A DNA stretch of 63,197 nt, filler included, from Hyphochytrium catenoides (GCA_900088475.1; 13 parts of 13 records of this genome joined end to end with filler, not necessarily neighbours in it); one strand, 5' to 3'. Shown: positions 1-63,197, counted from the first letter of the whole stretch. The notes: generated by a model not told the origin, from the sequence alone. Numbers and translations are program-made.

Positions 1-13
1 CTTTCTTCTTCAG

Positions 14-209
14 GCCGCAGGAAAGATGCTCAAGGACTTTAACGTCTTTGAAGGGACACTCAGAGGAAGACTCACGGAACAGTTTGTCGTCTTAGGTAAG
101 AGAGAGAGAGAGACAAAGACCGGACCAGAAAAGAGAGCGAAGAAGAGGAAAGGATGAGAAAACGCTAGGCTTAAGGACATGGCCCTTCTCTCTCTTCCCC
201 CCATTTCTG

Positions 210-240
<31 letters not shown>

Positions 241-697
241 CTCTTACCATTCATTCTCTCTCCTCTCTCTCTCCCTCCCTCTCTCTCCTCCTACCAACTC
301 TCTCTCTCTGACGTACTTGCTGCCCTTTCTCTTCCAGATTCTATCCGCGGTCTATCTTTCTCTTCTTGGATGCCAGAGCGGTCCCGCGTCGCGGCTGTGG
401 CAGGCAGCCTGCGTCTCTCTTCCGACCAGCGGCTGGCTCTAGAGCTCAACATGCTGCGAGACAGAGCAGAGAAAGGAGAGAAGGTAGTTAGACGAACGAC
501 GGCACGGGCGAAGAGAGAAAGAGGCTTTTCAGTTTGCTGGGTGCCGAACCGTTACCTCCTCGACTCCCCCATATTTCTCTCTCTTTCTCTTGTCTTCTTT
601 CTATCTATCTATTCTCTTGCTCTTTCTCCTCTCTCCATGTGTCNNNNNNNNNNNNNNNNNNNNNNNNNNNNNNNNNNNNNNNNNNNNNNNNNNNNNN

Positions 698-734
<37 letters not shown>

Positions 735-2230
735 TCCCTGTCTCTCTCTCTTTCTTTTTCTCTCTGTTTGCCTCTCTCTCCCTCCCTCTTGTTTCTCTCT
801 TTTCACCTTACTCCTTGATGTTTCATTGCCGCAGCTTCTCCCGGATGCCTGTGTTGCCCTTCAAGGCTGGACGCTTGACGTCACTCAGCTTGTCTTTGAC
901 CTGGTCTTTCAGCCCATTAGGACACAGTTGGAAGAGATCTTTCCTCTGCAGGTGACTTCTTCTTTCTGCTCCCACTCGTCTCTCTCTCTTACCCTGTGGG
1001 TCTCGCTATGTCTCTCCCCCTCTTTGTTGCTCTCTCTCTCTCTCTCCTGATTTCGTCGTTCTGCTCCCACTCGTCTCTCCCTTTCTCCCTGTGGATCTCG
1101 CTATGTCTCTCGCCCTCTTTCTTTCTTTCTCTCTCCCTCTCTCTCTCTTTCTCTCTCTCTCTCGCTCTCTTTCTTTCTCTTTCTCTGGCCATCCGCTGAG
1201 GCTCTTTCATTGGTTGGATAACACGAGGCAGAGAGTGCTGATGGTGTCTCTTTCCGCTCTTGTTAGGCTTGGAAGAATACAAAGCCGAGAGACTCCTCCT
1301 ACTTGCCGAGCTTTGGCGGCCTTCCACAGGTACATTGCCATATAGACCGGCAAATGAAGGAGCGAAGAGATAGCTGAACATGTGAGAGACGGAGAAAGAA
1401 AAGGAGAAAGAATGAAAGATAGATAGGGAGGGCAGCGAAGGCAATATAATGAGAAATGAGAGATGGGGAACAGGGGACGAGAGAGAAAGAGAGAGAGAGA
1501 GGTGGCCCTCTAACTTCCTTTGCTTGTGACCTATGGCCCAGTCTTCCCACTTACCGTTCTTTGGACCTATTTCTCTTTCTCTCTCCCTCTTTCTCTCTCG
1601 CTCCCTATCTCACTCTCTCCTTCGTTTCTCTTTCAGCCCTACATCACGACCATAGGCGAGCATCTCCTCTCGTTTGTCCAACAATTGGAGCCTTTCGCCG
1701 CGAGTGAGGGACTATCCGATGCCATCTCAGCTTCAGAGAACCTCTGGAAAGTAGGAGAGAGAGAGTGGGAGACGTTTGAAAAGCTCTTGGCTCTAAATGC
1801 TGAGGAGAAGAGAGAGTTAAAGAAGCTCCATGAGAAGTGCCTGGAAGATGAAGAAGCCGATGATGAGGCATCTGCAGATCTCAATGGAGATCACGCAGAA
1901 TCTGCAGATGGAGCTTTATCGGGATTTGGAGCTCAACAATTCGTAGATAAGTGGACTCATGCCTTAGTCCAAGGCACAGTGGGTCTCCTGCTGTCCTCAG
2001 TGCTGCGGATTCCCTCCCTGGGGTCCAGCGGCGCTGCACAGCTGGCAACGGACGTAGAATACGTGGTGAATGTCTTCTCTGCGCTTGGGGCAGTGGCGCA
2101 TCCTCTTTTGGAAAAACTGCTTTTCTATCTGCAAAGGAAGGAAGGAGAAAAGAGGGAGGAAGAAGACAGTGGCCTGGTGCTGAAGATGGTCAAGGCTGTA
2201 GAGACAAGACGTCTAGAGGGAGAGAAGTGA
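14..2230 (+). CDS. COG7: Conserved oligomeric Golgi complex subunit 7, 3' part (5' end lies upstream of the window)
   Basis: Exons 14-95, 338-483, 835-951, 1267-1329 and 1637-2230 join in frame across GT-AG introns. The product has LPSFGGLPQ/PYITTIGEHLLSFVQQLEPF and GAAQLATDVEYVVNVFSALG, matching the COG7 C-terminus. TGA stop at 2228-2230. Confidence 0.85.
965..1120. repeat. Two diverged ~60-bp copies (period ~95 bp) in a COG7 intron
   Basis: TCTGCTCCCACTCGTCTCTC...CCCTGTGG(G/A)TCTCGCTATGTCTCTC occurs at ~965 and ~1060. Confidence 0.7.
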
Positions 2231-2963
2231 GGATGGGAAAGAGGTTGATAGACCGGAAAGGAGAAAGACAAGGCTTGGAGTAGGAGAGACCAGGCCAAAG
2301 GACGAGGACCGGAGAGACACACACACAAGCATCGCGAAAAGAGAGAGAGAGACGGAGAGAGACAGAGAGAGAGAAACAGCCTCTCACTTTGGAGTTATAT
2401 ATATATCTATTGGCTCTGCGAGACAGAGTAAGTGGAAAGAAGATGCCTCTTAACTCCGTGGCACTTTCCGGATCTCTTTACCGAGGTCTACCTCATTTCT
2501 TTGGGGGGGAGAGAGACAGGGAGAGAGAGTAAAGAGGAGCGAGAAAGAGAGAGAGAGAGTAAGGAAGACAAAGGGAAGAGTTACGTAAGCGGTTTGTTAA
2601 CCTTCAAAAATGAGCAAGAGCAGAGAGAGAACTAACGATGCCCCACAATACTTAGAACAAGAAGGGAGAGAGAGAGAGAGAAAGAGAGAGAGCGCCTGCC
2701 TTGGTCATAAAACAACTATCGAAGTGAAGAAGGGTTTCTGAGGGAAAGAGAAGAGGGTTTGAGGACATGAAGGCAAGGAAAGAGACACGCATCCTGACGA
2801 CTAAGCGGATCCTAACAATAAGAGCTTAGGAAGAAAGGGAAAGGTGAGCGAGAGATAAAGCGCAGAGAGAGAGAGAGAGAGGATAGGAGAGAGAGGTTAG
2901 GATAAGAGTATCTATTAAATATATCAGGTAGGAAAGCTGCTCTTAGAACTCTTTCTTGTCTCT

Positions 2964-5900
2964 TCATTTCTTCCTCTGTATCTCTCTCACCAGTCCTCTC
3001 CCGAGCCTCTGGATCTCTGACACTATTTCTGAGACGTTTGGCACCATCATCACCTTTCGTTTCTTATCTCTCTCTCCTCCCTTCTCCTCTCCTGTCATTT
3101 TCTCTCTCTCCTCTTCCGGCAGAAGAGGGACGAGGATGCTGTTGTTGGCCTCTAGGACACGGAAGGGTCGCGGCTGGAAGGCCTTGGGAATGAAGAGAAG
3201 AGCGATGACAGGTCCTCCTCTCTCTCCTCCGTCGCTATAAAACACAAGCGCTTCTCTCTTCAGAAGCTGTCTCAGCTCTTGAACATAGGAAAAGACAGGG
3301 TTGAACCCTACCAAGAGCTCGTCTCTCTCTCTCTCCTGTTGCAGGTTTCTGAAGACAGAGAGAGCATACTTTTCTCCCATTCTCTCTCTTTTCTGTTTCT
3401 CTCCTCGCGCTTTCTGAGAAGAGAGAAAGAGAAGTTTCTGCACCTGAGAAGGAAGAGGAGGAAGGATGGCCGAGTCCAGGTGGATAATAACGTCAAAAGG
3501 AGAGAGATCCGGAACGAAGAGGAGGGAGAGGAGTCTCCTTTCCGCCTGGTTTCTCTTCTCTTGTCCCCCTGTCTCTCTCCCTTCTATCCAGCTTCTTAGC
3601 GTTTCCACTGCCACTCTCGCGAGTCCCTGTAAGTGTCTAAAAATAACAGGAGAGAGACCGTCCGGAGAGAAGAAAGGTTCCCATCCTCTCTCTCTGTCCC
3701 AAGGCGTGACAATGTACATTGCTCTTCCCGCATTTTTCTTCTCTGACCCTGCCTCTCTCTCTCCATCAAACTTTCTCCTGATGGCTGTGTAGTCAGCAGG
3801 AGAGAGAGAGTGAGAGACATCGACAATCAAAGGGTCTCTCTCCCAGTCAAACTCACAGAGGAGAGAGAGAAAGCGGATGAAGGCAGAGAGAGCGCTCCCC
3901 GGTCTCTCCTGGGGAAACTGGCGGAGAAAGATTTCTGCCATGATCACCTCTACCGTGGAGAGAGGGAAGAGAGAAGGAGAGAGAAGAAGATGGGAAGAGA
4001 GCCAGAAAGAGGCAACCCGAACAGCTGCTCCGTAGGCGGTGTGTTGAAGATAAAGAGAGTGGAGAGCGGAAGAGAGAAGGGGAGAGACGATGCATTTCTC
4101 CTCAATCTCTCGTATCTCAGCCACAATCTGCTCTCTCTTCTCTCCTTCTCTTTCTTCTTCGTCTCTCTCTCTCGTGGCAGGAGGGAGAAAGCCTGGCCTC
4201 TTCTCTATCTTCTGTCGCAGGAGAAAGAGCTCTCTCTCTACGAAGATAAATAGTCTGAAGGCATAGCCGCCATAGAAAACGTCAAGAAAGCTCTCTGTCA
4301 CCTGGAAGAGAGAAGGAGAAAGAGAAGAAAGAGAGGGAGTAAGCAGGCAGTAACAACGTGATGATGGGTGGCAATAGGAAGAGGCCATGAAGATGAGACG
4401 ACTAATGGCAAGCCTGTGAGCGCCGAACGAGATGAGGGAGAGACTTGGTTGACAAAGAGAGAGACACACAGAGAAGCATACAGACAGGTAGAAAGGAGAG
4501 ATTATTAGAGGAGAGGGACAGAGAAAGAGAGAGAGATGATAGTGAGAGGGATCGAAACGAGTTGCTAGATAAAGAGCTCCGCTGGCAAGCAGCCATCAGA
4601 AAAAGGAAAGGCCGAGTCTAGCGCGAGGAGAGGGAAAAAAAAGAGAGAGGAGGGAATAGAAGAGAGAGGAAGAAGAAAAACGAGAGAAAGAGAGAGAGAG
4701 ATGCCCCTACCTGGGAATGAATCCCGCAGTTTTCTTCGAGACTCTGCTTGATCTTCAGATAGAACGCGGCCTTCGCTCGTCTCAGGGCTTCCACGCTGTC
4801 TGGCCAACGGAGAGAACTCTCGAAGGAGAGAAGAACATCCACAGGAGAGAGAAGAAGAGAGAGAGACGCAGAGTCCGCAACGCTGTACCCTGGGACTTTC
4901 TCTATATAACCGTCATCAGAGGTAGCTAGAGGGTGAGGAAGAGGAGGAAAGATCTCTGAATAGCGGAGGACGGGACTAATCCCCTGGAGAGAAGAGACGG
5001 AGAGAGGAAGATCCTCCAGAGCCCGAAGTCTCTTTCCTAAGTTCTCTAGAGCTCTTTGGACGGATAAGACTGCGTCCTCACTGCTCACCGCTGCTCTCTC
5101 TCTCTCTTTCTTCCCATTGTGAGGAGAGAGAAGCTCCGTGAAGAGAGAGGAAGAGGCGATGGCTATGTCAGACGAAGAAAGAGAAGAGAAATGTGCGGGT
5201 ACGATGTACCGAATAATTTCTTCTATAATCCGGTGCTTTCCTAATGAGGGAGAGGAGGGAGAGAGAGAGGACCAGACCACTGCCTCTACGATTGTCCCGT
5301 CTTTAAACCTGCGAAGCTCTGCTTTTCCCTTCCAGAAAGCGCGAAACTCTGCAGCTCTCTCTTCCTCTTCCGCAGACGGACCGCGATCGACCAAGCGATG
5401 GGCTTTCTCTGTGTTAATGTTAACGCCCACCAGAAGAGGAGCAGGGCGGAAGGACCATCTCTTTCTTTCTGTCTCTCTCTCTCTTGGAAGAGGGCTCCAG
5501 GTCTTTTCCTGTGGTTTACTTATCGCTCTGATAGCGGTTATTCTATCTCCCAGAGCCCTAGTGAGAAGAGAAGAGACTCTTTCTCTCCACGCCGCGTCTT
5601 CTCCCATATCATTCACCTCGTTCTGCATGTCAACAGGGAGAGAAGAGAACTCCGAAGAGGAAGAACAGAGCGAAGAAGGAGGAGGAACCGTGACGAAGAA
5701 GTCATACTTGCTATAGAAGGGAACACGGCGGATAAAGAAGGAAGAGAACGTGTCTTCTCCGCCTTCCCTGCCATTCAGCCCTTGAAACGTTAAGGCAGCC
5801 TCCCTCTTTACCTCTTCGTAGGAAGAGAGAGACACACGACCAAAGATGTTGAAGGCACCAGAAGGATCCAGAAGGACTAAGGGAAAAGCCTCTTGAAAGG

Positions 5901-7569
5901 AAGAGAGAACCTCTTCAGAAGGAGAGTCAGAGGAGGAAGAGAGAGGAAAGTAAAGAGGCTTCTCTCTCAGATCTTCTTTCATTAAGAACTCCATAAGGAC
6001 CCGGAACATCTGAAGAGGCGTCATGAGAGGAGTGAGTCTCCTCTTCTCCATCATCCAGCACATCAACATAGACAAACACCAGCCATTGAGAGCGTCACTG
6101 CTCTCGTCTTGTTCTCTCTGCCTCGACCAGATTTTCACCAGTCGAAGAGCGAGAGAGAAAGACGGAGACCGTTTACTCTCCTCGTACAGGAGAGAGAGGT
6201 GGGAGAGAAAGCGTCCATCTTCTAAGAGAGCGTTAGAGTAGTGAGGAGTGGGAAGCTGAGGGAGTTCATGCCTTCTAAAAATTCTCTTGCAGTTGTTTCT
6301 CTCTGGCCGGAGCTTCTTCAGAGGGAAGAGCTCTGGGTCAATGCTGGGAAAGAGACGGACCGTGAACTTGGAGACCTTCTTTCCTTCTCTCTCTCCCTTT
6401 CTCTTCTTTCCCTTGGATGAGGAGGACGATGGAAGGAGAGGAGAGAGCTCCAGAATGGGCTTCCGTGGGTCGCCGCGGAAAGGTTTGACTCTCACGTCAG
6501 CGACGAGGTCCGGCCGTTCTGTCAAATATCGGGCAATATTCGAAATATATAAATTTCGCTTGTCAAAATACCGATAATTCACGGAGTCCGTCTCCGGAGA
6601 GAAGAGCTTATTTGGCATCTGTATGGCTAAATCCACATTAAGATGTGGTCTAACCAATGTTCGCAGGAGGAAGCTGCCGATGACGTCCACGCGCGTGGGA
6701 GGAGAGAAAGAGAGAGAGAGAGCAGGAAAAGTGGGAGACGGAGGGAGATGATTCTTAAGAAAGAAGCCTTGGATGTCACTGTCTTCTCTCTCCAGATCCT
6801 CAGCCGTGATCTCTCTCTCTTCCATCTCCTCTAACGCTGTCTTGAGAGAGAAGAGAAACGCTTCAATCTTCTTTATCTCTCCTCTCTCATAGTCCAACGC
6901 TGTCTCTTCCAAGAGCTCTGAGATCTGAAGGCGAAGAAGGTTGGATTGGAAGAGATTCTCTGCATCTCGGAGGTGGTCTAGCTCTTCTTTTGTAGGAAGA
7001 GAGAACTTGCTCTCTCTCTTCCGCTTCTCTCCTACTTTGGCCGTGTCTCCCTCTTCTGACTTCTCTTCAGGTTTCTCTTTCTTTGAGATGTCATCGCCTT
7101 CTTCTTCCATGTCTTCTGAGACTGCTTCTCCTGGTGCCAGTTAGCGTGCTTAATCTCCGAAAAGAGAGAGAGAGAGAGGACAAACAGAGATGGACGCGAG
7201 AGAGAGACCTGGGGCGAAGAGAGAAGCAAGAAGACAGAGAGGAAGAGTATGACGGCCAAGCGAGTTTATAAAGAAAGGTCAACAGAGGACCGAAAAGTGA
7301 GACAGAGAAAGAGACAAAGAGGATTGAGATAGGAAGAGAGAATATGTTGGCGAAAGAAAGGATGGCGGGGAGATCTACTGCTAGTCCGATGGCGAAGACA
7401 GAGAGAGAGAGAGAGGGAGAAGGAGAGAAAGAGGGAGAAAAAAGAGAGTCTATAGACTGCCATGCCGCATACCTTCAGTGCCATCCTCTTCTTCTCCTTC
7501 CGGATCGCTTCCCTGTTCATCCTCTTCCTCCGCCATCCGTAGCAGTGCTGCCTCTAGTGCAGATGGCAT
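2964..7569 (-). CDS. NOL6: Nucleolar protein 6 / U3 snoRNP protein Utp22 (Nrap family)
   Basis: Exons 7569-7473 (MPSALEAALLRMAEEED..., not in the ORF track), 7130-4711 and 4301-2964 join in frame via GT-AG introns. Motifs LFQSNLLRLQISELL, VDLAIQMP...NYRYFDKRNLY, FRAFWKGKAELRRFKDGTIVEAVVW and FIRFLSLLCEFDWERDPLIVD are typical of Nrap. Confidence 0.93.
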
Positions 7570-7988
7570 GATGGCGATAAAGGAGAGAGAGAGAGAGACT
7601 CTCCTGTGCCGTTGTCTCCGCTTTTCTGTGAGTTCTCCCCTCTTTTACCTCGGTGAGAATCCTGCTAGTTCAGAGGCTAGAGCTTCTGGACAATGCAGCT
7701 CGGAGCTCCAATAATCTCTGCAGATATCAGAGAAGGGAAAGAGGTCGTTTCCTTTCTTTCTCTTCTTTCTCTCTCTCTGTCTTTCTCACTCTCTCTCTGT
7801 CTTTTTCTCTCTCTCTCTCTTTCACTCACTCACTCTCTCTTTTTCTCTCTCTCTCTTTCACTCACTCACTCTCTCTTTTTCTCTCTCTCTCTCTTTCACT
7901 CACTCACTCTCTCTTTTTCTCTCTCTCTCTCTTTCACTCATTCACTCTCACTCCCTCTCTCTCACTGTGTGTGTGTCTCTCTGTCTCT

Positions 7989-8021
<33 letters not shown>

Positions 8022-8070
8022 GTCTGTCTGTCTGTCTCTCTCTCTGTCTGTCTGTCTGTGTCTCTCTCTG

Positions 8071-8101
<31 letters not shown>

Positions 8102-8350
8102 GCTGAGATTCGCATTTTGGTTGGTCCATGATGGTTCGATGGCAGTAGTAATACAGAGCTTAGACTGTATTAGAGGATATTTGTGATCTAATAGTACGCC
8201 ACTGCAATCTGACCGGTAAAATTGGCGATAAAAAGTAACTGGAGGCTCTTATTGCGGATATGTACAACCCGCTGCTGGCCAGTGATGAAGAGAAACTTCA
8301 CGATGAGAACTGGGGAAGAGAGAAGAGGGCTTTCTTCCTCTCTCTCCCTT

Positions 8351-8407
<57 letters not shown>

Positions 8408-8675
8408 GTGTCCCTCTCTTGCTTGCTCGCGCTCTCCCTCACCTTTTCTTTCTCTCTCTTCCTCCTATGCCTCGCTTCGATGCTTGTTGATCTGAGGATC
8501 TTCACTTCCTATCGCTGGCTTTCTCATCGCTTTCTCTCCTCCCTTCCAGAGCTCACCTGCTCTGCGATCTCTGTCCTCAGCCTTTCCCTTAGGTTTCTCA
8601 CTCTTCAGCCTGCACTCACGGTCATCGCTTAGGACCTTAGAAGGTTACACAGAGAGAGAGAGAGCAAGTAGCGGA

Positions 8676-9157
8676 ATGATGCCGCCAAAGAAGAGTACCT
8701 CCGATGTCACCAGGAAGAAGAGAAAGAAGTTGTCGACAGAGAAAGACATCCAAGAGAAGTTAGCAGAGCTCCAAAATGCAGAATGGGACTCTGAAGAGTC
8801 AGAGGGAGAGGCAGAGATCGATGTAAAGGAGAGAGACAGAGAAGAGGAAGAGTTCTCTCTTCAGAGAGACTTCGTCAAGCTCAACGAGTTGTCAGCGACC
8901 ACCAAGGAGAAGATCAGCAAGAAGAAGATAGAGAAAGGAGGAGAGAAAAAGAAAGAGAAAGATGGGAAAGGCGGAGAGTCCTCTGTCATTTACTTGGGCC
9001 ACGTGCCTCACGGATTCTATGAGAAAGAGATGAATGGCTTCTTCTCGCAGTTTGGAGTCGTCAAGCGGCTTAGACTCTCACGAAGCAAAAGGACTGGCAG
9101 GTGAGGTCTGAAGAGGATGGAGGACGAAAGAGGGGTAACGGTGCCCGAGAGGGCGGT

Positions 9158-9194
<37 letters not shown>

Positions 9195-9367
9195 GAGGAG
9201 TTATGAGATGAAGTCGCTGCTCTCCTGCTATTCCTTGTCGGCACTCCCTGCTCTGTAGGAACTCCTTTTCCTCTCTCCTTCCTCTCTCTCTCTCTTCTGC
9301 CGTGTATTCCACTCTCTACCCGCCTTTTCATATCTTCTCCTCTTCTCATCTCTCTCTCTGACCTCAT

Positions 9368-9409
<42 letters not shown>

Positions 9410-9843
9410 CCCCTCTCTCTGTTTTTTCTCTGTCTTTGCTCTCTCCCTTTTTGCTCCCTGTAACTAGGTCAAAGGGCTATGCCTTCGTTGAGTTTGAAGA
9501 CCCTGAAGTCGCAAAGATTGTCGCAGAAACAATGAACGGCTACACTCTCTTCGATCACCGCCTTGTCTGCCATAGGCTTGAGAAAGAGAAGATCCATCCG
9601 TCTCTCTTTGTCGGCGCAGGAAAGGCGTTCCGCCCCATTCCTTGGAGAGAGATAGCGAAGAACAGGCACAACGCTGTCAAGACGGCGGAACAGGGAGAGA
9701 GAGTCGTACAAAGACTGTTAAAGAGAGAGAATAAGAAGAGAAAGGCGCTGGCGGAGAAAGGCATTGACTATGAGTTTGCGGGTTATAAAGCCAAGGCAAG
9801 CAAGAAGCCGACGAAGATCAAGTTTGACCAGACTGAAGACTAA
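8676..9843 (+). CDS. NIFK: Nucleolar RRM protein NIFK/Nop15
   Basis: Exons 8676-9100 and 9468-9843. The splice restores [24 protein letters not shown]...[20 protein letters not shown], and the C-terminus reads [14 protein letters not shown]. Confidence 0.93.
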
Positions 9844-9952
9844 TCAGTTAATTGATTATTTATTTGACGCCATCTGCAGTCTGACTCGCGATCGCTCTGA
9901 GTCTTCTCGCGGGGATGTCTTCTCTCTCTCTCTTTCTCTCTCTTTCTTTCTG

Positions 9953-9988
<36 letters not shown>

Positions 9989-10446
9989 CTTCTAATTTGT
10001 TCCTTTACCGGTGGCTCCCTCCTCCTGACATGTTACGTCATCGAGTCCGAGTGAGAGGCCGCTTAGCGTCTCTCTCTCTCTCTCTTTACATGGTTGCTGC
10101 TTCTCTCTCTCTTAGTCAGCTGTCTCTTCTTCCTCTTCCCGTTCACTCACTCTCCTTCCTTCCATCTATACCGACCTTATCCTCGGACTTCCAGCTCCGG
10201 GGAAGAGAGAGAGGAAAGGGCGAGGGTATGAGAAAGAGAATGGCGGGGTTGAGGATGGTGCCCAACAACATAATGAAAAATCTACTTCTATAACTTAATG
10301 AAGAAAGACTTCTCTCTTTCCAGAAAACGGAGAGGAAAAACTAAATTTTGACAAGTTGTCTCCCTCTTTCTCTCTCTCTGCCGCGCTCTCTCCTTTCCGC
10401 TATCTGTCTCCGCTCAAGCTGTCTCTCTCTCTCTCTCTCTCTCTCT

Positions 10447-10885
10447 CTAGAGCTGCAGCACTAATATCATGACGGCGATAGCGAGAAGCGCGACCATCAC
10501 GACCAAGATAAAGTTGTGTTGCTCGCCCTGCTGAACTCTCTTTCCTGTCTCTCCTGCTTTCCCTCCCGCTCCTCCGCCTCCTATCGCGTTATTCTCTCTC
10601 TCTGCTCTCTCTTCCTCTTCTCTCTTCTTTCTCTCTCTCTCTTCCTTCTCCTGTTTCTCTCTCAGTTGCACATATTCTGGAAATAACTTGCGGAAGATTG
10701 GATCCCTGCAGCTCGCTTCTAGAGACTCAGCCGCTAACCGCCGCTTCTGCTCAGATATAAAGCATCAGCAAACCGAAGAGAACCAGGAGAGAGAGAGAGT
10801 GCAGAAAGCGGGAGAGAGAGAACAGAAGAAAGAGACACAGAGGGAGAGAGAGAGAGAGAGAGAGGAAATGGAAGAGAGAGACCGG

Positions 10886-10917
<32 letters not shown>

Positions 10918-13592
10918 TTGTAGAAAGCGAGAGAGAGAACAGAAAAACGAGACAGAGAGAGACACCAGAGAGAGAGAGAGTGGAAAGAGAAAGAGAAAGA
11001 CCGGGAGAGAGACAGAGAGAGAGAAAGAGAGAGAGAGATTGAAGAAAGCAGGAGAGAGAGCATAAGGCAGAGAGACAGAGAGAGACGAGAGAGAGAGAGA
11101 GCGGAAAGAGAAAGAGGAGACCGGAGAGACACAGAGAGATGAGAGGGAGAGACGTCTTAAAGCAGACAAATCGACGCTGAAGAGCAAGCTCCTCTCACCT
11201 GTGCATCTGTACTTTCCATACTTCCTAGAGTTGGCTGTGTCTCCAACTGGAGAGAGAGAGAGAAAGCACAGGGAGAAGCAAGAGAAAGAGAGAGCGCGAG
11301 AGAGAGGAGGAAGGGGCAGTATGAAGAAGAGAGAGAACAAGGAAATGATGGAGATAAACCAGCACGTGAAAAGATGCAGTAAAAGAGAGGTAATGGGTCA
11401 CTACAAGGGGGTTAAGACAGGAGAGACGCAGAGAGAGAGAAGGAGAAGCCGCGCGCGCGAGAGAGAGAGAGAGACAAACGGGAGACAAGAAACCATAAGA
11501 CCCAGAGCAACGAAGATTTANNNNNNNNNNNNNNNNNNNNNNNNNNNNNNNNNNNNNNNNNNNNNNNNNNNNNNNNNNNNNNNNNNNNNNNNNNNNNNNN
11601 NNNNNNNNNNNNNNNNNNNNNNNNNNNNNNNNNNNNNNGAGACGTACCATAAAGGAGTAGAGTCCAGTCAATATGCTGCTGACGGACCACATGGGGTTCC
11701 AGGTCTCCGGGTGAAAATCTGCGAAAGACGAGGAGAAACAAGAAAGAGTTATGGTTAAGTACTGGACGGAGAGAGACCGAGAGAGATACACAAATGTGAG
11801 AGAGAGAGAGGGAGAGAGCGTAGACGAAGAAAGCAGTCCGGTCTGTCTCTCTTACCCGACATACTAAGACACAGCCTCCTTCCTGTCTTAAAGCGCCCAT
11901 TAGGTGTTAACATTAACACTGAAGGTGGCTGAGAAAAAGAGAGGGAGAGACAGTGAGTGAGAGAGAGAGAGAGAGAGTGTGAGAGAGAGAGAAGAGAGAG
12001 AGAAAGAAGAGAGAAAAAGAGAAACCGAGCAGGGAAGAGCAGGAAATAAGAGGCATCACAGGACGAGGACCAAAAAGAGAACGCAAAGGGTCCAGCAACA
12101 GACAGAGAGAGAGAGAGAGAGGAAGGTCTGAAACTGGAGTGAGAAAGCTCTGGCTGTGGGAAATTGGTTAGAAGCCAGAGAAACAAAGAGAAAGAGAGAG
12201 AGAGAAAAGAAGAGAAAGATACACATATATATAGTGAGAGACAGAGAGAGAGCGTTACCTTCATTGGATACTCAGGAGGGAATTTCTGCGGAGAGAGAGA
12301 AAAATGGTCAGCTTACTCGCGGGAAGTAAGGAAGAGGAAGAGACATCTACATGGGAGGCAGACCAGTTTCCCCAGAAGATTAAAAGAGAAAGGGAAAGAG
12401 AGAAAGAGAAGAAGAGAGAACCAGGGCTGAAAAAGACGAGAGAGGCAACATGCGGAGAATCTAAGGTAGAAGAGAGAATGAAAGAGACAACAGAAAAGAG
12501 TGGGCACTGATTCCGCAGGTTAGCACTGACCAGCTTGCCATGATAGTATCCACCTTCACATCCGGCGCGCGGGGGAGAGAGAAGCATACGTGCGTAAGAA
12601 AGAGAAAGAGAGAGAGAGAGGGAGAGAGAGAGAGAGAGAGAGAGAGGAGACTCAGGACGAAAAAGAGCCAAAGAAGTACATTTCGTCATAGCTGACGAGC
12701 GAGAGCGAGCGAGACAGAGAAAGAGGGAGGAAGAGAGAGAGAGAGAAAAAGAGAGAGATACAGGATGGACGGAGAGGGAGAAATCGAGAAGTGGGAGAAT
12801 ATGATGAGAGCATCACGTCTTGGTACATCAGCGTTAGGGGGAAACTAGAAGGGAGAAACTTGGAAGTGTGGAGACTCTCTCTCTTGTTTCCTCATCCATG
12901 CTCTTCCTTGTTCTTCCTTACCTTCATAAGGTGTCCCTTTGGTCCCCTGGGGCCGAAAGCATTAGAGAAAGAGTGAGAGAGAGAGAGAGAGAAGGAAAAA
13001 GAGAGAGACAAAAAGAGGGAGAGAGAGGGGAGACAAAAAGCAAAGAGACAGATAGAGAGAGGAAGAAAGGCAGGGAGACAGACATAGTTTAAAAAGACAA
13101 AGGAAGACAAAAGGTCAGACTAGGAAGTGGCCGCAGGAAAGACTTTGAAGATAATATTTTGGAAGCAGCGTAGGAGGAAGGAAGGACGCCCAGAGAAGAG
13201 AGACGAGAGAAAGAAGAGAGAGAAAGAGAGAAGAGAAAGCACAGGAACTACAGCGAGAAAGAGAGAGAAGCAGAGAAAAGGCAGAATAAGAGAGACAAAC
13301 AGAGAGAGAGAAAGAGAGGGAGAGAGAGAAAACGCAAAAATAAGAGAGAAAGAGGGAGAAAGAGAATAGGAGAGTATGAGAGAGGAGAGAAAAGGTAGGG
13401 AGAGGAGCAACGAAGGGAAAGATGAGAAGAGGAAAAGAGAAAAGAGAGAGAAGAAGAGAGGACTCACTCTGATAACGTAGTGCCACTCGAGGATGTTAGA
13501 CTCCAGCGGCACGGCCTCAATATTCTCAATGGGCGTCTTCTTCAAACTCAAAAGCTCCTTCCGCAGACGTCGGGCCGCCATCTCCGACGCCA

Positions 13593-13593
<1 letters not shown>
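10447..13593 (-). CDS. UBC6: ER-anchored ubiquitin-conjugating enzyme Ubc6/UBE2J family
   Basis: Eight exons: 13593-13468, 12946-12922, 12553-12531, 12285-12259, 11928-11856, 11718-11648, 11246-11199, 10746-10447. They give [48 protein letters not shown]...RLCLSMSDFHPETWNP, with the catalytic Cys and a C-terminal hydrophobic tail anchor. Confidence 0.95.
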
Positions 13594-13630
<37 letters not shown>

Positions 13631-14177
13631 GTTCTCTCTTTCTCTCTTCTTCAAGCAGATTCACGCGCTGCTTCTTTCTCAGTCTTGTTCTCTTGGTATG
13701 CGTCAGGGAAGGAAGACAGGAGGAGAAAGTGGTGAGGAGAGAGAAAGAGCTCTGCTTTTCTCCTTCTTCTTCTTCTCCCGTCGCGTCTCTCTCTCTCTCT
13801 CTTTGTCTTTCTCTCTCTCTCCGTCTACTTTCCTTCTCGAGGCCGTCTCGAGATGAGAATAAGGCACTCAGCGTAGCAAGGGTACGGGAGAAAGCGACAA
13901 CTGGCAGAAGAGAGTTGACCTCATGTCGCTAACGCCTGATGAGAGAGCATAGAAAGCTATCTCAATCTTGAACACTCTCTCCTCATCTGTCTGTCCCCTT
14001 ACTTTCTCTCTCTCTCTCTCACCTGTCTCTTCTTTGCTCTCTCTTCTCTTGTTCCGCTCGCTCAACTCGCTCCCCTTGGTCACACTCTCTCTTTCTCTCT
14101 CTCTCTCTCTCGTTGCCTCTCTCTTCGCCTCTCTCTTTGCCTCTCTCTTTGCCTCTCTTTGTCTCTCCCTCTCTGTC

Positions 14178-14228
<51 letters not shown>

Positions 14229-15521
14229 TTCTCTCTCTAGAAAGCTGTTAACCGCTATCCCTAAATAGTAATGTTCCACTTTCAAAGGCCGCCTGAGATC
14301 GTAAGAATCCGCGCTCTACTAATAATAACAGAAAAAAAAAAGCTTCATCATCTTTCTGAAGAATCTGCAGATCAGCGGCAGACGATGAAGACGAAGTCTG
14401 ATCTCCGGATGATCTTCGGGTCTTTCCCAGTAGAGAAAGATCCGCAACGGAGGAAGAAGCAGAGCTGCATGCTGACGGTATGAGCCTCTCAGCGCCCCGG
14501 GTATCTCGGGGAACCCAGACTGTTTCAGCCAGAAGGTAAGCTACGGTACATTGGCTGGTACGTGGCCCCGATGAGTGGCACATGCCATGCGGCAAAGCCT
14601 GCGGTTAAAAACCATCATTGCTCAGTATCACATTTCTTATGAGAACCTGATAGTCGCGCTCTCCTCTCTCAACCAAAGGAAGAAGGGCTGAGAAAGCAAA
14701 ACAGCCACGGACCCGGCATAAATTAGCTTGTTAGGCAGGCCCTCTTTCCAAAGTACTCTTCAGCTTCCAGAAAAAGCCGGCACGCCGCTACCTCTGAAGC
14801 GGGATCTTCTTTGCAAAAGAAGCTCTTGATTTTAGCGTCTTTAGTATGGCTTCTATTGTAAGAGAGCGTCACAACGGTTTACCTTGCGCTTCAAGCTAAT
14901 CTTCCCTTTCCTGGCGCCTGTGCTGAGCTGACTCAATGAGAAGAGCCTGTGTCCTCCCTCCCTAGTGGATAGCGATGCTGCTGCCAGCTGACACTTTCAC
15001 AATGATGCGGAGCCATCACTCAGAGAGTCTCAACGAGTCTACACAGACAGCCGCGAGCTCCTTCGTTGGCTGCGCGGCCTGTACAGCCGCGAGCTCGAGC
15101 GTGGAAAGTCCAGAGGCGCCTCTTTAGCTTGTCCGCTTTGCCGCATCGTCTGCCCTCTGTGAGAGAGAGAGAGAGAGAAAGACAGACCATAAACTCAAGG
15201 GCATAGCCCTCCAGACCTACGGAGAAAATGGCTGTCCTATTGTTTCTAATAGATGTGTTTTTGACCGTCTGCCTGGCGGCCGCAGGGACTGGGGCAGAAG
15301 AGAGAAGAAAAGAAGGTTTCTTTTAATGTGAGCTTTCCATGGTCAGAGCCTGAAGCGCGTTAATGCTCTGCGGTAAGGACTTAACCATACTAAAGAGAGA
15401 GACGTTGGAGAGGTACCACGAGAGTGAGAAAGAGAAAGAGCCAGAGAGAGAGAGAGAGAGAGAGAGAAAAAAAAGAGAGAGAGAGACAGGGAGAGACAGA
15501 GAGAGAGAGACAGGGAGAGAC

Positions 15522-15566
<45 letters not shown>

Positions 15567-15718
15567 TGGATGGTTAACTAGATCGATTCGATAGAGAATA
15601 GTCAGAGACATAGATAGTGAGACAGACAGACAGAGGGAAAGATAGAGAGAGTGCCGACAAAAGGAAAGAGAAGAAGAGACGGGGCCGAGAGAGAGAATGG
15701 CGTCAATAGCGCAAAAGT

Positions 15719-15911
15719 TTATTGGTTATTCTTGACGCTGAAGGCCTGCTGCGTGGTCTCATAAGAGAGCTTGGCGTCCCCAAGGGCGACAGAGGAACGA
15801 AGGAGCTGCTTCCGCTGGTCAGCGTTCAGCTTCGCCTGGAACTGGTGCACCCGCCCCGTTGGGTCAGGGAGAGAGTTGGACGTGTGATAGTCGGGCTGTT
15901 CCGNNNNNNNN

Positions 15912-15949
<38 letters not shown>

Positions 15950-16360
15950 ACGGAGATAGAGAAGAAGAGAGAGTGAGAGAGAGAGAGAGTATGAGAGCCC
16001 CAGCCAAGGAGAGTTTGGATGAATAAGAAACAATAGGTTAAGAGGAGGAATCAAGGAGCACAAAGTCAATCAGTCTCCAAAAAAAAAGCAAGGCATTATC
16101 CTAGGCACAAAGAGCTGATAAAAAGGCAACAAAGAGAGAGATTAGAAAGAGAGAGAGAGAAGGGGGGGGGGAGAGAGAGAGAGAGAGAGTCCTGACCAGG
16201 ATTAAGCTCGTTCCGCGTGACCTTGGTCTTATCATAGACAAACTCCCGGGCAGCGGATGTCAGATATGTCGGCGCCTCATCTCCCAGGACGATGGAACAT
16301 TGTTTAGGAACTAAAAGAGAGAGAATGAGGCAGAGATAAAGAGTAAATCATGAAGCGAGA

Positions 16361-16402
<42 letters not shown>

Positions 16403-16773
16403 TTGTTACTGAGGTATGTGGAACATCAGCAAAGAGAGGGTGCAAGGAGAGCTATTGTCCCATAGTGATACCTTCGTATACCTTTATCCTTTCTCTCATC
16501 TATGCTTTCTCTCTCTCTCTCTTTCATACTTTTCTCTCTCTTTCTCTCCTTCCCTCTTTCTCTCTCTCTCTTCTTTTACCTTTCTTTGCTTTCTCTGCCT
16601 CTCTCTTCCTGTCTGCTACTCCTTCCAGGAACTTTGGATCCCAGGTTGTGGCTGCGTGGGACCTCGAGACGAACTCCGGGCGGTCGTTCCCAAAAGAGAG
16701 GTGAGACGCGCGCAATTGCGCTCGTGCCTCCTAGATGGATGAAGACAGAGAAAGAGAGAGACAGAGGAAAAGA

Positions 16774-16820
<47 letters not shown>

Positions 16821-17915
16821 TAGAGAAGGTAATGTAAGAGAAAGAAGAGCCCCTGGATATGGTAATAAAGGAAAAGAAGGAGAGGGAAGAAGAGACAAGC
16901 GCCTGTCTTGCATGCCTCTCTCTCTTCTCGTTCTCTCCTCTCTCTCTCTCTCTCCCCCCACTTCTCTCTCTCTCTCTTGCTGAAAATTACCTGGTTGAGT
17001 TTGACGGTGTAGTTGTGCATCTCTCCTGTGGGGTCGAGCAGTTTATTGCTGGTGCTATAGTCCGAGGGAGAGTCGTCCGCCGCCAAAGAGAAATGAGAGC
17101 GCTTCAGATCTTGCGCCACCTCTGACCAGGGAAGAGCAGGAGCATCGAAGGTGAGAGAGTGGGTAGAACCCAGTAAGAAAACCGGGAGAGAGAGAGAGAG
17201 ACAGAGAGAGAGAGAGAGACAGAGAGAGTGAGAGTGAGAAAAGAAAGACAGAAAGAAGAAGGAGAAGAGAGATAGAGAAGATGAGGAGACGCGGAATTGC
17301 AAATGTAGGGCTTATGAATGTGATGCTTAGAAAGAGAGAGACGAGACTGCGTTTTCTTCAAAATCCGAGAGAGAAGGAGAGAGAACAGAGGAAAAATAGT
17401 GATTCTCCTCTCTAATCGAACAGTGAGAAAGACGTAGAGAGGTCAGCCGTAGAACACTCAGAGAGAGAGAGAGAGATAGCATCAAACTTTCAGAGGGAGG
17501 AGTGACAGAGGAAGAGAGAGATGGCAGAAAAAGGGAGAGAAAGAGGAAGAGAAAAGAGAGAGCGTTTTTACCTTTAGCAAGCTCTCCCTTTTTGGCCTTG
17601 TCCTTATCATACTGAAAGGCGCTCTTCAGCGTCGATTCGTAGGCCACGGGTTGGGACCCCAGCTGGATACTGCACGTCTTCGGGGCTGAGAGAGAGAGAA
17701 GCCAATACAGAGAGAAATGAAGAGAGAGAGAGAGAAAAAAGAAGAGAGAGAGAGAGAAAGAGAAAGAAAGAAAGAAAAGCGTAAGTGGCATTGCTGAGAG
17801 ATGAGTACGAGCAAGATGGCAAACAACAACTTAAAAAGGAGAGAGACAAAGAATCCAAAAGAGAGCAGATCTCTAGGACAAGAACAAGAAAGAGGGAGAG
17901 GGAGAGAGACTAAAG

Positions 17916-17948
<33 letters not shown>

Positions 17949-18199
17949 GCGAACAGAGAGAGAGAAATGTCCCAGGAATCCATACCTAAGGCAAACTTCT
18001 TAGCATCCTCTCTGTTCCTCTTCATCACTTCCAAGTAGCGCTGGTCCCAGACAGCAGCAGCCTTAGCGGCACTTTCCCACTCTCCCCCTTTCCCTTTCTC
18101 TCCTTCTCCCTGTCTCCCCCAGTCTTCCCCTAGACAGACATGAGACTCCAAGAGACATGCGCGAGCTTCTTCACTGAGTTGCGCCTTGTACTGGGACAT
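15719..18199 (-). CDS. SAXO5/TEX45-like axonemal microtubule-binding repeat protein (5' end truncated by scaffold end)
   Basis: Exons ~18199-17986, 17685-17572, 17121-16991, 16730-16580, 16310-16197 and (gap)15903-15719 splice in frame. The repeated S(H/I)xxLG-x(5-7)-Y-x-(S/T) motif resembles TEX45/DUF4601 repeats. Confidence 0.62.
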
Positions 18200-18273
18200 T
18201 TGGCCTTAAACGAGAGGAAAGAGAGGGTANNNNNNNNNNNNNNNNNNNNNNNNNNNNNNNNNNNNNNNNNNNN

Positions 18274-18285
18274 TTAATTAATTAA
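18274..18285. other. Artificial scaffold linker TTAATTAATTAA (stop codons in all six frames)
   Basis: The identical N-flanked 12-mer starts at 18274, 22601, 26963, 31467, 32756, 39876, 41609, 43017, 46573, 59141, 60268 and 61904. Confidence 0.98.
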
Positions 18286-18329
18286 NNNNNNNNNNNNNNN
18301 NNNNNNNNNNNNNNNNNNNNNNNNNNNNN

Positions 18330-18420
18330 AAGGAGGAGAAGAAGAGAGGAGAGAGGCATGAGATAGTCCATCTGAGCCCGTAGGTCCTCTTCCTAGAGGC
18401 AGACAAGAGAGAGGGAGACA

Positions 18421-18454
<34 letters not shown>

Positions 18455-19038
18455 GGAGAAAAAGAAAACAAGGGGAAAAAGGAGCAGGTGAAGAAGAGAG
18501 GGAAATTGGGAGAAGGAAGAGGAAGAAAAAGAGAGAGAAAAGAAAGAAGTGAGGAGGCATAGGAAGTGTCAGTCATTTTGAAAGACGCGGCGAGAGGGAC
18601 TTGGGGGAGAGAAAGAGAGAAGTGAGAAACAGGGAGAGAGAGGAGAGAAAGAGAAAGCAAGAAGAAGCATCCAGTGGCAAAGCTTTCACGAGAGAAGAAA
18701 GGGAATGAGGGCTAACATGTTTATCCTTCTCCTTTTCTATCCTTCACGTCTTTCTCACTTTCTCTGTTTCTGCCTTTCTCTCTTCTCTCCTTCTGCCTCT
18801 TCCCAGATCCTATCTCTCTCTATTTATCTCTGCTCCCTCTCTTTTTCTCTCCCTCTCCCTTCTGTCTATCTTTCTCTCCTTCCATGGCCCTGTCTCTCAC
18901 CTGTTTGGAGAGTGTTTCATGCTTGAGACAGAATCCACTAGCTCGCCTGTGCTCCTCTCTGCACTGGGAGCGAAGACATTCTCTGGGGACTGGGAGCTGA
19001 AAGAGAGAGAGAGGGGACCAACGTGTAGGAAGGAAGAC

Positions 19039-19100
<62 letters not shown>

Positions 19101-19743
19101 AGAGACAGGCGAAAAGAACCATGTTAGTGGTAGGGGCAAGGCTTATTTATGGCTAGAGTCAACTAGAGAGAGTGAGAGAGACAGAGACAGACAGAGTAAG
19201 AGAGGACAGAGAGGGAGAGGGAGAGAGAGGGAAGGAGAGAGGAGAAAAGAAAGATAATTAGAAGGATGACGGCTTCGTCTTGGGGTAGAGTAAAGAAAAC
19301 GACAAGTTATAGGGATAATAGACCAACAAGAGAGAAAGAGAGAGAGAGAAATAGCGAGCGGAACAGAGAGAGAGAAGGGCGCATCGGGCATTTATAACCG
19401 AGAGAGAAGACGTATGTCTCCTAACCGAGAGAGAAGGGAGATGTACCTCTTCTCTCTCTTCACCTTCGACATTGTCTTCAAGTCTACTTTCCGAGCTGCT
19501 TTGTTGTTGAGCCGAACCAAGAGAAAAGGAGAGAGAGTTCCCTGGTTCACCCACCTCTCTCTCTCCCTCTCTCTCTTCCGCGATATCGACGTTCAAACTG
19601 GCTAGGGCACGGAGATTGGCACTATGAGAGTAAGGGAGACGACACGAGAAAGAGAAGCAATGGGTCAGAGAAGAGAGAAGTCCTCAACTTTGATCGTCAG
19701 ACTGAAGCAGAAGAAAGAAGAAGAAGAAGAAGAAGAAGAAGAA

Positions 19744-19788
<45 letters not shown>

Positions 19789-21350
19789 AGAAGGTAGAGA
19801 AAGCAAGAAGGACATGTATAAAAGACCGTAGTGCTGAAAGAGCTAGCAAATGGGAGGAGATAGGCGGCTTTCTTCTCAACCTTTCCTATGTCTTCTTCCT
19901 TCTCTCTCTCTCTTTCTGCTCTCTCTATCCATCACTTAGCCCTATATTCTCTTGCTCTTTGTTTCCCNNNNNNNNNNNNNNNNNNNNNNNNNNNNNNNNN
20001 NNNNNNNNNNNNNNNNNNNAAGGGGAAGACGATGGGGAGAGAGAGGAAGAGAGAGACTGAAAGGGAGAGACGGCAGAGGAAGAGGGTGGAAGAGAGCGCT
20101 TGCCCTCTTTGGGAGACGCAGAGGGGCGAGAGAGAGCTGAAAGCACCTCCACTGCCCTCATAGCAGAATCACCTCTGTTCCAAAGGTAGGAGAAGACAAG
20201 CGGGAGAGAGAAGAGAGAGAGAGAGAGACACACAATGAGAGAGAGAGAGAGCAAGAGAGAAAGTGCAGAATATACTGCCTATGATTCCTCGGCCCCTTCT
20301 CGCTGACTTGTCGTCGTCTCTCTCTTCTCTATTGCTCTGAAAGTCACCATTTCTCTCTTTCTCTCTCTCTCCCTGACTCTGTCTCTCTCTCTCTCTCTCT
20401 CTCCTTTGCCTTCTCAATCACTCTTTCTTCCTCTCTCCTATAGCTAGAGGCTGATAGGTGTACCCAGCTACTTACCATAGGTATCCAAAGAAGAAAAGAG
20501 CTTGTGGACCTTTGTAGTGTGTCTCTCTCTCCCTCCAATGAGCTCTTTCTCTCTTTCTCTCTTTTCTCTCTCCGTCTTACACTTTCAACATAAAAAGATG
20601 AGACCTGATCCCCGGCAATCCAAGGTAGCCCAGGAGCCCGCAGTAGATTTATAGACGATAAGCCCAAGCTTCGAGCACGGCCAAAGGGAGAGAGTCACGG
20701 GGAGGGAGAGAGAGAGAGAGAGAGACGAAGAGAGAGAGAGATGGAGAGAGGAACGCAGAAGGGGGAGCGAGACAGTTTGCCTAAAGCCCGCCCCTCAAGC
20801 GTTGAGAAGAGATCAGGAAAGCTCTGTCTGCAGCTCGACGGAGAACAGGTTTCTGCAGCAACAGAGACAGGGCCTGTGGGATGATGGAGGAAGGAGAGGA
20901 AGAAGAGAGAGGAAAGCAGGGCAACTCGAAGACCGAAGGGGGAGAGTCCTTGTAAGAGGGGGACGAAGAGAAGTATGTCAAGGCGCGGGTAGAGAGCAAG
21001 AGAGAAAGGGAGAGAGAGAGAAAAAGAGAGAGTGAGAGAGAGAGAAAGGGAAAAAAGAAGAGAGAGAGGGAGAGGAGAGAGAGAGAGAGAGCGAGAGAGC
21101 GAGAGAGAGAGAGAGGAGAGTGGAGAGAGAGAGACGAGAGAGACGAGAGAGAGGGAGAGAGAGAGAGAGAGAGAGACGAGAGAGAGAAAGTGCGCATGAT
21201 TTTCTAAAGTTGAAGCTGCCCAGAAGGCAGAACAAAAGACAACGACCAAAACCCTCACCTGAATCTACATCAAAGCGGCATATCTACAGGGAACCTCTCA
21301 ACTCGAACTCCCACTTGCACTCTTCTTGCCCGGTTAATCTAAGGGGAGGT
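18330..21350 (-). CDS. Probable uncharacterised multi-exon gene(s); exon chain not resolved
   Basis: Intron-like (CT)n on the minus strand alternates with complex exon-like islands (~18560-18600, 18900-19000, 19400-19600, 20480-20690). Donor-like sites lie near 21258 and 20476. No recognisable domain. Confidence 0.35.
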
Positions 21351-22215
21351 AGTCTTCAAAAAAACAAAAGGGCATAGGATCCTTTATCGTTGCGATAATT
21401 ATAAGACGATCATGGAGTTGTATGGTATTATGGATGTTCAGAAGAGATATATGCTAATAAGTACGTAGGTACAGAAAGCTTTCAGAGTTAGAACTTCCCT
21501 GCTTAGCTCCTAAATGCGACATTATAAGGGTGAGGCCGTACAGCGAATCTTTATGTGGATGCGAATCTTGGCCGGTAACGGTATTCTGAGGGGCTGTGCC
21601 TCTGACCACATTTTGTCGCCTTAGATGTCTCGTTCACTCTGTATCACTTGAACCTCGGACAAGCTTCAGGCTTCAGGCAGTCTTTCTATAGGTTTTCTGT
21701 TGTAAGTTTGATTGTAATGCGGCGAAATATGGAGAGGAGAGAGGGCGTAGATAAAGCATTCTCTCTTTCTCTCTCTTTCTCTCTCTCTCTTTTCTCTCTC
21801 TCTCTTCCTCTCTCTCTCTTTTCTCTCTCTCTCTCTCTCTCTCTCTCCCTTCTCACACACTCTCTCTCTCTTTCTCTTTCTCTTTCTCTTTCTTCCAGCT
21901 GCGTAATAAGGCCACACTCAATGGCCTTCTACTCATCTTGTCTGGCGCTTTGGAACGAAGGGAGACATCCCTTCGTCTCTCCTCATTTCTCTCTCTCTCT
22001 CTCCCCAAGCTCATGTCAAGCCGGAAGAGTGATCTCCATTGACCAAAGGGAGAGCCTTTCGAAGGCTGCCCCAGACCATGAGCCCATGAGTAAGAGACAG
22101 TAAAAGAGAGAGACAGAGAGAAGGAGAGCGAGAGAGAGACAGAGAGAGAAAGAGAGACAAAGAGAGAGAAAGAGAGAGAGAGAGACAGACAGAGAGAGGG
22201 AGAGGGAGGGAGAAG

Positions 22216-22411
22216 ATGGCAGTAGCAAAGCTTCTGGTGCCTCAGAGTTTGGTCTCTGTAAAATCCGAGAGCTATCTTCTCGGCTATTATACCAAGGCTG
22301 AAGCTCTCATCGTCATCACGGCCGCAATCCCTAAGAAAGACGTTGACATCCAGACACTGAAGAGAGAGACACACGGTCGCCTTACCTCGCAAGCCCTAAG
22401 CGCCGTGCTAG
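22216..22411 (+). CDS. First exon of a gene, possibly PIG-Q/Gpi1-like (truncated by scaffold end)
   Basis: ATG at 22216 gives MAVAKLLVPQSLVSVKSESYLLGYY...LIVITAAIP, followed by a GTGAGG donor and a (CT)n intron. The resemblance to the PIG-Q N-terminus is weak. Confidence 0.4.
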
Positions 22412-22420
22412 GTGAGGGAT

Positions 22421-22452
<32 letters not shown>

Positions 22453-22504
22453 TCTCTCTCTCTCTCCATCTCTCTCTCTCCATCTCTCTCTCTCTTCTTC
22501 TCTC

Positions 22505-22548
<44 letters not shown>

Positions 22549-22682
22549 CCCCTCTCNNNNNNNNNNNNNNNNNNNNNNNNNNNNNNNNNNNNNNNNNNNN
22601 TTAATTAATTAANNNNNNNNNNNNNNNNNNNNNNNNNNNNNNNNNNNNNNNNNNNNAGAGAGAGAGAGAGAGAGAGAAAGAA

Positions 22683-22713
<31 letters not shown>

Positions 22714-23001
22714 AAGAAAGAGAGCGAGCCAAAGGGAGAGAGAGAGAGGAGAGCGAGCAAGGCTGTGGTGAGCATGAGAGGGAAGACGAGGAAAAGAGTC
22801 CTCCTTGTACATGATAGCAAGGAACGCGTAAGGGAAGATAGCCAAGAAGTGACAAGTGGCTAGAAAGAGTAGAAGAAATGAGCAAAAAGATAATAAAGAT
22901 GTTAAGTTTCAAACCAAGTTCTTTCCTTCATTCAGTCTCTCTCCCCGTCTCTTTCCCTCTGTCTCTCTCTCCATCTCTCTCTCTCTGTCTCTGTCTCTTA
23001 C

Positions 23002-23172
23002 CACCATAGCACTGAGATCGTTGGGACACTCATAGAAGGTCATCCTCTGACTTTTGCTGGCCACGACCGTGATGGGGCCATGGATCTCCGTGATGTTCTG
23101 TCGCGTGTAGCGCTTCACAAGAGACTGAACAGGGTTGTGGTGAGAGGAAAGCAGGGAGACTAACACGTGGAG

Positions 23173-23211
<39 letters not shown>

Positions 23212-23693
23212 GAAAAAATGTCTATGGAGGAAGAGATGATGGGCAGGATGCCAGATGGCATTAAACCCCCCCGGAAGGCAGAGAGACACACCGACACAGA
23301 AGAAAGGAAAAAGAGAGACCCGTAAAAGTAGGTATCGGGAGAGAACGCAGGAGAGGCGTGGAGAGAGCAGAGGTGGGGCCAACCAGTGACGTAGAGAAAA
23401 GTAGAGAGAGAGAGGGAGAGGAAGGACAATAAGAGTGATAGAAGAATGAGGGAGGAAGAGAGAGCGAGAGCAGGAGAAGAAAGCAACTCCTCACTCTAAT
23501 TAGTGTGCTTTTCCCTGTGCCTGGCGGTCCCATGACCGTGACGACAAAGGGAGGAGGCGTCTCTTCCGCTCTGTTAACAAGCGGAACATATTCTTTCTTG
23601 TGCGCACGGTCCAGGTTCCTCTGAATGGTCTTCTGGACTTTCCCGTAACGCGCCACACCGAAGGCCTGCAAGAGAGAGGAGAGAGAAAGAGAG

Positions 23694-23753
<60 letters not shown>

Positions 23754-24470
23754 AGGAAGTGTTACTAGTTAATGAGGGTTTGGTGGGATGTGGACAAAAA
23801 GTATGAGCTAAGGGCATCAAGACAGATATTGGAAAGGGAAAGAGAGAGACAGAAATAAGGACGACAGCAACATGGAAAGACTGTGTGTGCTTTCTTCCGA
23901 AAGCAGGAAAAAAGAAACAGAGAGAGAGAAGAGAAAGGAGGTGAAGAGAGAGAGAGAGAGAGGCAAGAGAGAGCAAGAGTAGGAGAGGGCAAGAAGTTTG
24001 CGGCTGATAATATTGTTGAAAGAGGCGAGGATAAAAGCGAAAGGTAGAGGTCATGGAGAGGAAGAAATGGTACGGAAACCTCGAAAAGAGAGGACACGAC
24101 ACAGAGAGAGAGAAAGGGAGAACAGTGGAAGGAGAGAGAGAGAGAGAGAGAGGGAGGGGAGAAAAGAGAGCAAGAGTGAGGGAAAGAGTGGAGAGAGGAA
24201 GATAATATGATTGGCAAATCTACCGTCCCCAGCTCTATATGGACAAGATATCCGTGATGAGCCAGGAAGAAGACAAAGAGAGAGGAGATAGGAGGAGAAA
24301 GAGAGATGAATAGGAAGAGAGTAAGGAGAGGAGCAGGATGGGCAGAGAAGGAGAGAGCGACAAGGAGAGAGGGAGAGAAGGAAAAAGGAGAGAAAGAGAG
24401 AGAGCGAAAGAAGGAGAGAGACAGCGAGAGAAGCCCTTGCAGGAGTACCTTAGGATTGTGCTTCTCATTG
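23002..24470 (-). CDS. BMS1: Ribosome biogenesis GTPase Bms1, N-terminal exons
   Basis: Exons (gap)24470-24449 NEKHNPK, 23665-23495 AFGVAR...PPPFVVTVMGPPGTGKSTLIR (P-loop) and 23124-23002 SLVKRYTRQNITEIHGPITVV...RMTFYECPNDL. Confidence 0.93.
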
Positions 24471-24673
24471 NNNNNNNNNNNNNNNNNNNNNNNNNNNNNN
24501 NNNNNNNNNNNNNNNNNNNNNNNNNNNNNNNNNNNNNNNNNGGAGGGTAATGATTGAGAAGAGGAGCGTCAGCAATGGAGAAGTGAGGTTGCTGGCTTGA
24601 GCTCAGATGGAAGCTTCACCTAGAAAGCAGAGGCTTGAGGCAGTGATGCGAAAACGCCAACAGGGAGTAGCGC

Positions 24674-24710
<37 letters not shown>

Positions 24711-25803
24711 CGAGAACGAAAATAACAGAGAGAGAGCAGCGATAGCTTGAAAGGGCAGCGATACGACTGTCTATTGAGTTCGAGCGAAGAGAAAGGAAAG
24801 ACAAGAGAGGCAGAGAGAGCTGCCAGGAACAGTGAGGGAGAGGAAGAGAACAGAGAGGCAGAGGTTGATGGCAGATCGAAGTGAGCGAGCAAGAGCTACT
24901 GCAGCAGGAGAGGAGATACGTAGATAAAGACAGGCAGGAGAAAGAAGACAAGAGAGAGAGAGAGAGAGGAAAAAGAGAGAGAAAGAGAGAGAGAGAGAGA
25001 GAGGGGGGTGAGAGAGAGANNNNNNNNNNNNNNNNNNNNNNNNNNNNNNNNNNNNNGAGAGAAAGAGAGAGAGAGAGATGATGGTTCTGATGGTCAGGTT
25101 GCTGGCTGTAACCTTTCCACCTTCTGATTGAGTCTCTTCACTGGTTGGCAGACCAATCCATCTATTCCGAATAAAATCTCAGGGATTGTCATAGACGATC
25201 ATGATTCTATGTAAAGATTGATAACTAAATTTAATTAGTTCTCAGATCAGAGAAACTCCGCAAAGTGGTGTTTCAGAATATATAGAATCCCCCTGTATCT
25301 GTGTGACTGTGAGCAGACAAAGGAGAGAGAATGTGGGACCCTCTGCCTGCTCGTCTCTTCCATTCTCTGTATCACAGGTCTCCTATCTTTATGCTCTTGT
25401 TAACATAGCTCATGAGAACTCTGTCTCGTCCGTTTACCGTTCTTTGATCACTCGTTTGAGCGCCGCTGAAGCTTGGTCTTCGGAGTATCTTCAGCGGCAG
25501 TTCCTGCAGTTCCAGAGCCAGAGCCGCCAGACAGCCGAGCAACGGCCTCTCTTCCACGCACAGAGAGAAGAAGAAGAGACGGAGCCAGACCTTGGTACCA
25601 TTGATAGAGAAGAGAGAGAGAGACCAGGGCAGTGTGCATAAGAAAGAGAGAGAGAGACTGAGACTCTGAGAGAGAGAGAGACAGAGTCTGGCAAGACAGC
25701 GGCGTCACAACGTGCAAAGGGCACAGTAGGAGCAGTGGTTGCGGTTGACAGAACACTGCTAAACTCCTCATTAGGGCCAAGAAGAAAGTGACAGATCTCT
25801 ACA

Positions 25804-26645
<842 letters not shown>

Positions 26646-26829
26646 TAAATCTTTAGATTTCTTTGATCTCTGCCTTGGTGTCTCGTTCCAGTACTGACGT
26701 TTACCTCGTTAGCGTCATCTTTTTATGTTTTTCACTCTCTTTCTTTCTGTCTCTCTGTGTCCTCTTTTCTCTCTCTCCTCTCAATTTTTTTTTTATTTGC
26801 TTCTTCATGTTACTCTCTGTTTCTCCTCC

Positions 26830-26918
26830 ACCTTTGCTTTTGCCCTCCTCTACCTTTGCTTTTGCCCTCCTCTACCTTTGCTTTTGCCCTCCTCTACCTT
26901 TGCTTTTGCCCTCCTCTA
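26830..26918. repeat. 22-bp minisatellite (CCTTTGCTTTTGCCCTCCTCTA) x4 in an RBX1 intron
   Basis: Exact tandem copies running into the gap. Confidence 0.9.
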
Positions 26919-27018
26919 NNNNNNNNNNNNNNNNNNNNNNNNNNNNNNNNNNNNNNNNNNNNTTAATTAATTAANNNNNNNNNNNNNNNNNNNNNNNNNN
27001 NNNNNNNNNNNNNNNNNN

Positions 27019-28531
27019 GGCGATGGCATTGTGACTGAGATTGAGCTCCTTCAGCGCTGACAAACGCAGGAGCTGCGGCGGCAGAACCTGAAATCTATTG
27101 CGAGAGAGATCCAACATCCGCAGCGACTTCAGACCGCCGAAGGACGGAGGGAGAGAGAGGAGGTGGTTTCTCGAGAGCTGGAGGCCTTCGAGACTCCAAC
27201 AGCTGGGCAGCGTGTCTGGCAAGGCTAGAGAAGAGAGAGACAGAGACAGAGAAAGAGAGGGAGAGAGAGAGAACAGGCACGTAAGGAAGAAAGCAAAAGT
27301 ATGCAAAGAGGCGATGGGTACTGAAAAGGGAAGCTGAGCTAAGTAAGGTAAGCGTCAGAAGCCCTCAGAGATGGAACAGAACGAGAGAGCTGGGGGAGAG
27401 AGAGGAGAGAGAGAGAGAGAGAGAGAAAGGGAGAGAGAGAGAGAGAGAGAGGCGAGGCAGAGAACTACGAAAAAGAATGGAGAGGAAAAGAGAAAGAAGG
27501 ATAGAATAGAATAGAAAAGGAGGACACCGAGACTTGAATAGTAGGCGCACAAAGGGCAAGTGAGACCGACCGACAAACAAGACAGACAGACAGATAGAGA
27601 CAGAGACAGAGACAGAGAGAGAGAGAGACAGAGAGAGAGAGACCAAACTCCTGATGATTAAGGAAAGCTCCAGGAGCATGGACACACGACAGAGCAACAG
27701 CTCACATTCAATCTCATTCTCCTCGAGGTCCAGCTTCCTCAGATTCTTCAGCAGTCCGACAGTCTCTGGCAAGCTCTTCAGCCGGTTCCGGGCGGCGAAC
27801 AGCTCCTGCAGCGCCGCAAGGCCGCCTAACTCTTGGGGAAGATCCCAGAGCTCGTTGCCTGTCAGGTTCAGAACCTGAAGGCTCTTCAGGCGACCTATCT
27901 TTTGAGGGAGAGAGGAGAGACGGTGCCAAGGAGTCAAGGAAGACGAGGGTTGGTGGAGGTTTGGGAGCAAGGAAGATCACAAAGAGAAGGGAGAGAGAGG
28001 GGAGAGAGAGGATCAGAGAGACACAGAGAGAGAGAAAGATTAAGAGAAAGAGAGAGAGTGAGAGAGAGAAAGGATGGCTACCCTAAAAGGAGGGTAAAGG
28101 TTAAGGGTAAGCGGCAAAGAAAGGAAGAGAGAGAGAGAGAGAGAGAGAGAGANNNNNNNNNNNNNNNNNNNNNNCCAAACTGCTCGGCAGCTTCAGGAGA
28201 AAGTTCCCTTCGAGGTCGAGCTCCAATAAATCTCCCAGACAATCTCCATCAGAAACTCCAAAGGCGTCTGCAGATATCTGCGTCATTGCATTGTGAGACA
28301 GACGGAGAATCTCCAGCTGACGAAGGCGTCTCAGATCGCCGTGCAGGCGTCGGATCTTGTTGTTCATGAGAAGGAGAGAACGAAGAGGAGAAAGAGAACG
28401 AAGAGATCTTGTCTCCTTATTCTCTTTGTCCTCGACGGTCTGGCTTGAGCTGGTGGACGGTATGGCCAGCAGCTGATTGTATGAGGCCTCCAACGTCTAG
28501 GGGGAAGAGAGAAGAAGCGCAACGAGACAGA

Positions 28532-28566
<35 letters not shown>

Positions 28567-29323
28567 GGCGAGATCAGTCAAAAATCATAGCGGGAAGCAA
28601 GGGAAAGGATAGGGAAAGAGAGAGAGAGAGATGTTCGGCAAAATGATAGGCAGGAGCACCCGGTACAAGGTGAAAAGAAGAGAGAGAGACAGAGAGGTCG
28701 GAAGAAGAGAGAGAGAGAAAGAGACTACTCTAACCATCCTTTATAATTCTCTCTCTCTCTCCTTCTTCCATAAGCTTCCTCCCCCATATATTGGCATCTT
28801 TGTCTCTCTTCTCTCTCACCTGCAGGAGAGGCATGAAGAACGTGTCTGTCGGCAGCTCTCGGAGCTGATTGAACTGGAACTGAAGAGAGGAAGAGCGCTC
28901 GAGGAAAGGAAGAAGCTTCTCTGGCACGCTGGACAGTCTGTTGCCTTCCACTCTGAGCACTTGGAGAAGAGAGAGAGAAGAGAGATATCTAGGGAGAGAA
29001 GAGAGAGAGTTGCTGTGAAGATCGAGCAGGCGAAGAGAAGAGAGAGAGGAGATGACCATGGGCACTTCTGACAGCTCATTGTGATGCAGAACTAGCGCTT
29101 CCAGCTTCTCCAGACTCTTCAGGTCCATCTTCGCACCAAGACAGGGTCCAGTGGCAGAGGAGAGAGAGAGAGAGAGAAAGGAGAGATACAAGGTCAGGTG
29201 AGAGAAAAGAGAAGATGTCAGAGAGACAGGGGAAAACTGAGAGAGCAAGCTAGAGAAAGAGAGGGCGGTAGAGTCGAAGGAGCCTCAACAGGTGGAAGTT
29301 CACAGAGGCCACGAGTCAAGGTC

Positions 29324-29363
<40 letters not shown>

Positions 29364-29364
29364 T

Positions 29365-29396
<32 letters not shown>

Positions 29397-31421
29397 ACTA
29401 CCCCGTTTTGTCTGTCTCTCTCTTCGTCCCTCGCATTATCTCCTGACTTCTCTTTCATCGTCCTACCGGCAGATCGGTGAGCTTATTATGAGAGAGATCG
29501 AGATGTCTCAGGCGGCTCATCCAGAAGAAGAAGCCCTCTACAGGCAGCTTCTGCAGCCCCAGCTCAGAGAGAGAAAGAGAAGAGAGAAGCGTCAGACGGC
29601 CTCGTGCGGCTTTGGCCTGGTAGAGAGAGAGAGGAAGCGTCTTCTTTCTGTCCTGGACATCGGTGTGGAGGTCTATGTCTCCTCCTCTCTCTCTCAGTCT
29701 AAGCACCATTCGATCTTCTCTCCTCTCTTCTACTTTTCTCCACTCTTCAGCCTCTTTCTCCTTTATCTGTTATCAGGAGAGAAGAAAGAGAGAAAGAAAG
29801 GGGAAAGAGAGAGAGGAGAAAAGGCCAAGTTGGACAGAGGAGAGGTTAGAGTAGAGATGAGGAAGAGAAAGAGAGACAAGGATGGAGAGAGAGAGAGAGA
29901 GAGGAAGATATCTTCGAAAATGAGACAACGACGCATCTGAGGCCTGGGAAATGGATTGATGGCTGAGACAAAGCTCCCCTAGATAGCATCTGCCATGAGC
30001 ATGGGTTGGCGGGAGAGAAAGAGAGAGAAAGAGAGAGAGAGAAAGAGAGAGATGCAGAGGGTGGGGCGATAGCCTAAGAGAGGGCGAGCGGAACAGAGGG
30101 AGAGAGATATAGAAGGCTAGATAGGGCAAGGTTGGGAGACGGAAAGGAGTCACAGGAAATTTGCAGCGAGGGAACGGAGATGGAAAGAGAGTGAGAGAGA
30201 GAGAGAGAGAGAGACAAGGAGAGAGAGAGAGATGGCGATAGGCGCGTTCCACACCTGGTTATTGACTCTGAGACTCATCTCTTCCTTGGCTGCCTCCGCT
30301 TCCATCTGCATCTTTGCCTTCAGCTCCTGTGCCTGTCTCTTCTGCAGCACTAAGAGCCGCTGAGCCTTCCTCCTCCAGAGCTCCTGAGCCTTTGAAGAGA
30401 GACCACTCGCCACTCTTGCGCCGATGACATCTCTCTCTCCTTTCTCTCTCTTCTGCCGGCGTCTCTCTTGCTGTCTCTTCCGAAGTTCTGACGCCTCAAT
30501 GGCCACTCTTTCTCGAAGAAGAAGAAGCGTCTTCCGGAGCTCTTCATCTTCCTCTTTCACGGCCTGACGGAGCCGGGGATTGTTCTCATCGGAGACCGGG
30601 ATGCCGATGATGTTCAGAGCGACGGGGATCTTTCTCTTTTCCAACTGCGGAGAGCAAGAACGACAGGGACAGAGAGAAAGATGAGAGGGAGAGAGAGACA
30701 AAGGATCAGAGAGCCAGAGAGAGCAAAAGAGAGAGAAAGGAAGGAGGAGAGGCAAAAGTGGACAGAAAAGGAAGACGAAGAGAAAGACCGCCATAGAAAG
30801 GAAAATGGAAACAATAAGAGAGAGAAAAATAGGGAACAGGGAGAGAGAGGTAAACGTCGAAGCAGACGGAAAGAGTAGAAGCCCATCTCGAGAAAGGAGA
30901 CGAAAGGGAGAGAGAAGAGGTTGGCATGAACAGAAACAGCCAGCAAAGAGAGAAAGGAAGGCCCGTAGAAGAGAGGACACTAAGAGAGAGCGAGAGCGAG
31001 AGAGAGAGAGAGCGAGAGAGAGAGAGGGGGAGAGAGAGAGAGAGAAGGACAACACAGAGAGAGAGAGAGAGAGAGAAGGACAACACAGAGAGAGAGGGAG
31101 AGAAATCAAGAAGAGAGGGAAAGAGAGAGAAAGAGAAGAAGAGAGGTCTATGCCTCACCTCGGCAGCACTGCTGCATAAATTCTCACTCCAGGTCCATAC
31201 AAACTGCTTGTAACTGATCGTCCTCTCGTTCTCTTTCCCTCTCCCACTCTCAAAAGATGGAAGAACGTTCCTGATGACGCCGTGAAGGCTGCTCTCTCTC
31301 CCTTTCGTCTCCTCTCCTTCTTTTTCCTTTCTTTCTTTCTCTCTTCTCTTCTTCTCCTCCAACTGTCTCTTTCTCTCCTTTCTCTCCTTTCTCTCTCTCT
31401 CCAGTGCCGCTGAGAAGGCAG
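27019..31421 (-). CDS. Leucine-rich-repeat protein with charged coiled-coil N-terminal region (both ends truncated)
   Basis: Exons ending at 31159, 30644-30255 and 29766-29467 join in frame (...RVNNQ|IKEKEAEEW...). Further exons at ~29140-28820, ~28495-28176, ~27895-27708 and ~27220-27019 carry many LxxLxLxxNxLxxLP repeats. Confidence 0.85.
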
Positions 31422-31800
31422 ANNNNNNNNNNNNNNNNNNNNNNNNNNNNNNNNNNNNNNNNNNNNTTAATTAATTAANNNNNNNNNNNNNNNNNNNNNN
31501 NNNNNNNNNNNNNNNNNNNNNNGAGAGAGAGAGAGAGAGAGAGAGAGAAGGAGAAAAAAAAGAGAAAAGGATCAGATGACCTCGGGAGTAGAGGAAGAGA
31601 GAGGAGGAGATAGCGCAGAGTGGATTAGGGGAAGAGAGGGAGACAGAGTGAAGAGGCAGCAGGGGAAGATCTCGGGACACGCAAAAGAGAGAGAGGCCAG
31701 GGAGAGCGGGAGAGAGAAGGAAAGAAAGAGAGAGATTAAGAGAGGACACAGGGTGGAGATAGGCGGCGGTAGACATGAGAGTTGGCAGCGGACAAATTAC

Positions 31801-32307
31801 CTCTCCTCCGTCGTCCAGGACAAACACTTCTCCATGCTCAAAGGGAGACATCGTGCCCGCATCAGAGTTCTGCGGCCCCGAAGGATGAGAGAGAAGAGAG
31901 AACCGTGCGGTTACGGAGGAAAGATGATAATGGAAGAGAGAGGCCATGAAGCAGACAGAGGCGATGAAAGTAATGGCAAAGGCAAAAGAGAGAGAGAGAG
32001 AGAGAAGAGAGGGATAGAGAGAGATGCGTGAATCAACGACAGCCGGACAGAGCCTAATGGTAAAAACATGGGGAAAGAGAGAAGCTGGAGAGAGAGAGAA
32101 TGCACGAGAGACAGTCAAAAGAGAGTGAAAGCGAGAGAGTGTGTGAAGAGGAGAGAGAGTGAAAGGTTGCAAGCCTACCAGGTAAGGATCAATCTTGATA
32201 GCGGTGACACTGAGTCCCGCGGCCTTGAGGATGACGCCGATGCTGCTGATGGTGATGCCTTTGCCCAGGCCGCTGACCACCCCGCCAGTCACTACTACGT
32301 ACTTCAT
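31801..32307 (-). CDS. CTPS: CTP synthase, N-terminal exons
   Basis: Exons 32307-32179 ([17 protein letters not shown]...KIDPYL) and 31869-31801 ([23 protein letters not shown]). Confidence 0.97.
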
Positions 32308-32673
32308 CTTCCTCGACCGGGCGACGGTGCAGCTCTCTCTCTCTCTTTCTCTCTGATTTTCCTGTCTCTTCGCTCCGTTTTGGGCTCTTGCAGGTCGATA
32401 GTCCGCTCTCCAGTGTCGGACGGAGAAGGGAAAGAAAGTGGGAGGACGGCCACTGAAGAGAAAGAACCTGGAAGGAGTGAGCAAGGAGACTAACGGGCTG
32501 AGGAGGAGTAGAACTATAGGGAGGGCGATCTCTCTCTCTCTCTTTCTCTCTCTCTCTCCTCAGCATGAACGTCGTTTCTTCCACGCCAGTGGCTTGTCTC
32601 TTCATCCAGTGTCTCTCTGGTGGGTTGTCCATCTCTCTCTTTATGCGTGTGTCTGTCTGTATCTCCTTCCACC

Positions 32674-32711
<38 letters not shown>

Positions 32712-33603
32712 NNNNNNNNNNNNNNNNNNNNNNNNNNNNNNNNNNNNNNNNNNNNTTAATTAATTAANNNNNNNNNNNNNNNNNNNNNNNNNNNNNNNNN
32801 NNNNNNNNNNNAACCCTACCCATAAAGAGAGCTCGCTGCTCTATTAGAAATTCCAACACATTTCGTTTGCTCATATCTCGGCTTCTACTGGGAGTTTAGA
32901 GCTGAAACTTGGGTAGTTAAGCTTTCCAGCTTGTAGTCCACATAGCTGTGCCCTCAGACTCCAACACCTGCGTCGTTGTTCTGCAAGATTGGAGATACAG
33001 CTCATCATCCTCTTCCTTATACTGGAACGGATGGTCACTCATCTGTTAGGACTTGAAAGCTTCAGACTTTGACACCTACCCAGGCATGGAAGGATAGGCA
33101 ACCAAAATTCCGTTGGTTGTTATTAGCAAGAGTTGCCTCCACTCCTTGGGTTTGGCACAAGCGCACAAGGATCTGCTCTGGGATCAATAGATAGACTTGT
33201 GGAGAGCGCATTTAGGTTTGCAGAAGAGGTGCAAGTATCAAGTCACCTGTCATAGTGTCATAGAGCTTTTAGGAGAGAAGGTTTTCTCTCCTTTCACCTT
33301 TCTTGTCAACAGGCTCCTTCTTTGGTTTGGCTTTGTTGTCTCCACCACCTGATAAATTTTCTAGGGGAAAACTTTATGTTAGGAAAGACCTATTCTTCTT
33401 TCCTCTGCATGCTAAGCATAAGAGAGGAGACTCTCAGTCTCGCTTGTCTCATTTCCGCAGAACACATTCTTATCGCTGACAGAACCTGCTGTCGCGCTTG
33501 CCGAAGACTCACTTGTTGAACTGTGATCGACGCTGCAACCAAAAAGTGTACAGCGGACGACGCAGAGGGGAAAAAACTCTGCATATAACAAAATGGAGAT
33601 TAG

Positions 33604-34314
33604 TTATTGCGAGCCCGAAGTGCGAGCCTTAATTTCAACCCACAGGGGCTTCAGCATAAATGGACTTTTTCGTATTGTCTGTGTGTCTGTGTGTGTGTTT
33701 GTGATCAAAATTTCACTATTTATTTTTCATCAATCACTGTTTAGGTTTTTCTTTGGGTTGGCTCTTTGTGTACTTTTGGTGATATGAAAGGGGTCAGAGA
33801 AGAAACGAAAGGGTTTTTATGAACATAACTCGAATTTGTAACGCGAGACGTATCACCATAAACCGAGACACATCGCGTGCGTCCACGCGAATGTTGTATA
33901 AGTACTCTCATTATACCTGAGACGCATCACCTACAGTCCTGTTTTTTTAGCTGTAGGAGCTGAGGGTGGAGGTGACATGTCACGCGACTCCTGCAGCAGT
34001 CAAGAGTTGAGAAAGTTTCGCCATTCACTACCTGGTCAATCACTCACTCACTCACGCACTCACTACTCTGCTGTAGGAAGCGTGGGTGAACGAGTAAGGA
34101 GATGCTTTAGAGAGTCTACCTAGGAAATACAGATAGAACTAGTTCTCAGTTCTAGTTCTAAGGCCTTACATGTAGAAGGAATGAAGAGTTCTTGGTGTTA
34201 TTATTTGTACAACTAAATCAGTGATCCAAGCATCTCCACTAATAATACAGCCGAAGGCTGGATTACGCACTAGTAACGTCGGGCGAGCCCTAGGCGAAGC
34301 CTAAAGCTATTGAT
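33604..34314 (+). mobile_element. Insertion in the 5' LTR with Helitron/Helentron(HINE)-like ends
   Basis: Absent from the 3' LTR. Hairpin CAGCC-GAA-GGCTG (34248-34260) is followed by CTAG|T (34270-34274), and a second hairpin TAGGC-GAA-GCCTA lies at 34291-34303. Imperfect sub-terminal IR GCGAGCCCGA/TCGGGCGAGC and internal (GT)/(ACTC) microsatellites are also present. Confidence 0.55.
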
Positions 34315-34320
34315 AAAAGA

Positions 34321-34399
34321 GTACGTTTGGTGTATGGTGCATACTGGTTAGATGCCGGCATCAAAGACAGAAGTCCTGGGCTCGAATCCGGAGCGTACA
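34321..34399 (+). ncRNA. tRNA-like unit in the 5' LTR (T stem one base short)
   Basis: Acceptor stem GTACGTT/AGCGTAC plus discriminator A, D stem GTGT/ATAC, A-box-like TGGTGTATGG and B-box-like GCTCGAATC. Confidence 0.65.
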
Positions 34400-34694
34400 A
34401 ACTTCTCTCCGGTATATCCAGACACCCCCCAATATTAATTCAAAGTGCTCACCACCAAATAACAAAATCCAACATGGTGTACGCTCCGAGCGATTTAACT
34501 CGGGCAACATATTGAGCCATTCGGTTCTGTGACACGGATGACCATCACAGTTCCATTTCAATCTAGAGCTTACAGAGTTCTCTAGATTTCGGGGGAGTGT
34601 TGAACTGTGATCGACGCTGCAACCAAAAAGTGTACAGCGGACGACGCAGAGGGAAAAACTCTGGTATATAAACAAAACGGAGATTAGCTAAAGA

Positions 34695-34780
34695 GTACGT
34701 TTGGTGTATGGTGCATACTGGTTAGGGTGTCGGCATCAAAGACAGAGGAGAGGCCCTGGGCTCGAATCCCGGAGCGTACA
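34695..34780 (+). ncRNA. tRNA-like unit in the 3' LTR; anticodon not assignable
   Basis: 7-bp acceptor stem GTACGTT/AGCGTAC, D stem GTGT/ATAC, TGTC/GACA central arm and T arm CTGGG-CTCGAAT-CCCGG. Discriminator A34780 is followed by TTTT at 34784-34787 (Pol III terminator-like). Confidence 0.72.
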
Positions 34781-35062
34781 AACTTTTCTCCGGTATATCC
34801 GACAGCCCCCAATATTAATTCAAAGTACTCACCACCAAATTATTAATCTAACATCACTTGCTCATGTTGCAATCTTCACATTCACTAGTGCTCAAATACC
34901 TTTCTCCTCGTGATTAGTTATACAGCCATAGCCAACCAGCTCAACTTGATCGGTCATAGCTCGACCCTGAGTTGCTGATGGGTTTGCAGAAGGACGCTGA
35001 ACAGAGGGAAGAACAGAACAAATCTGTTCGAGAGAGGATCTCTACTGAAGCAAAACTCTTTT

Positions 35063-35200
35063 GTGAAGGAAAGGGATCAACAACAACAAGGCCCGCCTAG
35101 GAAGAGAGATAAGCCCAAGAACGTCTGTAAGGCTTGCAGAGAGACTGGGCATTGGGCCAATGACTGTCCTCTTGGGAAGGGCCAGTGTCTTACCCTGGCT
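35063..35200 (+). pseudogene. Retroelement gag zinc-knuckle fragment
   Basis: CKACRETGHWANDC matches CX2CX4HX4C. The flanking frame is broken. Confidence 0.6.
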
Positions 35201-35317
35201 TTCCAGTGTTGGGTGCTACAATGCTCGTTGTCAGTAATCACTCTCTATACACACCTAGCTCTCAGAGGCATAGTCGTTACGGGTAAAACTGTGTTATGGG
35301 TGAAGAGAGTCGTGTGA

Positions 35318-35998
35318 GGAGAACTCACTGACCTCTTCTTTTGAGTAAAGGGACTTGTTAGTAGGAGGACGGATTTAGGCGCAGATTGATCATCAGAGCA
35401 CCAAGAGAGACGTTCTTTCAGTGAATTGACAGATAATCATCAAGTCCCTTTGTTATATCTTCATCTAGACGGAGCTTCAGACAACATCAACGTCTACCTC
35501 TGCTAAATTTCATCAGGTTATGTTGACTCCCCACACTCGCTGTTGGTGACTGCTGCTTCTCTGCTCATCTGAACGCTGGCGTGACGACCCTGTCCTATCA
35601 GGATGGGATTAAAGGAAGGCCGAGTTCATCCGCACAATATCGCCACTGTTCTACGCAGCAAGGACCAGTATCCTAACTGGTCAAGCTGCAGCGAATGCGA
35701 AAGAAGTCCAGACCAGCCACAAATGGCTGCTAGAAAGCGTATGCTCCAGCCACATTGCTGGAGATCGCTCACTCTTTCTTTCTTTCAGAGGGTGGTGGGG
35801 AGAATTCGCTGACCTCTTCTTTCTTTTGAGAAAAGGGACTGCGTTAGGACGAGGATGGAACGCTGCGCAGATTAATCAGCAGAACACCAAGACACATTTC
35901 ATTATGTCAATTTACAGATAACCATCATCAACAAGTCCCTTTGATATACGTTCATCTAGACAGAGCTTCAGACATCATCAACATCTACTTCTGCTAAA
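35318..35998. repeat. Diverged ~190-200-bp direct repeat pair
   Basis: GGAGAA..C.CTGACCTCTTCTTT...CAAGTCCCTTTG...TTCATCTAGAC.GAGCTTCAGACA.CATCAAC.TCTAC.TCTGCTAAA at ~35318-35507 and ~35799-35998. Confidence 0.7.
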
Positions 35999-36354
35999 GC
36001 TTCAAAACTATTTAAAATAGTTGGCATAGCCAGAATAGCTCTAGATTGTGGGACCGCAGCTGGGCTTATAAGTATCCGGTAGTATAGATGACGGTCATTA
36101 TACTGTCCAAATCTCAGCTTCCAGCTCTTTCTAGTTGCTGAGATATCCCTATTACAAGTTAGCACAGTTAGCTGCTAGTACTACGTACGGCGATAGACCA
36201 CCATCTAAATGAGTGGCTGTGAGGCATCCAAGTCCTCGGATGCCAGTAAGGCCGGCTCATCTGGTCCGGTCCCCACTTCATTCATTCTAATCTCACTTTC
36301 CAATTTCCCAAGTACCCCATAAGTCAACATCATCATCTAAGAGATTGTGAGTGG

Positions 36355-37900
36355 TAAATGGCATCGCTGAGTTCATTGTTGCCATTACTTTCTTCTGAAA
36401 CCGCTTTCTTTTGGAGATATCGTCCCACTTTTCAAGGCAAGAAGATCAGCAAGTCCTCCCACGGACACAAAGTCTATATTGTCCATTTCTCTTTCCAGTT
36501 TCATTATCAAGACCTATTTCAAGCGGCCAGAATAATCAACAAAACAAGCTCTCTTGTGGTTATGATATAAAAGCTACAAGGGATGGAGGACTACCCTGTT
36601 TTTGGCGATGGGGGCTTATCTCGATGAACTGAACCTCCTTCATCATGTTGACAGGAGCCAAAAATCCCCTGATATCTCCTCAAAGAACAAGTTCAAGTCT
36701 ACGTCCAGGACTACGATGCAGACTTCTTGGCTAAGGAATGACAAAGGGCCCTTAAACAAGATTGTTTTGGCAGTAGCTGACAGCATTATTTCAATTCTAC
36801 CTCGTAGAGGAACTGCGAGAGAAGCTTGGCTCAAATTGGATAAATCATTTTTTGGAGCATAAGTGCGAACAACAATGTGACTACTTCTAATTTCTTATCG
36901 GCAAGGGTAGATGAAGACAAGACATTAGCCTATTTCTGTGCGAGGAGAGAAGAAAGGCTTGTTTTACTTTGAGAAATGTTGGAGAAGAAAGATTTCTACG
37001 ACAACCTCTATAGGGCTACAGTACGTATTATGGCCCTTCCACCCTCATATGAAGGTATCGCTCAAGCCATCCAAGTGGGTGGAACACAGGAACTATGTGC
37101 AACTGCCATAGATGATATTCTTATCGGAGAACAACACCGAAGACGTGCTATGCGCTACCAACCAACAAGAGTTATGATGAAGTAGAAGGCTTTGGACCAT
37201 ACTCTCTCCATCAACAAAGGATGACGGAACCCATTATCATCATCATAAGAGTCCAGCAACAAGGCTCATCACTCAGCATCATCATCATCAAACAATAAAG
37301 TTCGCGACCAATAGCAGGAGTGCTCAATTCGCGGAAGTCGCAGCCAACATCCTCCGGAGAGATGCTGGGAACTCGAGGAGAACGCTTCTCACCGACCGTC
37401 TTATTGAAAATCACTCTCCAAGGGATCTGTCAACGGCTTTGAAGAAGTCCATGACATTCCTTCATCAAAGAAGAAGACTTCTTATCGTGAAGCAGTAGTT
37501 CCCATACTAGGAAGAACTGAAGGACAAAACCAGCTCATTACTAAGGGAGCATCTCAACAACCAACTAAAATATCGCTTTCCGAAGAGAAAGCACGACTAG
37601 AGTCAACCAACATCAAGGTCCCAAGGATCAAAATGAAGGAGAATTAAACATTTCACAGGCCTCGAATCAAGAGAAATTGACGCTGACAACAACATTCTCC
37701 ACACTTTCTATCTAGCGCTGAAGCAATCAGACACTGTGGAATTTTCTAATGATGAACTCGACGCGTTATCAAAGACGCTAAGGAAACAACATCTCCTCGA
37801 CCTCGCTGTTCAACGTACAACACGAAATCTGTGCAATTGAAACCCAAGCGTCAGGCTATTTCTTTCCTAGCGGGTCTACAGCATGCGGGAAGTGTTGAAT
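36355..37900 (+). mobile_element. Degenerate Ty1/copia-type element: frameshifted gag, no pol, PPT and start of an LTR
   Basis: KLQGMEDYPV/W..MGAYLDELNLLHHV...TAREAWLKL resembles copia gag. The region is nearly identical to 39350-39831. PPT-like GCGGGAAG is followed by TGTTGAA at ~37893. Confidence 0.7.
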
Positions 37901-37949
37901 ATTCAGATTCGGCCCTTCACTTTAGTAGGGAGGAGTTCGAGCTGTAGAG

Positions 37950-38013
37950 AGGTGTTGGAGTCTGAGGGCACAGCTATGTGGACTACAAGCTGGCAAGCTT
38001 AGCTACCCAAGTT
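37950..38013. repeat. LTR 5'-end segment also present in inverted orientation at ~32907-32970
   Basis: TGTTGGAGTCTGAGGGCACAGCTATGTGGACTACAAGCTGG.AAGCTTA.CTACCCAAGTT matches the reverse complement of 32907-32970. Confidence 0.8.
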
Positions 38014-38262
38014 CTAGGGCTTATGGTCAGTACCCCTGAATACCTTAGGACTGACTGTTCTGGACAAGGATATCTCTATGACTTAATATCTTAGGTTTTA
38101 TCTGGAATAGTTGGCATACTGAGCATAGGCTCTAGCTTGGGGGCCCCAGCTGGGCCTATAAGTAAAGCACTCACGCCTATTGACATTATCCAATCATCCC
38201 ATTACAAATTCAGCAGAATATTATAGTGGCATACGGAGCAGCAGTGAGTAGCTACTGCGGCA

Positions 38263-38712
38263 GTGGCATCCACCCAGAGAGGGGAAAGCAGCATAGGCAT
38301 CAGACCAAGAGCAGAGCTGGCGGCGGAAATGAGAATACAATGCCAACTCGCCCATGAGAGAGGTATGGAGACCTTGATCTTAGCTGATACTAACGGCGTA
38401 TGCACACCCTTAGACGACAGACTGTCGGGTGGGCTGAACAATGGGGACACCCACTCCGAAACGGTGACAAGCGTCCTAATGAGTTTGGAGCTGACAGATA
38501 TCTTTAGCCTAAAACATCCATACCTGCAAGCCTGGACATGCACGTCAACTCGGGGAGGACAGGTAGCCACCCGAATAGATCAAATCTGGGCCTCATCTCT
38601 ACTGGCTGAGCTATGCAGCGACATTTTCATAGCCAAAATGAGACTAGAGAGAGGTGACCCCACGCTCAGTGATAGCAGACTTAGCCTAAGCAGAAACATT
38701 ACTGGGAAATGA
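38263..38712 (+). mobile_element. LINE-type AP-endonuclease (EEP domain) fragment
   Basis: ILADTN (GDFN equivalent), LTDIFSLKHP, AWT and TRIDQIWAS appear in the L1/Tx1 endonuclease motif order. Confidence 0.7.
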
Positions 38713-39536
38713 TGGAGCATTGCTACGAGCAGAACGTTAGCAAGGCCAACATAAGGAGAGAGACGGCAAGGCAGACATCTACCACGAGCACCTCCCGCTA
38801 ACACAAGGCCAGGAAAGGTGAAATGGGGCAGGCTTACTCTCACAAAACCCAGACAAGCAAGGAGGTCGACGAACCAGATCATGACATGGGCGCGAAGCGC
38901 TCGAGAACTATGAAAGGACTAAGCCTTCCGTAAGCTACTTCGGGAGAAATAAGAGAAGTGCCAAGGGGTAATAGTAATAGATCGGCTAAAAGAAATGTCT
39001 GCACCCCTATTGTTGAACGGGTGATTGAGGTCAAGGAGTCGCAATGGACCAGGAAGATACCAAGAGCATGGAAGTACCTAAAGAAAGCCGTGATGATGGA
39101 TGCAGGCAAACAAGCCCTAGGCTAGACAACCGGGAGACAAACAAGGAGCAAGGAAGCCAACAACTAAGGGCGATACGTAGACAACTTAGTGAGGTAGTAG
39201 GCAGATGGAGCAATCCTGCTACAGCCAGACACAGAGGAGGCCTCGGCACATATTTTCAGCCATACGAGCACTTTTTAAAGGGAAACTTTCAGGCACGATT
39301 TCGGCCCAAAATCACCTCTTTTCGGAGCTTTCAAAGAGTGACAGGGGGTAAATTGGCATCGCTGAGTTCATTGGTGCCGTTATTTTCTTCTGAAAGCGCC
39401 TCGTTTTGGAGATATTGTCCATTTTATCAAGGCAAGAAGAACACCAAATCCTACGGACACAAAGTCTCATATTGTCCATTTCTCTATTCATTCTCATTAT
39501 CAAGACCTATTTCAAGCCCCCAGAATCATCAACATA

Positions 39537-39831
39537 ATGAGCTCTTTCTTGGTTACGATATCAAAGCTACAAGGGATGGAGGACTACCCTGTTTGGCGAT
39601 TGAAGATGGAGGCTTATCTCGATGAACTGAATCTCCTTCATCATGTTGACGGGAGCCAAGGATCCCCTGATATCTCCTCAAAGAACAAGTCCATATCTAC
39701 GTCTAGGGCTACGATGCAGTCTTCTTGGCTAAAGAATGACAAAAGGGCGTTCAACAAAATTGTTTTGGCAGTGGCTGATGACATTGTTCCACTTCTACCT
39801 CGTAGAGGAACTGCGAGAGAAGCTTGGCTCA
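39537..39831 (+). mobile_element. Ty1/copia gag N-terminus (open frame, truncated by scaffold end)
   Basis: ISKLQGMEDYPVWRLKMEAYLDELNLLHHVDG...WLKNDKRAFNKIVLAVADDI...TAREAWL fits the DUF4219/Retrotran_gag_2 pattern. Confidence 0.85.
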
Positions 39832-39932
39832 NNNNNNNNNNNNNNNNNNNNNNNNNNNNNNNNNNNNNNNNNNNNTTAATTAATTAANNNNNNNNNNNNN
39901 NNNNNNNNNNNNNNNNNNNNNNNNNNNNNNNT

Positions 39933-41564
39933 TATGGCGATTTCTGTAGTGATCCACTCGTGGACGGGCCCTTCTATTACCCTTCCTTTTCTTTAGCAGA
40001 AGAGAGAGAGACCAAAGAGGGAGAGATTGAGAGGAAGAGTGTCCTTTTTGGAAGAGATTGTCGAGAGGCAGAGAGAGAGAGAGAAGCACTTAGAAAAAGA
40101 GAGATAGTTTTTATGCGTTACAGAACTGGATGCAGGGCCCCATAGGAAACGCGTTTGTGGATGAAAACGTGCGTCAAGGGGAGTTACCCCGGCATTGACA
40201 GTCCCAGGGACAAACCGGCTTGGCTGTGACTAGCGCTGTGTGTTCATTAAGACCTTTACATCCGGACCCTACCCACGGGGGGACCCCACATTCTGGTGGG
40301 TGGGCTATGTAATTACTGTAATGACTATATTTGGACACTTTCCATAGATTGAGAGGGTGGAACCACCCACAACCTTTTAGTGTGACAAGGGACAGAGGGC
40401 CCCCACCCCCCTTTCTATGGGCCCATGACATTAGGGTGGGTGGTACATCTGTACTTGTTCTCGAGATTTCGTGCATTTCCTTTTGGCTTTTTCGGGCGGA
40501 AAGGAGGTTTAGGTGCTAAATTAGGTGAGGCATTACCGTTACAAACTAGCGGCTACATGCTCTACTACTGAGGAGTCCCAGTAGTTACTGGCTAGCGTTA
40601 GCACTCTGTGCGGGACGTCTCTCCTGCACTGTCTCTACACTGGGCTGGGCTGGTCTTCTTGTAGCTGATGAGTGCTTCTCTCTGGAACTTGATGAATGAC
40701 TAAAGAGAACTACCCACAGCTAATCAATCACTAAGTAGTCCCATAACTTCTTCTACATCATCAATAAGCCTATCTAACCTTAGTACTGAGATTCTCTAAA
40801 GTTTTTAAAGGTCCTTCCCGAGAGAGAGGGGAAGAGAGAGAGAGAGAAGAGCAGGATGACAAGATTGAGAGCACTTTCATCCTCCACGATCCTCTAACTC
40901 GTTAAGGGTCCTTCGAGAGAGAGGGGAAGAGGGAAGAGAGAGAATGATGAGCATATTCGGTAGCTAAGCTAGGTTAGCTCTAGGAGAACTCTAGACCAGG
41001 GCTCGATCAGCCAGTTGATGATGGGAATATCTCACAATCCACCTCGCTCCATGAGCACTTAGCTAAACGTAACGAGGGGACGAGAAGAAGACTTTTAAGT
41101 TTCACTGTGGGAGTCACCATTATTGGAGACAGAATATGCTGTCCTCATACAGCTCCCGGACCCTGCTGATCTGTAGCTGCCGCTAGGAGGCCTGGTACGA
41201 AGCAAAAGAGGCATGATACCATGCAGATCTCACAGGCGCCGTGCCGCTCGAGGAGACGCAGCAAGCGAAACAAGACACGGAAAATAGAGATAAAAAATAA
41301 AAAATAAGGCGGTCCGGACATTGCCCTTGTTCCACCATTGACTGTTTGTTAGCTGAGTATCACCTTGTAGGTTACTTTACGCCTGCAGAGGTTAGGGGGT
41401 GGGTCATCTCCTTGTAACGGACGAGGGACGAAGACGCTGCCTATCCACCCTGTCTTGTCATAGTCAAGAGATGTCAAGATGTACTCTACCCGCCCATGCA
41501 GTTGTGACTACATGACTCAGTGATAGAAAGGGTTAGGCTAACCTTTCTTCTTTGCATGTTGAGG
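39933..41564 (+). mobile_element. Possible non-coding LTR element: LTR end, ~870-bp internal region, LTR start
   Basis: CCGTTACA ending at 40543 and TGTAACGG starting at 41413 are perfect inverted LTR-type termini. G-rich AGGGGGTGGG precedes the latter. The LTR copies cannot be compared because the scaffold is truncated. Confidence 0.35.
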
Positions 41565-41664
41565 NNNNNNNNNNNNNNNNNNNNNNNNNNNNNNNNNNNN
41601 NNNNNNNNTTAATTAATTAANNNNNNNNNNNNNNNNNNNNNNNNNNNNNNNNNNNNNNNNNNNN

Positions 41665-42972
41665 TTGCCTCCAACGAGTTAGCCGCTGTCAGAACACCAC
41701 CAATATACGTGTTCTTAGCAACACCAACACCACCACTCACGATCAATGACCCCGTGCTACTATCAGAAGACTCAGCGTTATTAGTGGCATACAACTTGCC
41801 TCCAAAATATGAGTCCAGGCTTACGGCAAGACCTCCAGACACCACCATTGAAGCCGTAGTCGTCGAACTAGCTTCTAAAGAGTTAGCCGCCGTCAATACA
41901 CCACCAATATACGTGTTCTTAGCAACACCAACACCACCACTCACAATCAATGACCCCGTGCTGCTATCAGAAGACTCAGCGTTATTAGTGGCATACACCT
42001 TGCCGCCAAAATATGAGTCCAGGCCTACGCCAAGACCTCCAGACACCACCATAGAAGCCATAGTCGTCGAACTAGCCTCCAAAGAGTTAGACGCTGTCAG
42101 TACACCACCAATATACGTGTTCTTAGCCACACCAACACCACCACTCACAATCAATGATCCCGTGCTACTATCAGATGCGTCAACGTTGTTAGTGGCATAC
42201 ACTTTGCCTCCAAAATATGAGTCCAGGCCTACACCGAGACCTCCAGACACCACCATGGAAGCCGTAGTCGTCGAACTAGCCTCTAAAGAGTTAGCAGCTG
42301 TCAGAACACCACCAATATACGTGTTCTTAGCAACACCAACACCNNNNNNNNNNNNNNNNNNNNNNNNNNNNNNNNNNNNNNNNNNNNNNNNNNNNNNNNN
42401 NNNNCTCCAAAGTATGAGTCCAGGCCTACGCCAAGACCTCCAGACACCACCATGGAAGCCGTAACCGTCGAACTAGCTTCCAAAGAGTTAGCCGCTGTCA
42501 GTACACCACCAATATACGTGTTCTTAGCAATACCCACACCACCACTCACAACCAACGAACCCGTGGTGCTATCAGAAGCGTCCGCGCTATTACTGGCATA
42601 CACCTTGCCTCCAAAATATGAGTCCAGGCCTACGCCAAGACCTCCAGACACCACCATGGAAGCCGTAGTCGTCGAACTAGCTTCTAAAGAGTTAGCAGCT
42701 GTCAGTACACCACCAATATACGTGTTCTTGGCCACTCCGACGCCACCACTCACAATCAATGAACCCGTGCTACTATCAGAAGACTCAGCGTTATTAGTGG
42801 CATACAACTTGCCTCCAAAGTATGAGTCCAGGCTTACGCCAAGACCTCCAGACACCACCATGGAAGCCGTAGTCGTCGAACTAGCCTCTAAAGAGTTAGC
42901 CGCCGTCAATACACCACCAATATACGTGTTCTTAGCCACACCAACACCACCACTCACAATTAATGAACCGGT
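41665..42972 (-). CDS. Internal fragment of a tandem-repeat protein (68-aa unit of two 34-aa halves), viral/phage fibre-like
   Basis: 204-bp period with unit ASMVVSGGLGVGLDSYFGGKVYATNNAESSDSSTGSLIVSGGVGVAKNTYIGGVLTAANSLEASSTTT. Variation is mostly at third codon positions. No introns or (CT)n. Confidence 0.75.
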
Positions 42973-43667
42973 NNNNNNNNNNNNNNNNNNNNNNNNNNNN
43001 NNNNNNNNNNNNNNNNTTAATTAATTAANNNNNNNNNNNNNNNNNNNNNNNNNNNNNNNNNNNNNNNNNNNNTAGAGGAAAAGAGGGAACACAACAGAGA
43101 GAGAGAGAGAGAGAGAGAGTTTTTATGTCAAAGGAAGAACAGCTGATCAATCTAAAAGCCAGAGAATGGGTAATGGAGAGAGAAAGGACGGGAACAAAGA
43201 AGCACCAAACGAGCAGCAAAAAGAAGGAAGATATGGAGTAACACTAAGAGAGAGAGAAAAGGAAGAAGAGAGTACAGAAGTAGCTGCCGGCGGAGCAAGA
43301 GAAGAGTACGTTTCCTTCTCCAAACATAGCGACCCTGAGTTCGTTTTTCACTGATTAGCTTCTGCCCTCCTTAGAAGTTGTGGAGTACGTCTATATATAG
43401 AGCGAGTGAGGTGATACAAGGGATGCGAAAGAGAGCCACAGAGAGAGAGAGAGAAAAAGAGAGAGAAAGGAGAGAGAGAGAGAGAGAGAGAAAAAGAGTG
43501 ACAAAGTAGGAGAAAATGGGAGGGGCCCGTGGTCGTCAAAGGGATAAACCTTTTACTACTCTATGACATTATACTATTTACAATTAGAGCTCATTCGACG
43601 ACAGAGCATCTTCCTGTTCTCTCTTTCCCTTCTTCTCTTTTCTATAGAGCTTTCCCGTTCCTACTCC

Positions 43668-44693
43668 CTAGTTGTCCCTTAAGATTTGAGAGACGGAGAG
43701 AGGAGAAGCGGGAGGAGAAGAGGCAGGACGAGAAACAGAAGAAGTTGGAGGAGGAAGAGAGGGCGGGGTAGTTGGATCCACACGTTGGAAGTGCCTCAGG
43801 CACATGTCTCCAACCTTCGCAAACCGATTGCATTGCTCTATTTTACATCTCTGACTGCTCGAGGAGGCGCCATGAGCAGAGCACACGCCTCTTCCGGTCT
43901 TTGCTCGTCGTGTACACTCCGGCTCAGAGCACCGGTTCACTTGGGCGCCGTGCCTGATGCAGATCCCGCCTCTCACGGCGCGATTGGCGCAGTTCAAGAC
44001 AGCGCAAGCCTTGACAAAAGCCCCATGGCTGATGCATTTTCCTGCCTGCACCACCTTCTTCGTACATCCTTCCACCTTGCAAATTCGTTTGCGCGGAGAA
44101 GTGAGAGAGGACGAGGCTGTCGAAGACGATGAAGGCTTGGTTGCCCTACCGCTGCTGCTGCTCTTCTTATTATTCCGCGCCTTCTTCTGGGCTCTGGCGG
44201 CAGTGGAGCCTTTGTCTGCTTCTTCTCCTCGGCTGGAAGTAGTGGTGCTCGTCGTGGAGGGCGGAGGAGGAGAGGAAGAAGCTTGTGCTCTCGTTGGTGG
44301 CTCGACCGTCTCTTCGTCTACCGCGGAGAGAAAGAGGAGAGGTCTCTTTCTTGCTCCTATCTTTCTTTCTACTGTGAAGGCGGCGAGTGATGGTCTCTCT
44401 TGCGCCAGTGGCTTGCTGGTCATATAAACAGCTCGAGGGCTATGTTGGCCACTTAGTCTAAGCTCTGGACTGGCGCCTCCGGAAGGTGTCCGGGGAAGAG
44501 ATGGAAAGAGAGAGAGGAACGTGGACTGGAGCTGGGCGTCACGAAGAAAGCGAGGAATGTCCGCTGAGATGCTGCTTCGAGCCGCTTGGATCTTCTTCAA
44601 CGTCGCCGCCTCTCTCTCCTCGGATTGTGTGCTGTGTGGCGCTTGAGAGCTGATCCCATCATCTCGTTGCATGATGGTAGTGCTGGAGCACAT
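43668..44693 (-). CDS. WRKY19-like C-x4-C-x9/10-C-x2-H zinc-finger repeat protein
   Basis: Four fingers (CKVEGC...CISHG, CAVLNC...CIRHG, CSEPEC...CSAHG, CKIEQC...CLRH) follow a Ser-rich region in a single 341-aa ORF. Confidence 0.8.
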   Translation of the reverse strand: MCSSTTIMQRDDGISSQAPHSTQSEEREAATLKKIQAARSSISADIPRFLRDAQLQSTFLSLFPSLPRTPSGGASPELRLSGQHSPRAVYMTSKPLAQERPSLAAFTVERKIGARKRPLLFLSAVDEETVEPPTRAQASSSPPPPSTTSTTTSSRGEEADKGSTAARAQKKARNNKKSSSSGRATKPSSSSTASSSLTSPRKRICKVEGCTKKVVQAGKCISHGAFVKACAVLNCANRAVRGGICIRHGAQVNRCSEPECTRRAKTGRGVCSAHGASSSSQRCKIEQCNRFAKVGDMCLRHFQRVDPTTPPSLPPPTSSVSRPASSPPASPLSVSQILRDN

Positions 44694-44705
44694 GTTTCCC
44701 GGAAA

Positions 44706-44736
<31 letters not shown>

Positions 44737-45012
44737 CTGTGGAAGTTGGTTTAGCGTCGAGGGGCGTTGATTGTCTCTCACGTTCTTTTTATGGAAAGGA
44801 AGACTAACCCAGTCTTCTTTCTCTTCACGAGGGGATGATCGGCTGAGCGCTAGTGAGTGAAAAAGGAAGTGAGAGGGAACGTCCCAGTGATGAGACTGCC
44901 ATAAGAAGATGATCATCGGGTCTGATCACTGCTACATCGGCTCGCAGTTAATGATGGTGCCGAAGCAAAGCGAGAAAGATGGTGAACAGAAGAGAGAGAG
45001 AGAGAGAGAGAG

Positions 45013-45074
<62 letters not shown>

Positions 45075-45865
45075 AAGCCTTCAACCACATGAACGAAGCG
45101 ACACAAAGATCATTGAAAGGTCGAAGTAACCAAGTCAAATAGAGTCGGACACTACCATTGGAACCTTCTCTCACTCTTCAACGGCATCCCTCCTACTGAT
45201 CTCCCCACCTTTGTCTCTTTGCCTTGAGCGCTCCGTCATCGTCCCACCGCAAGCATGTCTAGGAAGGAAGATCGACAGAGGCTGTCCATTGTTTTGAAAC
45301 CCTAGGAAAAAAGGAGAGAGAGAAAGTGGACAAAGATCGTCGGTTGCACTTAGGGTGCCCGGACGCCTTCGTCTTCTTTCCTTATTGAATCAAGGCAAGC
45401 CTGACTATTCTGTGAGGACATTGAAGAGCAATATATGCTGGAAGATGGAAGACGTCTCTCTCTCTCTCTCTCTCTCTCCCNNNNNNNNNNNNNNNNNNNN
45501 NNNNNNNNNNNNNNNNCGTCGAAGGGCATAATCTGAGACGGCAACGGCATGACCTCCTGTCCTACGTTAACCTTTCCATCTCCTCACGTGAAGAGGAGCC
45601 AAGAGGAGGAGAAACAGAGATCTGGCCCAATAGAAGAGATGGCGACGCCGCCTCCCAAGACGATGATGAGCTGTCCCATGGTCAGTTGTAGTGAAGACCG
45701 GGCAATAAGTGCTGCTAATAAGGAGAGAGATGACGAGAGAAGAGAGAGAGGAAGAGAGAAAGAGACAAGCTGAGGAGCCTACCAAAGAGAACAAGAGAAA
45801 GAGGAGCCAACATCGTTACGGGAGAGGAAAGAGAGCCCACGCGAGATAAGACTGAGGGGTAAGAC

Positions 45866-45919
<54 letters not shown>

Positions 45920-46628
45920 TGCTGCTGTCAGGGGCCACCTAAATCCTCCGCCTTGATGGATTACTTGAATCTAGAAATCTAGAACAAAAGACTGTTGAGG
46001 TCCTAGAATACAGCGATAAACCTCATGCTATTATTTATTATGGAGTAGGAAAAAGGTCCACCCTCTTGACTCCCTACAAAGATATGGTCAGTTTAGACAT
46101 TTAGAACTAAAAATGGTGGAGTTGGACACTGTCTCCACAGTTCCAGCACATTTCTTGTCCTAATCTCTTATTAAGGGTCAAATCAGCCCTATTCTACTGT
46201 GCTAAGCCCTAATACCTTCTGTAAAAGGGTCAAGCAGCTTTGGTGTTGGCCACTTTAGGTGAGTCATCTACGCCGCTATGCTCCCCTACTAGTCATGGGT
46301 GTCCGTCCATATCTCGTGTCTTCTCTGTCTGCCTCGCTGTCTCTCTGTCTCCCCAACTCTATGTTTTCCCCGCCTCTCTGTCTCTTATATCTCTCTGTCT
46401 CTTTCGCTACTCTGTCTCTCCGTCACTCTGTCTTCATCGGCCACCATGTTTGCCCGTGTCTTCTCTGTCTTCCTCCACGTTCTCTCTTTGTCTTCCTTTC
46501 TCTTCTTGTCCTCTCTCTCTCTCTCTCTNNNNNNNNNNNNNNNNNNNNNNNNNNNNNNNNNNNNNNNNNNNNTTAATTAATTAANNNNNNNNNNNNNNNN
46601 NNNNNNNNNNNNNNNNNNNNNNNNNNNN

Positions 46629-49322
46629 TGTGGGAGCTTCCGTAGGAACAGATGTAGGACCAGCAGTGGGAGCTTCTGTGGGAGCTTCCGTGGGAGCTTC
46701 CGTAGGAGCTTCCGTAGGAACAGATGTGGGACCAGCAGTGGGAGCTTCCGTTGGAACAGATGTCGGACCAGCAGTGGGAGCTTCTGTGGGAGCTTCTGCG
46801 GGAGCTTCGGTGGGAGCTTCCGTAGGAACAGTTGTAGGACCAGCAGTGGGAGCTTCTGTGGGAGCTTCCGTAGGAACAGATGTAGGACCAGCAGTGGGAG
46901 CTTCCGTGGGAACTGAAGTCGGACCAGCAGTGGGAGCTTCCGTGGGAGCTTCCGTAGGAACAGATGTAGGACCAGCAGTGGGAGGTTCTGTGGTGGGAGC
47001 TTCTGTGGGAGCCTCCGTAGGAACAAATGTAGGACTAGCAGTGGGAGGTTCCGAGGGAGCTTCCGTAGGAACAGAAGTCGGACCAGCAGTGGGAGCTTCC
47101 GTGGGAGCTTCCGTAGGAACAGATGTCGGACCAGCAGTGGGAGCTTCTGTGGGAGCTTCCGTGGGAGCTTCCGTAGGAACAGATGTAGGACCAGCAGTGG
47201 GAGCTTCCGAGGGAGCTTCTGTGGGAGCTTCTGTGGGAACTTCTGTGGGAGCTTCTGTGGGAGCTTCTGTGGGAGCTTCCGTAGGAACAGATGTAGGACC
47301 AGCAGTGGGAGCTTCCGTAGGAACAGATGTCGGACCAGCAGTGGGAGCTTCCGTGGGAACTGAAGTCGGACCAGCAGTGGGAGCTTCCGTGGGAGCGTCG
47401 GTGGGAGCGTCGGTGGGAGCTTCGATGGGAGCAGATGTAGGAACAGAAGTGGGAGCTTCCGTGGGAGCAATAGGAGTGGGGGCTTCAGTAGGAACAGATG
47501 TAGGAGCTTCGGTGGGAGCTTCGATGGGAGCAGATGTAGGATCAGAAGTGGGGACTTCCGTGGGAGCAACAGAAGTGGGGGCTTCAGTGGGAATAGGTGT
47601 GGGAACAGAAGTGGGGGCTTCGATGGGAGCAGATGTAGGATCAGAAGTGGGGACTTCCGTGGGAGCAACAGAAGTGGGGGCTTCAGTGGGAACAGGTGTA
47701 GGAACNNNNNNNNNNNNNNNNNNNNNNNNNNTGCCAGTCTGATAAGTGCCATGAGTCACAGCGTAATCCCACGTCCTATCATCATAGCTCTCACTCTTCC
47801 AGGGTCCTTCGGCCATAGAAGCACGGATGCACTTCCATTGAGTGTTAGTGACATTCCCTGGTTGGCTTCGAGGAGTATATATGACAATGGAACGAGCAGT
47901 ATTGAGGTTGGCATTTTTAGCGAACACGGAAAGGAAGGCAGCTTTAGGAATAAGATATCTTGCACCTTGCTCCCAGTAATAGGGGTTAGAGCCCACCAGC
48001 TGGGCGTTTGCATACAGCTCGTAAGAGTCATCAGCAAAGATGTAGAGTTCATCGTAGTCCTGAGCCTGCAATGCCAGAGTAGCGGTGTAGTTGCGGGCCA
48101 TACGACAGTATACATTTGTCGAGAAGTTGGAGTCCCAAATCCATTGGGCCGTGGTGTCAATCTGCCTGAAATACGGGGACGTAGTTATTTGATTGTACCA
48201 TGGAGAGGACATCTTGGTTCCGTGGCCTCGCGCGTAGGGCCAGGCACTGTCATCATAATCTCGCAACGTCCAGCTAATATCTGTCGGGCTAAATCTAGAG
48301 GCTGAGATGCATCGCCAACTAAAGTCTGAAACCATCGTGCCCCATGTCATCAGAGCTCCGGAGGGGTTATAACCATATTGCCCTCCAATCCAGTTGGTCA
48401 AGTTTACCGCAATGAATGCATCAACAGGAATATTGTAGGATTGAACTGATTGCCACGCCGAACCAAAGCCAACTGGCGCACCATCCGCGTACAGTGTAAA
48501 TTCGTTATCAACTGTGATATAAAATGTCTCCGTCTCCGTCTTGGGGTTTGCTCTGGGAAGTATTACCTGGTATGAACTATTCCTTGGCGTCTCCGTCTCC
48601 GCTGCCACTTCTGTAGGACCGTAAGGTGAAATATCCACAGAATATGCCCCGTCTTTTAGAAACTCAAAGAGCGGCCCGGTGAAGCACCTGATCTCTATAG
48701 GGCCATATAGAGTGACCACGTCGCCGTTTAGATCATCACCAGAGTAAAGCCTGACACGAAATTTGCCAGGAATCTCTACACCTGTGATCGGGTGGTTGAT
48801 ATTGCCTAAGGACTTTAGCTGACTTCTTTTGTACGATCGAATGTTCAATGACTTCTTCTTTTGGCCACTCCTGCAATTCCGAAGCCTGACGCTAATTATG
48901 GGACTAGGAGTCGGCGCTGGTGTAGGTGCAGGCGTTGGCGCCGGTGTCGGTCGTGGGGTAGGTGGGGGAGTAGGCATACGTGTGGGAGCTGGAGTGGGGG
49001 CAGGCGAAGGCTTCGGCCCTGAGTCCTTCTTACCGAAACCCAGAATGGCGTAGAGTAAGTCCTCTAAGACGTCTTTCAGGTCATCGTTCTTCTTATTGTC
49101 AGCCTCTACCAGCATCCCAAAGGAAGTTCGAGGACGTAAAGGCGGAGAGCTCAAGAAGAGAAGAAGCAGGGCTATGATAAAGAAAAAGGTGCCTGTGCTT
49201 CTGCAACGCCAGCTCCGTTTCATACTAGGAACGTGGCGTTCGGGCTTGCTGGCACCGATGGCTCTACTATGAAGCGGCATTGTGACCTCTCCGGAGTCTG
49301 CGGGACTTTCCAGGAATCTCAC
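46629..49322 (-). CDS. Secreted/surface glycoprotein: hydrophobic leader, Pro/Thr linker, beta/gamma-crystallin-like motif, two lectin-like domains, PTEA mucin stalk (3' truncated)
   Basis: Long intronless ORF with [12 protein letters not shown] and [22 protein letters not shown]. Two copies of (T/A)xDxxxxLYA(D/N)...W(R/K)C...W...YDD..W..A are followed by more than 350 aa of [12 protein letters not shown] repeats. Confidence 0.8.
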
Positions 49323-50036
49323 AATGGCGGCCGCTGCGTAGGTGTCGCGCGCGGAACCAGAGACTGTGGATTGTACTCAAAGTGCAAACTAGCCCCAGTC
49401 GGAGACGTCACGACAATTTTGTATGAAAGCTGTGGCTGTCTCTCATACACGCCATCATATGGCAAAAGGGATGTAGAGGAGGCAATCTAGTGAAGGTGAT
49501 GCTAGATGAATCATCGCATACCAGCAGAATTAAAAGAAGCTAGAGCCTAGAGTTTGGGCCTACTCAGAAAGAGCACTGTTCTCTCCTTCCGCCCTTACCT
49601 CAACGGCCTTTCGAAAATTTGCTGAAGAGATGTAGCATTCTGTCCTCCGCCTCATGTTGTTAGCATCTGAACCCACACGACCTCTGCCCGTAACGCCTTG
49701 CAAGAGCATCCTTGGCCTTTGAAGCCTCTTTTCGATACCGTCGGCTGTCTAATGAGGATTGACCACATCATCACTGGTCCATGAGTTCGTTTATTGAGGG
49801 AGGAGGCTGAAGGGAAAGTGCAAAGACTGAAACGGACGACAGAAAGGGATTGTAACGACCAAACCTGGTCGTCTTTCGATAATCAATAAAGCGATAATCA
49901 CAGAAGAGACAAGATGGATGAGAGAGAGGAAGAAAGCTATAGAAGGAACTAGCAGAGAGGGTGTGTGGGGCGGATAGCGAAGCTGATGATGGAAGACTTG
50001 CATGGGTGCCGCTGTTGTTGCAGAAGAACTGTAGGA

Positions 50037-50056
50037 TTAGGGTTAGGGTTCGGGTT
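50037..50056 (+). repeat. Short interstitial telomere-like repeat
   Basis: TTAGGGTTAGGGTTCGGGTT. Confidence 0.5.
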
Positions 50057-53000
50057 CTGTCCCGCTCCCTCCCTTCGGCCTTCTTCCTTCTTCTTCCGCG
50101 AAGCGTGCGTGAAGTTTCCTTCAGCCTTCGGGTTTAGCCGCTAACGACAATGGGTCAAAACCTGTTCACACCTTTTGTCAGTCACCAATATTTAGAACAT
50201 TAATTTGTAATTACTGGTATGTTCATGGGCTGTGAAGAAGGTTTTTTCTGCCTCGCCTTCTTTCATGACCCTACTTTTCCCAACCTCCCTCCTTGGCGAC
50301 TTGCCAAATTCTCATTCTCTTTCAGCAGCTATCGCTTCAAGCGCTCATTCCATCTTCTCGCTTCTGCCTCTCTCCTTCTTGTTGTTGCCCACTCGTATTA
50401 TCTCCTACCCAATTTCAAGAAGGCGGCTCTCTTACTCTCTCTGACTGAGCGCTTTATTGGCTCTTTCTTGTTCGCTCTTTTTGTTTGAGCCCCTACTTTT
50501 TCGAAGCTCTTTAAGCCTTCTTCTTACTAGCTCTTCCTTTAACCCTCTATCAGAATGTCTCCACCACTGCAGTTCGTTGCCCTCTTTGTCCTATGTCTCT
50601 CTTGTCTTCGTGGCGATGACATCGCTTTCTTACCCTTTTTCATGACAAGCTTCTCGGCACCCCTTCCTTCTTTCTTTGCTGGATGGTCACCGTTTTATAG
50701 ATGGGTTCTATAGTTATCTATTTGCCACCTCCCAGCTCTTCCAGCCATCAGTCTCACTCTCTGTCCTTTCTACTACTACTCTCTCTCTCTGGCGCTACCC
50801 ATGCTATAGATATTACGCAGCATTCCCTACGATCTCGTGGGCTGCTCATCTTCCTCAAATCTTCCTTCTGATCGAAGGACACCTTCCCTTTTCTATCTTC
50901 CAGCTCCCTCATAATTTCCCCGTCCTTTCTACAATCCCCTAAACTTAATCTCTATCTATTCTCCATATAGCTTTCAACAACCGTCTTGGCCTACTGCCTG
51001 TTCTCCCTCTCTGGTTCTGCCATCATGCCTCCGTTAACGAATCCGAGGCAGCAGCTTAGGGTCAAAGTATACCTAATCCCGCGCTTCTCTATCACTCATT
51101 GCTTCCCTTTCTTCTATCGGTTTCTCATCAATAGCACTATTTCTCTCTAATGCCCTCGTGTATAGGTTTTTATAATTAGACAACGTTCCTCCACCCCTTT
51201 TCCAAGCTAAAGCTTTTCTCTCTCTTTGTCCCTTCGTTCGATCTCCCTTGTTGGCAATCTGTTCTTCTTCTGATTCGCGTTTTTTGGATGATTTATTACA
51301 AGAGCCGTGGGACAAAACTCTGTGCTACGAGAGACCCAGAGGGAAAAGAGCGGACCCACCCACGAATATGATGAAAGCTGCTACGACGTGTAGGAGCATT
51401 TCGCAAGCAGAAGAACAGAGGGGAATGGGAGGACACTCGGAACACAAGGCCACTAGCCTCTTTTGCCAATGACTTTGTCAGAAACAACCCACCTCAAAGC
51501 TCCTATTTCTCTTCTTCCCTCCTTTTTTAAGCTTGACACTGCACCCTATCCTCTTCAGGAGGAAAAAAGGAAAAAAATAGACGGAACGGAGCTGTGCGGC
51601 TTCGCATGAGGAGAACAAAGTACAACTCTGTGGGTCAAAATGTAGATGAAGTAGGAGTTCGAACAGGGGCTGCGAAACTTGTAGCGGTCAGCATGGGATG
51701 ACTAGCGTAGCAAGGAGCATCGTATGGTCTATTAAGGAACACAGCCAGCAGTATTGTTTCAAACAATAGCTCCGTAACCCCGTGCAGTAGACCACCGCTG
51801 TCTCTGATATCCTGAACATTTAACCAGACTACTAGTCAACCTGTACAAAGAAGATGCTCCGTCAGTAGTAGCTTCTTATTTGGGACAGAGCCATCGCATC
51901 ATGTGAACGCCTTTCCTGCGGGAGAGGTAAGAAAGACTAAAAATAAAAGCAGATAGACATCATTAGAGGTAGGAAGGTGAGGGACAAAGAGAAGTGTGTG
52001 AGAAGTAGAGCCAGTTCTGGGCAAGGGACGGCAGCCGAGACCCTAACAAGAGAGAAGTCAGAATGTCTTCTCTTTTGCGTAGACGAAGTCCGGGAGAGTG
52101 TTCAGCTTAGCTCCTCAACAAGAGAAGATATCGTCTTCTCCTTCTCTGCTTGAGGCATTTTCTTGCTCTTCCAACAGTCTCACGGGAGAGACACAGTACT
52201 GCCTCTCTCTCTTTGTACCTCTCTCTATATGTCCATGTTCTGGCTCGTTGGTCTGTTCCTTGATGTCTTATTTTCTCCTTTCCCTACACCCCTATTATTA
52301 AAATATGACAGGCGCAGCCCAAAGCGAAAGAAATCCAGGCAGAGGAGATTGACAACGGACTCTCTCTCTCCTCTTCTCTCTCTTTTTCTTTCTGCCCCCT
52401 CTCTCCTTCTCTGTCTCTCTCTCTTTTGCTTTCTGTTCCCTTCCTTTAAAAGTTACCCTACTTTTCCCCTTCATTCTCTCGTCATCTTGGTCCCAGTCTA
52501 TTGACGCTTGCCACGGGACCTTTTTCGGAGAGAACGACAAAGAAGACGAAGCAAGAGAGAGGATGTAAGTGTAAACTAAGAAGCAGAAGAGCTAAAGGCC
52601 CTGTGTCTCCGTTGTTACCAAGCAAGTCGCATACATGCTTCTTCATGCGTCAGCTTCCGCTTCTGCTCGCCGGTCACTCTATCTCTAATCTCTCCCTGGC
52701 AGAGTTAAGCAATAGATGAATGACGGAAGAGAAGAGGCCGACAAGCAGGAGGAGAGAGAGGAGGAGGAAGAGAGAGAGATGGAGGTGAGGAGATAGAAAC
52801 GACGAGAACTAGAACGGGAAGTTGTAGACAGATAGACGGGAGACAGTGTGAGTATATACAATAGAGATTAGAGGTAGTCGCAGATGGTAATGCAGATCTT
52901 ATGTTAGACAGAGATGCTATACCAATCGAGGAAAGAAACCTACCATCTCGCATGTACGAAGAAAGCGAGCATGCTATCTAAGTCGTCGTTTCAGTGTGCC

Positions 53001-53306
53001 GGCCCCAGCCCTGACAAAGCTGGGCAGTTGGAACTCTGTGGAGGTGATCATAAGGGCTTTCTCTTACAACGAAGAAGATCGCGAGGTAATCAATAATACT
53101 AGCAAGGACAGACCGGCCTCTGTGGAACCGGTTCTAACCAAAGGGAGAAGAATTAAACTTGTTACTTTACTGTGCGAGGAAAAGAGAAAGCCAGAAGAGA
53201 CAACGAGACAGAGTTGGATGCCTTCATCATGTTGAGCTCCTTCTTCTCCGTTCAGCTATTCACAATAGCGCGTGCTCCAAGAGATAAGATTGCGAGCTCG
53301 TAACTC

Positions 53307-53792
53307 AGAATAGTATCGTCGGGCATCGAGCGAGGTACGCCCATATATAACACCCTTCTTCCCCCCATTAACAGTCTTCTGAGAGAAAGAAAGACTTGCT
53401 GCAACATCCTTACGTACCAGACTGAGTACATAGCACAGGAAGTGCCCACTCACTTCTGCATTTTCTTCTTCTAACCTTTTTCTCCAAATCTTCAGATTGA
53501 TAGCTACTACTCTACTATAAGCTACTACTAATAACTAAGAAGAAGTAAAAGAATAGTATCGTCGGGCATCGAGCGAGGTACGCCCATATATAACACCCTT
53601 CTTCCCCCCATTAACAGTCTTCTGAGAGAAAGAAAGACTTGCTGCAACATCCTTACGTACCAGGCTGAGTACATAGCACAGGAAGTGCCCACTCACTTCT
53701 GCATTTTCTTCTTCTAACCTTTTTCTCCATTCTTCAGATTGATAGCTACTACTCTACTATAAGCTACTACTAATAACTAAGAAGAAGTAAAA
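53307..53792. repeat. Near-perfect tandem duplication of ~243 bp followed by a (GAA)-rich tract
   Basis: Units 53307-53549 and 53550-53792 differ by only a few bases. Confidence 0.92.
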
Positions 53793-54123
53793 GAAGAAGA
53801 AGAAAAGAAGAAGGAGGAGAAGAAGAAGGAGACGAAAAAGGAGGAGGAAAAGAAGAAGAAGACGAAGGAAAAGAAGAAGAGAGAAGAAGAGGAAACCAGG
53901 GCTACAAAACCCTGGATTCTACAAGGCGTTCTCCTCCACCCCCCACACCCCATCAATGTCAGAAAAGGAAGAAGAATCATAGTTGAACTCTTCCGCAATA
54001 ATGATAGGAGACGGAGAAGGAGAAGAAGAAAGGGGCGTGGCGCTGAGACCATCATTAACATCGCGCTTAAACATGAAAGATAGGACGGGCTCCAACTGCT
54101 AAACAGAAGGTATGCTTCAGCAT

Positions 54124-55600
54124 CTAAATCGCATTCTCTTCATGGATGGCGAAAGAGATTCTGGTATGGAGAGTCAGAACCTTTGCCAACCGAGACCAGT
54201 GATTAAGAGCACCTGAAGCCTCAAGAGCGGCACGATCAGACCGAAGCCTGACCACCTGTTGCAAAGAATCCAGGACATGCGGCATAGCACCAACAAAAGA
54301 CTCCCAGACGAGCGGCACAAACTGTAGCCCCAGGGGCTGGCAGGGACCTTCATTCTTCCTCGTCTTCGCCTTCTCAAACAAATGACCTTGATAGCCGGCA
54401 TGGACTGCTGCATAGGGAAGGGTTCTGGATTTCAGCGGATCCGTGACAGACACATCAAAGGCCGAGTACTGATAGGAAGGTGAAAATCCACGAACGAACA
54501 AATCTCCAAGCTTCTGATTGGTGCCCGGAAGGAGGTGGCGAGGTTCGCGGGAGACTTTGAGACCAGAATCCGGAAAGGTATGAAAGAGAAGGTCCTGGAC
54601 GCGGCGGTGACGTTGATGAGCACCACCACCACTTCAACAGACTGTGCCATGATCGCCAAAGGCATCCATTGGACGGGCACAAGATAGGCAAGAGGATGGA
54701 GTGCGCACGAGAGGGATACCTAGAAATCGCCACAGCATCTCGAAACAACCAACGGAGAAGAGACCTTCAGTTGCAACCAGGGAATAGGGGCAGCCCGAAG
54801 GAAAGCCCCTGAGTGCGGGAGGAAAGTAGCCCGCAAGCGAGCTTGGGAGCGCAAGTCTAGGCCAGCAGGAGACAGGACATTGGAAACAGTTACCCATACA
54901 AATCGGGCAGGCACCGTTGCAGAAGTTCCTGGGCATAAAGATCAAGGAAGGACTGCCACAGCCTTACATCGTACCCGTCGTTGGCGTTCCAAAAGGCATC
55001 GAGAAGCTCGGCGGCCAGGGGGAGCGAGTAAGCCTCGACGTCGGGCAAACGAAGGAGCTGAGCAACTAGAGTGGCAGAGGCACCAAGAGAGCCAAGATAA
55101 GCAGGGATGGCGAGGGTAGAGGCAGAAGCGAGACCAACGTTACCCAGGCGGATGGGTAGGGTAGCTTGTTGCCAGACCAGATCCGAGACACAACGCAGTC
55201 CCAATAGAGCGAGCCAGAAAATCACGTAAGCGAAGGTCAAACTAAAGAGCAAAGGGAAGAGAGCTGGGAAGGAGGACAGCCGCGAAGCAGATGATTGATT
55301 TTGGTAAACTCAACCGCGGAAGAGGCAAAGCTGAGTCTGGGGGGAGGAGACAAGACAGAGCGTCGCATCTACTTCATCAAGACGAGAGAGGACGGGTGAA
55401 GAATAAGAAGCGACGAAAGGAGCGGAACCAATGGGGACACCTAACAGTTCCACACCATCCACAGCCACTAATCTAGAGACTGCCGCAGGGAAGACTGGAA
55501 GACGAGCAAGGCCCATTTTTGGCCACCACAACTCGCATATTTTTGCCCAGGGTGAGCTCTAAGCCGACTTGGGAGCTGCGCTCTTGAGGTATATTAAGAG
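54124..55600 (-). mobile_element. Decayed CRE-clade non-LTR retrotransposon (RT C-terminus, Zn motif, restriction-like endonuclease)
   Basis: LLGVPIGSAPFV, WQQATLPIRLGNVGL, C...DAFGDHGTVC and AFDVSVTDP...EKAKTRK...C...GLQFVPLVWESF occur in the correct order across frameshifts. Confidence 0.82.
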
Positions 55601-57346
55601 CCTTAGCGACATCGTCTACCGAGCCAGTAAAAATGCCATCTGTTCCTTTCCATCTTACCGTCGCTTCCAGCGGCGGTTCCTTGTTCCTCCGCCTTTTCCT
55701 TGCTACAAGCTAAGGAAATGGAGGAGAAATAATGAGACAGACAGGGGGAGACCAACGCTTCGACACTTACTTTCCCAGATTTTTTACTAGTTCTACCCTT
55801 GAAGTCCGGTGCGGGGAGCGAGAGAAGGAATAAAGATGCTTATTCTCCTCTTTCTTTTCTCTTTCCCTCCTTCTCCTCTTTCCTGTTCTCTCTATCTAAG
55901 CTCGCTTCTCTCTTATCCGCCCTTCTGGACAGATGACTAATCTATTCTTCTAAGGTTCAGCAAGAGAAGAAAAAAAGAAAATAGAAAGCAGCTCTTCAAC
56001 ACCATCTTGATTCCTCTTTTCTGGCTTTGTGACAAGTGGAAGGAGCCCTAGGCTGTGGCTGCGCCATGGATCGATTAGCGGGCACGTGACCCAGGCTCTC
56101 TACGTGAGGAGATGACAAGAAGCACAGAGAGCTCTTCTGCAGAGTTTATAGATCGAGGTTCAAGTCTATAAAGTAGTACCGAAGAGCGACAAGCGCGGAA
56201 GAAGGGTGTCCAACGGCTTATGTGGCAGTGTTGCTTTTCTGTGATGTGATGCAAATAGTTGACTACTGCCGTTAGCGCAATAGGAAGAAGCTCCTCTCCA
56301 CTCCTCTCCCTTCTATCTGACACCACTGACGAACAATCCTAATAGTCACCATTTAACCCCTGTCCTTTTCTTTTTCCTAGAGTGTCGATGACCTATCTTT
56401 CCCTTTCCACTGTTCTTCTCGAGCGGGTTTTAAACGCGCAAGGAGTCGTCATTGACCTGCCCTTCCATGTGCAGACACTGACCATTCCGTCAGATTATTA
56501 CATACCTCGGATACAAAGACCACTTCAACTTTGAGCCAGTGACCAGTGACCTCCACCTTCCAGCTGGTCGTCCTCTGGACTAAAGTTGGTGCTTAGCCAG
56601 AGGATCCAAACCCATTGGCGGGTGCATGGGGCGCAGCCCCCAAGATCGAGAGGCAGCCTCAACCTTAGCTAGGCGCCACACTCGGAGTCAGCGAGTGGCT
56701 GACGGGCCGGAGACTTTTCCGCATTTACTCTTCGCATGTTCACGGACGGCCATTGATAATGTCCTAGTCCTACGTTCTGTTCTCCTGTCTGAGGTCTAGG
56801 GTTCCTAACCCCACATTAAAGGTTGGCATGATGTAGCCTCTTGTCTGCCTCTCCTTTCCTTTTGCCCTGTCCTGGTCTTCTAATAACCTCTTTCTGGTGC
56901 CCTCTCTTGTCTAATTGGCTAGGACAAGGCTACCCTCCCCTACTTTTCAGACAGGCTCTCTGTCATTACTAAGCCTAATGTATCCTTTCCTTGTTTCCTG
57001 GTAGCTATGATTACCGTTTAGGTACTTGAATAACCTCTATTTGTCTCCGCTTCTCTTGCTCCTGCTTTATCTGGCCCCTCCCCTCCATCACTCTTCCTCT
57101 TCCTCCTTCTCCTTTTTTCCTCTCTCTCCATAGATATGTCTTAATATATGTAAGTCTGCGTCTACTTTCTGTTACCAATGGTCATTCTCCCAGTTCGTGC
57201 TTCAAGTACTTCCTAATCTTCCTTTTCTTCCTTCAACCGGTCCCTCATTCTAGATCTGTCCTTCGGCTTGCTAGACAATCTATCTATCCTCTTCTTATAT
57301 TTTTTACCGGAAAGTCTTTAGTTTAAATACCTCTCCTTCCTCTGCG

Positions 57347-57373
57347 TTTAGGGTTGTAGGGTTAGGGTTAGGG
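57347..57373 (+). repeat. Interstitial telomere-like repeat
   Basis: TTTAGGGTTGTAGGGTTAGGGTTAGGG. Confidence 0.6.
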
Positions 57374-57899
57374 CTATAGATAGGAGCAGCAAAAGACGAG
57401 GAGATGAGAGAGAGAGAGCTAGGAGAGATGAGTAGGAGCAGTAGGGATTTACGAACCAGTAGGCAGTGAGATTTGGTAAGCAGTTAGCTCTATCTTTGTA
57501 ACGCTAATCACACTACAGTACTTCCTACTAGAAGACGGCTTGCTAGACGTCCTGTTTCTGAGGCTGCCAGGAGGCTTCTCTGACTGTTGTGCTTCCAGCT
57601 CAGCTGATTTGTTATTGGTATCTGTCGGCCGATATCTGGAGCTTATTGCGGCTTCAGACATCAGTCTGCAAATTCGATCCGGGGCACCGTCTTGATAAAG
57701 CCCGGGACTGTCTCAATGAGAACAAGAGGAAAGGGTATGGAAGAGCAGTTGCCAACAGCGTCAAAATGAGATATAGACAAACAAGAGCAGAGGAAGAAGA
57801 GATAAAGAAGAACAACAGGGGTTTGTATAGAGGAGAAGTTGGAGGAAAGCGTACAAAAGAGCAGAAGCGGGGACATAGGAGTCAGGGGCAGAAGGGGTG

Positions 57900-58900
57900 A
57901 AATGGAGGAGTTTGTTTGATAAGCATGACGACAGGAGAAATATGTCAAGCGGACGGGAACTGACCAAAGGAACAAATTAGTGGTTAGGAAAGAGAGTTGC
58001 AGAGCACATACTAACTGCAAGAAAGAGAGATCAAGACGAACATCAAGGGATAGAAGAAAGGGCACCAGAAAGGATGGTGCACCAGACGTGCAGAGTGAAA
58101 CAGGCCCGGGAAGTGACGTGAAGGATAACAAGATGAGATATCGGAGAAAGGGTGAGAAGGACTTAGGTAGTTAGGAGCAAAGGATTCAAGCGTATGGAAA
58201 TGACAAAATGAGCACTTTAAGCTGAGGAAAATTAATAGAAGAGCAGTTTCTAATGGGAGAAACAGAGATAGAGGCGAAGAGCAAGGGAGAGGGAGCATCA
58301 GAGAAGGGGTGGCGGTACAGAGGAGGAAGTCGTGAGAATAAGCAGAGTAAAGCAGGAACGGGGAAGTAGGAGTAACGGACGAAATGATAATAATAGAAGA
58401 AGAAATGAGAAGCAAAGAGGACAGGAGACAACGAGTTAAGCGTACGGAAAAAACAGAAGAGGAGCTTTTCAGAAGTAAGGAGAGTTCATCGGGAAGCAGT
58501 TGCTTACAGTAACAGACAACCGATGAAGACAAACAGCAAAGGAGGCAAAGAGCACCAAGAAGATTTGTACCGAGGATATAGGTCGGGGGATAGGTAAGTG
58601 ACGGCGAAGAGGGAGAAATATTCGAGTAGAGGTATTAAGTATGTAAGGGCGATACTAGGGGTACATTTTAGAGTGGAAAGAGACTTGCTAACCAGGATAG
58701 AGAGATAAAGAGAAAGAGCAATGAAGAGAAAGAGCATCAGAAAGGAATTATACAGAGGACGGATTCGCGGGATTAAGGAGCAAAAGGACCAGGCGGACAA
58801 GAATATGATAGGGGAGCATGAGGGTTATCACACAAATGATGGCAGCAGATTATGGCCACGCTTAATGGCCGCAGTTGTAGCATCGGATATGGCCGCGGGT
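57900..58900 (-). pseudogene. Possible highly decayed non-LTR reverse transcriptase
   Basis: LLIFLSLKCSFCH resembles the FLDxxxAFD motif, preceded by PDELSLLLK...LTRCL. Many stops; the match is weak. Confidence 0.3.
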
Positions 58901-59197
58901 AGATGAAAGGGTGGCGGATTAGGAAAGGACAGGGGGATAGGGAAACCGCAGTGGGATATGGAAAGAGTAGCTCGTTCGGAAGGAAGTAGCGACGAGGAAA
59001 ACGGTGGCAGCCCCTATATCTATGCAAGGATCAACTTGGTGACCCATACGTTTGCTAAGATTGGCTGCAACCCCTGTGACCCCCTAGCAATCAAACNNNN
59101 NNNNNNNNNNNNNNNNNNNNNNNNNNNNNNNNNNNNNNNNTTAATTAATTAANNNNNNNNNNNNNNNNNNNNNNNNNNNNNNNNNNNNNNNNNNNNA

Positions 59198-60223
59198 CAT
59201 CGTCGCATCATTGTCTAGCTTGGCGAGAGAGCTCAGAGCTTGGACCAGACCTGATAAATAGGACAGCACCGTCGACAGGTCAAGACAGCGAAAGTCAAAA
59301 AGAGAAAGAGAGAGAGAAAGAAAGAGAAAGAGGTATAGAATGAGAAAAGAGGTATAGCTAGAGGGAGACAAGGGAAGGAGTAGAGAGAGAAAAGGAAGAC
59401 AACCAAAGGACAAAGGCGCGAGAGAAAAGGAAGATAGAGCATAACAAAGGTGAAGAAGGGAAAGACTTTCCTCCACCTGGTAGGGCATAAAAACACCAGG
59501 AAAAGCGAGAGAGAGGACAGAGAGAGGAGAGAGAGGAAACGAGAAAGAGAGCGACAGATAGAGAGAGAGAAATGCCTTACCTTGCTCTACCATGAGTGGC
59601 ATACTCTCTTCGGTCATTAGATTGAGCAGCGCCGTGGCGCAGATATGCTTTGTGAGAGAGGAGACAGCGCGGACCATCGCGATCATCATCAGCGCGTTCA
59701 CAGCTCCTTCTCTCACAACCTGCATCTCAGAGCCGCGATGGCAGCTCAAGTTACAGAGCGCCTTGGCACAGTCCTGCTGGTTTTCCTCACTAGGAGAGAG
59801 TTGCATGCATCTGTTAGACTACCTTGACCGCCATGTAGAAAGCAAGAGAGAGAGAGAGAGAGAGAAACAGAGAAAGCCTAGACAGAGAGAGAGAGAGAGG
59901 GGAAGGAGATGTAGAGGAGAGAAAGAAGGGAAAGGTAAAAGACGAGATACTGAGAAATTGAGAAGAGAAAAAGGAGGAACCCTACTACATAATCAGATCG
60001 CGTCACTCGGGCTACGTATCAATAGAGAGAATAGAAGACAAGCCACACCAGCAAGAAGGAAAGAGAGAAGAGAGAGAGAGAGAAAGAGAGAGGGAGAACG
60101 CCGCGGAAACGCCAGAGCTTGCTCACCTGTATGTGTTGCATAGGTCTGCCACGATGGGCACCACACCCTGCCTGATCATGTCTGCCCTCAGGTCTGGGTG
60201 ACTGCTCAGGTTGCAAAATGCAG
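59198..60223 (-). CDS. Armadillo-repeat protein, internal exons
   Basis: Exons ~60223-60128 (AFCNLSSHPDLRADMIRQGVV), ~59811-59582 (QDCAKALCNLSCHRGSEMQVVREGAVNAL...CATALLNL) and ~59270-59198 (LVQALSSLA). Confidence 0.82.
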
Positions 60224-60995
60224 NNNNNNNNNNNNNNNNNNNNNNNNNNNNNNNNNNNNNNNNNNNNTTAATTAATTAANNNNNNNNNNNNNNNNNNNNN
60301 NNNNNNNNNNNNNNNNNNNNNNNTCACCCCTTTGGAGATAACCCTATACCCTGATCTACCTTCTTCTATATTTTAATCTCCTCACTGTTCCGCCTGCTTC
60401 TTTGCTCTGTATTACCTCATGTGAGTCCTTGATTGTCGCATCACCCACACGGTGATAACCGTAACAGAGCGCTGATCTAGTGCGATCTTGATTTGTTCAC
60501 CTACCTCATCGTGCGGCAATTTTCAAGCTGCTTTCTGGATCTCACTCATTGGAATCTGAGCTTTGCTGCCTAATGTCCCGGTCGCATCATACGTTAGCCC
60601 TAACCTTAACGTGTACCATAATGCTTATTTGGAAACGTTTTACTACTACGCATCGCTATTATAGCTGGTTGGTCTTCCATGAAGTTCTGAGTAGCCACCC
60701 TCTAAGACAGCAAGACTGGGTACCTACCTGTTTATGCAGTTTTACGATCAATTCCCGATTCTGGCCATTTCTTGTCCCACGCTGCCGTCTGCCACGTAGT
60801 AAAGCGCCAAAAAATATCAATACCCTCCAGGCATCATCGTAATCAAAGCGAGGAAGGCTATTGCGACAGTCAAAAACAATCATATAAGTTTATAAAGTAG
60901 ATCTATAACTGCCTCTGTTATAGTGTAGCAAACCCGACGAGTTGTCCTAGATCAGAAGGGACGGCGGTGCGACGCACCAACGCAAGCGGGCATGC

Positions 60996-61859
60996 TCAAT
61001 CTGCCATCTCGTAGTGTAATAATTTCTTTAACGCCTGATCGCGGTGATCCATGCACCACACGAAGACACAAGTGGCGTTAACGAGTTGCTCGTAAGTGTC
61101 ATTGTTCTGCGTGAGCCAGCGCTCATACTCGTCCGTAGAGGGCATTCCTGACATTTCAAAGCCAAAGTGCCTAAGAAAAGCCTCAACGTCGTAGAACTTG
61201 TATCCTAAGCGATGAACAAACCAGCACAGTGGCAGAATGGTGTCCTCTCCTCCAGAGTCACAGAGATTGCGGTTGCCGAAAGCCCCACTTCTGCGATGGA
61301 AGTGTTCCTTCTCACCATCGCACTGAGGTAGAGTACAAACATAGCAAAATCCCTTTTGTTGAAAGCGATTTTTGACGCTGCATTCATGGTAAGTGTGACC
61401 ACTAGTGATGCATCGCACGCAGATTAGTTTCCCTGGCCCTAGCTGGTTGCAGAGAATTGGACACGACTCTAGGTAATGCTCTGTCCCGAGCCCTTCTTTT
61501 CCTAACGCAAAGCATATCGAGCAAAACGAGGTTGAGGAGGAGCAGTTGATGATGAAGCTTTGGAGGTAGGTCTTGAGACGATCGACATAATGGCTTCCAT
61601 TGTTTAGCCTCCGCTGCGTAGCTACACTCATAACTTCGTAAGAGCCTTCAGAAGGGCATTCCGATATCTTCCTTTTCTTCTGTGCTGCTATCGCCGCTGC
61701 GGTACCATTAGAGGCAGGGATTGAGACCGTGGCGGCTGTTGACGCCGCGGGGCTCTTACTTCTGGAGTTTTGACACACCCAGCACAGTGCCACAACCTGA
61801 TGATGGGATACACACGCGTCCAGCAAGCATGAAGATCCAGTGCCATCCATTTGAATCTG
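60996..61859 (-). CDS. Cys/His-rich C-terminal region, probably of a telomere-linked (TLH-type) RecQ helicase (5' truncated)
   Basis: Intronless ORF open to the gap. MDG...C...CWVC resembles the end of a RecQ Zn domain. It is followed by CSIC...H....C, CVRC...H...C and CYVCTLPQ...C...DTILPLC. Confidence 0.55.
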   Translation of the reverse strand, partial: QIQMDGTGSSCLLDACVSHHQVVALCWVCQNSRSKSPAASTAATVSIPASNGTAAAIAAQKKRKISECPSEGSYEVMSVATQRRLNNGSHYVDRLKTYLQSFIINCSSSTSFCSICFALGKEGLGTEHYLESCPILCNQLGPGKLICVRCITSGHTYHECSVKNRFQQKGFCYVCTLPQCDGEKEHFHRRSGAFGNRNLCDSGGEDTILPLCWFVHRLGYKFYDVEAFLRHFGFEMSGMPSTDEYERWLTQNNDTYEQLVNATCVFVWCMDHRDQALKKLLHYEMAD

Positions 61860-62111
61860 NNNNNNNNNNNNNNNNNNNNNNNNNNNNNNNNNNNNNNNNN
61901 NNNTTAATTAATTAANNNNNNNNNNNNNNNNNNNNNNNNNNNNNNNNNNNNNNNNNNNNAAGGGTGTTACTTGCCAGAGACTGGGGTGGTATGTGGGATA
62001 TTAAGAGGAGAGGAGAGAGGACCAGCAGGAGAGAGAAACAGCAGAAAGAGTAGCGAGAGCAATGAAGAACGAGTAAACACAGTCCCATGGCAGTGATGTC
62101 TCTGCTCTTAC

Positions 62112-62426
62112 CGCGTGCTCGCTGTTGTTGCTGGTTCCTAATTCAAAGCTTGCATACTTTAGCCGATGGTGCGCCTCCTCAGCTGCAGGATCCACGTCTT
62201 CTGGAGCCTCGGCTCTCGGTCTATACTCTTCTCCTTGCTTCTCTCTATCGTCCGCTCCCCGTCTTTCCCTCAATCTCTCTCCTCTGAGTTCTCTTCTCTC
62301 CGTCCATCCATGGACACTGCCGCTTGCGTCCTCTCGTCCCGCCGCCCTGGTCGTCCTTACGTCAAAGGCCGGCACTTGGAGGTGCCGCAGCGCTTGCGGG
62401 TCAGCGGGATAATGTAGCGCATTCAT
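62112..62426 (-). CDS. Probable exon of an uncharacterised gene
   Basis: ATG-initiated, charged, non-repetitive frame (MNALHYPADPQ...SNNSEHA) ending at a GTAAG donor near 62111. Confidence 0.35.
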
Positions 62427-63146
62427 TCAGTCAGAGCAGAGATGGGAAGCATCGGATCTCTACGGAGAGAAACGGAGAAAGAGAAGGATGAAAGAGGAAG
62501 CTTTTGAAGATAGAAACAGAGTCTTCAGCTCTACGGCCAAGCTCTTGGATAGAAAGATCTCTCTGAACTGCGGGCAGAGTGAAGCATTCTTGAGCTTTGG
62601 AAGCAGGCGAGCGGCGGGCGCAGCAAAAGGATGGTACCTGTAGGTACCGTACATCAGCTCTTCAACTGTTCTCTCCTCTCTTTCATATCTCTCTCTTGGT
62701 CTCTCTCTCTCTCTCTCTCTTCGATTCGCTTTCTCTCTCGTGGCAACAAGGGAAGCAAAGAAAGGAAGCTTTGGTTAGAACTCTAGGGAACCCGCACAGC
62801 TCCGGCCAAGAGGAGAGAGAGAGAGAGAGAGGGGAGTGGGTGAAGGCAGAGGTTGCTTTGTCCAGTCTTTCCTTTCGCTTGCTTGTCTCTCCTCTTTCTC
62901 TGCACAGCGCCGTGTTCTTTCCTTTTTGTTGTTGTCTCTCTCCCCTTATTACACATGCCAGCTTCTCTCGCAAGACAGAGGGCGATTGAAGAGGAATAAC
63001 ACAAGGGCAAAAGGAAGAAGAGGCACACCGAAGAGAAGAACAAAGCATCTCTCTCCTCAGGCACAAGAAAGGAGGAAAATAGAGACAACGAACACAACAG
63101 AAAGAGACAGAGAGAGCTAACGAGAGAAATAGAGAGACAAGAGACA

Positions 63147-63191
<45 letters not shown>

Positions 63192-63197
63192 GGAGAG

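What the first reader, a model, noticed from the sequence alone, without database searches (positions are those of the whole stretch)
33514..34853. Miniature LTR retroelement that appears to encode its own primer tRNA inside each LTR
Seen in sequence: a complete TRIM (TCACT TSD, TG...CA LTRs, PBS, PPT). Both LTRs contain a cloverleaf-like unit (34321-34399 and 34695-34780) with a 7-bp acceptor stem, D arm, T arm and A/B-box-like motifs; the 3' copy is followed by TTTT. The PBS TGGTGTACGCTCCG (34475-34488) is the exact 14-nt reverse complement of this unit's 3' end (CGGAGCGTACA) plus CCA. That CCA is not encoded in the LTR, which continues AAC. Established: the PBS is templated by the CCA-tailed primer tRNA during reverse transcription, the usual copia PBS is tRNA-iMet (TGGTATCAGAGC), and Cassandra TRIMs carry 5S rRNA in their LTRs. 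From memory, tRNA-derived LTRs (Ajax) were reported in Phytophthora; this needs verifying. Inference: the LTR is transcribed by Pol III and matured by RNase P/Z and the CCA-adding enzyme into a private primer, and may also serve as the element's promoter. The acceptor and T arms are kept while the anticodon arm is irregular and differs between the LTRs, as expected for priming rather than decoding.
Basis: partly seen in the sequence, partly recalled or inferred. Interest (0 to 1): 0.92.

Follow-up and report, generated by a model that had tools for sequence, protein, structure and literature searches.

The report
tRNA-bearing mini-retrotransposon matching its own primer site
This is an old, damaged copy of a very abundant miniature LTR retrotransposon of the published "Helenus" kind (a tRNA-like gene inside each LTR). 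Unlike every described Helenus, its primer-binding site exactly matches the CCA-tailed end of its own tRNA-like unit, so it may supply its own reverse-transcription primer, but the host tRNA set could not be checked.

Summary
There is a 5-bp TSD (TCACT), TG...CA LTRs, a PPT and a PBS. The 5' LTR is split by about 709 bp of other repeats.

Each LTR carries a near-threshold tRNA-like unit. ARAGORN finds it only at 92-95% of its default score, where 0 of 150 shuffles pass at 95%. Rfam's tRNA model does not see it. The unit has an intact 7-bp acceptor stem and T arm, a TATA-like box at -30, a B box and a TTTT run.

The PBS (34475-34488) is the in-register reverse complement of the unit's last 11 nt plus CCA, and CCA is not encoded. 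Chance for the 11 nt in a fixed register is 2e-7.

Contigs of three runs of the source organism show hundreds of copies. Most copies carry a canonical B box and the T4 run, and no listed majority variant falls in the PBS or the unit's 3' strand.

The kind is already published: Helenus/TRIMp3 (Kojima 2024), not "Ajax in Phytophthora". That paper states that no Helenus shows LTR-tRNA/PBS complementarity, so this family is an exception.

I could not reach the host genome, other copies or RNA data. An LTR-encoded primer (about 0.4) and a host tRNA with the same 3' end (about 0.35) remain unresolved.

The parts
33509..33513 (+). left target-site duplication TCACT
   Evidence: identical 5-mer at 34854-34858
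33514..33606 (+). 5' LTR, left part (U3-like, starts TGTTGAAC; weak TATA-like CATATAAC at 33582-33589)
   Evidence: about 93% identical to 34598-34690
33607..34315 (.). about 709 bp of unrelated repeats inserted into the 5' LTR; not part of the element
   Evidence: alignment; other copies join 33606 directly to the tRNA-like unit; parts of the insert are themselves high-copy
34316..34474 (+). 5' LTR, right part, holding the tRNA-like unit and the U5-like tail ending ..AACA
   Evidence: about 90% identical to 34690-34853
34321..34399 (+). tRNA-like unit of the 5' LTR (7-bp acceptor stem GTACGTT/AGCGTAC, T arm missing one C, discriminator A at 34399)
   Evidence: ARAGORN at 92% threshold
34389..34399 (+). 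CGGAGCGTACA: 3' end of the 5' LTR unit, exact complement of PBS positions 4-14
34475..34488 (+). primer-binding site TGGTGTACGCTCCG, starting at the first base after the LTR's terminal CA
   Evidence: no listed majority variant among hundreds of copies
34489..34590 (+). rest of the 123-bp non-coding internal region
   Evidence: no further complementarity to the unit
34591..34597 (+). polypurine tract GGGGGAG directly before the 3' LTR
   Evidence: same style as rust Helenus internal ends
34598..34853 (+). 3' LTR, intact, 256 bp, TGTTG...AACA
34665..34672 (+). TATATAAA, 30 nt upstream of the unit's first base
   Evidence: position read from the sequence; function inferred
34695..34780 (+). tRNA-like unit of the 3' LTR: acceptor 34695-34701 / 34773-34779, A-box-like TGGTGCATACTGG 34709-34721, T stem-loop 34756-34772 with B box GGGCTCGAATCC 34758-34769, discriminator A 34780
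   Evidence: ARAGORN at 95% threshold; most other copies have T at 34761, giving the canonical GGTTCGAATCC
34770..34780 (+). CGGAGCGTACA: 3' end of the 3' LTR unit, exact complement of PBS positions 4-14; followed by AAC, not CCA
34784..34787 (+). TTTT run 4 nt after the unit, a Pol III terminator-like signal
   Evidence: present in most copies at the 5' LTR position too (34405 C>T)
34854..34858 (+). right target-site duplication TCACT
   Evidence: the locus with this junction is present in runs X1-X3 (records 8, 16, 24)

Best explanation
Shown: this is a decayed copy of a very high-copy, non-coding, Copia-style TRIM of the Helenus/TRIMp3 kind. Each LTR holds a tRNA-derived Pol III-type unit: a TATA-like box at -30, A- and B-box-like motifs, an intact acceptor stem and T arm ('top half'), a scrambled D/anticodon region, and a T4 run 4 nt downstream. 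Also shown: the PBS begins at the first base after the LTR and is the in-register complement of the unit's last 11 nt plus a CCA that the DNA does not encode. Inferred, and my preferred mechanism: the LTRs, about two per copy plus solo LTRs and so many hundreds of loci, are transcribed by Pol III. Most transcripts stop at the T4 run. The acceptor/T-arm minihelix is enough for RNase P, RNase Z and the CCA-adding enzyme, as it is for other tRNA-like RNAs (my own knowledge: mascRNA). The resulting CCA-tailed RNA of about 90 nt anneals to the PBS of rarer read-through (or Pol II) full-length transcripts. It then primes minus-strand synthesis by the reverse transcriptase of an autonomous Copia partner. 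The family would thus supply both template and primer.
For: The 11/11 complementarity is in a register fixed independently by the LTR boundary/TSD and by ARAGORN's predicted 3' end; chance is 2e-7. The adjacent TGG with no encoded CCA, and the blunt CA|TGG junction, point to a CCA-tailed primer rather than a plain fold-back of the transcript. The match belongs to the family. The LTR and PBS bins have summed word depths of 3e4-1.8e5 against about 165 for the unique flank in run X1, and no listed majority variant lies in the PBS or the unit's 3' strand. Most copies restore a canonical B box and the T4 run (34381/34761 C>T, 34405 C>T), which fits a working Pol III unit. Only the parts that the processing and CCA-adding enzymes need are intact. 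Published rust Helenus units show acceptor stems that differ between families by paired changes and carry a C2-A71 mismatch. Their stems therefore look family-specific rather than host-like, and one lineage shares the GTAC core seen here (by eye). If that also holds here, a host tRNA with the same 11 nt would be a pure coincidence.
Against: No RNA evidence exists: no RNA run holds the stretch. The host's tRNA genes could not be examined, so an ordinary tRNA ending ...CGGAGCGTACA-CCA is not excluded. Kojima 2024 found no such complementarity in about 250 Helenus families, all of which use host tRNAs like their autonomous partners. The unit is too degenerate for Rfam's tRNA model and its fold is not thermodynamically special. 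Complementarity stops at 14 nt (15 of the first 16), with no extra unit-template pairing. The genomic RNA carries the same 11-mer 76 nt upstream of the PBS, which could mask the PBS in cis. A partner's particles would have to accept a non-host primer.
Confidence: 0.4

Rival explanations
1. A host tRNA is the primer and the match is shared ancestry or mimicry. The PBS is complementary to an ordinary cellular tRNA ending ...CGGAGCGTACA-CCA, the same one the autonomous Copia partner uses. The LTR unit descends from that same tRNA species, or was selected to mimic it, for example for co-packaging. It acts only as a Pol III promoter, as proposed for all Helenus.
For: This is the rule for every TRIM and Helenus family studied: PBSs match host tRNAs and those of the partner elements. 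With C at position 6, an acceptor stem GTACGCT/AGCGTAC would be a plausible real tRNA stem. The next PBS bases (AGCG) do not match the unit, so the true primer could differ from the unit beyond position 63.
Against: It needs the primer tRNA and the captured tRNA to be the same species. It also needs the unit to have kept 11 of 11 terminal bases while its D and anticodon arms were rearranged beyond recognition. Kojima saw no such coincidence in about 250 families. No tRNA with this 3' end appears in his supplementary tRNA/PBS figures or in the full-text library, which is weak evidence.
Confidence: 0.35
2. Tf1-like self-priming or a cis regulatory helix. The 11-mer in the R/U5 part of the full-length RNA folds back on the PBS. 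It is either cut to give the primer without CCA, or it simply masks the PBS.
For: The complement lies 76 nt upstream on the same RNA and is 11 nt long, as in Tf1. Self-priming families are known (mentioned in PMC6934838).
Against: The TGG between the LTR end and the 11-mer match would be a 1-in-64 coincidence, and it would leave 3 extra bases on the cDNA end. The 11-mer is not at a plausible transcript 5' end; it sits inside the T stem/acceptor of the unit. The minimum-energy fold of 34321-34500 does not form this helix.
Confidence: 0.06
3. No function now. The element and its LTR unit are inert relics, and the complementarity is a historical accident of how the LTR was assembled, for example a tRNA-derived SINE landing in an LTR of an element that used the parent tRNA.
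For: This copy is dead: LTRs about 90% identical and the 5' LTR disrupted. Kojima proposes SINE-into-LTR as the origin of TRIMp3.
Against: The family reached hundreds of copies with the PBS, the unit's 3' strand, the B box and the T4 run intact in most copies. So the arrangement was present and tolerated, if not used, during a large burst.
Confidence: 0.12

Closest known systems
Helenus (TRIMp3) of Kojima 2024, PMC10886601, especially the fungal (Pucciniales) families
   Same: Non-coding TRIM of about 630 bp (without the insertion) with LTRs of about 250 bp and an internal region of about 120 bp. 5-bp TSD, TGTT...ACA ends and a G-rich PPT ending GGGGGAG. A tRNA-like unit with A and B boxes and a T run in the second half of the LTR. 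High copy number and Copia-type neighbours.
   Different: No published consensus contains this family's motifs. The unit is more degenerate, with extra bases between the acceptor and the D arm. The PBS is neither the half-tRNA-iMet type (GGTTATGAGCCCA) nor the tRNA-iMet 3' type (TGGTAGC..). Instead it matches the element's own unit, which Kojima states he never found. The host organism is unknown.
Cassandra and Ajax (5S rRNA-bearing TRIMs)
   Same: A small-RNA Pol III promoter embedded in both LTRs of a TRIM.
   Different: Their captured gene is 5S rRNA, which has no 3' CCA and no relation to the PBS.
Tf1/Tf2-type self-priming LTR retrotransposons
   Same: The element carries its own 11-nt complement to the PBS, so the primer could come from the element rather than the host (for the family list; mechanism from my own knowledge of Levin's work).
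   Different: In Tf1 the primer is the first 11 nt of the mRNA, released by RNase H, with no CCA. Here the complement is the 3' end of a tRNA-like fold and the PBS includes TGG for a post-transcriptionally added CCA.
tRNA-like small RNAs made by tRNA processing enzymes (mascRNA type; my own knowledge, not checked here)
   Same: An acceptor/T-arm minihelix with a non-functional anticodon region that RNase P, RNase Z and the CCA-adding enzyme can process.
   Different: Those RNAs are cut from long Pol II transcripts and are not known to prime reverse transcription.

Membership tests
TRIM (terminal-repeat retrotransposon in miniature) | two short LTRs flanking a short non-coding internal region, with a TSD | tested here: met
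   LTRs 256 bp, internal region 123 bp, TSD TCACT; no conserved ORF
TRIM (terminal-repeat retrotransposon in miniature) | PBS directly after the 5' LTR and PPT directly before the 3' LTR | tested here: met
   TGG... at 34475 after ..CA; GGGGGAG at 34591-34597
Helenus / TRIMp3 | tRNA-derived sequence inside the LTR | tested here: met
   ARAGORN at 92-95% of default score, 0 of 150 shuffles at 95%; not seen by Rfam RF00005, so derived and degenerate
Helenus / TRIMp3 | conserved Pol III box A (TRGCY..YGG) and box B (GGTTC) | tested here: met
   TGGTGCATACTGG at 34709-34721; GGGCTCGAATCC here, with T at 34761/34381 in most copies giving GGTTCGAATCC. The box A match is approximate.
Helenus / TRIMp3 | repeated, mobilised family | tested here: met
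   945, 466 and 303 contigs laid in runs X1, X2 and X3; LTR word depth is hundreds of times that of the unique flank
Helenus / TRIMp3 | sequence relationship to a published Helenus family | tested here: not met
   motif searches of Kojima's Data S1 found no family with this PBS, LTR start or unit 3' end; only stylistic similarity and a shared GTAC acceptor core by eye
Helenus / TRIMp3 | actual Pol III transcription from the LTR | not testable with these tools
   no RNA run holds the stretch
Copia-mobilised non-autonomous element | 5-bp TSD, TGTTG..CA termini, PBS abutting the LTR | tested here: met
   Copia gag fragments in the same piece (PF14223)
Copia-mobilised non-autonomous element | autonomous partner with the same PBS or LTR ends | tested here: inconclusive
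Tf1-type self-priming elements | the transcript's first bases are complementary to the PBS; no tRNA-type TGG | tested here: not met
   the complement is the 3' end of an internal tRNA-like fold and the PBS begins TGG

The most novel reading that the evidence does not exclude
A retrotransposon family that encodes its own reverse-transcription primer. The tRNA-like Pol III unit in every LTR is processed and CCA-tailed by the host tRNA machinery and then primes cDNA synthesis on the family's own PBS. The element would be independent of host tRNAs, and primer supply would scale with copy number.
Probability: 0.4. Interest if true: 0.85.

Novelty: new variant of a known kind. Interest (0 to 1): 0.6.

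Why it matters
LTR retroelements are thought either to borrow a host tRNA as primer or, in the Tf1 group, to fold back their own 5' end. The paper that defined tRNA-bearing TRIMs asked whether the LTR tRNA could be the primer and answered no for all families it examined. This family is the first in which the sequences say yes.

If confirmed, it would be a third priming strategy and would give a function to the 'top half' of the LTR tRNA-like units. It could also help explain the family's very high copy number. If instead a matching host tRNA exists, the case still shows a TRIM that captured or mimics its own primer tRNA, which bears on how these chimeric LTRs arise.

Either way the test is simple and decisive: a tRNA scan of the full genome plus tRNA sequencing.

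Tried and rejected
1. I tried to reach other copies or the host genome, and every route came back blank.
- Protein searches with ORFs read across the TRIM and with a gag fragment found nothing.
- Exact-protein contig look-ups found nothing.
- A metagenome scan with the unit pattern gave 0 hits.
- A metagenome scan with an 18-mer PBS pattern gave 4 hits, all chance matches inside bacterial genes.
- The viral-contig scans gave 0 hits and one chance phage hit.

2. I tried to name the organism. Run names are coded. The LINE endonuclease ORF has only three remote relatives among 1.8 billion proteins, and they carry no taxon. The atlas hits are uninformative. Rust fungi are a guess from element style, contig totals of about 100 Mb and GC of about 45%, and nothing more.

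3. I searched the full-text library for the PBS or for a tRNA 3' end with these letters. Only unrelated primers and one simulated RNA turned up.

4. I looked for extended primer-template pairing beyond the PBS, as in Ty1 and Ty3. There is none.

5. A thermodynamic signal for the cloverleaf, or for a PBS/acceptor helix, is absent.

6. ARAGORN at 80% threshold is not evidence: shuffles give 2.8 hits per 7 kb. Only the 92-95% results count.

8. Rejected: 'Ajax in Phytophthora'. Ajax is 5S-derived and nemertean.

9. Rejected: 'the PBS is copied from the primer' as a general rule.

Full report
**Observation**

The piece (32812-39831) is a nest of decayed transposons. At 33514-34853 lies a complete miniature LTR element.
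- A 5-bp target duplication TCACT sits at 33509-33513 and 34854-34858.
- The intact 3' LTR is 256 bp (34598-34853, TGTTG...AACA).
- The internal region is 123 bp. It opens with TGGTGTACGCTCCG (34475-34488) directly after the LTR's CA and closes with the purine run GGGGGAG (34591-34597).
- The 5' LTR is in two parts, 33514-33606 and 34316-34474, split by about 709 bp that do not belong to it.

Contigs of other copies join 33606 straight to the tRNA-like unit, which confirms that the 3' LTR shows the intact form. The two LTRs are about 90% identical, so the insertion is old.

**The tRNA-like unit**

ARAGORN at default settings finds nothing. Rfam's tRNA model gives no hit at E<=10, even when only 121 nt are searched.

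The 3' LTR unit passes at 95% of the default score and both pass at 92%. None of 150 shuffles gives a hit at 95%, and shuffles give 0.1 hits per 7 kb at 90%. At 80% the shuffles give 2.8 hits, so that level means nothing.

The unit has these features:
- a perfect 7-bp acceptor stem (GTACGTT/AGCGTAC, one G-U pair);
- a canonical T arm in the 3' LTR (CTGGG-CTCGAAT-CCCGG);
- a discriminator A;
- an A-box-like TGGTGCATACTGG and a B box with one mismatch;
- TATATAAA exactly 30 nt upstream;
- TTTT 4 nt downstream.

The D and anticodon regions are irregular. There are about 11 nt where a tRNA has two, partly a 7-nt duplication by eye, and the anticodon loop has 9 nt. Folding energy is unremarkable. 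The unit is therefore a tRNA-derived Pol III-type unit that keeps only the 'top half'.

**The complementarity**

The PBS's only other near-matches in the window are the two LTR sites on the opposite strand. CGGAGCGTACA at 34389-34399 and 34770-34780 is complementary to PBS positions 4-14, 11 of 11. The register is fixed independently on both sides: by the LTR end and TSD on one, and by ARAGORN's predicted 3' end on the other. Chance for the 11 nt is 2e-7.

The first three PBS bases, TGG, would pair with CCA, and the LTR reads AAC at that place. Because TGG abuts the terminal CA, a CCA-tailed primer would give a blunt Ty1/Copia-style cDNA end. A primer without CCA would leave three extra bases.

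**Family context**

Three runs of one coded organism hold the locus itself (records 8, 16 and 24) and very many relatives: 945, 466 and 303 contigs laid at 80% likeness or more. Summed word depth over the LTR, PBS and internal region is 3e4-1.8e5 in X1, against about 165 over the unique right flank. That means hundreds of copies.

Where this copy differs from nearly all others, the others are more gene-like:
- T instead of C at 34381 and 34761, giving the canonical GGTTCGAATCC;
- T at 34405, giving TTTT after the 5' unit as well.

No listed majority difference falls in the PBS or in the unit's last 11 nt. The table is truncated, however, so minority variants may exist. One subfamily has GTACGTC as the 5' acceptor strand and a U5/PBS stretch too different to align. 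It would be the natural covariation test, but the tool does not return its letters. A 2025 soil metagenome holds a few fragments that are 95-99% alike. No RNA run holds the stretch.

**What is known**

Kojima 2024 (PMC10886601) defined Helenus as TRIMs with a tRNA-like sequence in the LTR.
- There are 113 families in rust fungi, with 5-bp TSDs and Copia partners.
- Many more come from bivalves, wasps and fish, with 4-bp TSDs and Gypsy partners.
- One comes from Selaginella.

Ajax carries 5S rRNA and comes from nemerteans.

The element here fits the fungal style in LTR length (about 250 bp), internal length (about 120 bp), TGTT..ACA ends and a GGGGGAG PPT. Copia gag fragments lie nearby. None of Kojima's consensus sequences contains its PBS, LTR start or unit 3' end.

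Kojima also writes that one might expect the LTR tRNA-like sequence to be the primer, but that no complementarity to the PBS was found in any family. This family is the exception. No later paper in the library reports such a case.

**Mechanism**

Two readings remain, and I could not separate them.

(a) LTR-encoded primer. Pol III transcripts that end at the T4 run are trimmed and CCA-tailed, because the acceptor/T-arm minihelix is all those enzymes need (my own knowledge). The product then primes on the family's PBS.

(b) Host tRNA primer. A host tRNA with the same 3' end primes, and the unit is a descendant or mimic of it.

Points for (a):
- The alternative requires both a coincidence of tRNA species and perfect retention of 11 terminal bases in an otherwise scrambled unit.
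- Such a coincidence was never seen among about 250 families.
- In published rust Helenus units the acceptor stems differ between families by paired changes (TCCT/AGGA, TCTG/CAGA, TACT/AGTA, CACT/AGTG) on a constant, mismatched frame. They therefore look family-specific rather than host-like, and one lineage shares the GTAC core seen here (by eye only).

Points for (b):
- It is the rule for every family studied.
- Complementarity stops at 14 nt and the next bases do not match the unit.
- No RNA evidence exists.

A Tf1-like fold-back is unlikely because of the TGG and the position of the 11-mer.

The match would therefore have to be kept by selection.

**Verdict**

The kind is known (Helenus/TRIMp3). 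The PBS-to-own-LTR match is new and belongs to the whole family. The private-primer mechanism is plausible, at about 0.4, but untested. The decisive test is a tRNA scan of the full genome plus tRNA sequencing.

Noticed in passing
window 33607-34315: About 709 bp inserted in the 5' LTR between ..GATTAGTTA and AAAGAGTACG.. (possibly a TA duplication). It holds a (TG)n run and CACT repeats. Parts of it (33788-34031, 34215-34315) are themselves very high-copy in runs X1-X3, and 34235-34314 also occurs in the soil run with a repeat boundary at 34314.
   Followed up: partly
window 35313-35519 and 35793-36000: A second pair of direct repeats of about 200 bp, 84% alike. The first is followed by GGTTATG... 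(the start of the half-tRNA-iMet type PBS common in rust Helenus and Copia) and the second is preceded by a purine run. This may be another decayed TRIM without a detectable tRNA-like unit.
   Followed up: partly
window 36356-36862 and 39351-39831; 35123-35170: Two diverged copies (84-89% alike, about 3 kb apart) of a Copia 5' region with gag N-terminus (Pfam PF14223, DUF4219), and a CCHC zinc knuckle just downstream of the TRIM. The TRIM sits among Copia remains, but none shows the same PBS.
   Followed up: partly
window 38263-38712: ORF resembling the endonuclease domain of a LINE. It has only three remote relatives (42% identity or less) among 1.8 billion representative proteins, so this genome's transposons are poorly represented in public protein sets.
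   Followed up: partly
window 32906-32969 and 37950-38013: A 64-nt inverted repeat, 97% complementary, with arms about 5 kb apart enclosing the whole TRIM region. Its meaning is unknown.
   Followed up: no
Kojima 2024 Data S1, rust Helenus LTR units: Acceptor stems of different rust Helenus families differ by paired (compensatory) changes on a constant G-C-G...C-A-C frame with a C2-A71 mismatch. This suggests selection on the RNA's acceptor helix, although these families do not use it for priming.
   Followed up: no
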